Shown: in pieces, positions 1 to 64,000 of the stretch
How positions within the stretch are numbered: position 1 is the stretch's first letter
Layout: the number at the start of each line of letters is the position of its first letter
DNA from: Asterias rubens
Taxonomy: Eukaryota
Reading direction: 5' to 3'
Assembly: GCF_902459465.1 (NCBI RefSeq)
Contig: NC_047066.1
Location: 1,798,001 to 1,862,000 of the forward strand
DNA length: 64,000 nucleotides
Program-made: the position numbers and the translations under genes
Notes under the pieces: generated by a model
What the model was told of the DNA's origin: nothing
The model's database searches: none
The model's input: only the letters and a program-made list of their open reading frames with translations

Positions 1-281
1 TCAGCCATAGTGAGGCTGAATACAAAATTAGTATGGGACCTAAATGAATGAGAATCAGCATGTGTATTCAGTATTAAGAATACAGGGAGCCAGACAAAGG
101 TCTAGCATAATGTTGCCTAGAGCAGGCGTGATATTCATTCTACTTAATTCTGATTTCCAATTGTTTAGCCCTCAACAAAATTGTTATTAAAGAGCCTAGA
201 AAATTCTTTAAAAGCCAACCATACATGTATGTAGGTCAGCCCTTGTACTCAAAATACTTTTCACCCTTTTCCAAGGGCATA

Positions 282-451
282 GGCCCTTTTCGAAACCACG
301 GCTTCGGCTCCCGATTCGGCTCAGGCTAGCTTGGCCCCGCAGTTGTATTGACAATTATGCGTGCTTTGCGTACACGCGCTCGGGGCTTCAGACGAGAGAA
401 CGGAGCCTGAAGGCGAATCCAAAGCAGAAGCCGTGGATTCGAAAAAGGCCC
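282..451. mobile_element. PIF/Harbinger-like MITE
   Basis: GGCCCTTTTCGAAACCACGGCTTC...GAAGCCGTGGATTCGAAAAAGGCCC inverted termini with TA-rich 3-bp flanks. Confidence 0.65.
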
Positions 452-903
452 TAATATGATTCCTTCAAAAGACAGAATTGGCATGTGAAGTCAGTGTTCA
501 TGTTTAAATGCATGCCTAGTGAAAGTTGTAAATATCACCTGTTTTGTATTGCTGTGTGAAAATGAATGTTGAATGAATTAATCTGCACGAGTTTGTCTTG
601 TGCTTACACACCCTGTATAAAAGGATAATAATTTTAGTATTTAATGTTTAAGTGCACTGATGCCAATACGAACCTCACTGGTCAAAACATTAATATAAAT
701 CTTACCAGCTTGATGCAAGGTAAAAACAACTGTCCATCAAAAAGAGGCCATTGTCACATGTTATTTTGGATGGTAACTTGTTACTGGTCAGGAAATGAAA
801 TTTGATGTTGAGTGGGTGTACATCATGAAATATGCAAATCTTACTTTAAAACAGTCTAGTACATCTACCTTTATGTGTAACTATAAAAATGTTTTTTCTT
901 TAG

Positions 904-3900
904 ATACTCTCGCTGTACCCCCTCGCTCACCTAGAACCCCCCGTAGCAACATGGTACATTCCATAAAGCACCGGTAAGTTCCTTTTTTTTTTAAAGACCC
1001 GGTCACACAGGCCCCGACAACGAGAACGAAAACAAGAACTATTAAAAAGCACGCCCTCGATTGAATGAATGGGAGTGGGCGTATTCTGCGTGGAGCATTT
1101 CAACCAATAGAATGCGTTCTCTTTGCGTCGTAATCGTTATCGTTTTCGTTATCGCTGCAGTGTGACTTGACCTTAAGACATTAGTTCATGAATTTATCAG
1201 CTGTGATTGACATGATATTAATTTCAGGGATGAGAAACTTCAGACTAGTATCAGATTCTGATTTTCGCTGCTGTACTTTTCTCCAATTAAAACAAAACAT
1301 GCTCTTTGAACTACTTTTCCAGCGCAGGGGATACTGTTCCTAAAAGCACTGTTACTAAAAGCTCCTTTAACTCCAGGAGTTACCAAAGGGTGGAACTGCC
1401 ATAATTTTGACACATTTTCAATTAAGTCTGGATTCCCAATTTCAGACTTTTTTGTCAGCAATGACTCTAATTCCTGTAATTTCAAATGATTTATAAACGT
1501 AAAATAGATATTGCATTTATGTGTAAATCATTATAGGTTTTTAAGATATTGACCATACATTTTCTTTTTCTTTTTAGGTTTAGCAAAAAGAAATTCTTCC
1601 CTCCTCAAAACTGTGATTACTGCCACAAGATTATGCTGAATGGCTACAAATGTAAAGATTGCAGGTAGGTGCAGACCTTTTACTTAATATTTTTGAAGAA
1701 GAAAAAAACATTTACATTTAGCATGTTTTTAAAGATTTAATTTGGGGTTGAAAAAGAAAATTGACTATAGCCAGGGATCACACCCAAGTTTACGATATAA
1801 CCTGAGGAGTGGCAGCAGAGGGATCACCTTTCATTCAAAACATCAAGCAATGAAAACTGGGAAAGTTGTTTTATGGTTCCGGATTGAACAAAGAAAATTG
1901 ACATGCCAACTCTCTTCAAACTGATTGAAATTGTAGATCTTTTTTGGAGACACAAACTGGGACATTTGGATGCAATTATATATTCTATAAATTTCTTAAA
2001 TGATAAAAGCTGAAGAAAAACCATGCTGTCGTTTTATGTGAAAACACAAATGTCTTTATTTATACATTCGTGATTGCTTTGTTAAATATTTCTTTAAAAG
2101 TAATAACTTCAGTAATATCTTCCCGTTGCTCTGTATTTGTTTTAGATATGTCTGTCACAATAAGTGCCAACCCAACGCTGAGAAGGTACACTCCTGTGGA
2201 TTACCTCCAGGATATGAGAAGATTTTTAAAGACTCGTATGAGAATAAATATGGAGGTAATGAGCAATTTTTGAATTATTCAATATTATTATTGTTATTAT
2301 TTATTTAGCCAAGATTTCAACAAACAGTACAATATATAACATTACTGATAAAATATAATAATCTTGAAATATCACAGTCCTGCAAAAACAACTTCAATGG
2401 TCATTGGAGTTGGGGTGGATAATTATATAAAGAATAAAAGGAGGTTTCTGACCCAACCCAACTGATTGTCATTTCAACTGTATTTTTCCCTGTACAGGAA
2501 GTGGAACCCAGTCGCCTCTACTCAGCAGAAGGACAGGTGTGTAGAATGATAACAAAAATAAACAACTTTCAAATTAATGATGCTTTTATCAATTAGGGGC
2601 ATTGTAAAATGATGTCTTGTCGAATACTTTGTGAATGCAAAAGAGGCATCCCTAGTTATTGCCTAGGTGCCCCTTAAAATGTTCCAGTAGGGAGGAATTT
2701 AAAATTAGACGGGCAGTAACTCAAGATTGAATCTCATTTTTTTTTAAGGTTTTCCGGGTTACCTGGGTTTCAACCTTCAGTTGTCTCAAGTTACCGCTTG
2801 TTTAATTCTGCAGTTCTCCTTACCGCGGAGAAAACGCCTTGGTGCCCTTACCCTTTTCAGAATCATGAATAAAAAAAAAAAAATCCAGCATCAGGCCTGC
2901 TTTCCCACCAACAATGATTATATTTTGTTGTGTTTTCTGTTTGATAGCACACTCTGAAGCAAGTTTGACGTTACCCGGTCAGGACCACCGTTACCCCCCG
3001 TCAATGCCAGCGTTCTCACTCGGGGAATCCAGCTCCAACCCATCCTCAACAAACTCATCTACTTCATCTAGCCCGGTGCCGTTCACTGCCTCCTCCTCAA
3101 GTACAACTCCGCCCACTCCGGCACACCCTTCTCCATCACCGCACATGGAGTGCAAGCCCCAGTTTCAATTCCCAGGTTAGTTGTCCGCTATCTCGGTGTT
3201 CAAAAAAGTTCAGGAACTTCAAGTTCTTGTCTAATATTCAATCTTAATTGTTGTGTAAAGAATTAAAGCCATTGGCAGTTTCGGAACAGAAAAAAAAAGG
3301 GTCACAGATAGCCAAATAACTTACAGGGTTTACAGAAGGTAATGGTGAAAGACTTCTCTTGAAATATTATTCCATGAAATCTTTACTTTTCGAGAAAACA
3401 TTAAAACAATTATCAATTCTCGATATCCAGAATAACAGATTTGTTTAAAACACATGTCATGACACAGCGAAACGTGCGGAAACAAGGGTGGGTTTTTCTG
3501 TTATTTTCTCCCGACTCCGATGACCGATTGAGCCTAAATTTTCACAGGTTTGTTATTATATATAAGTTGTGATACACGAAGTGTGGGCCTTTGGACAATC
3601 CTGTTCACCAAAAGTTTCCAATGGCTTTATAAATGAACACTGCATGTTGTTATTGGTTTCTTTACGTTTTTTGTTTTTTACAAACTTTTTAAAATAAGAG
3701 ACATTAGACATTTCATTTTCATTCAGTAATCATCGGAAGGTTAGCATGCCTTTTCATGTGCCTACAGTTAGCAGTGCTATGAGATAAAAACTCACACAGT
3801 AAGCACAAAATCGGCCGTTAAGCAGCTCTATGAAATTTGGCCCTGGTAAAATGAAGCATGAATGTAAAAGTACCATACATCAAAAAAAAAAACCCAGATG

Positions 3901-6900
3901 TTTATAATGATTTGTTTATATTTGTACAGATGTAGCACCAAATGGCCTTCTGAACCCACACTTTGATACATACAGGTGAGACTAGTTAATGATAATATTG
4001 TTATAATAATAATATAAATAATAATATCAACTCTTATTCCCAAAGAACCAGCATTGCATCTCCAACATTATTACCCCCTGGTCACTGGGTCAATTGTTTC
4101 ATTCCTGAAACCATCTCTATCTCGGTATGCAGTGCACCAAACTAAACCAATCACAAGAACCATCTCTGCCCTTACAGGTTCCCCTTTACCCCCGGGTGAT
4201 GCACAAGGACACGAGTGTCACGACCAGGATTCAAACCCACACACTGATGACTCAGAATATTTTTTAATACTATTCTTGAAATAAAAAAAAACATATGTGG
4301 TGTTAACTTGTTTTAAGACACTCCCTGAAGGTGTTTTTCTCCAAAAATGAGTTGAACGTTAAATGCCAAGAATAACTGAAATTTTTTTTACAATTTCATC
4401 AAATGAATAGATGATTTTTAGTAGTAAGTAATTTTAACCATTGACTGTTTATCATTGCAGGGATTCTATCCATGCCTCTATCAACAGTGACAGGACAATC
4501 ACAGTGGATTCTCATAACTCAAATGATTCCCATGATGTAAGCCAACATTTTAGCTTTATAAAATGTCTTTATCTTTTCATTTTATTCCCTTGTATCCCTT
4601 TTTTCTTAATCTTTATTTTGTGATAAGTAAGAATAGTTACAATTATAGTGGATTTTCATTACTCAAATGATATACACGATAAACACTTGCTTTCCCAATT
4701 TTGTCCACACAAAAAAAGTACGTAGTTAAATTACCTTTTTTTCTAAGTCATTGAGAAACTCTGAAAGGAATGTAATTTATAAAATCACATGTGACTAATG
4801 ATCTTTGGGGTTCTTTTCCCCCTGTATTTTTCTAGCCTTTTACAGACTCAGAGAGAACTTTACCCGAAAAGGTAGAATACATTGACGATGTGGATATGAC
4901 AGACCAAGTCTTACATCGGAAAAACAGTGTAAGTTAAATTTTCATGTATCTTGGGTCTATTTTAAGGGAAGGAATACGTTTGTGAATCACTCTTAAAATG
5001 AATGACAACAAAAACCATTGGTTTAGAAGCCTACAGCAGCTTCCGATGGTATAAAGCATTTTGAGAAACATTTTGCTTCAAAGTAATGTGGTTATGTTAA
5101 AAGATATCAGTTTTTTATGCCCCAAGGGTGGTTCGATTCCCGGCTGGGCCATATGTGAGTTGAGTTGTGCGTTGGTTCTCTGCTGTGCCACGAGGTTTTT
5201 TCCATACCATCCAGTTTTCCTCCCTCGGGAAAAAAAAATCAAACACTTTCGATCTTTGGCTGTGCTCCATGGTCATAATGAGTTGATGTGGCTGGCAGCC
5301 AAAGGCCCCCTTGCATGCCAGCTTCTCGAACACGTTGTAGCCGCGTCCTTCGCAATTCAGCTCTTAGCTGTGAGTAAGGATGATTAGCCCCCCCCCCCAA
5401 GTTATTATAATTATTAAAACTTGAATCAGAGTGTATATTCCTATCAGGGATTATCATCCTGCTTTGACATATTCGCTCTGGATTTTTAGTGATGTCTCAA
5501 AAACCCGACCACCTTTTATAAATGAAGTTTTTCGCATGTTAGTTATATTGTATACATCTACATTTATATTGGATTAAAATAATTGAACCGATCAACAAAC
5601 CAAAGTAACTTTGCCTCTAAAAGTGTGCTTAGGGGTTCATACCTACTTTTACAAGAGTTTCTAAGGTCTTAAGATGTGAATTGAGATTAATTTGTTGTCT
5701 GATTTTATTCCATTATAGGCAAAGTCAAACGTGTTATCAGAATGGGAAATTCCCCCAGACCAGCTTGTCATCCAAGATCTTGTAGGCACAGGACGATTCG
5801 GACCTGTTTATAAGTAAGTTCAGTCAATAATATTGCTTCAGTTGGACAAACTTAGGAAGTGTCAAGGCCGAGCGGTTAAGAGCACCAAATTCAAACTGTT
5901 GTTTCTGATCAGCAGAGTGTAGTTTCAGGTCCCGGTGGTGACACTTGTAATCAAGACACTTAACCATGATTGCTTCGTATAGTTGGGGAGGAGGTGCTTT
6001 CTGCTCTACCAGCCAGGCTTCTGATGGATGGTACCCAAATTGTGAAATTTGTTCTATATCTTCAACTCTCAGTCATTACTCAATTATACAGCTGATTATT
6101 TGGGGCCCTAATATAATATAAAAATACATCAAAAGATAAAGTACAAAAAGTGACAAGCAGAAGGCCCGTAAAAAGGGAAATTAATTACTAAAAATGAACA
6201 CAAGGCCTTGCATACACAAAAGGAAATGGAGACTGAATGAATTTAATTATTGTGTTTCTGTTTGGATTCAGGGGCAAATGGCACGGAGAAGTTGCAGTCA
6301 AGATGCTTAATATAGATATGAACGATGATGAACAACTACAAGCCTTCAAAACAGAGGTCAGTTCAGAAATAAGTCAATGCTAATATATTCAGTGAATAAA
6401 GATATGAACTACATGTATGTCAATGCAAATTTGGTTGTGGCCATAGGGTGATAACAAATGTAGCTAAATGCAATGTTTTCTATCCTTATTTTAGAATTAA
6501 AAGTTTCATAAATTACAAACGGCAATGGTTTGAAAAGTATCCCCTTAGTAATTGTTGTTTCCAGCTTGCTTTTTTGATTCTACGAATGTCCTGAATAAGA
6601 TTCTAGAAGATTTGGAACCATCAACGATAGCAGAGGTTTCTAACAAACTGAAAACATGTGTTTCCTCTCTCCAGGTGTCGCAGTTCAAGAAAACCAGGCA
6701 TGACTACGTTGTACTGTTCATGGGAACGTACCTGAAGCCACCAAACTTAGCAATTGTTACAAGGTAAAAATTTGTAGGATTTATAATAATGCATGGTTGA
6801 GTAATGTTTAAAGTAACAACATGTACATAAATAGGATTTGAAACTTTGCATGGTGTGAATACAATCTAGTAAGATCTGCGTTAACACCATGTACTTGAGT

Positions 6901-9900
6901 AGGCTTTCGTAGATAACAACCACTTCTTCAGATGCAATAATAATAATATAATAATAAAGACTTGTAATGCACACATATCCACACTGCTAGGTGTTACAGG
7001 CGCAGAAGGCAACAAGCCAAGTACATGCTACATACAAAAATTAGATACTTCAAATGCTAAATGAAATAGTAAAAATGGGGTTTTTATAGAATTGGAAGAT
7101 ACCTCTGTGAAATTTCTTAAATGCATAGGAAACAGAAATAAATTGTCAAGACCTTAGAGGGAATGTGTACATTTCTAACAACTGTTGTTTACTTTCATTG
7201 CAGTTTATGCACAGGGAATACACTCTACACGAGTATACATCAAAGAAACATTCGTTTTGGAATGAACAGGACAGTTGCCATAGCAACACAAATTGCTCAG
7301 GTAAGAAATACATTGGCTGAGAGTCGCGCAATGCTCATACTGAGATAATTGTTTGACCTCGGGTATGGCTGCCGCATGTCAACCAAACTCAAAAATATAA
7401 CATTTTTAGAAAAGCAGGCACAGAGACAAGCTATTTTTCCATAAAAACAGGATGAAAGTGTAAAAAGAGCCTGAGATCGAACATGTTATATTCACCTCCA
7501 TGACAAATATGTCTTTGAAACTTTGAAATGGAAAACATTTCCTCAATTTACCCAGATTTTTCTGTTGTTTTATAATCACTTTAATACTGACATTCCATTA
7601 AGAAGGTTGTATTTTTTTTTTTTCCAACAGGGTATGGGTTACCTTCATGCTAAGGGCATTATACACAAGGATCTCAAGTCTAAGAATATCTTTCTTGAGA
7701 GGGGCAAAGTGGTCATCACTGACTTTGCTCTCTTTAGCATTATGAGACTCTCCAGAGAAAACAGGTAAGTACAAAGCAGGAATTCCAATATTTGTAACAT
7801 TTTATTTTTACAAAGTTTTCTCGCCACTAAGCATTCTAAAAGAACAAATACTGTTTCAATTCAATATAACAATTGATTGTGCAAGTCTCGTGCTCACCGG
7901 AGCGAGAAAACACCACAAACGAAGAACTTATTTTTTATGAAATCAAATCTTTGCTTTAAATTATTCTTTATGCCTAAGCTTAGGCGATATCTCGATATAA
8001 CCGAAAATCGCGATACCATTTCTTTAACGATTACCGTATCGTCTTGATTTTTTGTTAATCAAATTATCGGCAAATCTTGGTTTTGATGAAGTATTATGAT
8101 GTCTTCCCTAATTGAGATGTCTTGCAACCACAACGGGCTGTTCCCGCAAGATTCCCCAATTGAAAAAAAATAACATCAAAGACTTTAGTGCCAAGGTGGT
8201 CTCCCACAGACACATCAGAAGTAACACAATGTAGCAATTACCTCCCCTGTGTGGAAGCCTTGTGCGCCGCCGAACTGCAGACCACAATGGGATCATATTA
8301 CACAAACCACAACCCATCCACAACCCGTTTTGTGAATGAGAAGTCACCCCGTGTGCATTATGGATGCTTATTGGTTAGCTAGAATGAAATGGGCAGGGTA
8401 TACACACATGTAAGAACAGTCATGCGCAGTAGACACTTTAAAAGACACTTTATTAGTGTGTAACTCATAGAGCTATAACACCACGGGTAGACAGTACACC
8501 TCAGTCTACTGGTCAGACAGGGGCATTGTCAGGGTATTCTTTTGTTACTCTGCGGTTTTGCGGGTCATTCGAAATCCTTGGTGCCCGTTAGCCCTTTAAA
8601 TGCTATAGTAGAAATTTACTATTTTGTAACACAATTTTGCAATCTTTTTTAGTAGTGTTGGTTATAAAAAGAACCAACATGTAGAAAGAATATGAAAGAA
8701 CCATTTACAAAGTTGTGAACTATCTTTAATTTGTTCTCCTGTTGTCCATTTTGATCAGGCGACCTAATGTAATGATCATCCCAGATGGTTGGTTATGCTA
8801 CCTCGGTCCTGAGCTGATTCGATCCCTACGTGTTGACGCTAATGGTAGTTCAGATAGAGAGTTGCCATTCTCAACTATGTCCGATGTCTACGCGTTTGGG
8901 TGAGTACTCCAAACTTCCAACCTTGTTCCCACCATAGGTCTGTAGCCAGCCTCTGTGTTTTCTACAAATTTGTTCATGTGAACCATGATATGGTAAATGT
9001 GCCACCAGTGTGTCTGACCTAGTTCCTCCAAATAGAATTTTTGAGACCAGACTTTCTGCTTCTTCTCATCCATACACTCTTGATTTGCTGACATGTAGAA
9101 CAAGGAGCCATTCCAACAGCTTTATTCCTCATACTTGCTTCTTAACTCCTTGTCTGGTGCATGGTTCCCTCCAACCTACAATCTAGACTGTTTGAGAAGC
9201 GGTATCAATTCCTAATGTACCTTCAGCTCCCTTGAGTAATTTTTAACTTAATAATTTGTCTTTATGTAGCCCCTGAACTTGCGTAAACAAAAACAAAAAC
9301 AATAAAAATATCAAAAAAACCACCACTGTAGGAGATACATGTACTCTATAGAGACTTCATAGAGGAAACAAATGCAATTGCATACATGCCCCTGGTCATT
9401 GCCTCAGTGCCCTTTAAATGCTATAGTAGAAATTTACAATTTTGTCATAATTCTCATTTCTTCTTTCTACCCTGTACAGCACAATATGGTATGAGCTACT
9501 GGCTGGTGACTTACCATTTCACAAACAGGCAGCAGAGTCCATTATCTGGCGGGTAGGGAAGGGTATTAAGCAACCCCTCAGCAGTCTGCAGGCTTCTAGA
9601 GATGTCAAGGTATGGTTGATAGTTGGCTAGTCTAATATGAATGATAGAATTGGGGTTTCAAAGAGTTTGTAAAAAGTAAATTTTGTCAAAAGTAAAGTTG
9701 ACAAAGCTGGTCACTTTTTGACTGTAAGGCTGATTCCGAATTACCGACTACAACCCACACTCTGCTGATCAGAAACACCAGAGCTTGTGTCCGCTGCTCC
9801 TAAATGCTCCGGCCATGACACACCAGCTGTGGTTAGGATTGGTTACTAGATTGTAGGGGTTTTGTATGGTTTGACTCTTAAAGAATCTGGGTACTTTTTG

Positions 9901-10341
9901 TATGACACGAACGTCTACAGATTTAAATTAAACTAACACGATTTAAAGATAATGATTGTGGGAAGCTTCCCTTAAAATATTACTTGCTGTTGTGCTGTAG
10001 TTTTTGAGAAGTTAGTAAGACAATTGCACAAAAATAATTTTCATAATCTACCCATACGGTAGATTTCAGTACTGGTAGATTTACACATGGTTCTAGCGCA
10101 AACCAAATATACATTGATACCTCACACTACAATGCCTCAAATCCCATATAATGTTTTGTTTCTATTTGGGGTTTTTTTACAGGATATTTTAATGGTGTGC
10201 TGGAACTACAACCCAGAGAAACGACAGGAATTTACGGACATTATAAAAGTCCTGAACAGACTGCCCAAGAAAAGAGGCGGTCTTCACAGAAGCCCCTCCC
10301 ACCCACTCCACTTATCTCGCTCAGCGGAGTCCGTGTTATAG
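904..10341 (+). CDS. KSR: Kinase suppressor of Ras (KSR1/2-like), 3' portion; 5' exons lie upstream of the window
   Basis: Phase-consistent exons: 904-973, 1578-1664, 2146-2255, 2498-2536, 2948-3175, [3727-3739 predicted microexon], 4461-4536, 4836-4928, 5719-5813, 6272-6356, 6675-6763, 7204-7300, 7631-7764, 8759-8899, 9480-9609, 10183-10341(TAG). Translation gives a C1 domain (HRF...[17 protein letters not shown]), the KSR S/T-rich motif [16 protein letters not shown]...QFQFP, and a RAF-family kinase domain: [41 protein letters not shown] (HKD is a KSR hallmark), [16 protein letters not shown]-terminal LHRSPSHP. Confidence 0.95.
995..1173. mobile_element. PIF/Harbinger-like MITE, TAA TSD
   Basis: TAA|AGACCCGGTCACAC...GTGTGACTTGACCT|TAA; subterminal AACGAGAACGAAAAC / CGTTTTCGTTATCG. 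Confidence 0.65.
3263..3630. mobile_element. TTAA MITE, second family (TIR AGCCATTGG)
   Basis: TTAAAGCCATTGG...CCAATGGCTTTA. Homologous copies at 57050-57425 (inverted, complete) and ~31185-31521 (partial). Confidence 0.82.
5126..5392 (+). mobile_element. SINE with B-box and Meta-like central domain
   Basis: GGTTCGATTCCC then TGTGAGTTGAGTT..TTGGTTCTC....GAGGTTTTT...CCAGTTTTCCTCCCTC...AAAATCAAACAC. The superfamily name is recalled, not searched. Confidence 0.55.
5861..6040 (+). mobile_element. tRNA-derived SINE; minus-strand head fragments also at ~4205-4255, 9765-9825, 33560-33625, 51110-51195, 61225-61300
   Basis: GGCCGAGCGGTTAAGAGCACC (A box)...CAGCAGAGTGT..GGT..GGTGACACTTGT..CAAGACACTTAACCA; the fragments carry GGATTCGAACCC (reverse B box). 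Confidence 0.65.
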
Positions 10342-10716
10342 CGCCCTTTATAGCCCCTGGTGGAGGAATCTCCTTCAGCGACTTGGAACTCTTATCTGCC
10401 TGGGAGCAGTCGTTTCTGGTGCAATTCTCGGAGTCCCGTTCACTTCTGCGGCCATCTTGGGTTTGTTCTTGGAAGATGTAGCATGTTAAATAATTAAGTG
10501 AATTTCTTCATGGATAGGACATCCAATAAAATTTCAGCCCTGATTTCGGAAACCTTTGTTTCCGGTCTTCAGTTTGTGGTTGCTTGATTCCTTGCCCTGA
10601 ACTGCGATTTTCAGAAAATTACTATCTTGCAAAAAAAAAGTTAGTGGCCTTACGTTTCAATAGTAGGCTTTCTCAAAGGCTGAATGACAACACAGCAAAC
10701 ATGAACAGGATTACTG

Positions 10717-10848
10717 GGATCGATTTTACAAAGAGTTAAGACTAGTCTTATCTCAAGTTAGGACGAGTTACTCGACCTAACTTAGGACTAGCCTTAAGGT
10801 CTTAATAACTCCTAAAGAATTCTAGGACTATCTTTGTGAAATCGACCA
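10717..10848. mobile_element. Palindromic MITE (GG.TCGATTTCACAAAG type), CTG flanks; relatives at 26971-27153, 55281-55523, 56778-56912
   Basis: Inverted termini GATCGATTTTACAAAG / CTTTGTGAAATCGACC; CTG on both sides (3-bp TSD, Harbinger-like). Confidence 0.65.
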
Positions 10849-12074
10849 CTGGTGTAACAAAAGCAGTTAAGTGGAAAAGGTGGATAGAGATGAAAGCACA
10901 CAGAGAAAGCAGGGGATGAACAAAGAGGAGGGCAACCAAAAAGGGGCGTTTTCAACCATAGGAGGTAGGGAACACATACAAAATACGATCTCAAGATGAT
11001 TTATGAAAACCCTTCAAGCAGATAGTGAAATACTGGGAACAACTTTCAACCATGTGTACAAATTCTAAAAGTTTCGAAGTGGGAACTTCTCGGTCTATAA
11101 TCACAACTGTGTTTCAACATTAAATTTATCCATTTACTCTCTTTTTTGTCATACATAATGTTTATTCATTAATCGTCACAATACCCCCAAATATCTCAGT
11201 GGCATGCTTTGTAAAATAACTTTAAACTGCGGCTGGCTCTGCTATTTTTTACAAGGATTTGTTTGTTTCCCTCCCGATTTTTAAAGTGGAGGTACATAAA
11301 ATAAAAATTCCATCTGTGCATTTTAAGTTAAGCTGATGTGCTCATACCAAAATTGTTGCATCATTTGTTGTTGGTTGAAAGCTGACAAAAAATCATCATT
11401 TTGATGTTTGTGGTGCAAATTTCTTTCATAATACAATTATGGGTTATTGGAAAGGAAATGTTCTGACAAACCTTAAAATGAACTTTGTGAAAGGGAAAAT
11501 ATACTTGTGAAATGGAAAATATACTGTAAATTACTTTTACTCTTAAGCAATTTTAATATATTGGTATGAAAATATTGCTGATAGTTTTTTATATTTAACT
11601 TTTAACTATTTCAAGATTTGGATGGACTTTTTTCTTTTGTTATGGGAGATGTCCCTTTAGGAGGGAAGAAAGCCCAAGTTCATGAAGATGAAATTCAATG
11701 TGTTTTTTTTTAATACAGGTTATTTATTTTGAAAAATATGCAAATTTAAAAGGCTGAGGATGCACAATCATGTTTAAGTTATTGTCTTTTGTTGATTTCA
11801 TTATTCCAGAGAAATGTTGTCTTTGTTTTCAATTCTAGTTATCATTACATTTTCTCCCAAAGAGCCATTTGCATAGTATATGTTTTACTTCATAGCTTTA
11901 CAAGTCACAGGCTTTTGCTGTTTTGCAGTAATTTAAACCCTTGTTTGATTGGACCATACGGTAATTCTTTTTACATTTCATCAAATTATGGATTTCAAGA
12001 ATCTATAACACATTTCAAGATCAGTTTTTTATTCAAACTTCAGATTAAGGTAATATTCCGGTGATTGTCACAAG

Positions 12075-12462
12075 TTAAAGACACTGGACACTATTGGTAA
12101 TTGTCAAAGACTAGTCTTCACAGTTGGTGTATCTCAACATGCATAAAATAACAAAGCTGTGAAAATTTGAGCTCAATCGGTCGTTGAAGTTGCGAGATAT
12201 TAATGAAAAAATAAACACCCTTGTCGCACCATGGTCACACGAAGTTGTGTGCTTTCAAATGCTTGATTTCGAAACCTCAAATTCTAAATCTGAGGTCTCG
12301 AAATCAAATTCTTGGAAAATTGCTTCTTGAAAACTACGTTACTTCAGAGGGAGCCGTTTCTCACAATGTTTTATACTATCAACCTCTCCCCATTACTCGT
12401 AATCAAGAAAGGTTTTACAATAACTATTTTGAGTAATTACCAATAGTGTCCACTGCCTTTAC
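12075..12462. mobile_element. Kolobok-type MITE, same family
   Basis: TIR AG(A/G)CA(C/G)TGGACACTATTGGTAATT at both ends; central hairpin. Confidence 0.85.
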
Positions 12463-15400
12463 GCCCATACTTCTCGCGAATCGCAAAAGCTTAGTGAATT
12501 TCTTTTGTTTGCATCACATATTTGCTACCAGGTGAAGTATGAACTGGGCTTTACAAGTAAATTAAAAAAAATAACTGAACACGGAATGCTTTAAATTAGC
12601 ATATCCTAGTAATGGCATCAGAATTCCAAAGAATTCCCATCAGAATGTGTGTTTTTTTATTCACAAAGATGAAATAACCTTTTTAATGACCTCGGATGTT
12701 CTGTATCTTCTTCTTTTTTTAGGAGACTTTAAAGCGTGTTAAGCTGTTTCATTGTTGCATTGTAAATCTGTTTTCAAAGAATCTAACTTCTTTTTCTTCT
12801 TTTTTATATGAAACGGGGATTTTTACTTGTCATTTTTTTTTTTACATTTTTTATTTATTGACTGATTTTTATTTATTTTTTATTCAACGTAAAAAATTGT
12901 TACCATTGTTGTGCTGGCCATGATAATATTCTGATAATATTCACCTTAATGTTGTAGAGAGAAAAAAATAGGAAGGATGAAAAAGTGTCTTTTCTCTTAG
13001 AAATTCTAGAAATGATGATAATGATGAACATTTCTGCATTGCTATTTTATACTAAAATGACCAGCCTTTGTGACAACGGTGCTATGCCTTCTGTAACTTT
13101 CAAACAATTTCTATACATATTTAATTACAGTTGTTGTTTGCTAATTGGTCATTTCACAAATTTTGAGAGGTGCACCGCATAAGAAGTTAGCCAGAGAAAA
13201 TTGAGCCTCGTTTAAACTACTGCCCATGATGAGTAAGATTCATTCAGTTTTATCCAAGAAGATTTTCGTAATACGTGGTGCTAAATGTAGATGGAAAGCG
13301 AGACTATTTGGCATTTGCGTTACCACAAGTGATTGTTCTTTCGAAGTAATAATCTAAATGATAGAAGTCTTTTTTCACTCTGTGAGATTTGTTCTCATTT
13401 TATTTGCTTCACTTCAAAATGTGTAAGCAATTTCTGTGTATTAAGTCTAACAAGATTTGGGGTTGAACAAAAACAATTTGACGAGAGTTGAACCTGCGAC
13501 CTCCGGATGACTGGCTGGCGCTCTACCATCTAAGCTATCCAACCCTAAGTTTTGTTATTCATAATCATGCCAATAAAAAGTATCTGCATTTAGTATTAAT
13601 CTTAACAAGGTTTGATACGGTTCCTTTGAAGTAAAGGTGTTGACACCCCATGAAGATCACTGTAAATGCATGTTTAATGTGTAGGGACCCCTCCCCCTCC
13701 CCAGTTCAGTGTTGATTTACTTGTCCACTTGCTGCTGCATCACTTATGAATCAATAACGAACAAAGTAGCAAAACTATTTCAGTCATTTTAAAATAATAT
13801 AATAATGCTTTGCCTTTCCTTAAACACATTGATTTTTTTCAAATTGTAAAATCATCACATGCTCTGAAGAAAATGTCAGGCCGTTTTTTTTATCTTACAT
13901 TTTCTGCATAAAATTAAAACCTAATTGTACTTTTCCCTAACTGTTTAAGAATGCTCACAGAAGCAAATGGACGGTTGTATAGATCACACACCATTGTATA
14001 CCCCAAACACCACACACACACCCACCCACACATGTACACGCCTGCAACCGTGGACTGCCTATTGTCCCTCTTTTGTTTATACTCAAAACATTTTGCAACA
14101 GCTCCCATTGGTTTTGTACACATTTTCCAACCGTTATCGGTCCCCGGTTCGAATGTGTATACCTACTCACCCAATCACCTGCAATCAATCAGGGGCCTCA
14201 TAATTATTGTCCCTCTGTTGTTATTGGACATGCTCTCCAACTGGGGACTTTCACCCAACTGGGGACCCTATTGTTCCTTTTGTTATAGGTCCCCTGTTTG
14301 AATGTGAATACAAACCCACACATGTGCAGATTCTACAAAATGCATCCTTGTGGGAAATTATATAGTTTGTTCCTTTGTCCGTGTACTTAACATCCTCCTA
14401 TAGACTTTGTACAAACCCCAGTTTGTTTAATTCCCCTGTGAAGACCTTATGTTTTCCTGTAAAGTACCAAATATGAGCTCATGATTGTCCGTTTACTTGT
14501 TGTTAAAATGCTTAAATTATTCCATCTCATTTTCAAACATTATTCAAGGGTGCTGACTGTACAAATAATCTTCAAACTTGTTTTTAATTCTCAGATAAAA
14601 TGGGCATGATGAACTTTTTACTGTCTATTAAATATGCAATTGTATTTTAGGTAATGTTTTCATTATCAATTTGAAAATTTTAGTAAACACCAACTGTTTA
14701 ATAACTGGTTTTATCTGAAAGGCAAGTCTTAAACATGGAGTCAGATATACGGCTGTGGCTAATTCACCTACCTATTCTTCAGTGTTGTTGCTGAAGTCAA
14801 CAGCCATAGTCAAAGACGCTTAATGTAGAAGTGGCTAAAAACTATAGCTGTGGCTCCAGTATAGCACCCCGTATCCAAATGCATTGTTACAGTGAGTTTT
14901 TTTTAATCAAACCCTGTCTAAAATGTGGCCTTATGTGGATTGTTTTAAGACTTTGGTCTGGTACCGAAGTATTATGAATTTAAAGAATTTATTGCATGAA
15001 TAAATTCAAAGGTGAAAATAAAGGATGTGGGTAAAGAATGAGTATTGTTACTAGTACTGAATGCAAAGTGGATTTACAAGTAACTGTGAAGCTACCATGA
15101 CTCCATGTTGGTACTCCTTGAACAAAAATAATGGTATAGAAACGTACACAGGAGAAAATGATTATTCTTTGTATGTATGTTCTGTAACAGAGTGACAGTA
15201 TGGCGGCTTATTTGTGAAGCCACTATGGTTTCTCTGTTTAGTCGGTAGACGTTTAAGAAATGTGTACAAAACAAGTAGAGGAGAAAATTTGACATGATGG
15301 TACCAGACCACTGAATTAAGAAATGGCCTTAGCTCTGGTTAAGGCAGTATAACTTATTGTATTAAATGTAAAGGAACTGCTTAAAAAACACAGTGCAATT

Positions 15401-16149
15401 TTCTATTTATTGCATTTTGTAGATGGATAGACAATGGAAGAAATTTGTTTTTTGAGAAATTTAGAAAGTACAGGATATATTATAGTAACTCATTTAAATC
15501 TGTAAAATACATGATACATCTTTTATATATATGAATATAGAACAATCTTCTACTTGGGGTTGTATATATATGACGAGATCCATGCCTTAATGTACTTGCT
15601 ATGTCATTGAGTATAATGTGGAGCTATTCACTCACAGAAGAAGATTTTTTTGGAAAACAGGAATAAAATACTCTTCTATCTTGTATTGAATATAAAATGG
15701 GTTTTACTCTTGTCCGTTTTTTTTTGTATGTGTCAGAACTGTGTCTTCTTTAGTCAAGAGGTAGCCTTTAAGTTTGAAGACAGTGTATGTTTTGTTACAG
15801 CTTGGAAGCCCAACATATGCATAAACAACAAACCTGTGCAAATTTTGGCTCATTTGGTCAAATTTTTAAAAAGTCATGAAAGAAAAAATATTGTTGAAAC
15901 TGTGCGCTTTCTGATGCCTGAGCATGGGGGGAAAGCAACTTACATGTGGTGCCTGCCCTTTTAACACCTCAACTCAGATAGGGGGGGGGCAAGGGTTCAA
16001 AGCAGGAAGGCTCCAGGTGTTAAGGGCCAAAGACAAATTATTTATGCGAACTTTTGTTGAAGTGCATACTTTTTGTTATGCATTACTGTGTTTTATGTGC
16101 GACCCTGGGACAAATCCTGATTATCCCCGAATTCACCCCCTCTTAAAAC

Positions 16150-16579
16150 TGGTTGAGATCCATTGAGTCCAATTGGACACCGAGCCACAGGCTCATTCGG
16201 AACCCTGCACGTAACGCTCCGCGTGCATCTGACCCCAGTTTAAATTCCGAGAACGGTTAGGTCCGTGGTTCCGGCCGGGATCATTAGCATTGTATGTGTG
16301 ACAATCCACACGTCGTCCACTCTGCTGCTGAGCAGCACGGTGCACAGAGCCACCCCATACGCACACTGTACGACCCCATACGAAGTCTCTTTCCAGCACA
16401 CGGTGTGCGCAGCAGCTGCGAGCGAGATTGACATTGCGATACGCACACGCTCAAATAATTTGACAAGTGAATGCGGAAGTCATTTTTCACACATTGTTCT
16501 TGTTTCAGCTGCGTAACAGTTCGGCAGCCATAGGCAGCTCAGTTGCTCTGGTACTTGCCTTTGTGAAGAGATTTTAACA
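16150..16579 (+). promoter_or_regulatory. CpG-rich putative promoter/5' UTR of the transcobalamin-like gene
   Basis: GC/CpG-rich block upstream of the ATG; splice acceptor TTGTTCTTGTTTCAG at 16508 suggests an upstream non-coding exon. Confidence 0.4.
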
Positions 16580-19500
16580 ATGAAGATTACTGTGACATTG
16601 TGTTTGCTATTGTTGGCTCTGTCATCTTTTGTTCGATCAGAAGGGGGTAAGTCAAGTACCGTTTAGTGTTTGCAATTGTTATAATGATTAGTTTGCCAAA
16701 TATGTCCAGGATGCATGATGTTTGCAACTTCAATACTTTTGCTTGGGAAGCCTTGCATTAAAATAAATATCACTTTATAATCGGTAAATGTAGGTGCTGT
16801 TTAGTGTTTGCAAGAAAACTGTTTTGTCCCATTGTTATCCCTACTTAACTGAGGAGTCAGTGTATCCCTGGTGGTCACAGGTGTAACCAGACATTTCATT
16901 TCTTCTGTTACTTTTTGTTTGTTTTTGTGGGGGGGGGGGGGCGGGGACGAGAGGGAGTTGAATTGCGATAAATGTCTGTATCAGACTGCCACTTTTTCTT
17001 TAATTGTTACCAGAAGCAGTATCTCATTTACCTTGAGTCAATAAGATTGTTTTGTTTATTATCAATGAAAAATTGGCAGTCTGATTAGTAGACATTGTAA
17101 CATTATTTATTGGGGTGTTTTCTTTAGTTAGCCAGCAAAGTCTGTGTCCATCACCTATTCACTGTTTTGCTTTGAATTATGCAACCCGGCATGCTTTCTA
17201 TCACGTATCAGGGTTATAACTTTTTTTATACTAAAAACAAAAATTGTACGGAAATGCACACGTGTCCATTTTCCTTCATGAGGAAAGTCAAGCGGCAATG
17301 GCAGCACACATTGACACCATCATTTATTGAGAACACTATGTACACGGTGCAGATAAAGGTTCAGATTGTACAACCAGTTCTATTGTATGCAAAATAAGAA
17401 CACACTATATAATGTGGGCCTCTTTTGACCAAAGTTTGTACAGTCATACTGTATCTATTGTTACTTCATAATTTGTTTCCCAGCGACAGCATTCTGTCCG
17501 TAGTCAATATGCCCATTTGATCAGACACACAGTTTAAATGTGCGGCAGCATAAGGATCCCATGATGATTTAAAAGCGCTTCTGATTAAAGGTATCCTCAT
17601 TTCATTGTCCATGTCATCCTGGATTGGGGGAGGGGGGAGGGGTCCCCCAAAACGAAAAACAAAATTATCAGAAAAAAAAGATTACATTTATTTTGTCAAC
17701 TTAAAATAAGTAAATAAGTTTCCTTCAAAACTATCGCTGCGCGGGTGTTTTTTAGTATCAAGTAATAATTCGCAAGGAAAAATGACTGAATAAATTTTCA
17801 GTAATTTGGGGTCACTTGGGTGTGATCCCTAGCTACACGGCTGTTAAAGGTTTTTGGCTTCTTACTGGCAGCCCTAAACAAAGATATTGACAAAATAGTG
17901 AGACTGCCACCATGGGGCTATAGCTCCAGCCTATTAGTATTAATCTGGAGGTCATTGGTTACAAATCCTGCTTTGAAAATTTGTCCTTTTTCAACCCCAA
18001 TATTGTTTGTTATGTCCACCAAAGTTAATAAGCTTATTTTGTTAAAATTATACATTCATTAGAAGTAGATAATTCTCTTGAGACATCTTGCGGAGATGAT
18101 TCTGTCAACTGTGCCCTCACCAAGGCAACCAGATGGTTACTGACGCAACAGGAGGCAGACTGGAGCTGGAACGAGGGCACCAGTTCATCTTCTGTTGTCT
18201 TGGCGATGCAGCTGGCCAATGAGAACTGGTTCTTAGAGAAGGGACTGAAGGCCCAGCTCGGAGTGAAACAGCTAGAGATAGAGTTGCTTGCTGAGCTTGC
18301 CCGATCAGCCAGGTAGGTCCAATCAATAATTTAGTTGGCATAGTGGTATCTTTCCTCGCCTTCCAACTCTAGGACCCCGGTATGAATCTGCCCGGGGGCA
18401 CTACATGGATTGGGCTTTCAGTCCCTACCTGACTGCATGGGTTTGAATCTGCCAGGGGGCACTACGTGGATTGGGCTTTCAGTCCCTACCTGACTGCATG
18501 GGTTTGAATCTGCCAGGGGGCACTACGTGGATTGGGTTTTCAGTCCCTACCTGACTGCATGGGTTTGAATCTGCCAGGGGGCACTACGTGGATTGGGCTT
18601 TCAGTCCCTACCTGACTGCATGGGTTTGAATCTGCCCGGGGGCACTACGTGGATTGGGCTTTCAGTCCCTACCTGACTGCATGGGTTTGAATCTGCCAGG
18701 GGGCACTACGTGGATTGGGCTTTCAGTCCCTACCTGACTGCATGGGTTTGAATCTGCCAGGGGGCACTACGTGGATTGGGCTTTCAGTCCCTACCTGACT
18801 GCATGGGTTTGAATCTGCCAGGGGGCACTACGTGGATTGGGCTTTCAGTCCCTACCTGACTGCATGGGTTTGAATCTGCCAGGGGGCACTACGTGGATTG
18901 GGCTTTCAGTCCCTACCTGACTGCATGGGTTTGAATCTGCCAGGGGGCACTACGTGGATTGGGTTTTCAGTCCCTACCTGACTGCATGGGTTTGAATCTG
19001 CCAGGGGGCACTACGTGGATTGGGCTTTCAGTCCCTACCTGACTGCATGGGTTTGAATCTGCCAGGGGGCACTACGTGGATTGGGCTTTCAGTCCCTACC
19101 TGACTGCATGGGTTTGAATCTGCCAGGGGGCACTACGTGGATTGGGCTTTCAGTCCCTACCTGACTGCATGGGTTTTCCCTGGAATAATTCTCTGGGGTT
19201 TTCCTCCCAAAACTAAAACTGAAACTTAATTTTTGTCTTCTCTTCATGGGGCTCTTTGCTAGTATAGTGATTACGTTTGCTTTTTCGAGAGCTCTTGGCT
19301 TCACACCCGAATAAATAAATGTACATAATGACCCCTTGCATATTCAAAATAGTCCCCTTACTGAGGTCAATGAAGCGCTATTTTTGGCTGAGAGTCTTGC
19401 GCATCACGTACATGTGTGCATGTTTCTATTGGTCTAAACTCTCACGAGACTGTACCATTTGTCTGGAATCCTTTACCCTGGTGATGCTTGAGTTGAAGGA

Positions 19501-22500
19501 TTCAGAAGGCCTGGAATTAAACGAAGGCCACGGAGGCCAAAGTCAAACTGAACCACATCATAGGCCAGTGTTTTGAGTTATTAAAAACTGTGAATCTACT
19601 ATCCAAACCATTTTATTCAAATTTGCATTCAAACTACATTTATAAATGGATTATGTTGGTAATAATAACAGCATTTATAAAGCGAAATATTTCCCCCAAA
19701 ATTGCTCAAAGGCGCTGGTATTGTTCTTTTTTTAACACACACACTCATCCCTTTATTATTTTTCTATTTTTTCTGTTATTACAGACAGAGTGGTTGTGAC
19801 AATAACTCCGAACGCCGCCCACGTCTTGTTCAAATCCCCGTTGGTCGCCTCGCTCTCTACATCCTGGCATTGGAATCTACATGTCACGACACCACAGACT
19901 TCTACGGCAATGACCTTGTGGAGATCTTAGAGCGCAATATGAAGCATTTCCCTCGGAATGACTTCAATAACTACTTCCAATATTCTATGGGGGTGTTGGC
20001 GCTCTGTCAAAGTGGTACCCAAGCTGTGAAGTTGAAGCATATTCGTCAGCTTCTTGAGGGTAAAGAAGACGATGGGTGCTACATGTTTGATGGACAGGGT
20101 TAGTGCTCTTTATAAAAAATAATATGAAGAAAAATAGCTAGTTCTTACATAGCACAGTTTACAATAATGTCAATGCGCTTCACATTATTGGTCATTGGGC
20201 CAATAATCCTTTCATCTTTCTCAGCTCCCTGGGAGTATACAACCCTGAGCTGTTGTGACGCTCTGAAGGCTTTTTCATAAACAACTTTATATCAACCGGC
20301 TACCAGAGAAGCAATTATAATCAAGCATCTTGCTCAGGGACACAAGTGTAATTTTCAGGATTCGAACCCACAGTTAACCACAAGAACTTGAGTTTGATGC
20401 TCTAAACCACTCAACCCAGACACCCTACATCAACAGCAGCGCTCAATTTGATAACATTTGGTGTACTATGTAACCATTCTTTTGCTGAGCGTAATTAAGT
20501 AAGGAACCATCCACCAGAATGCAAAACTTGAAATTTTAGCTGTTTACCAAACTCTGCTTAACAACAATGTTGTGCTAAGCAATACAATGGTTGGTCTCAC
20601 TGTTACAATTCCAAATGACAAATCTGCAACCATCACAGTTGCAGAAAATTGAATATCATGACCATGATTATATTCAGGGAATATGATGTAACTCATGCAT
20701 GAAGAATTCTAATTTAATAAATCTTTTTCATTTGTTTGTTGTTGTTGTTCTTCTTGTTTACATTAGGTGCTGATGTTTCTTCTCTAAGTCTTATGGCTTT
20801 GTCGTGTGCAGAGAATAGTGTCCCAGAGAGTTACAGATCACACTTTGAGCGTCACTTCAATAAGACAATGGATTGTATATTAAGCAAGCAGAATGAAGAT
20901 GGGTCTGTTGGTAACCACATCAGCACAGCTCTTGCTAGTCAGGTAAGTCAAATCTTTTGTAGTTTGTTCATGGATTGACCCCTATTAAACCTTGCTATGG
21001 AAGAGATATTGTTGCTAGGAAATTTGCATGATGTTGCTGTTCATCAGTTAATCTTACTTTACTTGAATTATTTTAAAACCAGTTTTCTTGAAAAACAATT
21101 GGAATACATCACTTAAAGTTAATGTCATGGCTTCTTATTTTTGTGTGTGAAGTATAAACCAGATGCTGAGTGACCTACATAAATTGTGAATTATTGTAAC
21201 ATATTGAATGAGTATTTGAACGTGTCCGAATTTGCTGCTACAGCTGCGCTTATGACTAGATGTTTGCATCATCATGCATTGAAGTATAGGCCACAGTCTA
21301 GAAAGTTTTACATTAAAACTAAGCAAACCTAAAAAGGGCAAGAATTTTTGCCACAGGTTTAATGTTTGTGATAATTTTGGAAGTTTCATCGATGGTTGTG
21401 CTTTGTTTAATTTTATATTGCTTTTTAAAATTCTCTTAACTCTTGTTTACTTTTCAGGCTCTGCTCGCTGCCAATGTGGATCCAATAGTGTGGAAGAAAG
21501 AGCAAGCATTTCAGCACATCCTCAATTCTCAAGATGAAGACGGCCATTTTGGAAACCTTGGAGCCACTGTTCAGATTCTTCCCATTCTTGCTAACAGACA
21601 TCATGGAAGTGTCAAGGAGGTCAAAGCTGCTTGTCTTTTAAATGGTAAAAAAACAAAATCTAAGACAGCTAGCCAGTAGGGCTAAGGCCTTCTTACGATT
21701 TGGTTGTCAAAGTTTGAACTCATTTTGTAATTATTGAGACATCCCACCCGAGTGACATGACTGTAGATATTTTTTTCACAGGATTCGGGGGGGGGGGGGG
21801 GGGGAGTAGTACTGTGAGTATAAAGTGCTTACAGATCAGTGTAAGGGGGAAACAAATTATAGTAACAAATAATTAAACGAATACATTTTTTTGCAAAATT
21901 AACATCTGTTGAAACATCTTCATTTGTTAACAACGTCACGTCAATGTTGTAAATATTTTTTTTCTTTTTCTAACTTCTAACAACTTTTTTCCCGTTGCGC
22001 CATGAAATGCTGGATGGACCTGTGGAAACTGCCATGTAATAAAGCGTTTTCAAATCAACTTTAAAGACAGTGGACACTATTGGTAATTGTCAAAGACCAG
22101 TCTTCTCACTTGATGAATCTCAACATATGCATAAAATAACAAACCTGTGAAAATTTGAGCTCAAACGATCTTTGAATTTGCGAGATAATATTGAAAGAAA
22201 AAAACACCCTTGTCACACAAAGGTGTGTGCTTTCTGATGCTTGATTTCGAGACCTCAAATTCTAAACTTGAGGTCTCGAAATCAAATTCGTGGAAATTAC
22301 GCCTTTCTCGAAAACTACGTCACTTCAGAGGGAGCTGTTTCTCACAATGTTTTATACCATCAACCTCTCCCCCATTACTCGTTATCAAGAAAGGTTTTAT
22401 GATGATAATTACTTTGAGTAATTACCAATAGTGTCCACTGCCTTTAAGCCCTACAACTGAAAAGAAAAAACCTCTTTGCAAACTTTCAGATGCACAGCCT

Positions 22501-24377
22501 ACCGCTGCCCAACCAGCCAGTAACCAATCAGCAACAACAACAGAACTAGGTCCACCAATCACAATTCAAATCACTGTTGAGAATAGCGTCCATGATAATC
22601 AAGAGACAGTGACTATTCCAGTTACTGGCCCAGCTGGCTTAACCCTGTTCCAATTCCTGCAAAGAGCAATGGAGATATCTGGAGATCAATTCTGGTGAGT
22701 GAGAATTTATATCTGGACGTTTCTCAGTAGCTCTATGGGTCTGGCTTCCTAATGTGAGGAAAACATAATAATGATAATCAAGGAATGACGAGTCAACGAA
22801 TAGTCTAATTCTTTCCCAAATTAATGTGACTCAAAACCACTTAGGGTCACAATAATGAAAGCTAGTTTTTATAAAGTACTTGCTTTATCTCTGCAGTCGT
22901 CTCAAAGCGCTTTTTCATTATTTATTTCCCGACGGGTTTTTTAAGATTATGATTTATAAGACCTATTTATGTAACACCTGGTATTTGTTAACAAGATGCT
23001 AGGGTACATTCAGTTCAGCAGCCACTGCCAGAAATACCGGGGCAAACCCCTTCTCTTAGCGATAAGTGTAACTGGGTTCTTGTATGTTACACAACTCATG
23101 AGACCAACAACTTTACGTCTAATCCAAAGGATGAAGCAATAAAATAATAATAAGACTTGTAATGCGCACTTATCCACCCTGCTGGGTGTTCAAGGCGCAG
23201 TAAAACCGGAAAACAAACAAAACAAAGAAAAACAGACACAACCAAATTAGTCCTTAGAAACCTGTGACATAAGATAAGTTTTGAGAAGAGATATTTGAAT
23301 GTTGAATGCAATAATAGTTAAGTATCTTGCTTTAGTACACAAGTGTTAATACCAGGACTCTGCAACGTCAGGCCTTTAGTTGTTTGCATTTATACCATAG
23401 GTTCTTTGGTTGATGGGTAGTTTGGAACAGCTAATTCAATTTTCTATCAAAACATCTTGTTGAATGGAGGAGGTAAGCCTTACTGATGCTTAAAGGTGTC
23501 TCGTTTTTTGTTTTCATTTTGATAGGTTTGAATCTAAAATGACAGACTTTGGTAACTTCATGACCAGTATTAATGGAATTCCCAACGATGGCGTTAACCA
23601 TACCTATTGGACTATCCTCATTGGACCTGAACGGGAGTCCGCTTCTACAGGTGAGTTTAATCTTCACAATCTAAAAGCAAACACCAACACAAAAATGTTG
23701 TCAAATTAAAAATGCCACCACAATTAGAAAGCTTAGTTGGTAGAGACATAGAGCCTCAGATAAACCCAAAGTCAATTTTTCTCACTCCAAATTCTAGAAA
23801 AGAATTTTTGTTTAACTGTGGGTAATTCATTTTCTAAAAGGTCTATCAGTAGATTTGTCTTCCTTGTATTTTGGTTATAAGCTTAGGTTCAAGTTTTAAT
23901 TGACCCATCTTATCAAAGACATACAAGTACTATTTTCCTGTCTAAATTTATGAATTGATCATGTCATAAAATGCCTCTCAGATTTTGGTTTGCCCAATTG
24001 TATTACCATTGTTTTGTGTTACCAATAATTGTATTTACAAATTGTGTTAAATGTTTCATAAAAATCCCCCCAAAATCCTTGTATACATTTTTGTTGATAG
24101 ATATTAAGTTGACTAAAGTCTGGTTCATTCTTCCTGTCATTGCGAATGCATAGTGAATTTGACATCACAGCCGTGTTTGCTGCGAATGTTCCGCAAAAGA
24201 TGCGGAATTGCTTGTTGCCAATTTGTGGCCAAATTCGTTTGAACCGGGCTTTATTCTTCATTATGTTTTATGTGACTGAACTCATTTTTTGCTTTGCCTC
24301 TGTTTTGTCTGACAGGATCTGATGGCATAACACCAGAAGATGGCAAAGAGTATATTTTCTACTACAAAGCTTTCTAA
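16580..24377 (+). CDS. Transcobalamin/haptocorrin/intrinsic-factor family cobalamin-binding protein (461 aa, secreted, alpha + beta domains)
   Basis: Eight phase-consistent exons: 16580-16646 (signal peptide MKITVTLCLLLLALSSFVRS), 18063-18312, 19785-20098, 20767-20942, 21458-21644, 22490-22694, 23526-23650, 24316-24377(TAA). Motifs GRLALYILALESTC, NNYFQYSMGVLALC, DGSVGNHISTALASQ, DGHFGNLGATVQILP and the beta domain FMTSINGI..TYWTIL..GSDGITPEDG match family signatures. AATAAA at 24762. Confidence 0.88.
18335..19328 (+). mobile_element. tRNA-derived SINE hosting the 61-bp array
   Basis: A-box-like TGGCATAGTGG and B-box-like GGTATGAATC precede the array. The body and tail (GGGTTTTCCCTGG...AAACTGAAACTT...GAATAAATAAATGTA) also occur without amplification at ~59825-60045 and ~63415-63610. 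Confidence 0.7.
18384..19176 (+). repeat. Minisatellite, 13 x 61 bp, in intron 2 of the transcobalamin-like gene
   Basis: Unit GAATCTGCCAGGGGGCACTACGTGGATTGGGCTTTCAGTCCCTACCTGACTGCATGGGTTT starts every 61 bp from 18384 to 19116, with only single-base variants in copies 1, 3, 5 and 10. Confidence 0.98.
20165..20425 (-). mobile_element. tRNA-derived SINE with Deu-like core
   Basis: Reverse strand: A-box-like GGTTGAGTGGTTTAGAGC, GGGTTCGAATCC, ACACTTGTGTCCCTGAGCAAG, TGTATACTCCCAGGGAGCTGAG, tail GTGAAGCGCATTGA. Confidence 0.6.
22061..22447. mobile_element. Kolobok-type MITE, same family
   Basis: TTAA at both ends, 24-bp TIR, perfect 17-bp central stem (22241-22257/22269-22285). Confidence 0.88.
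23000..23200. mobile_element. SINE fragments: Nin-like core (23000-23140) and a reverse SINE/LINE 3' tail (23145-23200; also 6950-7015)
   Basis: CCCCTTCTCTTAGCGATAAGTG.ACTGGGTTCTT...GACCAAC.ACTTTACGTC..ATCC.AAGGA.GAAGCAA; shared tail TAATAAGACTTGTAATGC.CAC.TATCCAC.CTGCT.GGTGTT.AAGGCGCAG. Confidence 0.5.
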
Positions 24378-26486
24378 AACTCATCAATTGATAGTTCCCA
24401 CATGACGTAAATCGGCCATCTTTGCAGGCAATTTGGAACACGCCCTTATGCATTTTACGCGAGAACGGCGTGCAGCATGCGCATATTTCGCAAAACTCGT
24501 TGCCTGTTAGTAAACAGCGTGGATGTGTTAATAAACTGAGCGCTTGGCGCACCTGCAAGCGAAAATGCAATTTGCCCGTAAAGATGGTGTCTGTTGCAAC
24601 TCATCAATACTCATACTCAATAAATATAGTTAGGGCATTTGACTTATACAATTATTGTGACCCTCCTGTAACTTTATAGCTCTTTCAGTGCTTGCTTTTT
24701 GTCTGCGCTTTGAACCTAAAAGATGCCCAGCAGTTTTAGTATTTCGAAATTTTGTACAACAAATAAAAGTTTTTCTATAACCAAACAAAAACGTACCTTG
24801 CTTACTTCTGTGTTGCCTTGGTACATCCCAAATTCAGTAATATTTCTTGAGTGATAATGCTGGATTGTGAACTTTTATATAATGGGTTGTACATGTATTT
24901 TATGACACTTTTTCAGTACATAAAAAATGTACTTTATGATAATGGCGCTTTCAGAAAACATAAAACAGATTGTTCATGTGTGACCTTTGAACTGAAAGAG
25001 TTTACAAGTACAGTGGTAAGTTTCCAGGCGTGTTATCTTTTAAGTTTGTCAGAACTTTTAACTTATTAGGCTGAACAGAGTCTTTGTAAACTTAATGATG
25101 TTAATTTCTTAATATACATCAATCTCAACATGTGACTATCAGTCGGTTAATGGACTGCTATACATATTCAAAGAAACACACAGTTTTGGTTGGAATAAAT
25201 CCACACATGTAAACAGTTGTAACTTATCGAGATCATTCGCACTGTCTTCATAGTAAGTAAACACACCCAAGAGTCCCATGTGTGCACATGTCTTTATACG
25301 ACTACATTTTATTTAAAATAGTCAAATTTAATATTAAATGTCACATTATTTGGTTTACAATAATTATATAATACACAGATAATTGTTTTATATTCTAAAA
25401 TATGCAGAGAGTGTTAACAATGAGGGTTACAGAACTATAGGTGGCAGAAGAAATTGTTTTGTGTTCGATAAATTGGTATTTATTTGTGTTGACCTCGGGT
25501 GAAGTTGACCAGATTATCCTGTGCCAAATGTATGATCCCATTGTACGTTGTATTACGCAGGGCGCTAAAAAAGTGGTGCTTTCAGTGCCACTTTGCAATT
25601 ACTTTATTAATTGTTCATTCATAAATACCTTTAGACAGTTTCGCTATTCCTATTGGTGGAGAGCGCGTCACGTGGGTGTGTATAAACCTTTGTTTATGAC
25701 CGGTAAAAAGTGTTAATTCATGGGCGTGACACGCAAACTTGCACCTGTTCTTATAAGACAGTTTCTTTATTCCTATTGGTCGAGAGCAACAGCTGAAACA
25801 GTTGTGCCACATCACGCGATTTGCACGGCGCACACAGCATTCCCTTATAAGGAGTTGTTTACCCGAGGGCGGCGGAGGGCTTTACCATTTCATAGCTGGA
25901 GGGGTTGTGTTTACTCCTGCTCGGTTTCAGGGATTCAGTAACAATACCTTAATCCGATTCTTCGTTGTGCAATTTGGCACGGGTGACTTGGTAATTACCA
26001 CGAGGATGCATGGGTTAATTCGCTCTGGCGATTATGTCAAAAAATGTGCCACGGTGACAATTGTTGATGGGTGCGAGACCATTTTCATGCCCGTTGGTGT
26101 TATTTGTTTTCTTAATTTTTCTTTTAAAGGCATGGACACTGTTGGTTATTCAAAATAACTCTTAGCATAAAAACTTAATAGATGTTAAAAACTTACTTGT
26201 AATGTTAATTTGTAACAGGCAATGGGGAGCTGTTGATATTATCAGGCCTGTATGCTTCGTTTTTGAAAGGGCAAGGGCACCAAGGCATTTTCTCTTTGGC
26301 AAAGGGCACCCTATGAAGAAATTGTAAATTTCTACTGGAGCATTTCAAGGGCACCACACCAAGGCATATTTTTTCAAGTGGGTATGAATGAGTAGGATAG
26401 GGTGAATGGCCTTGTATCCCGCTGTACTAGCCAAACGTTACTCCTGACTGGGAGTCTATTTGTTGCACTTGTTTCTCATCTCATAA

Positions 26487-26875
26487 TTAAAGACACTGGA
26501 CACTATTGGTAATATTGTCAAATTTCAGTCTTCTCACTTGGTGTATCTCAACATATGCATAAAACAACAAACCTGTGAAAATTTGAGCTCTATTGGTCGT
26601 CGAAGTTGCGAGATAATAATGAAAGTAAAAACACCTTGTCACACGTCAATTGTGACCGTTCAGATGCTTGATTTTGAGACCTCAAAATTCTAAATCTGAG
26701 GTCTCGAAATCAAATTCGCAGAAAATAACTTATTTCTCGAAAACTACGTCACTTCAGAGTGAGCCGTTTCTCACAATGTTTTATACGTTCAACCAATCCC
26801 CATTACTCGCTACCAAGTAAGGTTTTATGCTAATAATTATTTTGAGTAATTACCAATAGTGTCCACTGTCTTTAA
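26487..26875. mobile_element. Kolobok-type MITE, same family
   Basis: TTAA at both ends, TIR and central hairpin. Confidence 0.88.
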
Positions 26876-28559
26876 AAGGCTTAGCATTAAATCTTGTTAA
26901 TTTTCTCACGTCTTTGATATCTTCATTGTTTAATGTAATTTCTGGCATTCGATACAAAAATATGTTGCCAGGGGTTTATTTCATAAAGCTGTCAAGCAGG
27001 AAACACTGCTTGACAAAAATGTCTTGAGTCGGACACCAGCCACAACATTATTGTAAAGTTATTGTATTGTGGGCTGGTTACCTGATTATGCTAAGCAATG
27101 TTATGCTGTTCTAAGCGAGTTTTTGTGCTTACAGGCTTTATGAAACTTGGCCCTGAAAGACAGATGAAAATAGTGCTACATGGCACTCTGTGCAGCCAAG
27201 CTAGTTAAAACAAATAAAAGCGCCCTCTCTTGTTTTTTCTTTTACAATCCATCTGAGTGAGGGCGGTATACAGTTTTCATAGAACCGGACGTGAGTGGTT
27301 TTTATAAAGTTTGTGATAGACTGTGCAAGTCTAGTGCGTATGTGAACCTCCATGACCAAGTTGGTTTCTGTTTTAAATATTGATGTAAGCGAGATTATGT
27401 TTCTTCAAACGGTTTTATTTTGCGGAGGGCTTGCAAAAAAAGACTGCGGTTATAATCGCAACAATGCCAACTTTATGGAATTTCGGCTGATGATAAGAAT
27501 GTGTGTGCTTAGCAAGTTTGTGTGCTTACATGGTTTATGAAAATGAGCCATGTAAAGCTGTTTAGCAGAAAATTTGCTAAGCAAAGTACGTAGTGTGAGG
27601 TCTACCAGTTACACGACAAATGGACAATAATACTTCACGGCTGGTAAATGTTTCTGACCAACGAGAGGTTTATAAGCTCAGCAAGTTAAATGTGCTGGCC
27701 TTATACATTTTGCTGAGACCCTGTTTACGCTAAGCGATACCCGTGAATTGGTTAATATTAAGCAATTTTGACAAATGTTGAACGTAAACTATGACACTCT
27801 TTTTCGTTAAATTTGTCTGGGTACACCCAAACTATAAACAGTGGCCCCAAATTGAATCAGGTCTGTAAGCATAAAAAAACTTGCTAAGCACACTGAAAAG
27901 TATTGCTTAGCAGACAGAAACAGTAATTCGTTTGTTTATATTCATGTTGTTGTTGAAATGTTATGCCGTGCACAACATATAGAGAGATTATTATTTTATT
28001 AATGGACTCTTTGGATCTCCGTAGAACTATTAAGTCAAGTGATCTTCCTGCCGCATTGCGTTACGCATGGATCGTTACAATAAGACAACCCTTTCCGATA
28101 GTTCTTCCTTAATTGACTAGTAATGGCTTCGAGGCCACGCAGTATTTGTGAAAACGCGAATTTAAAAACCAGCTATTCATATCACATATCTGTGCCCATC
28201 TAATTCAAGCACCACAACCCGGAGTCGAGCCCTAGGACCAGTCAACTTGAAAGCGGGCGCCAACCAGGTCATGTTAAGTTTTATGATCCGCTCATTTTCA
28301 AATAGGTATTGTAGCCTTTATGAGACTAATTGCTTTTTGTGTTATTCATAACACATCTGAGTCCCTCACATTCAAGCGCCACAACCGGGATTCGAACCGA
28401 AAGACCACTCAACTACTGGGGCTTCAAGGTCGCATGCAGTTCTGTGATCCGCTCATTTTCAAAGAGGTAGAACCTTTATGAAAATGAAGGAATGGTTACA
28501 AGACTATGAACTACGTTAAAACGGTGTAGAATGTAACTATGTTCACTAATAATACCCTT

Positions 28560-28915
28560 AAAAGTGTATTTCTTTTTTTTCAAAATCCAAAAAGGTCCAT
28601 GACACCACATTTCAAACTATATTAGAGCCTGCTGTACAAATAATTACTGGCTAATTTCTTTTCGCTTTTCGTATCGTTGTACGTTTATATTATTGTTTAT
28701 GTTCTAAACATAGTTATGGAAATTCAACGGATTCTTAATAATTTAGATGTAATGTTTTTTTCCTTGACGTTTTAATGGATTTATGCGGCGGTCTTTCTGT
28801 TGTTAAAATAAGCTCGTTGTAATTATAATCACCGTTGTTGTCGTAATGGGTAATTGACTCACATATAACAGAGTGTCATCAATATAGCCATCCCACTTGT
28901 TGGTGATTTAAGTAG
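28560..28915 (+). repeat. ~350-bp direct repeat, second copy at ~31520-31880
   Basis: Shared CCATGACACCACATTTCAAA...TTTCGCTTTTCGTATCGTTGTAC...TTCCTTGACGTTTTAATGGATTTATGCGGCGGTCTTTC...ACAGAGTGTCATCA. Confidence 0.85.
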
Positions 28916-28930
28916 AAGGATGCGTCTGAT

Positions 28931-29230
28931 GGGGACACACAAAGGAAAATAGTACTGGAAATCGATAAAAACACAAAGGAAGACGAAAGGTTGAGTGGAA
29001 AATTTAATGAGGACACACAAAGGCAAGGGATTAAAATTTTGGGGACACACAAAGGAAAGGGATTAAGATTTTGGGGACATACAAAGGAAGACGAAAATGT
29101 TGAATGAAATATTTAATGAGGACACACACAGGAAGACGGAAGGGGAAGGGATTAAAATTTTGGGGACACACAAAGGAAGACGGAAGGTTGAATGAAATAT
29201 TTAATTAGGACACACAATAGGAAGATGGAG
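28931..29230 (+). repeat. Purine-rich patchwork minisatellite (~8 x GGACACACAAAGG with two alternating linker modules)
   Basis: Linkers are AAGGGATTAAAATTTTGG and AAGACG.AAG.TTGAATGAAATATTTAAT.A. Confidence 0.85.
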
Positions 29231-30734
29231 TTTCATCATACCTAAATTAAACGTAAACAGAACTATAGTATACAGTATTAAAATGATCCCCCATCATAGG
29301 TAACTAACAGCTTAGTCAACTATATTGACCTATTGTTTTCTACCCTCACCTGAAAAGGAAATATTCCATCAGGTGTTAATGTTTTATTTATTTTTTTCAG
29401 CAGGACTCCTATGTGTCTTAATGCAGTTAAAATAATCTTAGTAAATTCACTAAGTTCAACTGAAGTTAATAGAGAGCAATGGAGGCAACTGTCGTCATTT
29501 GACCGCCATGTGTGTGTGAATAGCAATGCAGACATGCATGTGTGTACAGGCTGCGCACAACTCCAAGCCAATGAAAGCTCTCCGGAAGCGTGTACGTTTT
29601 ATCAAAGATGGCAGCCAAAGGATTGGGTCTAATTCGAAAGCAGTTTCTTTTACGTGGAAACAAATTACGACCTCCACTGCAGCATTTATAACTTGAATAA
29701 TTTAAAGGATTTATAAGTAATTTAGAATGGTGAGGGTCGCTGGCATAAAAATAGAGATTATGACCACTGTTGTCATGGATGGATTTCACAATTATTGGCT
29801 TCGGCTTATGAATCTATGCATAAAATTATATTAATTTTATGCGAGTTCAATACTTTTCAGATTTCTAACAGGTGAATAAGTTGTACAACAACATAATCAA
29901 AGATTGACTGGACTGTAATTTTAAAGTAGTGTCTATGCAAACTAGCAGATGGGGCCAGACTTTAGAATGTGGTGTGGTTTCCTTTTCTTCTTTCTTAAAC
30001 TGTATTGTCCGAAATGATACAGTGGTAGTCGAATGTACCACAGTACTGGTCTAAGATATAGATCCTTCTTCTATCCGCCATTGGTGTACAATAAATAAAT
30101 ATACCAATTATTGAAGGTACACAATTACTTTTTCAAACTTACCATTGCAGAAGATCTTTATGATCTTTGTGGTTAAACCACTTCAACACTTTCAATGGAG
30201 TCGAACCACGTACTATGTGCTTCTGTTTTTTGTTGCCCTTCTAGATGTACTAAGTGATGAGTGCTTATATTGAATTATTTTCCAAAAAGAGTATGGTCGG
30301 AATAAACGTCATACTGATTTGAATTTTTTCCTTGACTGCTCAATAATGTTCACTAGAGCGGAGCTACACACAATGACTATACTTGGCAACCTTCGGCCAT
30401 TATTAAACGCTCAATTTCAAAAGTGAAGAGCAGTATAATGGCAAACGTGTAAGTTTACACACGGGAGTTATATTAAGAGGGACGACATTTTTCCAGTAAA
30501 TTCACACATTTTTGTTCTAGTTTATGGTCCCAGTTTCATAGAGCTGGCTAAGCACAACTAGTAGTATAAACAGAACAGAATTATGCTTATCAGAGTATAA
30601 GGTTACCATCCAAAACATCATGTCACAAGTACACTTTCAAGTTCTATCTGGTCATTTCTGCTTAGCAAGAAACTTGGGCGGCTTGCTCTTTCACAATGGC
30701 TTTACATTGCTACGTCGCTCCTTAATGTCATACA

Positions 30735-31125
30735 TTAAAGGCAGTGGACACTATTGGTAATTACTACCAATTACTATGGGTAAAATGATTATTATCAAAA
30801 ATCTTACTTGATTACGAGTAATGGGGAGGTTGATAGTATAGAAACGGCTCCCTCTGAACTGACGTAGTTTCCGAGAAAGAAGTATTTTTCCACGAATTTG
30901 ATTTCGAGACCTAAGAATTAGATTTTGATGTCTCGAAATCAAGTATCTGAAAGCACACAACTTCGTGTGACAAGGGTGATTTTTCTTTCATTATTATCTC
31001 GCAACTTTGATGACCAATTGAGCTAAAATTGTCACAGGTTTGTTATTTTATGCATAATTATGTTGAGATACACCAACTGAGAAGACTGGTCTTTGACAAT
31101 TACCAATAGTGTCCACTGTCTTTAA
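30735..31125. mobile_element. Kolobok-type MITE, same family, opposite orientation
   Basis: TTAA at both ends, TIR; the internal sequence is the reverse complement of the 22061 copy. Confidence 0.88.
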
Positions 31126-31184
31126 TAATAACAACCCCAGAGATGGACGGTACAAAATGTCAACAGAACTATACACAATGTAGC

Positions 31185-31521
31185 TCAAAAAACACAAAAT
31201 AAAAGTTCACAGATTTACAAATAACTGACAGGGTTTACAGAAGGTAATGGTGAAAGGCTTCTCTTGAAATATTATTCCATGAAATGCTTTACTTTTTGAG
31301 AAAACAGTAAAACAATATCAATTCTCGAATCGAGGCGAAACGTGCGGAAATCGAGGCGAAATCGAGACGAAACGTGCGAAAACAAGGGGGTTATTTTCTC
31401 CCGACTCCGATGACCAATTGAGCCTAAATTTTCACAGGTTTGTTATTTTATATATAAGTTGTGATATACGAAGTGTGGGCCTTGTACAATACTGTTTACC
31501 GAAAGTGTCCAATGGCTTTAA
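31185..31521. mobile_element. TTAA MITE, second family, left end missing
   Basis: Collinear with 3300-3630; ends GTGTCCAATGGCTTTAA. Confidence 0.75.
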
Positions 31522-32479
31522 GTGTACTTTTTGTTTTCTTTTTCGAAATCCAAAAGGTTCCATGACACCACATTTCAAATAATATTAGAGCATGCTGTAC
31601 AAATAATTCTGGCTCATTCCTGAATTTCTTTTCGCTTTTCGTATCGTTGTACATTCATTTTGTTCTTGTTCTAAACATAGTTATGTAAATGCCATGGATT
31701 CTTAATAATTTAGATGTAATGGTTTTTTCCTTGACGTTTTAATGGATTTATGCGGCGGTCTTTCGGATGTTAAAATAATCTCATTGTAATTGTTATCACC
31801 GTTGTTGTCGTAATTGGGTAATTGGCAGGCACAACAGAGTGTCATCATTTTATAACCATTCCACTTCTTGGTAATATAACAATAGGCTATTATACAGTAC
31901 TACCGGACGGCTGTTACATGTTTGTTTCATTTGAGCACTCATGACAATCTACAACAATTTAGTGTCACGTTTACAGTGTCAGTAAACGCAGTCAGCCTGT
32001 TATGTTTTCTGATTCACTCTGTTGTCGTCATCGTCGTTGTTTTTGTTGTTGTTGTTGTTGTTGTTGTTCTTTGTTCTTTTTAAAACTCCCCCGTTAAAGT
32101 CGCTAACGATTATCAGGAAATAAGCAACTGTGTCTTTAGATGCTAATTGAAGATCTATTTTAAAAGTAACTTTCACATAACAAAATATCTATCTGTAGGA
32201 ATGTCACTGGTATGTTTTTTATATTTTATTAATAAAATGTTTGGAGAATCGGCCTTTTTTAGCTGTTTTTAATATCCTCCATTAACATTTTTTTGTACAT
32301 GGTCAGCTTCATATACTGTCATATGGACATTTATATTATTTAAAGAAACATAATTAACATAATGTCTATTTTTAATCCAAAGGTCGTCTGGCAATTCAAC
32401 AAAAATCATCTCGTTTTTTGTTCAGACCCACCTGCACGTCTCATTACATTAAATTAGCATAATATGAGCTACCTTGCTG

Positions 32480-32926
32480 ATATTCTACTACGTAATTGGA
32501 TGTTGCAGTACAGTCTATGCACTAGACTTGTGCACAAGTCGTTAATGGTCTGCCGCGGTGACATAGTCGAGTCGTGGTGGTGTCGCAATGTATCAGGTTT
32601 CCGCGATCGAACACTGCTCTCGCGAGATCACCGCTCCTGCGCGAACTGCAGCTGGTTGCCGACTTCTACTCCGTAGTTGTGAGAGCAGTAGTCCTACGGG
32701 TCTAGTTAGTCTCGCGAGAATACCGTCAGTGTCGCGGGAATCGCGGGGAGATTCGGAATCGCGCGGTGGGGAGAGAGAGAGAGTCGGAACGCTATCACCT
32801 CGACAGACATTTAACGACTTGTCAACACGTCTATATATGCACACACGTCAGGCTGCATCGCCATAAGTCAGTTTTACACGTTTGAGCTGGGGTTATAATA
32901 AAATATTTCATAAAAGCTCAGAGGTA
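32480..32926 (+). promoter_or_regulatory. CpG-rich putative promoter with two TCTCGCGAGA palindromes and a (GA)n tract
   Basis: CpG density well above the flanks; TCTCGCGAGA at 32618-32627 and 32710-32719; immediately upstream of ATG 32927. Confidence 0.5.
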
Positions 32927-35900
32927 ATGGAGTATGCGGTTTGCCTCCGAGTTCTGTGCGCGTTGGTTCTATCCAACATTTTCATCAATGGTAAGTTTTA
33001 CAATACGAACAAAAATCTTAAGGTTTATAATATCATGAGCTAGCTGGGCTATATTGTATGAAACCTTCGGCAATGAAGTTTGCGGTTTGCCTCGTTGGTT
33101 CTATCTCACACATTTGTATTAAGATTATGAAGTACAAGTTGGTGTCGGAATATAGAGGTGACGAAACAAAAGAGATACAATCGGGTTTACAGTTTAAATC
33201 ATACCCGTGCCAAAAAACAAGAGAGGTTAGCATACACCAAACAGGTTCATCTTTAATTTCATAATGATGTGACCAAAAGTTGTTACAACCAAGATAGTAA
33301 AATGGTGTAGGCCTATTTGTGAGTTTGTTTGATTGTTTGTTTGTGGAGGTGTTTGTTTGTTTTTGTTTGCTTAGATGATCTAACCATCAAGGGAACTCGA
33401 CAAACTCCCAAAAAGGGTAATAATAGCCAAGCTGGCGATAGCCAATCTCTCTACCACAAACGTTGGTTTAACGTTTATGCTTATGAATTGCCAAAATCAA
33501 GAAATTGCGATTCATTAACTAGATGACAATATTTATTCTAGTCATTGTGGTATCAGCGGTTAGCTGGGGGATTCGAACCCACAACCTTGTGATTGCATGC
33601 CCTGCAGTTTAACCACTTGAACACTGTGACGATTTGATTATTTATTTATTTATTAAAAAAAAAATTTGTACCAGTCAAAATTCAAATATAATATCAACAC
33701 TTTCTGCAGAGAGTAATCTACTCATTCGGAGAAAAACAACAGCTAAAGGTTTAAAAAGGCTCTATTTGTTCGTTTCTTTTTTAGAAGTATTAGCTGATGT
33801 GTGTTATGTTGGCCAAGAAAGAGACGGCGCCCGTTACAAATGGGTTTTGGATGTCCGCGACCCGTGCGAGTGCACCAAAATACGTCTCGGGGGAGTCAAC
33901 ACAATTCCCCCGGCAAGCAGACCGGGCAAAACACGGTACATGGAGGATTTAGTCCTCGGTGATGATGCCCAACAGATCAGAGAATGGCTGAATTGCCCGG
34001 AGAAGACAACTCTGGAAACAGGTAGCTCGAAATTTCATACTGTATCACCTGAATAGTTATTGAGTGTTTTGTCTTAATTGGTTGTTTTCAAAAGTATCCG
34101 AAAGTAGGCGTACCCCTCGTGAACATGGTTTTAATAAAAGTAAACAACACAATAATTGATGGACCTTTAAGCAACTAGCCTGTCATCGCTTGTCATCGAA
34201 AGCAACACTTTAATGTTTTTTCCAATTAAAACTTTGGGGAAAATTTTAGTTCATACTATGGTTATTTCGATTTACACAAATTCGGCATATATTAAAATAT
34301 CTATAATTATAGATAAAACTTAATCTTAGATAAAATTTCTTGATAATGTTCATTTATTTTAGAAACAACATCATCGCTCCCGGTGACGTCAACGCATGTT
34401 GTAACATCAACGCTCGCGGTGACGTCAACGCCTGATGTCACGTCAACGCCCGCGCTGACGTCAATATTTACATCACTGTGTGACCCAGTAGAGCTTACAG
34501 CGACCCAAGCTCGGCATACCGCTTATCTGGTTGCTTCTCTCAACGCGCAATCGGTCTGGGAACTAGACTTCAGTCTTTCAGACACTGCAAAGGGACTTAT
34601 TTTCCTCAGTCGCAGCAACAATGAAGCAGACAACTTGTTCAAAATAAGTAAGTTTCAGTTATGCTATCAAGTGGGATTACCTGCAATAGTTAGGGTAACT
34701 CAAGAAAAAGAACAGAAAAAATACAACTATTTATCTCCCATCAATAAAAACCGATGTATATTCATAACAGCTTCTCTCACCCATTTTAAACACGTTTCTT
34801 TGGCGAGACCAAACGTAAGTTGCAGTAAATTGTATCTTTTCTCATTGCCGAACTCCACGGCTAGTTAACCGACCTGAAAACATTGAATACAAGTTGTCCT
34901 TGTAAACAATTAATATTGTCTGAACAATGATTTAACAAACGAGGGTGCTGTTCCAATTTGATGTCAATTGTTTTCCAAGAGATAGAAGTTCATCGTAGTA
35001 CCGTTTTATAAATGAATTAACATAATATTGTACAATATTATTTAAAAAAACAGAGCAACATTATGGCATTACACAAATTATTTGCAATTTAGCTTCCAGC
35101 TTCAATATTAAAACTGTGGCCCAATCTGTCTACCGTTCAATTTCCTATACGAAATCTTTCAAACATTGTGAAAAGAACTTATGTAAAAACATTTTGTGGT
35201 TCAATAAACGTCATCTATGACGTCAAACTTGAACAGGCAACAATTGTTGATTCTTCGTATACGTGAAGATTCGGAGTTATTGTGAACTTCTCAATGCTGA
35301 ATTTATTACAGAGAAGTAATTTGAAGAAGTTAAACTACAGCGATAGTGTATTACATTGGTATATTCAGGACAACGTAAACACAATTTCTGATCGCGCAAA
35401 ATACCGCACCTTCTTTCGTATAAAAAACAATTCTAAATTCTTTTCAAATTTAACAAGTAAACTTGTATTGCTATAGTCTACGAGTAAAATCAATGCTGAT
35501 TGAATTTTTTATGTTAAACTTTTTTGAGATTTGAGTTGTTAAACTTGTCTCTGTAGAGTGTTGTCAAGATTGAAGACGTCATCGTTGTTATAATTTGAAA
35601 GGCCATAAACCAACTGTCATTTCATGAACTATAACTATTTGTAAAATTCTTTTTTTAAGCTGACCGCTGAGCTGAAATTTGAAGTAAATTTCACATTAAC
35701 CTCGGTTTTGAACCGATAAAAAGTGTCAACTTACTGTCAAATAATATGTGTGCAGCATTCACAAAAAGAAAAAAAATCTGAAAAATACATAAAATGACTA
35801 TGTAAAGACATTATATCTAATTTACACAATACATTTGTATTGACTTTGCAGTCATCGAAATGAATGCAATAGAAGTACACAACTCATTAGATCAACAACT

Positions 35901-36096
35901 CCTGCGTGCTGATGAGTCTATCGGGACAACTCGACACACACTGACCATCGGAGATGGAAAACTTGAACTCGACTCAAGAAACTTGGAGACGAATCTCAAG
36001 CTGGACTTAACTGGATTGGCCTACGTCAAGTTTGGATGTGATTCAGGTACCGCTTGTATTTGGACTCTTCATGAAGTCCTATGTTCTTGGAAATGA
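32927..36096 (+). CDS. Uncharacterised secreted protein (~276 aa): signal peptide, Cys-containing N-domain, Thr-rich VTST linker, possible FaMeT-like beta domain
   Basis: Phase-1 exons 32927-32990 (MEYAVCLRVLCALVLSNIFIN), 33785-34021, 34363-34647, 35852-36096(TGA), all with GT-AG boundaries and one open frame. The last exon could instead splice out at 36046. The domain call is a pattern resemblance only. Confidence 0.7.
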
Positions 36097-37386
36097 AATT
36101 AACATTTTGTTTTGCTTTGTGGTCGTCGGTCAAAAAAAAAAAAAAAAAAAAATCGTGATCGAGTGAAATTATTGCATTTCTTTAAATATACCTGATGCAC
36201 ATGATGTCATATCAGTAGGGCGCCCTCTCACTTAGATATCAACAAGCTGTCGTTGGCCAAACCTCGGCTGCGGGTCACAATTTGTGGCTTTTGATTTTTC
36301 GTCATCGTTTTCTTTCATTATTATCTCGCATCCATCAGGACGACCAATTGAGCTCAAATTTGTACAGGTTTGCTAATCTGTGCATGTTGAAATACACTAA
36401 GAGAGAAGACTGGTCTTTGACATTTACCAATAGTGTTCAATGCCTTTAATAAGTTTTGAGCACTTTCAATGAGTGTTAAGTTGATCAGCTTGAATAGAAT
36501 TTCGTCTAACGTAAGGTCACCAGTCTACACCAAAAACCATTACAATATTTATAGTCACGATCATTAAATACACAAAATATATGAAAGTATAGAAAGTTGC
36601 AGCCATGGGGGTAATGGGTGTGATTGGGGGTCGGGAAGAGTAGTTTGAAGTTTTGTGTAATATTATCGAGTTTTTCTGGCCTCTTTTGGCTCTCTTTTTA
36701 AGCTTATTTATCATTTTAAGTTCCCATTGTAGGTCATATAATACAAACCAAATAACTGTTTGTAATATTAAGTTAATGCCTCTTAGTAGAAAAGTTTGAA
36801 TATACAGAATTTTCATCAAATGTTCCCACTTCTGTTTTTGTTTTACTTTTTGTATTCACTTTCAGAGAAGTAATTATACCTTCATTTTTTAAACAAAGTT
36901 TGCTTGAATTTTGTTTTGCTGATCTTTTATTTATAAGAGAAATATTGAGGAAAAAATATCGATCATTCATTCATTTTTCTACTTTTAGTAAATTAATTTT
37001 GGAGACCTCTTACTGGATTTCTAGAGCTGACAAAACAGTCACGTACAATGTTTATGTTTTGTGTGGCCAACCATAATAAACTAGAGAGACAAAATTTCCC
37101 TTTTTAGTGCAAAAGTTATGTACATTATAAAGTTATCATCGCTTAGTTCTTTTTGCAGCCCTTTTATAGGTTTTCTTGCACAGTTTCGGCAAATGAGTGG
37201 CCAATTTAAACACCATACATAGTTGTATGATATGCGAATGTTGTTAATCTTCAGTTTTAGAATAAAACTACATTTAAATTTATTATTATGCTGTTCTATG
37301 TGTGATGATTTCTTAACGAGAACTTAGCCTAAACTAGGAAAGGTTGACATTCCTAAAATCATTCGTAGTTGTCAACTGGTTTCTAG

Positions 37387-37596
37387 TAGTCTAGGTTCCT
37401 AGACCATTGGTGTTGCGTGGTCACACACTGTAATGAACGAACGCTAGCGGGCGCTCTGTTTCTATGATTTAGGATTAGAGAAACAGAGCGCCCGCTAGCG
37501 TTCGTTCATTACAAGCGTGTACAGTTTTTGCCGTGCATAATCGGAACGTTCGTTGTGTGTGACCACGCAACACCAATGGTCTAGGAACCTAGACTA
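37387..37596. mobile_element. 210-bp foldback MITE with 9-bp TSD (GGTTTCTAG)
   Basis: Perfect 42-bp TIR TAGTCTAGGTTCCTAGACCATTGGTGTTGCGTGGTCACACAC and a perfect internal 35-bp stem. TSD at 37378-37386 and 37597-37605; empty paralogous site at 42838-42846. Confidence 0.93.
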
Positions 37597-38218
37597 GGTT
37601 TCTAGTTGATATCGGATTAAATTCTAACTGCTTCTGATTACTTGCGTCTGTAATACTTTGATTAATGAGAGGATACCAATTTTATGAATATCTGACTTAA
37701 AGGCAGTGGACACTAATAATAAATAACTGAGCTTTCGAAAACACACCAACATTTGCTAACAATTGCAACAAGCATTGAGTGATTGTTGTTGTTGTTGAAA
37801 TGTGTTGCGAAAACCATCAATCTCGTGTTAAGCCATCTTTCCTTGTTGAGAATGAGTTGCACGTCACGTCCTTGTTATTATTTTTTTGTCAATGTCATTA
37901 TAACGACTGTTTTATCCGGGTCTGGCTCAAGTCCAAAATCAATCCTCGTCCACAGTACAAGAGCCTGGTTGAAGGTCTTTCCCACGGCAATCTCTATAGA
38001 CTCCCCGAGTTCCTGGTTCAACCCCTCTTATACGTTTTAACGGATATTTTATCTATGAATTCAGGTCAGCTAAAAACAGCGTATCAGGAAGAAAAACAAA
38101 CTTAAACGCAGGCACCATCTGTTCAATAAGGATCTAGCTGTGGCTCATTCTCATCTAAACATTTCTACTCGATTTAGCAACGGAAGAAGTCGTGTTTTGT
38201 ATTTGCAGTTTGAGCGCA

Positions 38219-41186
38219 ATGGCCTTGTTTATCCGTTCACTCTTGGTCGCTCTGATCGTGAAGTCTCAAGTTGAGCTACAAGTTGAAGCTTCCAGCAACC
38301 ACAGAACGGTTTCATGTGAGCTACAAACAAGTAGTAAGATAGACGAGTTGAGGCTTATAGTAGAAAACTACCTCGTCATTCTTGACGATGAAGTCAGAAA
38401 CACACAAGATCTGGTGAAAGAGTTACAGGGTGCAGTATTGACCAACCAAGAAAGGGCCACCTCTGAGCAAGAGGAAACACGTCGAATGGTTAGTGAGTTG
38501 CAGGTTGCGGCATCAACCAACCAAGAAAGGGCCACCTCTGAGCAAGAGGAAACACGTCGAATGGTTAGCGAGTTGCAGGGTGCAGTATCGACCAACCAAG
38601 AAACAACCACCTCTGAGCTGGAGGAAACACGTCGTATGGTTAGTGAGTTGCAGGGTGCGGTATTGACCAACCAAGAAACAACCACCTCTGAGCTGGAGAA
38701 AACACGTCGTATAGTTAGTGAGTTGCAGGGTGCAGTAGCGACCAACGAAACAACCTCTGCGGTACAGGGCATAAGACGACAGCTAGAACAGCTGCAAGGC
38801 TCTCTATTTCCATTGGTGCGAGACCTTCATGTAAGATGTAAGTTATATTTATTTACAGTCACCGAAACACCGACGTTCTTTTATTTTTTTAAATATTTAT
38901 TTATAATATTTTTAATAATATAAATACGCATGGAGTTTGTCAGCCAGTGTACAGAATTAAACAAATATAGAAACAATTTCGAAGAATCACACCACATTTC
39001 TAAGACAACCAATCACACAATCGTAAAGAGAAAGTATTAAAAAAAGAAAAGACGAAAACAAAATCTACGGTTGACAATTTTGTTGGTAAGGTCGAGCAGG
39101 GTCATAGTAGGAGTGACATTGTTTTTTTTTTATCGCAAGGCATCTTAAATGGGTCAAAAACATGTTCAGACTTAATCATCTGTTTACAAAATACACGTAG
39201 GATTACGAGAATTTGTTAATTGTTTTATTTTCATTTGTTATGTTTACATACTTGTACAGTTGCCTTTAAGGATTGCTCGGAAGTTCTTGCGAGGGGTGTA
39301 TCAACCAGTGGTGTGTACACGGTTCAACCTCTATGCTCCAGTGAAGCTTTCCGAGTATACTGTGATATGGAAACAGACGGTGGTGGATGGACGGTAAGAT
39401 AACACCCTATAAGAATGAGAGTACTCGTCTCTAAGAATTTGTAAATAAGAAGAAGCTTGATAAAGTTGAAGAAGTCCGGAGTTTTAAAACCCCCATGTTC
39501 CCTTGATAGGTTTTCCAGAGGCGCCAAGACGGCAGTGTAGATTTCTATTTGGACTTTGCTAACTACAGCCGGGGCTTTGGGAATCTGGAGGGAGAGTTTT
39601 GGCTCGGTAACGACAACTTGCACCGTCTGACCGCTCAGGGCGAGTACGAACTCCGCGTAGATCTCACAAAATTCGACAACGTTACTGGGTATGCCATCTA
39701 CGATACGTTCAGAATCGCCGATGTGAGTCACAACTACAGGTTGACAGTAGGAGGTTACTCAGGAAATACAGGTAAGACGCTGTAAGTGGAGACTCCGTGT
39801 AGCCAATACACACATCTTAATGGGTAAACTGTACCCATCGCTATTACCGACAGGTTTAACCATTACTTTTTGTGATTGCTGTCAGTAATTGTCCATGGAA
39901 GACAGCAAAGCATAGAACATCGTACTGTCTAAGAGTCGATTTAAATATGGCAACATCGTTTCTTTTAGACAGTGGTTCATACCAAGTGTCGGTGAATGCT
40001 GACCCAAGGAATAACCAATACTTGTCAAACATAACAACCGTAATAGTCCATATACAAATGTTACAGTAAAACTTTACTGGAACATGTCCTCTTCATCAAC
40101 TAATTTTTATTTTCCCCCTTTTTCGGTAACATAATATAGCAACTTTTCTAGGAGTTGTTTTCAAACTGTTAAAATTATGCTTTTTCCTTCATAAAACATT
40201 TCTGGAGGAACGTGGGAATCGGGTGCACTTAAAAACACATTTATTATCAGTTTTGTATATGTACATTTTTGTTAGCATATTTTTCCACCACATTTTGTAC
40301 TCCAAACTTTTTTTTCTATCATGCTATAAATACACACAACGTTTTTAGTTACAAGGTATATTGTAATTTTTGGGAGCTGACAAAAAAATGAATTTATTTA
40401 TATGTTAAACCCAGATGAAAAGAGCGGGGCTGGAGTTCTGTTTACATTATTCCTCAAATCCAGCCCAGCAGTGGAATTTGGGATTTTGGTATCCTTTGAA
40501 CCTCAAACATGAACAAAATAAATAAGCAACAAATTATTAGTAAACAATTGCAGTTTATCCATTTCTAAGCTTAGAAAAATTAAAGTGTCTTCTAAAATCA
40601 AACCATTTTACAATTTGGAGGCGAAAATGGTAAAAATAAAAAGTGTTCGCTTTTATATCCAGTTTCGATGGCAATTTATTTGACGCTAATGATAAGCTGA
40701 AAATTTGAAAAAAATACCCCAAAAGGAAACAATGAAAACAATGAACCTGTTTTTATGTATATAGATTGTGAACATTATTTTACTTCACTTCTCCCAATAT
40801 ATCCCAGCTCCAACTGATAAATTTGTTCCTAATCACACCTTATCGACCTAATGTTAGAAACGACTAATGTTCTAAGTTTATCCTCCTGCCAACATCACAT
40901 TTTACACGTCTGACTATAGGGCTACGTGTGTTATCTTTCAGGAGACTCGTTATCAGCTCACAATAACATGGCCTTTACGACCAAAGACCGAGAATACGAT
41001 GACAGTTCACGTAACTGTGCCGTGTATCGCAAAGGAGCCTGGTGGTACCGTTATTGCACCGACTGTAATTTGAACGGAAGATACTTCAATGAGGCCACTT
41101 ACAACATAAAAAGAATTATGTGGAATGGCTTTTCGGGAAACCTCTCACTCAAAAGAACTGAGATAAAAATTAGAAGAAAACTGTAG
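38219..41186 (+). CDS. Fibrinogen-related domain protein (FReD; ficolin/angiopoietin/tachylectin-like), copy 1, 419 aa, 4 x 25-aa coiled-coil repeats
   Basis: Exons 38219-38837, 39260-39393, 39510-39771, 40942-41186(TAG). Signal peptide [14 protein letters not shown]; FBG motifs [69 protein letters not shown]. Confidence 0.93.
38440..38760 (+). repeat. Coding tandem repeat, 75-bp (25-aa) unit x 4 plus a partial unit, FReD copy 1
   Basis: TNQE(R/T)(A/T)TSE(Q/L)[11 protein letters not shown](G/V)A(V/A)(S/L). Confidence 0.95.
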
Positions 41187-41439
41187 TCCTTACTAGGTGG
41201 ATAGAAAAATCTCCTTAAATAATCACCTGATCACTTCATCTTATTTAGTTTCTAGTAATTTTTTTGAACAATAATAATTATACACTGAAACTTAAAAAAT
41301 AATGTCAAACATATAATTAAATGTGAACGAACTTTTAATGCAATGGATAAATGAGGCATATATTAATGTGCTGGTGCTTGACCAACTAGTGTAAATCTTT
41401 GTTCGGGGTGCCAGTCGAAAGCCATACGACTGCAGCCGT

Positions 41440-41636
41440 ATAGACGATATGACCTCTGACGTCACTCGAAAACCATAACATGATTCGCGCGCAGACCGCC
41501 GGGCAAAAGCTTTGTGTTTTGGCAGCCCGCTAGAAAGTGTCTGCAATCTTACCATGACTACGCGTCATTTTGCCCGGCGAAACATGACGTTGTCAACGGA
41601 GGGCGGTTTGAATGTAAATATAGGTCACATCGTCTA
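41440..41636. mobile_element. MITE-like element present in duplication unit 1 only
   Basis: Inverted repeats ATAGACGAT(A/G)TGACCT (16/17) and GCCGGGCAAAA; lies within a ~500-bp block absent from unit 2. Confidence 0.6.
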
Positions 41637-42257
41637 TGGCCAGGGATCACAGTCAGATTTACGATACAACATAGGAACCGGCAGCCAGGGGATCACTTAA
41701 AGGAAGTCGTTGGTTCAAATCCCACTCTAGTCAAACTTGCTGTGTTCAACCCAAGTCATGTTCTGTGTTTAACCAGCCAGTTTCCCTTGTGGTTTATTAT
41801 TTGACAAAATGAGAAGAAGAAAATAATCAAACACAAAAACTGTTACTGACAGAGGTGTCAGTGTTCAATGTTGCAATCGAATTTAAACAAAACTAATTGG
41901 TTGAGGGGGAGAGGGACTTCACAAGCTATTTGTTCGATTGTAAATCAGAGAGCTTAATATTTATCTGTTTTGTGATTACTATGTATGTCGAACAGGGCTC
42001 GACTACTTTCTACTGGCCTCGTCTTTTAATATATTGATTGGAAAAACAGATAATTGCAATTAGGCACGACAGACATTTCTCTGTTTAATTTGTATTTTCA
42101 AGTATTGGATATGAATAATTATTGGATTGGGTCTGCTTATACAAAATCGGGGTCGCTCTATTCAAACCTTAATTACGAATTATGTCAAATAGTGGACAAT
42201 TTGTTCATACCTGACCCGGGGAGTTTTCGGAGTGAATAAACTGAGATGATGTATATA

Positions 42258-42654
42258 GGTTTTCTCGGTCAATTTCGGCAAATGAGCAGCCGATTTAACC
42301 ACCAAGCTATTCAATTTCGTGCGGAATCGAATGCTACTCAACTGTCATTCGATTTCGTTTTATGATTTGAGTCGGATGTAATGTTGCGTCAATCGATTTA
42401 ACAAAATAATCATTCAATTTAACAATTTATCAAAGCAGCATCCAAATTCGCAGACGCTTCTTGAGGCGTAAAAGAATGACGCTATGCTAAGTTGAACAGA
42501 GTGCTAGAGGAATTTGACACGACTCAAAACGCGAAATTGAATTGCAAAATTCTGAATTTGAAACGCAGTAACAACTGGAAAGGCAAAACAGTTTTAATTC
42601 GAACGCATGAAAATGAAATTGACTGCTCATTTGCAGAATTTGACCGAGAAAACC
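42258..42654. mobile_element. ~400-bp MITE (TIR GGTTTTCTCGGTCAA.TT..GCAAATGAGCAG, TA-type flanks)
   Basis: Inverted termini; a second full copy at 49527-49933 and a truncated copy at ~37169-37215. Confidence 0.85.
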
Positions 42655-43455
42655 AATAATAACTTTGCAGTGGTAAATATAGCTGTATGATATGCAAATG
42701 TTTTTAATCTTCTGTTTTAGAATAAAACTACATTTAAATGTATTATTATGCTGTTCTATGTGTGATGATTTCTTAACGAGAACTTAGCCTAAACTAGGAA
42801 AGGTTGACATTCCAAAAATCATTCGTAGTTGTCAACTGCTTTCTAGTTGATATCGGATTAAATTCTAACTGCTCCTGATTACTTGCGTCTGTAATACTTT
42901 GATTAATGAGAGGATATCAATTTTATGAATATCTGACTTAAGGGCAGTGAACACTAATAATAATAAATAACTGAGCTTTCGAAAACACACCAACATTTGC
43001 TAACAATTGCAACAAGCATTGAGTGATTGTTGTTGTCGTTGAAATGTGTTGCAAAAACCATCAATCTCTTGTTAAGCCATCTTTCCTTGTTGAGACTGAG
43101 TTGCACGTCACGTCCTTGATATTATTTTGGTCAATGTCATTATAACAACTGTTTTATCCGGGTCTGGCCCAAGTCCAAAATCAATCCTCGTCCACAGTAC
43201 AAGAGCCTGGTTGAAGGTCGTTCCCACGGCAATCTCTACACTCGAGTTCCTGGTTCCACCCTTCTTATACGTTTTAACGGATATTTTCTCTATGGATTCA
43301 GGTCAGCTAAAAACAGCGTATCAGGAAGAAAAACAAACTTAAACGCAGGCACCATCTGTTCAATAAGGATCTAGCTGTGGCTCATTCTCATCTAAACATT
43401 TCTACTCGATTTAGCAACGGAAGAAGTCGTGTTTTGTATTTGCAGTTTGAGCACA

Positions 43456-46400
43456 ATGGCCTTGTTTATCCGTTCACTCTTGGTCGCTCTGATCGTGATG
43501 TCTCAAGTTGAACTACAAGTTGAAGCTTCCAGCAACCAGAGAACGGTTTCATGTGAGCTACAAACAAGTAGTAAGATAGACGTGTTGAGGCTTATAGTAG
43601 AAAACTACCTCGTCATTCTTGACGATGAAGTCAGAAACACACAACATCTGGTGAAAGAGATGCAGGGTGCAGTATTGACCAACCAAGAAAGGGCCACCTC
43701 TGAGCAAGAGGAAACACGTCGAATGGTTAGTGAGTTGCAGGGTGCAGTATCGACCAACCAAGAAAGGGTCACCTCTGAGCAAGAGGAAACACGTCGAATG
43801 GTTAGTGAGTTGCAGGTTGCGGCATCAACCAACCAAGAAAGGGCCACCTCTGAGCAAGAGGAAACACGTCGAATGGTTAGTGAGTTGCAGGGTGCAGTAT
43901 CGACCAACCAAGAAAGGGCCACCTCTGAGCAAGAGGAAACACGTCGAATGGTTAGTGAGTTGCAGGTTGCGGCATCAACCAACCAAGAAAGGGCCACCTC
44001 TGAGCAAGAGGAAACACGTCGAATGGTTAGTGAGTTGCAGGGTGCAGTATCGACCAACCAAGAAACAACCACCTCTGAGCTGGAGGAAACACGTCGTATG
44101 GTTAGTGAGTTGCAGGGTGCGGTATTGACCAACCAAGAAACAACCACCTCTGAGCTGGAGAAAACACGTCGTATAGTTAGTGAGTTGCAGGGTGCAGTAG
44201 CGACCAACCAAGAAACAACCACCTCTGAGCTGGAGGGAACACGTCGTGCAGTTAGTGAGTTACAGGTCGCAGTAGCGACCAACCAACAAACGGACACCTC
44301 CGAGGTACAGGGCATAAGACGACAGCTAGAACAGCTGCATGGCTCTCTATTTCCATGGGTGCTAGACATTCAGGGAAGACGTAAGTTTTATTTATTTACA
44401 GTCACCGTAACAATAAATTTACTATTTATTTATCATATGAATACGCATGGAATTTGTCAGCCATTGTACAGAATTAAACAACTGTAGAAACAATTTCGAA
44501 GAATCACACCACAACTCTAAGACAACCAATCACACAACCGTATAGAGAAAGTAGAACAAAAACAATTTGTTGGTAAGGTCGAGCAGTGTCATATAGAAGT
44601 GAAATTGTTTTTTTTTTAACGCAAATCTTCCATACCATGGAGGTATCTTAAATGGGTCAAAACATATTTAGACTTAATCATCAGTTTTAAACATACACGT
44701 AGGATTACAAGAATTTGTGTGTATTTTTTTTATTTTTTTTATTTTAACATACTTGTACAGTTGCCATTCCAAAGGATTGTTCTGAGATTCTTGCGAGGGG
44801 TGTATTAACCAGTGGCGTGTACCTGGTTCAACCTCTAGACTCCGGTGAAGCTTTCCGAGTATACTGTGATATGGAAACAGACGGTGGTGGATGGACGGTA
44901 AGATAACACCCTATAAGAATGAGAGTACTCGTCTCTAAGAATTTGTAAATAAGAAGAAGCTTGATAAAGTTGAAGAAGTCCGGAGTTTTAAAACCCCCAT
45001 GTTCCCTTGATAGGTTTTCCAGAGGCGCCAAGACGGCAGTGTAGATTTCTATTTGGACTTTGCTAACTACAGCCGGGGCTTTGGGAATCTGGGGGGAGAG
45101 TTTTGGCTCGGTAACGACAACTTGCACCGTCTGACCGCTCAGGGCGAGTACGAACTCCGCGTAGATCTCACAGACTTCGACGACGTTACTGGGTATGCCA
45201 TCTACGATACGTTCAGCATCGCCGATGTGAGTGACAACTACAGGTTGACAGTAGGAGGTTACTCAGGAAATACAGGTAAGACGCTGTAAGTGGAGACTCC
45301 GTGTAGCCAATACACACATCTTAATGGGTAAACTGTACCCATCGCTATGACCGACAAGCTTAACCATTACTTGTATTAGTGATTGCTGTCAGTAATTGTC
45401 CATGGAAGACAGCAAAGCATAGAACATCGTACTGTCTAAGAGTCGATCATGTTTTAAATGATGGCAACATCGTTTCTTTTGGACAGTGGTTCATACCAAG
45501 AGTCGGTGAATGCTGACCCAATGAATAACCAATACTTGTCAAACGTAACAACCGTAATAGTCCATGTACAAATGTTACAGTAAAACTTTACTGGAACTTG
45601 CCTCTTCATCAACTAATTTTTATTTTTCCCCTTTTTCGGTAACATAATATAGCAACTTTTCTATGAGCTGTTTTCAAACTGTTAAAATTATGCTTTTTCC
45701 TTCATAAAACATTTCTGGAGGAACGTGGGAATCGGGTGCACTTTAAAACACATTTTTTATCAGTTTTGTATATGTAAATATTTGTTAGCACTTTTTTACC
45801 ACCACATTTTGTACTCCAAACTTTTTTTCTATCATGATATAAAAGAAATATACACACAACGTTTTTATTTACAAGGTATATTGTAATTTTTGGGAGCTGA
45901 CAAAAAAATGAATTTATTTATATGTTAAACCCAGATGAAAAGAGCGGGGCTGGAGTTCTGTTTACATTATTCCTCAAATCCAGCCCAGCAGTGGAATTTG
46001 GGATTTTGGTATCCTTTGAACCTCAAACATGAACAAAATAAATAAGCAACAAATTATTAGTTAACAATTGCAGTTTATCCATTTCTAAGCCTAGAAAAAT
46101 TAAAGTATCTTCTAAAATCAAACCATTTCACAATTTGGAGGCGAAAATGGTAAAAATAAAAAGTGCTCGCTTTTATATCCAGTTTCGATGGCAATTTATG
46201 TGACGCTAATGATAATTTTAAGCTGAAAATCTGAAAAATTAGCCAAAAGGGAACAATGAAAACAATGAACCTGTTTTTATGTATATAGATTGTGAACATT
46301 ATTTTACTTCACTTCTCCCAATATATCCCAGCTCCAACTGATAAATTTGTTCCTAATCACACCTTATCGACCTAATGTTAGAAACGACTAATGTTCTAAG

Positions 46401-46719
46401 TTTATCCTCCTGCCAACATCACATTTTACACGTCTGACTATATGGCTACGTGTGTTATTTTTCAGGAGACTCGTTATCGTACACCGATAACATGGCCTTT
46501 ACGACCAAAGACCGAGACAGCGATGTCTGGAGTCCTGTTAACTGTGCCGTGGATCGCAAAGGAGCCTGGTGGTACCATAGTTGCACCTTATGTAATTTGA
46601 ACGGAAGATACTTCAATGAGGCCATTCGCAACAAAGAAGGAATTAGGTGGAATGGCTTTTCGGGTCGGCTCTCACTCAAAAGAACTGAGATGAAAATTAA
46701 TAATAATTATACACTTTGA
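43456..46719 (+). CDS. Fibrinogen-related domain protein (FReD), copy 2, 525 aa, 8 x 25-aa coiled-coil repeats
   Basis: Exons 43456-44380, 44761-44897, 45014-45275, 46466-46719(TGA). Same architecture and FBG motifs as copy 1. Confidence 0.93.
43677..44305 (+). repeat. Coding tandem repeat, 75-bp (25-aa) unit x 8 plus a partial unit, FReD copy 2
   Basis: Same unit as in copy 1; exon A is 306 nt longer than in copy 1. Confidence 0.95.
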
Positions 46720-46804
46720 AACTTAAAAAATAATGTCAAACATATAACTAAATGTGAACGAACTTTTACTGTCAGTGTGTCAGTGTTCAATGTTGCAATC
46801 GAAT

Positions 46805-47197
46805 TTAAAGGCAGTGGACACTATCGGTAATTATTATTCAAAATATTTTTTAGCATAAAACCTTTCATTCTTGGTGACGAGTGATGGGCAGAGGTTGATG
46901 GTATAAAACATTGTGAGAAACGGCTCCCTCTGAAGTGCCATAGTTTTAGAGAAAGAAGTATTTTTCCACGAATTTGATTTCGAGAGCTCAGATTTAGAAT
47001 TTGAGGACTCGAAATCAACCATCTAAACGCACACAACTTCGTGTGACATGGCTGTGTTTCCTTTCATTATTATCTCGCAACTTTGATGACCGATTGAGCT
47101 CAAATTTTTACAGGTTTGTTATTTTATGCATATGTTGAGATACACCAACTGTGAAGGCTAGTCTTTGACAATTCCCAACAGTGTCCACTGCCTTTAA
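46805..47197. mobile_element. TTAA-TSD MITE (Kolobok-type non-autonomous DNA transposon)
   Basis: TTAA|AGGCAGTGGACACTATCGGTAATT...AATTCCCAACAGTGTCCACTGCCT|TTAA. The paralogous site in duplication unit 1 (41883-41886) has a single TTAA and no element. RR...YY termini with a TTAA TSD fit Kolobok rather than piggyBac (CCY...RGG). Confidence 0.9.
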
Positions 47198-47602
47198 ACA
47201 AAACTAATTGGTTGGGGGGGGGGGGCGGCAGGGACTTTACAAGGTATTTGTTCGGTTGTAAATCAAAGGGCTTAATTTGTCTCTGTTTGGAATTATTCTG
47301 TGTGTCGAACGGGGTCGACTACTTTCTACCGGCCTCGTCCTTTAACATATTGGTTGGAAAGACAGATAATTGCAATTTGGCACGACAGACATTTCTCTGT
47401 TTAATTTTTTTTTTCAAGTATTGGATATGGGTGAATCATTATTGGATTGGGTCTCCCTATAAAAGATCGGGGTCGCTCTATTCAAACCTTAATTACGAAT
47501 TATGTCAAATAGTGGACAATTTGTTTATATCAGTCTGTTGTTTCGACGATGAGAGCCATTTGTGAATGCACCACTTCAAAGTATACATGGAAACTAACAG
47601 AG

Positions 47603-50600
47603 ATGTCTTATGGAAACGGTTTATCACTACAGGTATGTGTTTAGTATTAATAATAAGGATAGTTTTGTGGTAGCACCACCGTTGAAATCATGAAAAATAG
47701 TGACCATCCCTTGCACTTTTATGGTTTCATGAGGTAGGTCAGGGAAAAGACCCCGTAGCATCCAATGTAGAAGCCCGCACCTTTTTAGAGACACCGGACA
47801 CTATTGGTAATTGTCAAAGACAAGTCTTCTCACTTGGTGTATTTCAACATTAGCATAAAATAACAAACCTGTAAAAAAGTGAGCTCAATTGGTCGTCGAA
47901 GTTGCGAGATAATAATGAAAGAAAAAACACCATTGTCACAAGAAGGTGCTTTCAGATGCTTGATTTCGAGACCTCAACATCTTGTTCTTAGGTCTCGAAA
48001 TCGATTTCGTGGAAATTTACTTCTTTCTCGAAAACTACGTTGCTTCAGAAGGAGCCGTTTCTCACAATGTTTTATACTATCAACAGCTCCCTATTACTCG
48101 TTACCAAGTAAGGTTTTATGCTAATAATTATTTTGAGTAATTACCAATAGTGTCCAATGCCTTTAATTCATTTGTGCCTTTGTCAATTAGAGTTTGTTAT
48201 GATTCTTAATGTGTTTTTACTGAATATTCTTATCCTATATTGGTTTGTTGGAGCGGAGAGGTTTGGGCAATTCCTGCAATAGGTGTTTTGTTGTTTCTTT
48301 TGTGTGTGTTTTTTTTAACTTATATCTATTATCGGTGAATGTTCAAACCTATGTGAATGTTGAATGTCCAATAAAACAACAATATCAACATAAAAAATGT
48401 ATTACTCGCTAGACAATTCTATTTTAAAGGGAAGGTACACTATTGGTAAGTATCAAAGACCAGTGATCTCACTTGGTGTATCTCAACATATGCATAAAAT
48501 AACAAACCTGTGAAAATTTGAGCTCAATTGGTCATCGGAGTTGGGAGAAAATGATGAAAGAAAAAAACATCTTGTTGGACGAATCGTTGTGCTTTCAGAG
48601 AGGACTACAAGACTTCTAGCTAGAAGCCTTTTTATTATTTCAGTGAGAAATTACCTCTTTCTCAAAAACTACATAACTTAAAAGGGAGTCGTTTCCCACA
48701 GTGTTTTATAATATCAACATCCCTCCAATGCTAGTTACCAAGTCAGCTTTTAAGTTAATATTTGTTTTGAGTAATTACCAAACGTGTACCTTCCCTTTAA
48801 TGTCCAGTGTCCAATATCAATCTAAGTATACTATATTCCAGCCGGCAGGACTGTTTCTGCTCATCTTATTCTCAAGCCCCTCAACCACATTCGGGTCATC
48901 AAGTACGGAAGCTAAGGTCATCTTAGAAACAGCTCTGACGTCATTTGAGTCAAGCAAAGATGTGGGAGCTGCGTGTATCGCCCTCGAATCACTTCGTTAT
49001 CTTAACTTTAGACAAATGGAAGTAACTCAACTCGAAGAAATTGTAAAGGTATGAACTTGAAGAGGTTTTACAATGCCCGTTGTAGGGAAAGAAGGTACCC
49101 CCATGTTCCCGTACTTAAAGGAACATTATAGAATTGGTATTAAAGAACACAAACTTGAAGATCACAGATTAACATCAAACTACAGTCTAAAATGAAGATA
49201 GTAGACAACATCCCTTGAAATATTAATGTCTGAAGGTGTCCGATGCCTTTTTTTTATATACACAAGTCGCGCACGGACTGCAAGTCTCGCGAGTATTCAA
49301 ACGGCTGCGTTAAAAGGTGCGATTTCGTGTTATTCTGAATGTTCGCTGAAGAAATATAATCCCCCATTTCAAAATCACTTATTAGGATGTTAGGCTTCGA
49401 CTAAGCCCCCTCGTTTCCCCCCCCCCCCCCAACCAGGAGACCGTGTTTAAATTATTGGCTGATAGAGGCGGATGACACAAACAACAGAGATGATTTGTTT
49501 TTCAGTCCGTTTTGTGGTGTAAAATAGGTTTTCTCGGCCAATTTCGGAAAAAGAGCAGCCTATTTAACCGTCAAGCTATTCTATTTCGCGCGAAATCGAA
49601 TGCTACTGAAAAGTGTCATTCGATTTCGTTTTACTATTAGTCAAATGTAATGTTGCGTCATTCGATTTAACAAAATAATCATTCAATTTAACAATTCATC
49701 AAAGCAGCATTCAAATTCGCAGTCGCTTCTTGAGGCGTGTGTGTCTCGAAAAAGAATAACGATACACTAAATTGAGCTAAAGTGCTAAAGGAACTTGACT
49801 CGACTCAAAACGAAATTGAATGGCCGAATTCTGAATTTGAAACGCAGTAACAACTAGAGAGGCAAAACAGCTTTAATTCGAACGCATGAAAATGAAATTG
49901 GCTGCTCATTTGCCGAATTTGACTGAGAAAACCTATAATAACATATAAATGAAGTAAATGATTATGCTTCTGATGCGAAAATTCTTGTTTAATTTTAGCT
50001 TTCGTCGACGCGTTTCAGAAGATACCGTTTGGTTCCACAGTCAGTATGGGTAAATAAAGACACCTGTTGTCAAAGTATTATTTAATAATGTCCATATTAT
50101 TGTCCATGTTCTTTTTTTTTTTTTTTTTGCCCTATCACTTTTCTTCTTTTTAAATTAAAAATATCTAACGAATCGTCCTGTTTTTACATCATTAATCCGA
50201 TTAAGAAAAACAATTCAGAAAGAAAAACAAAATCTGCACCAAAATCACACTAAGCGTTTTATTGTACGTGTATTAGGACGATGTCTACCTCGATTGCATG
50301 TCTATGGGCATGCACATTGCCAAGCAAATGGCTCTTGGTTTTCCAGCGGGAACGACACTACGCATGCGTCAAAGTGACCGAGGTGGGTGTGTTTGTATCG
50401 TAACCACTCTACTAGGGCCATGTTTCAAATCCGTCTACAGTTTTAAAGAAAAGGACCGCAATAGGTTTAATTGAAATAATGCATAGGATTATGCGGCTAA
50501 AACGTTCATTCATTCATCAGTCATTTTGGTTTTATTAAAATCAAAAAACAAATTTGTTTTAAGTTTGAGTTCGTCATGACACTTTGTTGCATTGTGACCT

Positions 50601-53600
50601 TTACCCTTTACCAATATAAGATAAGGGTTACTTCTGACCATTGATTAATTTTATATTGTTTCTTATAATGATTTTCTCGGTATTAAACAATTGTCGGTGT
50701 TATTCATCTTAAACAGATGTGATGTTTGGAAACCAGAGGAGCTTAACAAAAGGCGACTCGGAGCTGTTTAGAATCGAAAGATTGATCGACTCGACCCATA
50801 GACATCTCATGACGTCACCATTCGTAGTTATTGATTATCGATTACAAGGATTTCTGGGCTACAGCGCAGGTGCGAGATTGATCTTGTGTGTGTTTTTTTA
50901 TGCAAGTCGCCAGACACACAAGGCCTCATCAAGGCCACTTCAAGGTGTGCCAGTCTATTTTTATTTCAGAGGCCGTTGCCACCTACTCCTTGGGCTGAAA
51001 CAGGGTTACTCTCTTTTAAAACAGTCCATAGTGCTGGGTCTTCTTTCACACGCAATGCGAGTGGAATAAGGCAAAAATGTAGCGCTTGTGTCCGTGATTC
51101 CCCGCAAGCGTGCGTGTGGTGACTTAAGGACACAAGTGCCACGGCCGGGACTCGAACCAACACTCTGCTGGTCAGAAACACGAGAGCTTGACTGTAAAGT
51201 TAATTGTTGTTTGTTATTAATATTATTATTATTATTTTGTGTTTTGCAGAGATTGAAACCAACTTGTTGACTAAGCATGATACAAGCAATGTTATAATTT
51301 ACAACACAACAAGGTTAAGTATTTCCCTTTATTTTTGTTTTTTAGAAGGGGGGGGGTCTGATGTGTCAAGCAAGAAAGACAAAGTTAAATGAAAAAAAAA
51401 CAATGTTTACCAGTTTTATAACTTTTTAAAGTATGAGTTATTCCCAACAATACTGTGTTTCAGCCAACCAGAATACAGGACTATATCAAGAGTCGTGTTA
51501 AAACCATTGACTTTTAAATGCAATCACATAATGTTTCATGATAGACTGTTTGTTTTACGTCTATTTTGGTGATCCAATCATAGTTCTCTGCGTGCCGCTT
51601 CGCAAACCAATGACGTCATTCTACAATACATCGTCCCCATCGACAATCCCGAGTCGAACCCAAGCATCACCTTGTTGCGTCGAGAGGTGAGTTCGCCCCT
51701 TAATTATGTCCATCAATTCTATTGTTTTAAAGACAGTGGTAATTACTCAAAATAATTGTTAGTATAAAAACTTACTTAGTTACAAGTAATGGAGAGCTGT
51801 TGATAGTATAAACATTGTGAGAAACGGCTCCCTCTGAAGTAACACAGTTTTCGAGAAATAAGACATTTACCACGAACTTGATTTCTAGACCTCAGAATTA
51901 GATTTTGAGGTCCCGAAATCAAGCATCTGAAAGCACACAACTTCGTGTGACAAGGCTGTTTTTCTTCCATTTTATCTCGCAACTTCGACGACCAATTGAG
52001 TTCAATTTTTCACAGGTTTGTTATTTTGTGCATATTATGTTGAGATACACCGACTGAGAAGACTAGTCTTTGACAATTAGCAATCGTGTACAGTGTCTTT
52101 AACTAAGCCTTTCTTTTGAAACTCCAAAGTTGAAGAGACAAAACAATGTAGAGGTTTTGCTCTAACAATTGACACATCTTATCTTGAGTAGTTGCTTCAA
52201 CCAATCTTGTTTACAGAATATCTTGTTTTAATATTTTTAGGAAGCAATTGTCCTTGAGCGTGAGGCTTCCATCATGGCGTCGTCGTCATTAAGGACGACT
52301 TGCTCGATCATTTCCGAAACAGGCAGACGGTAGACAAAAAAAAACCCAAAAAACATTCTTGTTTTTGCTAATTTTCGTAGCGTCTTATTTGGGGGTTTTG
52401 TTTTTGTTTTCTCTTATTTGTGTTTACTGTTTTTATTTGTGATCGTATAATTTGTTCTAATTCAGCCAAGGCAGTGAAACCACAACATTTAAAGGGACTG
52501 GGTACTTTTTGTAGGCAGAAAAACACAATGCCCACAGATTTACATTAAACTTACACAGTGTGAAGGTAATGATAGTAGAAAGCTTCCCTGGAATTATTAC
52601 TTGCTGAGGTGCTGTAGTTTTTGAGAAATGAATAAAACAATGTCATGAAAATAATTTTCGTCTCAGTGAACATGAGACGAAATTTATTTTAGCATGTAAA
52701 AACGTATTTTCATTACATTGTTTTGCTCAAATCCCCAAATACTACAGCACCTCAGCAACTCATATTTTAAGGTACGCTTTGTACTATCATTATCTTCAAA
52801 TCCTTTAACTAAAAAGAGAGGCCCCAATGTCAAAATAAAGTTAATCCACTAGGATTTCCAATGGATAGAGTCATTTTAAAAAAATAGTAAAAAATTAAAA
52901 GTCACTAACTTGCACGTAAAACCAGTGTCAAATGCATTGTGTCTGATCCCTTTCAAATGCAATTGGTATGCTATGTGATTTATGTGGTTTAGGATTGCCT
53001 CCTTGTTGATGGTTTGGTTATTTTTTGTACGATACAAAACACAATGTCCACAGATTTGCGTTGAACTTAAACGGTTTGAAGATAATGATAGGAAGTTTTC
53101 CTCAAAATATTACTCACTGAGGTGCTGTAGTGTTTTAGAAAGGAGTAAAACAAAGTCACAAAAATAATTTTCGTCTCAGGATCAGATGAATATTATTTTA
53201 GCATGTACAACGCGACTCTCCTGAAAACATTGCGCTGTGATTTTCCACTTTTTGTCTTCAAAAACTTGACGGCTAATGAAACTTCTACAGGAAAATTATA
53301 ATAACATACATCTTCATTCACAGTGAGTAAAGATTTATGTCATGGTCAGAAACTTGATATACAAAAGTTATCAAAAACCCTCTATCCAAGGTGACGGTAT
53401 AAACTGTATGCCTTTCCGTGAACTATGTATCGACAACAAATATTTTTTGTCTGGCTTTCGTGTTTGTGTTATATGATTCAGAACGAACTCCCACAATGAC
53501 TGCAAAGTTGTTGATAGAGGCGGGTCTAAGACGGAATGGTCATGTGACTGTCGCCATGAGGATGACGTCACCTTCTTCATCAAGGTAAGGTTCATTTCAG

Positions 53601-56449
53601 TTATGTTTGTTTATAAAAGAAAATACGTTTGAATGTTTCGGTCAGCTGAATTGATCTGTTGTATAGTACTTGAACGCTTTACAAAAACTCTGTATTATTT
53701 TGTTTGTTTGATTTTCTGATTTGACTCCAGGTTTATTCCAGTTTATCTGAGACGATGAGGTGGACTTATACCATCAGTTGCGTCGCATCATTTATCTGCA
53801 TTACCAGTGCATGGATACGTCTTATTTGTGTGAGGTAATCCTAAACATAACGTCACCATTCCCCAAGCTGTCCCCACACTACCTCAAATACAACATGATT
53901 CATTATTTTGTTTTTGTCTTCTGTAAAAGACATTCGACACCTTTAATAATTGTCAAAGGCCAGTATTCTTAATAGGTGTATCCCAAAATATGCATAAAAT
54001 AACAAATCTGTGACAGTTTTGACTCATCTGGTCATCAAAGTTGCAAGAAAACTATGAAAAAAGAAAACAAATTATGATAAGGAAAGGTTTGTGGTATAAT
54101 ATTACGATATCATGTTGTTTTTTAAAACTCCTCGAAGAACAAAGCAGAGGAGTGAATACGAAATCGGTCGCCTGTGATAATATGAAACTTTCTGGGACGA
54201 TAGGTGCCAGCAGACTTACCGGGTAAAGCCATTGTTCTCATAATTATGCGCATGTTCAGAACTACGTAAACAATGAAAATTTACCCGGTAAGTCTGCTGC
54301 CACCTACCGTTGGAAAGTCTCCCATTATAAAACCAATGCTCTTGTTCTGTACTTTATCAGATTTCCAATTATTGAAGGAATCGATTATCAAACTATCTAA
54401 CCTTTTTTGCTGATAACAGATGTTGGTGGAAATCAGACGACTGTTTCATCCGGGTCACTTTTCTCGTAGCCGTGCCAGCGACCTCGATAAATTTACTAGT
54501 CTCCTTACAAGCAATCGACAGTCAGGTCAGTCTTATTATTTTTATTTTTATTTTGTTAAACTATTATATTTGTACTGAATGAAAGTCTTTGAACTATTCT
54601 CCTTTCTTTAGCTGTTTTGCAAAGCCAACGTCATCGTGCTACATTTATCATTCATCGCAACGCCAGCCTGGATGGTCTGTCTAAGTATCGAAGTCTTCAT
54701 CGAATCACGAAAGCCGTTACATGGTTTCATTAAGTCACTGCCGAAGAGGCGTATCTACGCTCTGATTGGCTGGGGCGTACCAATTATAACTGTGGCTGTA
54801 ACTGTGGGTACTGATATGTCTTTGTACGGGTCAAGACTCGGGTAAGAACTCAGACTTTAAAGGGATGGTATGCCTTTGGTAATCACTCTTGAAATAATAG
54901 CAATGACAAACAAAATTTGGTTATGAGAAGCTTTCGAAAAACATTTTAAGTAACGATTCTTTTCAAATTAATGTAGTAATGGTAAAAACATACCAGTTTT
55001 TATGCCTTAAAGGCAGTGGACACTATTGGTAATTACTCAAAACAATTATTAGCATAAAACCTTACTTGGTAACAAGTAATGGGGAGAGGTCTAACGGGTA
55101 ATAAACCAAAAGTGTACTTTATCAAGATATGGGCACTGTTAAACAATAACACATTATTACTATTAAGTAATAACATGATGTCTTAATTCTACAGGTGTTT
55201 GGCTGATTTCAACTCTACACTGTTGTGGCTGTTTGTGGTGCCAGTCATCGCCGCAACAATGGTAATTATTCTTCTTAATCGGGGCCTTATTTCATAGAGC
55301 TGCTAAGCATAAACATTTGCTTAGCTTGACATTTTTGCCTTCATAAAACCAGGATTTCCATCCAAATTTCCATGTGATTTTCAGGATAAGCCAACAACAG
55401 CTGAAGACCAGTAACAAGCACTATGCAACAAATGGAAATTTGGCTGGTAATCCTGTTTTTATTAAGGAAGAAATTTCTTGCTAAGCAAATTTTTGTGCTT
55501 AGCAGCTCTATGAAATTGGGCCCAGGTCTGTTTCTAGAACATAACAATTATTAACCGAGTAATCATTTTTATAGAAAAGTCTCACCTACATTTAGTATAA
55601 CCTCTTTGTTTTTTATAACAAGGTGATTTCATGTCTGCTGATTCTTTCAACAAATTCGCTGGTCTATGACGATCAAAAGGGACTGAACCTCAAAGACAAA
55701 AAGTATGTTTTTTAATCTTTCATTTCTTGTATTTATATTTTTGGTGGGGTCGGACGTGGTCTCATTAATACAATTTGTATCATTACTTTGACATGTGTTC
55801 TCGTCCTCATGCTATATTCCTTGTTTTAATTTCAAATTTATAATTTAATTTTAATGTCAAATGTGCACTGTTTGTTGGAAGTTCGTAGCTCGGTGAATTA
55901 ATAATGTCCTCTTATTTATTTTCAAATTATAGTATTTTTAAAATGTACTGTCGAAATGTAAAAGAGTGAAAAACACCACTCTTTACATTTCGAGTTGTCC
56001 CTCATAATAGGCTCTTTAAAAAGAGTGGTGGTTATTTCACTCTTTTAGAGGGGTTTCACTCCAGGACAGAGTGAAAAAACACTCAAAAAAGATGCAAACT
56101 TCAATCTAAAAGAGTGGAAAACCACTCGAAAAAGAGTAATGTCCCTCATATGGCTCTTCAAAGAGTGCTCTTTCACTCTTTTGCATTTTCATAGAGAATC
56201 AAAGTTGTTGTAATTCAGCCTTTGTCCATTCAGTCCATTATCATCTACTTATTGTATGTTTAATGCTTATATGTTTTTAATGGATCGAGGCAAGAGATGT
56301 GTAAATGTGCGTGTCTGGCTGTTCTCACTACAACGGGACTGATCCTGATGCCTATTTCTTTGAGGTCTCCACCCTCTGGAATATTAACAGCCATCCAATG
56401 GCTGTTCATCATTGCCAATGCAATTGTGTTGAAAGAAATCATTATTTAA
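47603..56449 (+). CDS. Adhesion/class-B-type GPCR-like protein (~508 aa) with degenerate GPS
   Basis: Phase-consistent exons: 47603-47632, 48842-49048, 50019-50049, 50717-50869, 51250-51313, 51584-51686, 52241-52329, 53482-53584, 53731-53834, 54420-54525, 54612-54841, 55195-55261, 55623-55702, 56290-56449. 7TM class-B signatures: FCKANVIVLHLSFIATPAWM (TM3), IYALIGWGVPII (TM4), CLADFNSTLLWLFVVPV (TM5), AIQWLFIIANAI (TM7). Four-Cys GPS-like segment before TM1. The first, third and last exon boundaries are less certain. Confidence 0.78.
47785..48166. mobile_element. Kolobok-type MITE, same family (degenerate left end)
   Basis: GGACACTATTGGTAATTGTCAAAGAC...AATTACCAATAGTGTCCAATGCCTTTAA. Confidence 0.82.
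48424..48800. mobile_element. Kolobok-type MITE, related subfamily (TIR AGGGAAGGTACAC)
   Basis: TTAA|AGGGAAGGTACAC...GTGTACCTTCCCT|TTAA; the internal sequence is homologous to the main family. Confidence 0.85.
49527..49933. mobile_element. ~400-bp MITE, second copy of the 42258 family
   Basis: Collinear with 42258-42654; TA|GGTTTTCTCGG...GAGAAAACC|TA. Confidence 0.85.
51727..52102. mobile_element. Kolobok-type MITE, same family, opposite orientation
   Basis: TTAA at both ends; internal homology to the 30735 copy. Confidence 0.82.
52489..53200. mobile_element. Fragments of a third TTAA MITE family (AGGGACTGGGTACTTTTTG...); related fragment at ~9878-10030
   Basis: Two related segments (52489-52800, ~53020-53200) share CACAGATTT..ATTAAACT..GAAG.TAATGAT.G..AAGCTTCCC..AATATTAC..GCTGAGGTGCTGTAG with 9878-10030. 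Confidence 0.6.
54198..54310. repeat. Inverted repeat (small MITE-like hairpin)
   Basis: TAGGTG.CAGCAGACTTACCGGGTAAA...TTTACCCGGTAAGTCTGCTG.CACCTA. Confidence 0.7.
55281..55523. mobile_element. MITE with GGGCC..ATTTCATAGAGCTGCTAAGCA termini
   Basis: GGGGCCTTATTTCATAGAGCTGCTAAGCA...TGCTTAGCAGCTCTATGAAATTGGGCCC. Confidence 0.78.
55948..56196. mobile_element. Foldback element with multiple AAGAGTG/CACTCTT subterminal repeats
   Basis: Termini GAAATGTAAAAGAGTGAAA / TTTCACTCTTTTTGCATTTTC; many AAGAGTG or CACTCTT copies. Confidence 0.6.
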
Positions 56450-56510
56450 CAATTATAGTTTTTGCATTTATTTTACTTTTTGACCGTGATGATGTTTTTG
56501 ACTGAAAAGG

Positions 56511-56693
56511 TAATTATGAATGGGAATCAAAATGTGTTGAATCGGTTTTCAACTAGTGGTTTAAACCCGCCGAGGCCTGGTTCTTTATAATTTACCTCGA
56601 CTTCGTCTCGGTTAAGTTATCAAGAACCAGGCCTCGTTGGGTTTAAACCACTAGTTGAAAACCTCTTCACCACACATTGATTCCCTTAGTTAA
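56511..56693. mobile_element. Nearly fully palindromic MITE
   Basis: GGTTTTCAACTAGTGGTTTAAACCC..CGAGGCCTGGTTCTT and its reverse complement; outer GGGAATCAA.ATGTG / CACATTGATTCCC. Confidence 0.8.
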
Positions 56694-57049
56694 AATTGTT
56701 AGTACAAAAAAAAGAGAGACTTGAGCAGAACCTTAATTTGTCTGTCTTCTATGAGAAAGTTGGGCTTAGTTGAGCCAGGGCTCGATTTCATCAGAATAAA
56801 ATCCATCGTAAGACAAATTGTCGGTATCACCATAGTGCTTTGTATTGTGACATAAGCATTTACGACTGAGTTGCAGTTACGATCAATTTTAGCTCTTTGT
56901 GAAAGCGGCCCCTGATCTTTTCCGATCCATGATTAATTTTTAAACACTGTTTTACCAATTTTAATATCATGGCTGATAAATATATACAGGTGTGGGGAGA
57001 AAAATGAGAAAATTACATAAATTGTTTCTATAAATTATTCCATATTCAC

Positions 57050-57425
57050 TTAAAGCCATTGGACCCTTTCGGTAAACAGTGTTGTCCAAGGCCCACACTT
57101 TGTATACCACAACTTCTATATCAAATAACAAACCTGTGAAAATTTAGGCTCAATCGGTCATCGGAGTCGGGAGAAAACAACGGAAAAACCCACCCTTGTT
57201 TCCGCGCGTTTCGCCGTGTCATGAAATGTGTTTAAAATAAATCCGTAATTCTCGTTAACGAGAATTTATATTGTTTTGCTGTTTTGTCAAAAAGTTAAGC
57301 ATTTCATGGAATAATATTTCAAGAGAAGTCTTTCACCATTGCCTTCTGTAAACCCTGTAAGTTATTTGTAAATCTGTGAACTTGTTTTTTTTTTTTCCTG
57401 AACCGAAAGGGTCCAATGGCTTTAA
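57050..57425. mobile_element. TTAA MITE, second family (TIR AGCCATTGGACC)
   Basis: TTAA|AGCCATTGGACCCTTTCGG...CCGAAAGGGTCCAATGGCT|TTAA. Confidence 0.88.
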
Positions 57426-58309
57426 AGTGTGCTTTAAAAACATGATACTAATTTCATTTAAAATCTATTTTGATTATGGAAAAATGTTTTGTGATATTTG
57501 TGTAACATCATGGGCTTAATAAATGTTATACATGCGAATTTTTAACAAATAAACAAAAAAGTAAATAAAACTCATATAGGAACCTAAATTCTGTCTTGGT
57601 GTGTTAACTTTTTGTTTCTATAAATTCATTGGTGCTTTTGAATCTATCCCATCATGAAACTTACCGCTAACAACAACAAAGGCGATGATAGGGCAGTGAT
57701 AGCGCGCGCTTCCCGTGGCTCTGTTCCTACCCCTTACGACGACACAATAGAAATTTGCATAATATTCTTTTTCCTATTATGTGGCGCCCTCTGTCGATAT
57801 GGTTGTCCAAAGGAATTTTAGACTGGTTTCTTCTGCAGTAAGTCTGATACTGCTGTTGATGAAGTCTGGGTACGTGATGAATGAAATCGACACCAATAAA
57901 AACAGTTATTCATAAAATTATTTGAGGTAGCAAAAAATTACTGTGGAGTATTTTTTTATTAATTGTTACCTCTGTCAGTTTTTAATAAGCGTGGTCGCAA
58001 ATACAATATTAGATACGTTACAATTATTGAAAAGAACTGTTGCTGGTTACTCTCGCGACCTCATGAATAATGCATGTCTCAACTTTCAGCCATTCAAACT
58101 CGCCTAAAATGTGATGACGAAATACTTAGTTACGTACGCAAGATAAACACACGTCACACACATTATAAACACAACAAAATCGCCAGAACTGTTTTTGGAT
58201 TATTGAGAAATGGATGTGCATTTCGATGTCTCTATTTTGATTCAGAAAATATTTGTGTGAGTTATTTAAAAAAAATCGCTAGAGTTATTAGTCAACATTT
58301 AGCGAAAAC

Positions 58310-61300
58310 ATGGGTTGCATGTATTCAAAGAACAACCTGCCAAAAGTCATAGGTAAGTTTAAGTTAATATTTTGATTTGTTTTCACTCACTGACTGACTC
58401 AGTCAACTTTGGTTTGACAATGTTTACGAATTGAAATGAATGTTGTTGATGTTTTCCTCTTCTTCTTGTTTTGCTATTAACTATTGAACTAGCAAAGCAA
58501 AAAGAAAGGGTTGGGGGTCAAGTTAGTGAGGCTACACAACAATTGCTTTCTTGCCTGTTGCAGCAAAAAGATCTAATTCTAACGCTTTTAAACAACCAAG
58601 CTAGCCGAAGGCCCAACAATTTAGTTTAAATTGGTAATAATTAATAGGCCTAGGCCTATGTTAAGTTGTTTGTGTAACCTCGACTGCATATAATGGGCTT
58701 TTTTGACTTTTGTGAGGCCCTTTTCTGTGGACTGTGGGAAATTGATTTAATATCTCAATCAAGCAATAAACATAAACCACCGAGGAAATGATTAATTACA
58801 TGTAAATGGAACATATTTTTTATTTCTTTAGATTCTGACACAGGACCTAGGCGAAATCCAAAATATTCAAAAAAAACTTTGAAATCCCAAAATGCGGTAA
58901 GTTGGTCGTTAAAATAAAATACTACATTTTATATGCCTTACTGTCACAGTCACTCAGTCTAAAATAACTTTGTCATTCTAGGTATTCCTTATTTCTTTTA
59001 TAACTTTTTTATCACAGTCCCTTTTTCCTCTGGTAAAACTATATTTCATCAAGCATTATTTTTTTATTTCTTAGCAAATTGAATTTAACTCCCTTAAAAA
59101 ATGTCAGTTTCATGGCTGATAATATTGTTTTAGGTCATGTAGGTTGTCAATGTAAACGATTTTTTTCTTCTGAGAGATGAACTTCCTTTCCGGTAAAAAA
59201 AGTAACCTACTTTCTGAAAATATTGCTAATACTTTTTAATTTTTAATAGTAATAATAACTTGTTTCCAGGGAGTGATTTTGTAAGGCACCACTTTTTAAG
59301 TTTGATGTAATTATGTCTTAAGATCGGGCCGTAATGTTTGCTATTTTTTAGGCCAAGACCAAGATGAACAAGGCCCTGGCTGAGGTAAAAGCCAAGGGAG
59401 ATGCCAAGTTAGCTGCCTTTGCTGAACTAGGTAAAACAAATTACATTTTCTCTGACCTTTTCATTGTTCATCACAATCACAGCATCTTCCTTTTCCATTG
59501 TTAGTGTTACCCCACCCTTCCCTGTTAAAGGAGTGGTATAACTTTGGTAGTTACTTGAAATTTAATGACCATAAAAACTTATTTGGTTAGAAGAAAGGAT
59601 ATATATCATGCATAAGAACAAAATGAAAAAAGGGTTTTAATTGGTATTAGAAATTGGTAGGCCTGTCATCTGTGTTAAATTTCAGGCAAATTAAACCATC
59701 TGCACCCTTACTTTTATGCTTCCCTATACAATAGCCATTGATGGTTGTTTTGAAATAGAGACTTGGTGTGATTTGGGGGAAGTTTAGACCATTTCTTGTG
59801 ATTGCTGTGTGACATTTTAGATAAGATTTGGTGGTCAGTCTTTTCTCGCCTTCCTCCTCTAGGAAATGGGGACAATACGTGGATTTGGTTTTCAGTCCCC
59901 ATCTGACTGTGTGAGTTTTCCCTGGAACACTTCCTCCCACATCTTAAACTGAAACTTCTTTCCTTGTTCTCATCATGGGTTCCTGGCTAGTAAAGTGTTT
60001 AAGTTTGTTTTTCTGATAGTCCTAGAATGAATGAAATGTAATGAAAAACTCCTGTCCTGTCATTACAGCAGGGATCCAGCTGCCAGCTGCTTCCATCAAG
60101 CAAAGCGTTAACGAGCAAGCCCCACTCCCTGAGCAAGCCACCCCTATGGAGACCCTGAAGGTGAGAGATCCATCATTGTGACATTTCAAACCATTTCAAC
60201 CCATTCATGTACCATTTATTTTTATTCATATGGACACATTAGTTGTTTATTAAGGGTTCTTGTTTTTATTTTATTTTCTTATTTATTTGCAAATGGCGAC
60301 ACCGTTCTGAAAACTGTGTGGCCGTGACAATGATATTTTTTATATTTTTTAGATTTACAACTATTTTTTTGAAGGGATGTAAGCCGGTCTCCAGTGACCA
60401 GTCAGCTCATGAAAGAGCTAATAACAAATTTATACTATACTTATCCTTATGGAAAAAGTAAATGCTATACTTCTCATTGATCCGATTTATGTACAAAGTT
60501 CATACAAAAATTAATCAGTGCCGGAGGACTTCAAGACTGGTCTCAGATTCGCCCTCTTTAGGGGCGGACTCAGACTTGATTGAGCTCCCCTCGGACAATA
60601 GGGACTCTGACTTCGAAAACATGGACTTGACTACAGCCCAGATATTAATCTAGTTTTACGTACATCTTTCCCACATATGGTTTGTCTTGAAGGCATCAAT
60701 GAAGAACGATAAGGTGTCTTTAAGTGGAATGGATGACACTGAAGCTATTCCTGTCTCCATCTCAACTGATGTCATCGCTATGATGACTATCAATGATACA
60801 CTGAGCAAGACGGAGGAACTCAAGAAGCAGACTGAGGTAAGAAGCAAAAAACTTGATAAAGAAGTTTTATGTGATATCTGAAACTAAAAAAGTTGAGTAA
60901 ATTTAGAATTGACTTTTGCATACTGTCAATGAAACAAAACTTCATCCAAATAATAACCAAAACGTATAATTTTTACCCTTACACCGATGTGTATTAAAAG
61001 CACTGTATACTCATTACGGACAAGTTTCCGTATGGCGCCACCACTTTTTCATTCGATATGAAATAATGTAGTATCTAATTTACCTCAATGAGATATCCCT
61101 TTTTGTTAAATTTACCTCAATGAGATATCCCTTTTTGTTAAAATGAGTGAAAAAGTGGTGGCGCCATACGGAAAGTTATCCCTCATTACTTTCCAAGGTT
61201 CTCCATGAAACAATCCACAGGCAATTACTCTGGTGGGATTCGAACCCACGACCTATGCATTGCTAGAGCAGATTTCTTAACACTTGACCACCAAGCTAGC

Positions 61301-63978
61301 CTGGTATCTAGAGGCAGCTCAAATTCTTAGTACTGCAGTGATTTAAAAGATTAATTTTTTGCATTGGGGATCTCTATCACCGACGACAATTCAAAGTTAT
61401 CTGATAACGTACTCACAACAAAACATCACAATCCTAAGATCAATTCAATTTCTGATGAAGTTTTGTATTGTTTTGGATATTGAATCTTTTATTAGTTGAT
61501 CCAGTTAGTCTAATGTTTTAAATTATCAGCAAACATTAAAACGACTGTGTACTCTAATTCAGTCTGCCCCAGCCTTTGAGCGTCCAACCAACTCAGCTCA
61601 ATCTACCAGCTCAAGACTAATTGTTGTCACTGAAGCAACTGTTGACAACACACAGGGGAAGAAACTACCCACTACTACTGTTCCTTCTAAAGTAGAGGTA
61701 AACATTCTTGTGACCTGTGCCCAATTTCATAAAGCAGTAAATTTCTTGGTCAACCAAGAAATGACTTGGGTAATCAATGGTACTCTGGCTGGTAGCCTGT
61801 TTTTGCTAAGCGAACAAAAATTGTGCTTTTGCTGTTTTGCTGTTTTTTCAGCAAGTAAACACTGTATTCGGTTGAAACTTTCACATGTGACGTTTAGTGT
61901 ATCTTTTTTTTTATAATTTTGACCAAAAATAAGCATGACGTTGGAAAAAAAGAAACCACTGACCCAACCTTCGAGACAAGTATGAAATAAAACAAGTATA
62001 AAAAGTAACATTAAAAATAATTCCTCTTTCTCCAGGAACTAACTACTGACTCTGACTCCATGATGAGTGATGACAATGACGCAGAAATGATAACCAAGGA
62101 TGAAAAGGTGAATGAAGAACTAGCACAGGTAAAAAAGGCAACATGTTCAGATTCTGAAAATGCAGTTAATTTGAGCAGAATTTCTACAAGACCTGCAGGG
62201 CCCAATTTCATGAAGTTGTTAATGCATGAAATTAAGCTCAGCAAATTTCTAATTGTTTAAGCAAGAAATAACTGGGTTACTGTAGTCACGTCAATGGTAA
62301 CTGTATGGTATTCTGGCTGGTCATCTATTGCTAAGAAAAACTTGCTCGTGCTTATTAGGCAAGTTTTACTTAGCAATATAGGCTTTTTGTGGTAAGAGTC
62401 CAGTAATTTTATAACTTTACCAACAATGCAAATTAGATTGGCCTGCAACTGCCGAGGCCTTAAATTATGGGAAAATGCCTGCAACTGCCTAGGCGGGGTA
62501 ATTACTAGTGAATAATAATTAATATCTATTACTTACAACTTTAACCAATGAGCAGGTTCTTCCCTGTGAGGGGCAAACACCACCAAGCCAAGTCCAAACC
62601 TGCTACATTGGCCTAAGGAAAATAGTAGCGAAGAAAACTGCCTTAATAATCGAGAACCTTCTCTGACCAGAGCTGACGATGAAGTGGACGAGCATTTGCT
62701 ATGCGCCCCTCGTTGTCGTTACACCTCAGCAGTTTTCAAAAGAAGAAGTGAACTAAAGCGTGCGCCTTTTGTGCACAAAGAAAGCTTTATTTATTCTTAA
62801 AGGAATTCACTCCAGGCTTATTGAAATTTGGCCCAGTTTGTTAAAAGGGTCCACCATCTAACAAACACTACCTACCCCAACTGAACCCAAAAATAATCAG
62901 TTAATAACAATTTTCAACATACATTTTTGAAAATATAAATTGGCCTCCTTATTTAGAAAAATAAGTGCAATAAATAATAAAATAGATAAATAAAATAAGT
63001 AAAATAAATAAATAATTAAAATTGTTAAATGAAGAACAGTGGTCTCAGTGTAAAGTATTTAAATTAATTTGATTAATGTATCAGATAATGCCAGCCAGTG
63101 AACGTCCTAGCAGCTCTGCGTCTGCCTGCTCCAGACTGATAGTTGTAGCTGAAGCTAAGACATCCATTGATAACACCATGGATGAAACCATACCCGCTCC
63201 ATCTACCTCCACCTCTCCCAAGACTGAGGAGAAGGTAAGATGGGAAAAATGGTTTTGCAAAATGCAACTTGCTACATTTTCAGATGAATTGTTTTGTTTA
63301 CAAAAGACTTAAGTACAAAATGTTTTGCTGAAACCAGCACCTGTCTTTGAAATTTACTAAAAACTCATGTTGTCAGATTACAAGGGACAATTATATAGAG
63401 CTACTTAAACTTACACCTCTAGGACCCTGGTTCAAATCACACCAGGGGCACTGTGTGGTTCGGGTTTCAGTCCCTACCTGACTGCGTGGGGTTTTCCCTT
63501 GGAAACATTGGGGTTTTTTTTCCACATCTAGAACTTAAACTTCCTTCCTTCTCTTTCTTGGGTTCTTGGCTAGTTCAATGATTAAGTTCAATTTTCTGGG
63601 AGTCATTAATTACCTTCACAACCAGAATTAGTTAACACAATAAAAATTAAGGCCAGTTATGATTCTGATAAATTAGTAACATGCAGACATACAAAATGAT
63701 AACAATAAATTCTTCCTTTTCATCTTCAATCATGATTTAGTGAGTATTTGTCTTTATTCCAGCCATTGAACCAGCTAGCGTCATCTGCGAGCAGTCTGGA
63801 TAAAGCGACTACTAATTTAGTAGATGCTGTCTTTACCAGCCTGGACAACGAGGAAACTGCACAAGAATCCATTGTGGATGTGCAGAATTCTGATGCTGTG
63901 ATCAACGATTGTAATACGGTGAGTGAAGTGAAAGAACAGTTAAACATTCCATCAAAGCACAACAGTTCACCTGACTAA
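58310..63978 (+). CDS. Uncharacterised MGC-initiated (predicted myristoylated/palmitoylated), low-complexity acidic S/T-rich protein
   Basis: Phase-consistent exons 58310-58352 (MGCMYSKNNLPKVI), 58832-58896, 59352-59430, 60069-60160, 60693-60836, 61563-61697, 62036-62128, 63085-63234, 63763-(63918 GTGAGT donor or 63978 TAA). All have canonical GT-AG boundaries and an open frame. The gene may continue beyond the window. Confidence 0.68.
59825..60045 (+). mobile_element. SINE copy (same family as 18335-19328), unamplified
   Basis: TCTCGCCTTCC..CTCTAGGA...TACGTGGATTTGGTTTTCAGTCCCCATCTGACTG...TTTTCCCTGGAA...AAACTGAAACTT. Confidence 0.7.
61018..61181. mobile_element. MITE with 8-bp TSD (CTCATTAC) and GG termini (Merlin/hAT-like)
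   Basis: TIR GGA(C/T)AA.TTTCCGTATGGCGCCACCACTTTTTCA; TSD at 61010-61017 and 61182-61189; internal 32-bp tandem duplication 61077-61140. Confidence 0.85.
63415..63610 (+). mobile_element. SINE copy (same family as 18335-19328), unamplified
   Basis: CTCTAGGACCCTGGTTCAAATC...CCAGGGGCACT..GTGG...TTTCAGTCCCTACCTGACTGCGTGGG. Confidence 0.7.
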
Positions 63979-64000
63979 ATATTATTATTAATAATAACAG

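What the first reader, a model, noticed from the sequence alone, without database searches (positions are those of the whole stretch)
18384..19176. SINE-born 13 x 61-bp array that multiplies a B-box-like + CTCF-like (+ TACGTG) cassette: candidate insulator array
Seen: the array is an internal amplification of a tRNA-SINE; single-unit relatives lie at ~59825 and ~63415. The unit junction (GCATGGGTTT|GAATCT) recreates a B-box-like GGTTTGAATCT in every copy. Overlapping it is AATCTGCCAGGGGGCACTA, which matches the CTCF core (consensus TGGCCACCAGGGGGCGCTA) over the 3' 13 positions, with one mismatch at a normally invariant C. TACGTG (HIF-type core) follows in 12 of 13 copies. Known: TFIIIC-bound B-boxes and tandem CTCF sites act as boundary elements, and echinoderms have CTCF. 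Inference: a very young (near-identical), probably length-polymorphic array may create a new chromatin boundary or enhancer cluster inside this gene.
Basis: partly seen in the sequence, partly recalled or inferred. Interest (0 to 1): 0.7.

Follow-up and report, generated by a model that had tools for sequence, protein, structure and literature searches.

The report
Minisatellite born inside an intronic SINE
A 61-base piece of an old mobile element (a SINE) sitting in a starfish gene intron was copied 13 times in a row; the array is real, but its "insulator" motifs are weak leftovers of the element's tRNA-like promoter, so it is most likely an ordinary neutral repeat.

Summary
There is a 13 x 61-bp array, 98-100% alike, at 18384-19176, inside one copy of a high-copy SINE with a tRNA-type Pol III promoter. 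The array fills 54% of a 1,472-nt intron of a cobalamin-binding-protein gene and starts 71 nt after the splice donor.

The junction word occurs nowhere else in the 417.6-Mb genome, so the array arose in place. The likely cause is a slip at a GGTT(T) microhomology between the decayed B-box and the SINE body, followed by unequal exchange.

The SINE copy is 10-12% diverged from its family and the units differ by about 1%, so the amplification or homogenisation is recent.

The insulator reading is not supported:
- The B-box-like word lacks C56 and C62.
- Its CTG triplet gives no enrichment genome-wide, whereas CCA does.
- ACGTG is commonplace in the window.
- At least four other SINE copies carry independent arrays without these motifs.

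The scan had already noted other SINE-born arrays on other DNA of this genome.

The parts
18083..18312 (+). Coding exon of the host gene (a cobalamin-binding, transcobalamin/intrinsic-factor-type protein). It ends at CAG|GTAGGT. The start coordinate is approximate.
   Evidence: An open frame continues in phase into the next exon: AG at 18311-18312 plus A at 19785. The neighbouring exons hit Pfam PF01122 Cobalamin_bind at 5.6e-16 and 1.4e-08. This exon alone has no Pfam hit and is single-copy in the genome.
18313..19784 (+). GT...AG intron of 1,472 nt that holds the SINE and its array.
   Evidence: Donor GTAGGT at 18313, acceptor TTATTACAG ending at 19784, reading phase conserved. The array is 53.9% of the intron.
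18333..18383 (+). SINE head: perfect A-box TGGCATAGTGG (18336-18346). The decayed original B-box GGTATGAATCT (18379-18389) starts 32 nt after it.
   Evidence: Alignment with 29 dispersed copies whose majority reads TGGCGTAGTGG ... GGTTCGAATCC. The head is 9.8% diverged from the family majority. ARAGORN and the Rfam tRNA model do not call a tRNA.
18384..19176 (+). The array itself: 13 x 61-bp units running from the 3' half of the B-box to the GGGTTT of the SINE body. Each unit holds the SINE core TTTCAGTCCCTACCTGACTG.
   Evidence: TRF, 38-mer search, unit map. The junction 21-mer is found 12 times, all at this locus, in the whole genome at 2 mismatches or fewer.
19177..19325 (+). SINE tail (body and 3' end). 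The end coordinate is approximate.
   Evidence: Aligns to family copies up to about query position 260 of 269. It is 11.9% diverged from the family majority.
19785..20098 (+). Next coding exon of the host gene.
   Evidence: Pfam PF01122 Cobalamin_bind, 5.6e-16, 58.8 bits; sequence read.
59839..60012 (+). Distant single-unit relative of the SINE (70% identity).
   Evidence: blastn and alignment.
63410..63588 (+). Distant single-unit relative of the SINE (74% identity).
   Evidence: blastn and alignment.

Best explanation
This is a locus-specific minisatellite derived from a SINE. An old SINE copy with a tRNA-type Pol III promoter, inserted in sense orientation 20 nt into an intron of a cobalamin-binding-protein gene, later suffered a 61-bp internal tandem duplication. 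The breakpoints lie in two short look-alike words about 60 bp apart: the decayed B-box (GGTT[C>T]GAATC) and the body word GGGTTTTCCC. That points to replication slippage or microhomology-mediated repair (inferred). Unequal exchange or further slippage then raised the copy number to 13 and spread one variant, CCAGGGGG (inferred).

The B-box-like word at every junction is an automatic by-product of where the breakpoints fell. The CTCF-like word is the remnant of the SINE's T-arm and acceptor region plus one C>A change. ACGTG is an ancestral CpG of the SINE that has not yet decayed.

The array most likely has no function. Its main effect is to double the length of the intron.
For: **Array and SINE frame (shown).**

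**Arose in place (shown).** The junction word CTGCATGGGTTTGAATCTGCC occurs 12 times in 417.6 Mb, all here.

**Amplified long after insertion (shown).** All 7 differences of the unit from the family majority are shared by the units. The copy is 9.8-11.9% diverged from the family, while the units differ by 0.8-1.2%.

**Microhomology is plausible.** About a quarter of family copies read GGTTTGAATC through CpG decay, which would give a 5-nt GGTTT overlap with GGGTTTTCCC.

**Recurrent and unselective process (shown).** Other SINE copies carry independent arrays with other boundaries and periods:
- C2: 59 bp x 34, with nearly the same boundaries but the word TCACTGCGGCGAGGGACTA in place of the CTCF-like one.
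- C20: 22 bp x 13.4, core only.
- C6: 63 bp x 4.
- C10: 173 bp x 2.7.

**Weak motifs (shown).**

**Precedent.** SINE-derived tandem arrays flanked by SINE termini are described in squamates (PMC10702118).
Against: - Nothing here measures chromatin, transcription or splicing, so a function cannot be excluded.
- The CCAGGGGG variant, which raises the CTCF score from 5.0 to 10.5 bits, is the one that spread to 11 of 13 units. This is expected under drift in an array but is also compatible with selection.
- The first unit now reads GGTAT, so the 5-nt microhomology needs one later T>A change.
- My search for other arrays was keyed on the SINE core, so it cannot show that the core itself drives amplification.
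- The unit shows no unusual DNA secondary structure that would explain slippage (z = 0.41).
Confidence: 0.8

Rival explanations
1. One reading: the array is a cluster of 11-13 CTCF and/or TFIIIC sites (plus HIF-type ACGTG) that acts as a new chromatin boundary or enhancer cluster inside the gene.
For: - The unit passes a lenient motif threshold (10.5 bits, empirical p about 5.5e-5 per position), and 11 copies in 0.8 kb could bind cooperatively.
- The vertebrate-type CTCF core is strongly over-represented in this genome (560 against 15 for the reversed control).
- CTCF motifs are enriched at echinoderm domain boundaries and in constitutive open chromatin (PMC13317027).
- Sea urchin CTCF keeps fingers 2-10, which include the core-binding fingers (bioRxiv 10.1101/2023.05.26.542381).
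- SINE-borne CTCF sites are known in mouse (Kaaij 2019, cited in PMC13317027).
Against: - There are two mismatches in the 5' triplet, including the near-invariant C (-6.6 bits).
- The CTG triplet is at background in front of the core genome-wide, while CCA is about 4-fold preferred.
- The genome's favoured core is CTAGAGGGCGCT, not CCAGGGGGCACT.
- The B-box-like word lacks C56 and C62 (PMC11811891), and 117 equally good B-box-like words lie elsewhere in the window.
- ACGTG occurs 67 times elsewhere in the window.
- Sister arrays lack the motifs.
- Echinoderm CTCF shows no orientation or loop-anchor signal, and knockout embryos develop normally (PMC13317027; bioRxiv 10.1101/2023.05.26.542381).
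Confidence: 0.04
2. A length-variable intronic repeat that modulates splicing of the host gene. The array starts 71 nt after the donor, in sense orientation. Each unit carries CCUACCUG, the exact complement of the donor CAG|GUAGG, plus a branch-point-like CUGAC and AG-ending words (UUUCAG, GCCAG).
For: - CCTACCTG occurs 13 times in the array, and the donor reads CAGGTAGGTC.
- The minimum-energy fold of 18285-18520 pairs the donor with a downstream CCUACCUG.
- The array makes up 54% of the intron.
Against: - The fold is no more stable than shuffled sequence (z = 0.87; 163 of 200 shuffles fold at least as well).
- CCTACCTG is part of every copy of the SINE core, and CAG|GTAGG is a generic donor, so the match is a likely coincidence.
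- The pyrimidine tracts before the AGs are poor (read from the sequence).
- No RNA data could be obtained.
Confidence: 0.06
3. Assembly artefact: the true locus has one unit or a very different number of units.
For: Tandem arrays are error-prone in assemblies.
Against: - The array is only 0.8 kb, and its variant units sit in a definite order (units 1, 3, 5 and 10). A collapsed or inflated consensus would not produce that pattern.
- Unique flanks join it on both sides within one SINE frame.
- Several comparable arrays exist elsewhere in the same assembly.
Confidence: 0.05

Closest known systems
SINE-derived satellites (sSat) of squamate reptiles (Vassetzky, Kosushkin and Ryskov 2023, PMC10702118)
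   Same: Head-to-tail repeats of an internal portion of a tRNA-related SINE, with terminal units that continue into the SINE's own ends. Independent origins at different loci and with different unit boundaries. Higher homogeneity within an array than between SINE copies.
   Different: Here the array is a single locus (its junction is unique), short (13 units), intronic, and in an echinoderm. The squamate cases include multi-locus families of up to about 1000 units with a subtelomeric bias. The authors of that paper did not know whether such arrays exist outside squamates.
CTCF sites carried by mammalian B2-type tRNA-derived SINEs (my own knowledge; Kaaij et al. 2019 is cited in PMC13317027)
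   Same: A tRNA-derived SINE sequence that resembles the CTCF core.
   Different: In B2 the strong motif is part of the SINE consensus, is spread by retrotransposition, and is ChIP-verified. Here the family consensus is a poor match (7.3 bits). Only 7 copies genome-wide carry a strong form. The array's word is weak (10.5 bits) and was multiplied by tandem duplication. No occupancy data exist.
tDNA and extra-TFIIIC (ETC) boundary elements (for example PMC3395662; B-box recognition in PMC11811891)
   Same: An 11-nt word descended from a real B-box, repeated without a matching A-box, as at ETC sites.
   Different: Positions C56 and C62, both read base-specifically by TFIIIC, are T in every unit. 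The family's intact GGTTCGAATCC is not what was multiplied.
Intronic minisatellites or VNTRs arising within retroelements, such as the VNTR of human SVA elements (my own knowledge)
   Same: A GC-rich unit of tens of base pairs amplified in place inside a non-autonomous retroelement. The array is 56% GC against 37% for the window. Length variability is expected.
   Different: The SVA VNTR is carried along by retrotransposition. This array is not mobilised, since its junction occurs at one locus only.

Membership tests
SINE-derived tandem array (sSat-type) | Head-to-tail units that are a portion of a known dispersed SINE | tested here: met
   TRF gives 61 bp x 13.1. The unit aligns to the B-box-to-core segment of 29 dispersed copies.
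SINE-derived tandem array (sSat-type) | Array bounded by terminal units that continue into the SINE head and/or tail | tested here: met
   Head 18333-18383 and tail 19177 to about 19325 align to the family on both sides of the array.
SINE-derived tandem array (sSat-type) | Satellite behaviour: the same unit present at many loci | tested here: not met
   The junction 21-mer is found only at this locus (12 of 12 hits, 2 mismatches or fewer). It is a single-locus minisatellite, not a satellite family.
tRNA-derived SINE (type 2 Pol III promoter) | A-box TRGCNNAGTGG and B-box GGTTCGANNCC at 30-60 nt spacing near the 5' end | tested here: met
   The family majority reads TGGCGTAGTGG, then 32 nt, then GGTTCGAATCC. 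This copy has a perfect A-box at 18336-18346 and a decayed B-box at 18379-18389.
tRNA-derived SINE (type 2 Pol III promoter) | Recognisable tRNA cloverleaf in the head | tested here: not met
   ARAGORN finds no tRNA in the window. The Rfam tRNA model gives no hit on this copy or on six better-kept copies at E of 1 or less. The tRNA origin therefore rests on the promoter boxes only.
tRNA-derived SINE (type 2 Pol III promoter) | High-copy dispersed family with divergent copies | tested here: met
   2,463 first-look candidates. The core 20-mer occurs exactly 262 times against 0 for the control. Copies are 78-87% identical to this one.
Deu/Nin-type conserved SINE core domain | Sequence similarity of the body to the published Deu or Nin domain (for example SINE2-3_SP) | not tested
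   No reference sequence was available in the tools. PMC5804259 lists CORE, Nin, Deu, Inv and Meta domains in echinoderm SINEs. The resemblance to fish Deu-type SINEs is from my memory only.
CTCF binding site / CTCF insulator | Match to the 15-bp core CCASYAGRKGGCRSY | tested here: not met
   13 of 15 positions match, with mismatches at C2 (T) and A3 (G). In this genome CTG before the core is at background and CCA is preferred.
CTCF binding site / CTCF insulator | CTCF occupancy and enhancer-blocking or boundary activity | not testable with these tools
TFIIIC-bound B-box / ETC boundary | B-box with the base-specifically read positions G53, T55, C56, G57, C61 and C62 | tested here: not met
   The unit reads GGTTTGAATCT, with T at position 56 and T at 62. 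PMC11811891 lists these as contacted bases and quotes a 370-fold loss for C56G in yeast. 117 words at 2 mismatches or fewer lie elsewhere in the window.
TFIIIC-bound B-box / ETC boundary | TFIIIC occupancy | not testable with these tools
   No ChIP or CUT&RUN data are available.
HIF response element | RCGTG core in a functional context | tested here: inconclusive
   ACGTG is present in 12 of 13 units, but the 5-mer occurs 67 times elsewhere in the window on both strands. It is the ancestral CpG of the SINE, with family copies reading TAYRTGG. Presence of the core alone says nothing.

The most novel reading that the evidence does not exclude
The tandem multiplication of a weak CTCF-like word (made stronger by the C>A change that spread to 11 of 13 units) and a degenerate B-box gives enough avidity for architectural proteins to bind. 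A young, length-variable chromatin boundary or open-chromatin block would then sit inside a starfish cobalamin-carrier gene. That would be a route to new CTCF clusters by tandem duplication rather than by retrotransposition.
Probability: 0.04. Interest if true: 0.55.

Novelty: new member of a known kind. Interest (0 to 1): 0.15.

Why it matters
As it stands it matters little. It is one more example of how SINEs seed minisatellites, now in an echinoderm and with a clear in-place origin and breakpoints.

Its modest value is twofold. First, together with the sister arrays on other chromosomes, it shows that SINE-derived arrays are not confined to squamates. Second, it is a caution that motif cassettes in such arrays are inherited promoter debris, multiplied automatically.

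The side observation may be worth more than the array. The canonical CTCF core is about 37-fold over-represented in this starfish genome, and part of that excess sits in interspersed repeat families.

Tried and rejected
- **tRNA detection.** ARAGORN and Rfam find no tRNA in the SINE heads.
- **Hairpin-driven slippage.** Two units folded as DNA give z = 0.41, so there is no special structure.
- **Donor masking by the array.** The pairing appears in the minimum-energy RNA fold, but z = 0.87.
- **Empty-site comparison with a paralogue.** The upstream exon is single-copy in the genome.
- **Long degenerate pattern for arrays.** A shorter, exact-core pattern was used instead, which biases the array census towards young arrays that contain the core.
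- **SINE family as a genome-wide carrier of strong CTCF sites.** Rejected: only 7 copies have the strong form.
- **The C22 hits of CCAGGGGGCACT at 66-bp spacing.** These turned out to be an unrelated 22-bp minisatellite.
- **Spliced gene model.** Exons were searched one by one by reference. The joined protein was not built.
- **N stretches.** There are none in the window.
Full report
**Observation**

The array is real. TRF reports one array at 18379-19176 with period 61, 13.1 copies, 98% matches and score 1554. A 38-mer from the unit is found 13 times at 1 mismatch or fewer, against none in 100 shuffles.

Phased from 18384, the 13 units differ at only four columns:
- Units 1 and 5 read CCCGGGGG where the other 11 read CCAGGGGG.
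- Unit 1 reads TACATG where the other 12 read TACGTG.
- Units 3 and 10 read GGGTTTT where the rest read GGGCTTT.

Mean pairwise difference is 1.2%, or 0.8% without unit 1. The window has no N.

**What the array sits in**

The array is framed by the head and tail of one SINE copy. The head is 18333-18383 and the tail runs from 19177 to about 19325.

A search of the window's own genome (417.6 Mb in 150 contigs; the window is C5:1798001-1862000) with the last unit plus tail gave 2,463 first-look candidates. Scored copies were 80-88% identical. An alignment of 29 copies shows the family's 5' end:
- a perfect A-box, TGGCGTAGTGG;
- 32 nt later a perfect B-box, GGTTCGAATCC;
- then CACCGGGGGCACTAYGTGGATTGGGTTTTCAGTCCCTACCTGACTGCGTGGGTTTTCCCTGG.

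The core 20-mer TTTCAGTCCCTACCTGACTG occurs exactly 262 times in the genome, against 0 for the reversed control.

ARAGORN and the Rfam tRNA model do not recognise a tRNA in these heads. "tRNA-derived" therefore rests on the Pol III boxes alone.

I did not verify that.

**Host gene**

The upstream exon ends at 18312 (CAG|GTAGGT). The next exon starts at 19785 after TTATTACAG, and the reading phase carries over.

The downstream exons hit Pfam PF01122, eukaryotic cobalamin-binding protein, at 5.6e-16 and 1.4e-08. I searched exons one at a time and did not build the joined protein.

The intron is 1,472 nt. The SINE begins 20 nt into it, in sense orientation, and the array makes up 54% of it.

**Origin**

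The junction word CTGCATGGGTTTGAATCTGCC occurs 12 times in the whole genome at 2 mismatches or fewer, all at this locus. The array was therefore made in place and was not carried in by a variant SINE.

The copy is 9.8% (head), 11.7% (unit) and 11.9% (tail) diverged from the family majority. All seven unit-versus-family differences are shared by the units. So the copy was already old when the amplification, or the last homogenisation, took place.

The unit runs from the 3' half of the B-box to the GGGTTT of the body word GGGTTTTCCC. About a quarter of family copies read GGTTTGAATC through CpG decay. If this copy did too, the two breakpoints shared GGTTT. The junction then preserves that state, and the first copy later changed to GGTAT. 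This step is an inference.

The B-box-like word at every junction is thus a by-product of the breakpoint position. The unit has no notable DNA secondary structure (z = 0.41).

**The process recurs**

Other SINE copies that share this core carry independent arrays:

| Place | Period x copies | Notes |
|---|---|---|
| C2:24422530-24424537 | 59 bp x 34 | Boundaries within 4 nt of ours; reads TCACTGCGGCGAGGGACTA where ours has the CTCF-like word |
| C20:11951315-11951609 | 22 bp x 13.4 | Core only |
| C6:551796-552045 | 63 bp x 4 | Core plus a different body |
| C10 | 173 bp x 2.7 | Head plus core |

My census was keyed on the core, so it cannot show that the core is the cause.

The scan's notebook lists further SINE-born arrays on other DNA of this genome (s1-150239, s1-150745, s1-150843, s1-180083). 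SINE-derived arrays of this anatomy are described in squamates (PMC10702118).

**The motifs**

*B-box.* The unit reads GGTTTGAATCT, with T at tRNA position 56 and T at 62. The human TFIIIC-DNA structure paper lists C56 (both strands of that pair) and the partner of C62 among the base-specific contacts. It also quotes a 370-fold affinity loss for C56G in yeast (PMC11811891). Words within 2 mismatches of GGTTCGANNCC occur 117 times elsewhere in the window, 7 of them perfect.

Scores are:

| Sequence | Score (bits, maximum 31) |
|---|---|
| Major unit | 10.5, with -6.6 at the near-invariant C and -1.4 at the next A |
| Units 1 and 5 | 5.0 |
| Family consensus | 7.3 |
| One-base variant CCACCAGGGGGCACTA | 21.7 |

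Seven sites elsewhere in the window score at least 10.5 (p about 5.5e-5 per position). Only 7 SINE copies genome-wide carry the strong variant.

*CTCF, by this genome's own word counts.*

| Pattern | Hits | Reversed control |
|---|---|---|
| CCASYAGRKGGCRSY (canonical 15-mer) | 560 | 15 |
| SYAGRKGGCRSY (bare 12-mer) | 10,848 | 1,189 |
| CTGSYAGRKGGCRSY (CTG version) | 161, of which 11 are the array | 14 |

CCA precedes 5.2% of cores, about four times the share expected from base composition (my estimate of about 1.2% per such triplet). CTG precedes 1.4%, which is background. So the array's 5' triplet adds nothing. The genome's favoured core is CTAGAGGGCGCT rather than CCAGGGGGCACT.

*ACGTG.* It occurs 67 times elsewhere in the window and is simply the SINE's ancestral CpG.

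**Background on echinoderm CTCF**

Sea urchin CTCF keeps fingers 2-10, and knockout embryos reach the pluteus stage normally (bioRxiv 10.1101/2023.05.26.542381). In Patiria and Strongylocentrotus, CTCF motifs are enriched at domain boundaries and in constitutive open chromatin. They show no orientation pattern and no enrichment at loop anchors (PMC13317027).

**Verdict**

The functional part is not supported by any sequence test, although occupancy remains untested.

The best explanation is a neutral minisatellite made in place inside the SINE (0.8). The rivals are:
- an insulator cluster (0.04);
- a splicing-modifying VNTR (0.06). Each unit carries CCUACCUG, the complement of the adjacent donor CAG|GUAGG, but the predicted pairing is no better than in shuffled sequence (z = 0.87);
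- an assembly artefact (0.05).

Copy number and polymorphism are therefore unverified.

Noticed in passing
G000:C2:24422530-24424537 (L031 731-2737): A 59-bp x 34 array (96% matches) sits inside another copy of the same SINE. Its boundaries lie within 4 nt of those of the window's array, but it has a different word (TCACTGCGGCGAGGGACTA) where the CTCF-like piece would be. It is an independent event at nearly the same breakpoints.
   Followed up: partly
G000:C20:11951315-11951609 (L044 1016-1310); G000:C6:551796-552045 (L043 997-1246); G000:C10 (L032 626-1090): Three further SINE-internal arrays contain the core TTTCAGTCCCTACCTGA: 22 bp x 13.4, 63 bp x 4 and 173 bp x 2.7. Each lies in a SINE with its own tRNA-like head.
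   Followed up: partly
Whole genome G000; sampled sites L046-L065: The canonical CTCF core CCASYAGRKGGCRSY occurs 560 times against 15 for the reversed control. The dominant word is CCACTAGAGGGCGCT. Of 20 sampled sites, about half fall into two interspersed repeat families with shared flanks (L047/L055/L062/L064 and L051/L054/L056/L057/L059/L060). A good part of the excess is therefore carried by repeats. This is a possible case of CTCF-like motifs spread by mobile elements in a starfish.
   Followed up: partly
G000:C6:5432157-5432174 (in L012) and six other places: Seven copies of the SINE family carry TC[N]CACCAGGGGGCACTA, a near-perfect CTCF core (21.7 bits) one base away from the family consensus.
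   Followed up: no
G000:C22 (L066 687-1350): An unrelated 22-bp x 30 minisatellite (AAAGGCAATGACCAGGGGGCAC) also multiplies CCAGGGGGCAC.
   Followed up: partly
window 18310-18317 and every unit of 18384-19176: The splice donor CAG|GTAGG is the exact complement of CCTACCTG, which is present once in each of the 13 units downstream in the same intron. The minimum-energy RNA fold pairs them, but the fold is not better than shuffled sequence.
   Followed up: partly
window 61225-61297 (-): An Rfam tRNA match scores 30 bits, just above the gathering score of 29. ARAGORN does not call it. It may be another SINE head or a decayed tRNA gene.
   Followed up: no
window 18083-23706 (+): The host gene encodes a eukaryotic cobalamin-binding protein (PF01122 on two exons, plus a weak DUF4430-type C-terminal hit at 23539-23706). 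The exon before the array is single-copy in the genome.
   Followed up: partly
window 37438-37456 (+) and 37486-37504 (-): The same 19-mer CGAACGCTAGCGGGCGCTC sits on both strands 48 bp apart (CTCF matrix score 12.8 bits each). It is a small inverted repeat that scores higher than the array's units.
   Followed up: no

What the first reader, a model, noticed from the sequence alone, without database searches (positions are those of the whole stretch)
40942..46719. Tandem FReD paralogs with near-purely non-synonymous divergence concentrated in the ligand-binding exon
Seen (manual codon alignment): last exon 40942-41171 vs 46466-46698 has ~20 amino-acid replacements plus a 1-codon indel in ~78 codons, against only 2-3 synonymous codon changes ([69 protein letters not shown]). 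Exon C has 5 replacements (four to or from charged residues towards acidic/neutral: K>D, N>D, R>S, H>D; plus E>G) and no synonymous change. The 116-bp intron before it is identical. Known: the last exon encodes the FBG P subdomain with the Ca2+ and ligand sites, and invertebrate FReDs are diversified pattern-recognition or allorecognition-type molecules. Inference: strong diversifying selection on specificity, with recent duplication or gene conversion homogenising the rest; a candidate fast-evolving recognition system.
Basis: partly seen in the sequence, partly recalled or inferred. Interest (0 to 1): 0.82.

Follow-up and report, generated by a model that had tools for sequence, protein, structure and literature searches.

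The report
Hypervariable binding pocket in starfish lectins
Two neighbouring starfish (Asterias rubens) genes for secreted fibrinogen-type lectins are nearly identical except at about twenty codons around the calcium and sugar-binding pocket; about a dozen sister genes show the same pattern, which fits strong selection for new binding specificities, as in immune-recognition gene families.

Summary
The window is Asterias rubens chromosome DNA holding two intact tandem FReD genes: g1 (38219-41186, 419 aa, the same as an NCBI protein) and g2 (43456-46719, 525 aa, no protein record found).

- **Last exon:** it differs at 20 codons plus a 1-codon indel, with 2 purely synonymous codons. Exon 3 has 5 replacements and no synonymous change. 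Intron 2 is 116/116 identical.
- **Against the neighbouring intron:** last-exon divergence is 14.8%, against 3.2% in intron 3 (p=2e-10).
- **Other clade genes:** the excess holds in all pairs among g1, g2 and four A. amurensis genes of the same clade.
- **Younger pairs:** it is far stronger in two younger A. rubens pairs. In one, 27 of 51 differences across 5.5 kb lie in the 248-bp last exon.
- **Codon site models (15 genes):** about 22% of last-exon codons have omega about 8.5 (LRT 140, p=4e-31).
- **Where the selected codons lie:** they align to the Ca2+ loop and acetyl (S1) pocket of FIBCD1.
- **Control:** a single-copy ortholog pair keeps this exon at 1.6% divergence, against about 9% in its introns.
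- **Flanks:** these show concerted evolution and a mosaic history.

This is a new member of a known kind, the diversified invertebrate FReD lectins. The ligands, the expression of g2 and the source of the mutations remain open.

The parts
38219..41186 (+). g1: intact 4-exon FReD gene (exons 38219-38837, 39260-39393, 39510-39771, 40942-41186), 419 aa
   Evidence: Model. The translation is identical to NCBI 'fibrinogen-like protein 1 [Asterias rubens]' P0002. Pfam PF00147 E=6e-72.
43456..46719 (+). g2: intact 4-exon FReD gene (exons 43456-44380, 44761-44897, 45014-45275, 46466-46719), 525 aa
   Evidence: Model. Exons 2, 3 and 4 hit PF00147 profile positions 1-44, 45-131 and 142-219. No identical protein record was found.
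40942..41171 (+). g1 last-exon core (P subdomain). Variable patches at about 40955-40963, 40994-41012, 41025, 41049-41054, 41061-41063, 41097-41120, 41136-41141 and 41165.
   Evidence: Nucleotide alignment, codon list, mapping to FIBCD1 residues.
46466..46698 (+). g2 last-exon core. Variable patches at about 46479-46487, 46518-46539, 46552, 46576-46581, 46588-46590, 46624-46647, 46663-46668 and 46692.
39394..39509 (+). g1 intron 2, identical (116/116) to g2 intron 2 (44898-45013)
   Evidence: The GT..AG splice joint 44896/45013 is seen in RNA reads, but these cannot be assigned to one copy.
39772..40941 (+). g1 intron 3, 96.8% identical to g2 intron 3 (45276-46465). Used as the neutral yardstick.
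39510..39771 (+). g1 exon 3: 5 replacements and 0 synonymous changes against g2 exon 3 (45014-45275). D>N, S>R and D>H are derived in g1; E>G is derived in g2.
41172..41269 (+). 98 bp present in g1, and in all other family members examined, but deleted in g2 between 46698 and 46699. It holds the ancestral ...IRRKL stop; g2 ends ...INNNYTL instead.
38420..38746 (+). 75-bp (25-aa) tandem repeats in g1 exon 1, 4.4 copies (stalk region)
43657..44304 (+). 75-bp (25-aa) tandem repeats in g2 exon 1, 8.6 copies

Best explanation
**What the genes are.** g1 and g2 are tandem paralogs of an Asterias-restricted subfamily of fibrinogen-related (FReD) proteins. A. rubens has at least 13 members, on chromosomes 2, 4, 5 and 22. 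Each protein has a hydrophobic N-terminus that looks like a signal peptide, a stalk of 25-residue repeats and a C-terminal FBG domain. They are probably secreted lectins.

**What is happening to them.** About 20 codons of the last exon form the Ca2+ loop and the walls of the ligand (S1) pocket. These codons are driven apart by positive, diversifying selection, so each gene carries a unique pocket. The rest of each gene is kept similar by recent tandem duplication and by gene conversion or recombination between copies.

**Shown here:**
- the divergence island in the last exon;
- its recurrence in other gene pairs;
- site-specific omega well above 1;
- its position by homology to FIBCD1;
- the mosaic, concerted history of the flanks.

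**Inferred only:** that the selected trait is ligand specificity in immune-type recognition.
For: **1. Island of divergence.** The last-exon core is 13-18% diverged in all six pairs among g1, g2 and the syntenic A. amurensis genes A and B, against 3.2-6.4% in intron 3 (p from 1e-3 to 2e-10). Adding two more A. amurensis clade genes (P0082, P0061) gives the same result.

**2. Replicates elsewhere in the genome.**
- C4_2551 vs C4_2538: 51 mismatches in 5495 bp, 27 of them in the 248-bp last exon (14 replacement and 2 synonymous codons). The rest of the 5.5 kb is 0.46% diverged (24/5249).
- C22_4957 vs C22_4986: intron 3 has 1/721 differences, exon 3 has none, and the last exon has 27.

**3. Site models (my own GY94 code).** Its M0 likelihoods reproduce IQ-TREE's exactly.
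- Last exon: M0 omega=1.48. Under M2a, 22.6% of codons have omega=8.5, with LRT 139.9 (p=4e-31).
- Exons 2-3: M0 omega=0.36.
- The LRT stays at 149-164 on two other topologies.

**4. Hypervariable codons defined in advance.** At the 17 last-exon codons defined as hypervariable from the 11 other paralogs, dN is 0.63-1.02. dS for the FBG domain is 0.07-0.11.

**5. Position in the structure.** Codons with posterior above 0.95 align to FIBCD1 residues 378, 380, 381, 396, 397, 399, 404, 405, 412, 413, 416, 429, 436, 438 and 444; residue 415 scores 0.84. In FIBCD1:
- Ser397 and Asn399 carbonyls bind Ca2+;
- Tyr405, His415, Tyr431, Ala432 and Trp443 form the acetyl pocket;
- Glu398 and Asn413 touch the glycan (PMC3908420).

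**6. Control.** The single-copy ortholog pair C22_10146 / P0080 has introns about 9% diverged, but its last exon is only 1.6% diverged (1 amino-acid change, every hypervariable position identical). The exon is therefore not intrinsically hypermutable.

**7. Concerted and mosaic flanks.** Informative sites in intron 2, exon 3 and intron 3 favour (g1,g2 | A,B). Those in intron 1 and exon 2 favour (g1,B | g2,A). The 3' flank joins g2 with A at about 1%.

**8. No sign of decay.** All ORFs are intact in both species, and the framework codons of the last exon are under constraint (omega0 about 0.1).
Against: - Pairwise dN/dS for the g1-g2 last exon alone is 1.5 and not significant.
- Replacement divergence at the selected codons is about 0.45-0.5 whatever the flank divergence (0.1% to 13%). 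It does not build up with time. This needs either a substitution rate 100 or more times the neutral rate, or old pocket motifs surrounded by recently homogenised sequence. The data do not separate these two.
- Most replaced codons differ at 2-3 nucleotides even in pairs whose flanks differ by under 1%. That is awkward for stepwise point mutation and is a known source of false positives in codon models.
- Gene conversion among paralogs also inflates site-model LRTs.
- Outside the hypervariable sites, this clade's lineage-specific changes run about 3:1 nonsynonymous to synonymous, which is close to neutral.
- g1 changes otherwise invariant residues: the Ca2+ ligand D393>E, N394>Y and EG>KR.
- g2 has lost the ancestral C-terminus and has no protein record.
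- RNA coverage of both variable exons was under 2x in the runs laid.
- No ligand or expression data exist.
Confidence: 0.72

Rival explanations
1. A mutational process rather than selection creates the island. Either short templated conversions bring in patches from donors not sampled here (other alleles, unassembled copies), or a targeted mutator acts on the pocket codons. Selection then only filters out non-functional variants.
For: - Multi-nucleotide codon replacements occur in pairs whose flanks differ by 0.1-0.5%.
- Divergence at the hypervariable codons is independent of flank age.
- The last exon's tree conflicts with the exon 2-3 tree by 70 lnL units.
- C4_2551 and C4_2564 share an identical 3' half of the exon, differing at one codon, but differ at 11 codons in the 5' half.
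- FREP diversity in snails is ascribed to gene conversion plus point mutation (PMC12074976).
Against: - Each of 8 patches has 12-15 distinct nucleotide states among 15 genes.
- No whole-exon or multi-patch donor was found in the genome. The nearest last exons are 7% or more different.
- A PHI test for recombination within the exon is not significant (p=0.16).
- Kappa is about 1.1 in the last exon against 2.2 in exons 2-3, so there is no transition or deaminase signature.
- The control ortholog keeps the same exon nearly unchanged.
- The changes avoid framework codons and synonymous sites, which a blind mutator would not do.
Confidence: 0.14
2. Relaxed constraint: one or both of g1 and g2 are decaying duplicates, and the last-exon differences are neutral drift in a dispensable domain.
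For: - g2 lacks the ancestral stop and C-terminus (98-bp deletion) and has no protein record.
- One DNA contig of another run carries a 4-bp insertion after 46551.
- g1 alters the conserved DxD Ca2+ motif and the EG motif.
- The nonsynonymous to synonymous ratio of lineage-unique changes is about 3:1.
- RNA coverage is very low.
Against: - Neutral decay cannot exceed the intron rate. Here replacement divergence per site is 4.9 times intron 3 overall, and 15 times at the predefined hypervariable codons.
- The changes are confined to the family-wide hypervariable positions (p=5.5e-5).
- Framework codons stay conserved.
- There are no stops or frameshifts in g1, g2 or the four A. amurensis clade genes.
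- The same pattern appears in annotated sister genes.
Confidence: 0.07
3. Assembly artefact: g1 and g2 are two alleles of one locus wrongly placed in tandem.
For: Long stretches are 97-100% identical.
Against: - A. amurensis, assembled independently, has two tandem genes in the syntenic position with the same orientation.
- The two units differ in repeat number (4.4 vs 8.6).
- Intron 1 is 13.5% diverged.
- The two units have different transposon insertions and different 3' flanks.
- Contigs from a DNA run match g2-specific intron 1 exactly.
Confidence: 0.02

Closest known systems
FIBCD1, ficolins (L-, M-) and tachylectin 5A: acetyl-group-binding FReD lectins with solved structures
   Same: - The FBG fold matches strongly by sequence: ficolin-2 E=1e-61, FIBCD1 E=2e-61.
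- Both disulfide cysteine pairs are present.
- The Ca2+ loop motif is D-x-D in g2 and E-x-D in g1.
- The conserved framework motifs GAWWY and NLNG are present.
- The variable positions here align to these lectins' S1 site and Ca2+ loop.
   Different: - The S1 pocket residues conserved from horseshoe crab to human (Tyr405, His415, Tyr431/Ala432, Trp/Tyr443) are the hypervariable ones here.
- g1 and g2 carry Arg, Thr, Ile or Lys, and Asn or Arg at those positions, so an aromatic acetyl pocket is not expected.
- The stalk is a 25-residue repeat, not collagen (ficolins) and not a membrane anchor (FIBCD1).
Biomphalaria glabrata FREPs (IgSF + FBG immune lectins)
   Same: An expanded invertebrate FReD family. 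Its diversity is ascribed to gene conversion and point mutation, and it is thought to match variable parasites (PMC12074976).
   Different: - FREPs carry IgSF domains, and from my own knowledge the diversified region reported there is the IgSF domain, with somatic variation claimed.
- Here there is no IgSF domain.
- Here the variation is germline-encoded, lies between paralogs and sits in the FBG pocket.
Mosquito and Drosophila FREP/FBN expansions
   Same: Tandemly duplicated FBG-domain genes, with reports of positively selected sites (PMC1242226, PMC2811201; listed, not read in full).
   Different: I found no report there of near-identical duplicates whose only divergent segment is the pocket-coding exon.
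MHC class I/II peptide-binding exons with homogenised introns (my own knowledge: Hughes & Nei 1988; Cereb et al. 1997)
   Same: The evolutionary pattern is the same: contact codons have dN above dS and show patchwork motifs, while flanking introns are homogenised by recombination or conversion.
   Different: The fold and function are unrelated. Here the contrast is between tandem paralogs, not alleles, and polymorphism has not been examined.
Sea urchin Sp185/333 gene clusters
   Same: An echinoderm family of clustered, highly similar, rapidly diversifying genes linked to immunity (PMC3091723, PMC3342357; listed).
   Different: The proteins are unrelated. Sp185/333 diversity is a mosaic of sequence 'elements' and repeats, not point-like pocket codons in a folded lectin domain.

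Membership tests
Fibrinogen-related domain proteins (Pfam PF00147, FReD/FBG) | A full-length match to the Fibrinogen_C profile above the gathering score | tested here: met
   g1: E=6e-72, profile positions 3-219 of 221. g2 exons 2, 3 and 4 cover profile positions 1-44, 45-131 and 142-219.
Fibrinogen-related domain proteins (Pfam PF00147, FReD/FBG) | Two conserved disulfide pairs: A-domain Cys-Cys, and P-domain Cys401-Cys414 in FIBCD1 numbering | tested here: met
   KDC...VYCDM and NCA...WWYxxC are present in g1, g2 and all paralogs. g1 and g2 have an extra Cys in CNLNG, and g1 has one more in exon 2. Pairing was not tested.
Ca2+-dependent FReD lectins (ficolin / FIBCD1 / TL5A type) | Ca2+ site: Asp393 and Asp395 side chains plus two loop carbonyls (397, 399) | tested here: inconclusive
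   g2 has D-S-D and g1 has E-Y-D at positions 393-395. Loop residues 396-399 are hypervariable, and loop length varies by one residue. Metal binding was not tested.
Acetyl-group-binding FReD lectins (ficolin / FIBCD1 / TL5A type) | Conserved aromatic S1 pocket: Tyr405, His415, Tyr431, Ala432, Trp/Tyr443 | tested here: not met
   g1 and g2 have Arg405 and Thr415. At 431/432 they have Ile (g1) or Lys (g2), and at 443/444 Asn (g1) or Arg (g2). The alignment is uncertain by one residue at these last two positions. Across the subfamily these positions are the positively selected ones (PMC3908420).
Biomphalaria-type FREPs | One or two N-terminal IgSF domains upstream of the FBG domain | tested here: not met
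   No IgSF domain was found. Exon 1 encodes a signal-like N-terminus and 25-aa repeats, with no Pfam hit above its curated cut-off in g1 and only a borderline match for g2's exon 1 (PF23671 'HTH_70', 31 bits against a cut-off of 27, no single stretch passing on its own).
Gene families under diversifying selection with concerted evolution of flanks (an evolutionary pattern, not a protein family) | Site-specific omega above 1 at contact residues, neutral flanks less diverged than the contact exon, and discordant trees along the gene | tested here: met
   M2a vs M1a LRT 140-164. The last exon is 2-109 times as diverged as its flanks. Quartet topologies change along the gene.
Immune pattern-recognition receptors | Expression in immune cells or induction by challenge, and binding to microbial ligands | not testable with these tools
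   RNA runs gave under 2x coverage on the variable exons and could not be assigned to a copy. No binding data exist.

The most novel reading that the evidence does not exclude
The pocket codons may be diversified by a dedicated process rather than by ordinary mutation plus selection. Candidates are templated codon-patch replacement or a targeted mutator, acting in the germline or in somatic immune cells. Alternatively, the family may be a highly polymorphic self/non-self or gamete-recognition system with old pocket alleles kept by balancing selection. Either would explain why pocket divergence is already saturated in tandem copies whose other 5 kb differ by under 0.5%.
Probability: 0.1. Interest if true: 0.9.

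Novelty: new member of a known kind. Interest (0 to 1): 0.6.

Why it matters
Invertebrates lack antibodies, and how they obtain diverse recognition molecules is an open question in comparative immunology. This family gives a clean, germline-encoded case in a deuterostome.

- It has a dozen or more genes that share a nearly invariant scaffold, down to synonymous sites and introns.
- Each gene has a unique set of residues at the positions that form the ligand pocket in human FIBCD1 and the ficolins.
- Because the scaffold is constant and the structural template is solved, the specificity code can be tested directly by expressing the FBG domains, running them on arrays and swapping patches.
- The very young pairs, with flanks under 1% diverged, allow a direct test of whether selection alone can produce such islands or whether conversion or another mechanism supplies the variation.

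Tried and rejected
- **Pairwise dN/dS per exon for g1-g2 only.** Omega is 1.5 for the last exon and not significant. This test is too weak alone, so I replaced it with intron-calibrated tests, orthologs and site models.
- **Donor search for micro-conversion.** DNA and protein searches of the whole genome and patch-state tables found no donor. g2's resemblance to C22_4927 ([12 protein letters not shown]) involves only scattered codons, so I treated it as chance or convergence.
- **PHI recombination test within the last exon.** Not significant (p=0.16), probably because the sites are saturated.
- **RNA evidence.** No run is on record as an RNA holder. Raw RNA reads gave under 2x depth on the variable parts, up to 13x on g1's 3' end and up to 6x on g2's. 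The exon 2-exon 3 joint is seen but cannot be assigned to g2, g1 or another paralog. Expression is therefore unresolved.
- **Extent of identity in the C4 and C22 clusters.** The extent of near-identity beyond 5.5 kb is unknown.
- **Global alignment of the control pair's introns.** This gave inflated distances because of indels, so I replaced it with BLAST HSP identities.
- **Deaminase-type signature.** Kappa is about 1.1 in the last exon, so there is no transition excess.
- **Literature searches.** I found no paper describing this Asterias subfamily.
- **Structure prediction.** Not run. Sequence matches to solved FReD structures at E=1e-61 made it unnecessary, and model coordinates cannot be read with these tools.
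Full report
**What is there.** The window is G000:C5:1798001-1862000 of a 417.6-Mb genome. The species is Asterias rubens. Two genes lie head to tail on the + strand, 5237 bp apart. Both have canonical splice sites and open frames.
- g1: exons 38219-38837, 39260-39393, 39510-39771, 40942-41186 (419 aa).
- g2: exons 43456-44380, 44761-44897, 45014-45275, 46466-46719 (525 aa).
- Exon 1 encodes a hydrophobic N-terminus and 25-residue repeats, 4.4 copies in g1 and 8.6 in g2.
- Exons 2-4 encode a complete FBG domain, and the last exon covers PF00147 positions 142-219.

**Checking the observation.**
- Last exon: 20 replacement codons, one 1-codon indel and two purely synonymous codons in 78 codons.
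- Exon 3: five replacements and no synonymous change.
- Intron 2: 116/116 identical.

Divergence along the unit is very uneven.

| Segment | g1-g2 identity |
|---|---|
| Upstream | 96.5% |
| Intron 1 | 86.5% |
| Exon 2 | 91% |
| Intron 2 | 100% |
| Exon 3 | 97.7% |
| Intron 3 | 96.8% |
| Last exon | 83% |

- The last-exon differences form about seven patches of multi-nucleotide change, separated by perfectly identical stretches.
- Against intron 3 the excess is 4.7-fold (34/230 vs 37/1166, p=2e-10).
- After codon 78 g2 has lost 98 bp (g1 41172-41269). The ancestral ...IRRKL stop is replaced by ...INNNYTL.
- One correction to 'near-purely non-synonymous': Nei-Gojobori path averaging gives Sd of about 5 and Nd of about 29. 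Omega is 1.5, which is not significant for this pair alone.

**The family.** The genome holds at least 150 FReD last exons. A closer subfamily shares intron homology with g1 and g2. Its members lie in tandem clusters on C4 (2.54-2.59 Mb and 3.29 Mb) and C22 (4.93-4.99 Mb), with single genes on C2 and C22 and two pseudogenes.
- In an alignment of 15 intact genes the framework of the last exon is almost invariant, even at synonymous sites.
- A fixed set of positions carries 4-8 different residues.
- The g1-g2 differences fall on those positions, which were defined without g1 or g2 (p=5.5e-5).
- Proteins at least 70% identical to the subfamily were found only in Asterias.

**Orthologs.** A. amurensis has a syntenic tandem pair: A = P0001 and B = P0004 in L066. 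It has a second pair of the same clade about 45 kb away: P0082 and P0061 in L068.
- Among these six genes the last exon is 12-18% diverged in every pair, while intron 3 is 3-7%.
- NG86 for the last exon gives dN 0.17-0.24 and dS 0.03-0.12.
- At the predefined hypervariable codons dN is 0.63-1.02.
- Informative sites change topology along the gene. Intron 2 to intron 3 groups by species, which indicates concerted evolution after speciation. Intron 1 and exon 2 group g1 with B and g2 with A. The 3' flank joins g2 with A.
- The duplication is therefore older than the species split, and the near-identity of the middle of g1 and g2 is secondary.

**Replicates and control.** Two younger A. rubens pairs show the same thing more starkly.
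- C4_2551 vs C4_2538: 51 mismatches in 5495 aligned bases, 27 of them in the 248-bp last exon. These fall in 16 codons, 14 of them replacements.
- C22_4957 vs C22_4986: 1/721 differences in intron 3, none in exon 3 and 27 in the last exon.
- These are 24-fold and 109-fold excesses over the flanks.
- Control: the single-copy orthologs C22_10146 and P0080 have introns about 9% diverged. Their last exon is 1.6% diverged, with all hypervariable positions identical. The exon is therefore not a general mutational hot spot.

**Formal test.** I coded GY94+F3x4 site models. Their M0 likelihoods equal IQ-TREE's to two decimals.

| Data | M0 omega | M2a result | LRT | p |
|---|---|---|---|---|
| Last exon (75 codons, 15 genes) | 1.48 | 22.6% of codons at omega 8.5 | 139.9 | 4e-31 |
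| Exons 2-3 | 0.36 | 6% of codons at omega 3 | 9.9 | 0.007 |

- The last-exon result persists on two other topologies (LRT 149 and 164).
- The last-exon data fit the exon 2-3 tree 70 lnL units worse than their own tree. This is more evidence of mosaic history.
- Caveats: branch lengths were fixed up to a single scale factor, site posteriors are NEB rather than BEB, and both gene conversion and multi-nucleotide changes can inflate such tests.

**Where the sites are.** g1's FBG domain matches ficolin-2 and FIBCD1 at E about 1e-61. Using the FIBCD1 alignment (chain index + 235) and the published structure (PMC3908420):
- The selected codons align to residues 378, 380, 381, 396, 397, 399, 404, 405, 412, 413, (415), 416, 429, 436, 438 and 444.
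- Two further hypervariable columns were dropped for gaps. One lies in the 396-399 loop and one at 431/432.
- These positions are the Ca2+ loop (carbonyls of 397 and 399; Glu398 contacts glycan), the pocket walls (Tyr405, His415, Tyr431/Ala432, Trp443) and the cis-peptide residue Asn413.
- The pocket residues conserved in FIBCD1, TL5A and the ficolins are therefore the ones that vary here.
- g1 and g2 have Arg405 and Thr415, with Ile or Lys, and Asn or Arg, at the other two pocket positions. A classical acetyl pocket is not expected.

**Mechanism.** The best-supported reading is diversifying selection on ligand specificity, acting on a scaffold kept uniform by recent duplication and gene conversion. 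Two features remain unexplained.
- Replacement divergence at the selected codons is about 0.45-0.5 whether the flanks differ by 0.1% or 13%.
- Most replaced codons differ at 2-3 bases even in the youngest pairs.

This needs one of three things: substitution 100 or more times faster than neutral, old pocket motifs embedded in repeatedly homogenised sequence, or a templated or targeted source of variation.
- The first is possible under continuous selection in a very large population.
- The second fits poorly, because framework segments only 10-35 bp long are identical between the patches.
- For the third, I found no donors. Each patch has 12-15 distinct states among 15 genes, the PHI test gives p=0.16, and there is no transition bias. 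One clear case of half-exon sharing does exist, between C4_2551 and C4_2564.

**Status of the two genes.** None of the six clade genes has a stop or frameshift, and none stands out as decaying.
- g1 changes the first Ca2+ ligand (D>E) and the conserved EG motif.
- g2 has the C-terminal deletion and no protein record.
- One DNA contig from another run shows a 4-bp insertion after 46551.
- RNA coverage was too low and too ambiguous to show that either variable exon is expressed.
- A role in immunity is inferred from the family (FREPs, ficolins). It has not been shown.

**Verdict.**
- Observation: confirmed.
- Novelty: a new member of a known kind (diversified invertebrate FReD lectins under positive selection). 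The divergence islands are unusually sharp, and the selected sites map cleanly onto a solved pocket.
- I found no description of this Asterias subfamily in the papers searched.

Noticed in passing
L051 vs L053 (G000:C4:2551200-2556700 and 2537800-2543300); L056 vs L058 (G000:C22:4953300-4958800 and 4981700-4987200): These are sister tandem FReD pairs with even sharper divergence islands than g1 and g2. The C4 pair is 99.5% identical over 5.5 kb apart from 27 changes in the last exon. The C22 pair has 1/721 differences in intron 3 and 27 in the last exon.
   Followed up: partly
window 46551-46552 (g2 last exon) and 40957 (g1 variable codon): A contig from a DNA run (X1) carries a 4-bp insertion 'GATC' after 46551, which would shift g2's frame. 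The same run shows C>G at 40957, turning g1's Ala into Gly, the residue found in A. amurensis gene A. This may be allelic variation, but I could not check it further.
   Followed up: no
window 43456-46719 (g2): g2 has an intact 525-aa ORF, yet no identical or near-identical protein appeared in two database searches that did return g1 and other A. rubens paralogs. It may be unannotated or recorded as a pseudogene.
   Followed up: partly
window 41338-41854: A 517-bp insertion lies in g1's 3' flank and is absent from g2's. Its read depth is very high in both DNA and RNA runs, so it is a dispersed repeat or transposon. Reads that skip it (joint 41337/41855) probably come from g2's 3' UTR.
   Followed up: partly
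window about 37383-37600: A palindromic, MITE-like insertion of about 210 bp lies upstream of g1. It is absent from the matching place upstream of g2 and from A. amurensis.
   Followed up: no
window 38420-38746 and 43657-44304; A. amurensis P0001, P0004, P0061: The copy number of the 25-residue stalk repeat varies widely between paralogs and species, giving proteins of 419, 525, 470, 423 and 555 aa. The scan noted this separately as s1-178762.
   Followed up: partly
Proteins P0038, P0042, P0044, P0062, P0082 against P0002, P0006, P0008: The subfamily is modular. There are two unrelated N-terminal exon types: 'MALFIR/MGLFIR...' and a Cys-rich 'MEPACMKMT...CVCQPH...'. There are also two exon-2/intron-2 types. 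These are combined with the same exon 3 and 4 framework, even within one cluster, which points to exon-scale recombination.
   Followed up: partly
L068 (A. amurensis CP134971.1:13158586-13173628): A. amurensis has a second tandem pair of the g1/g2 clade about 45 kb from the syntenic pair. A DNA search of the A. rubens genome found only g1 and g2, so copy number differs between the two species.
   Followed up: partly
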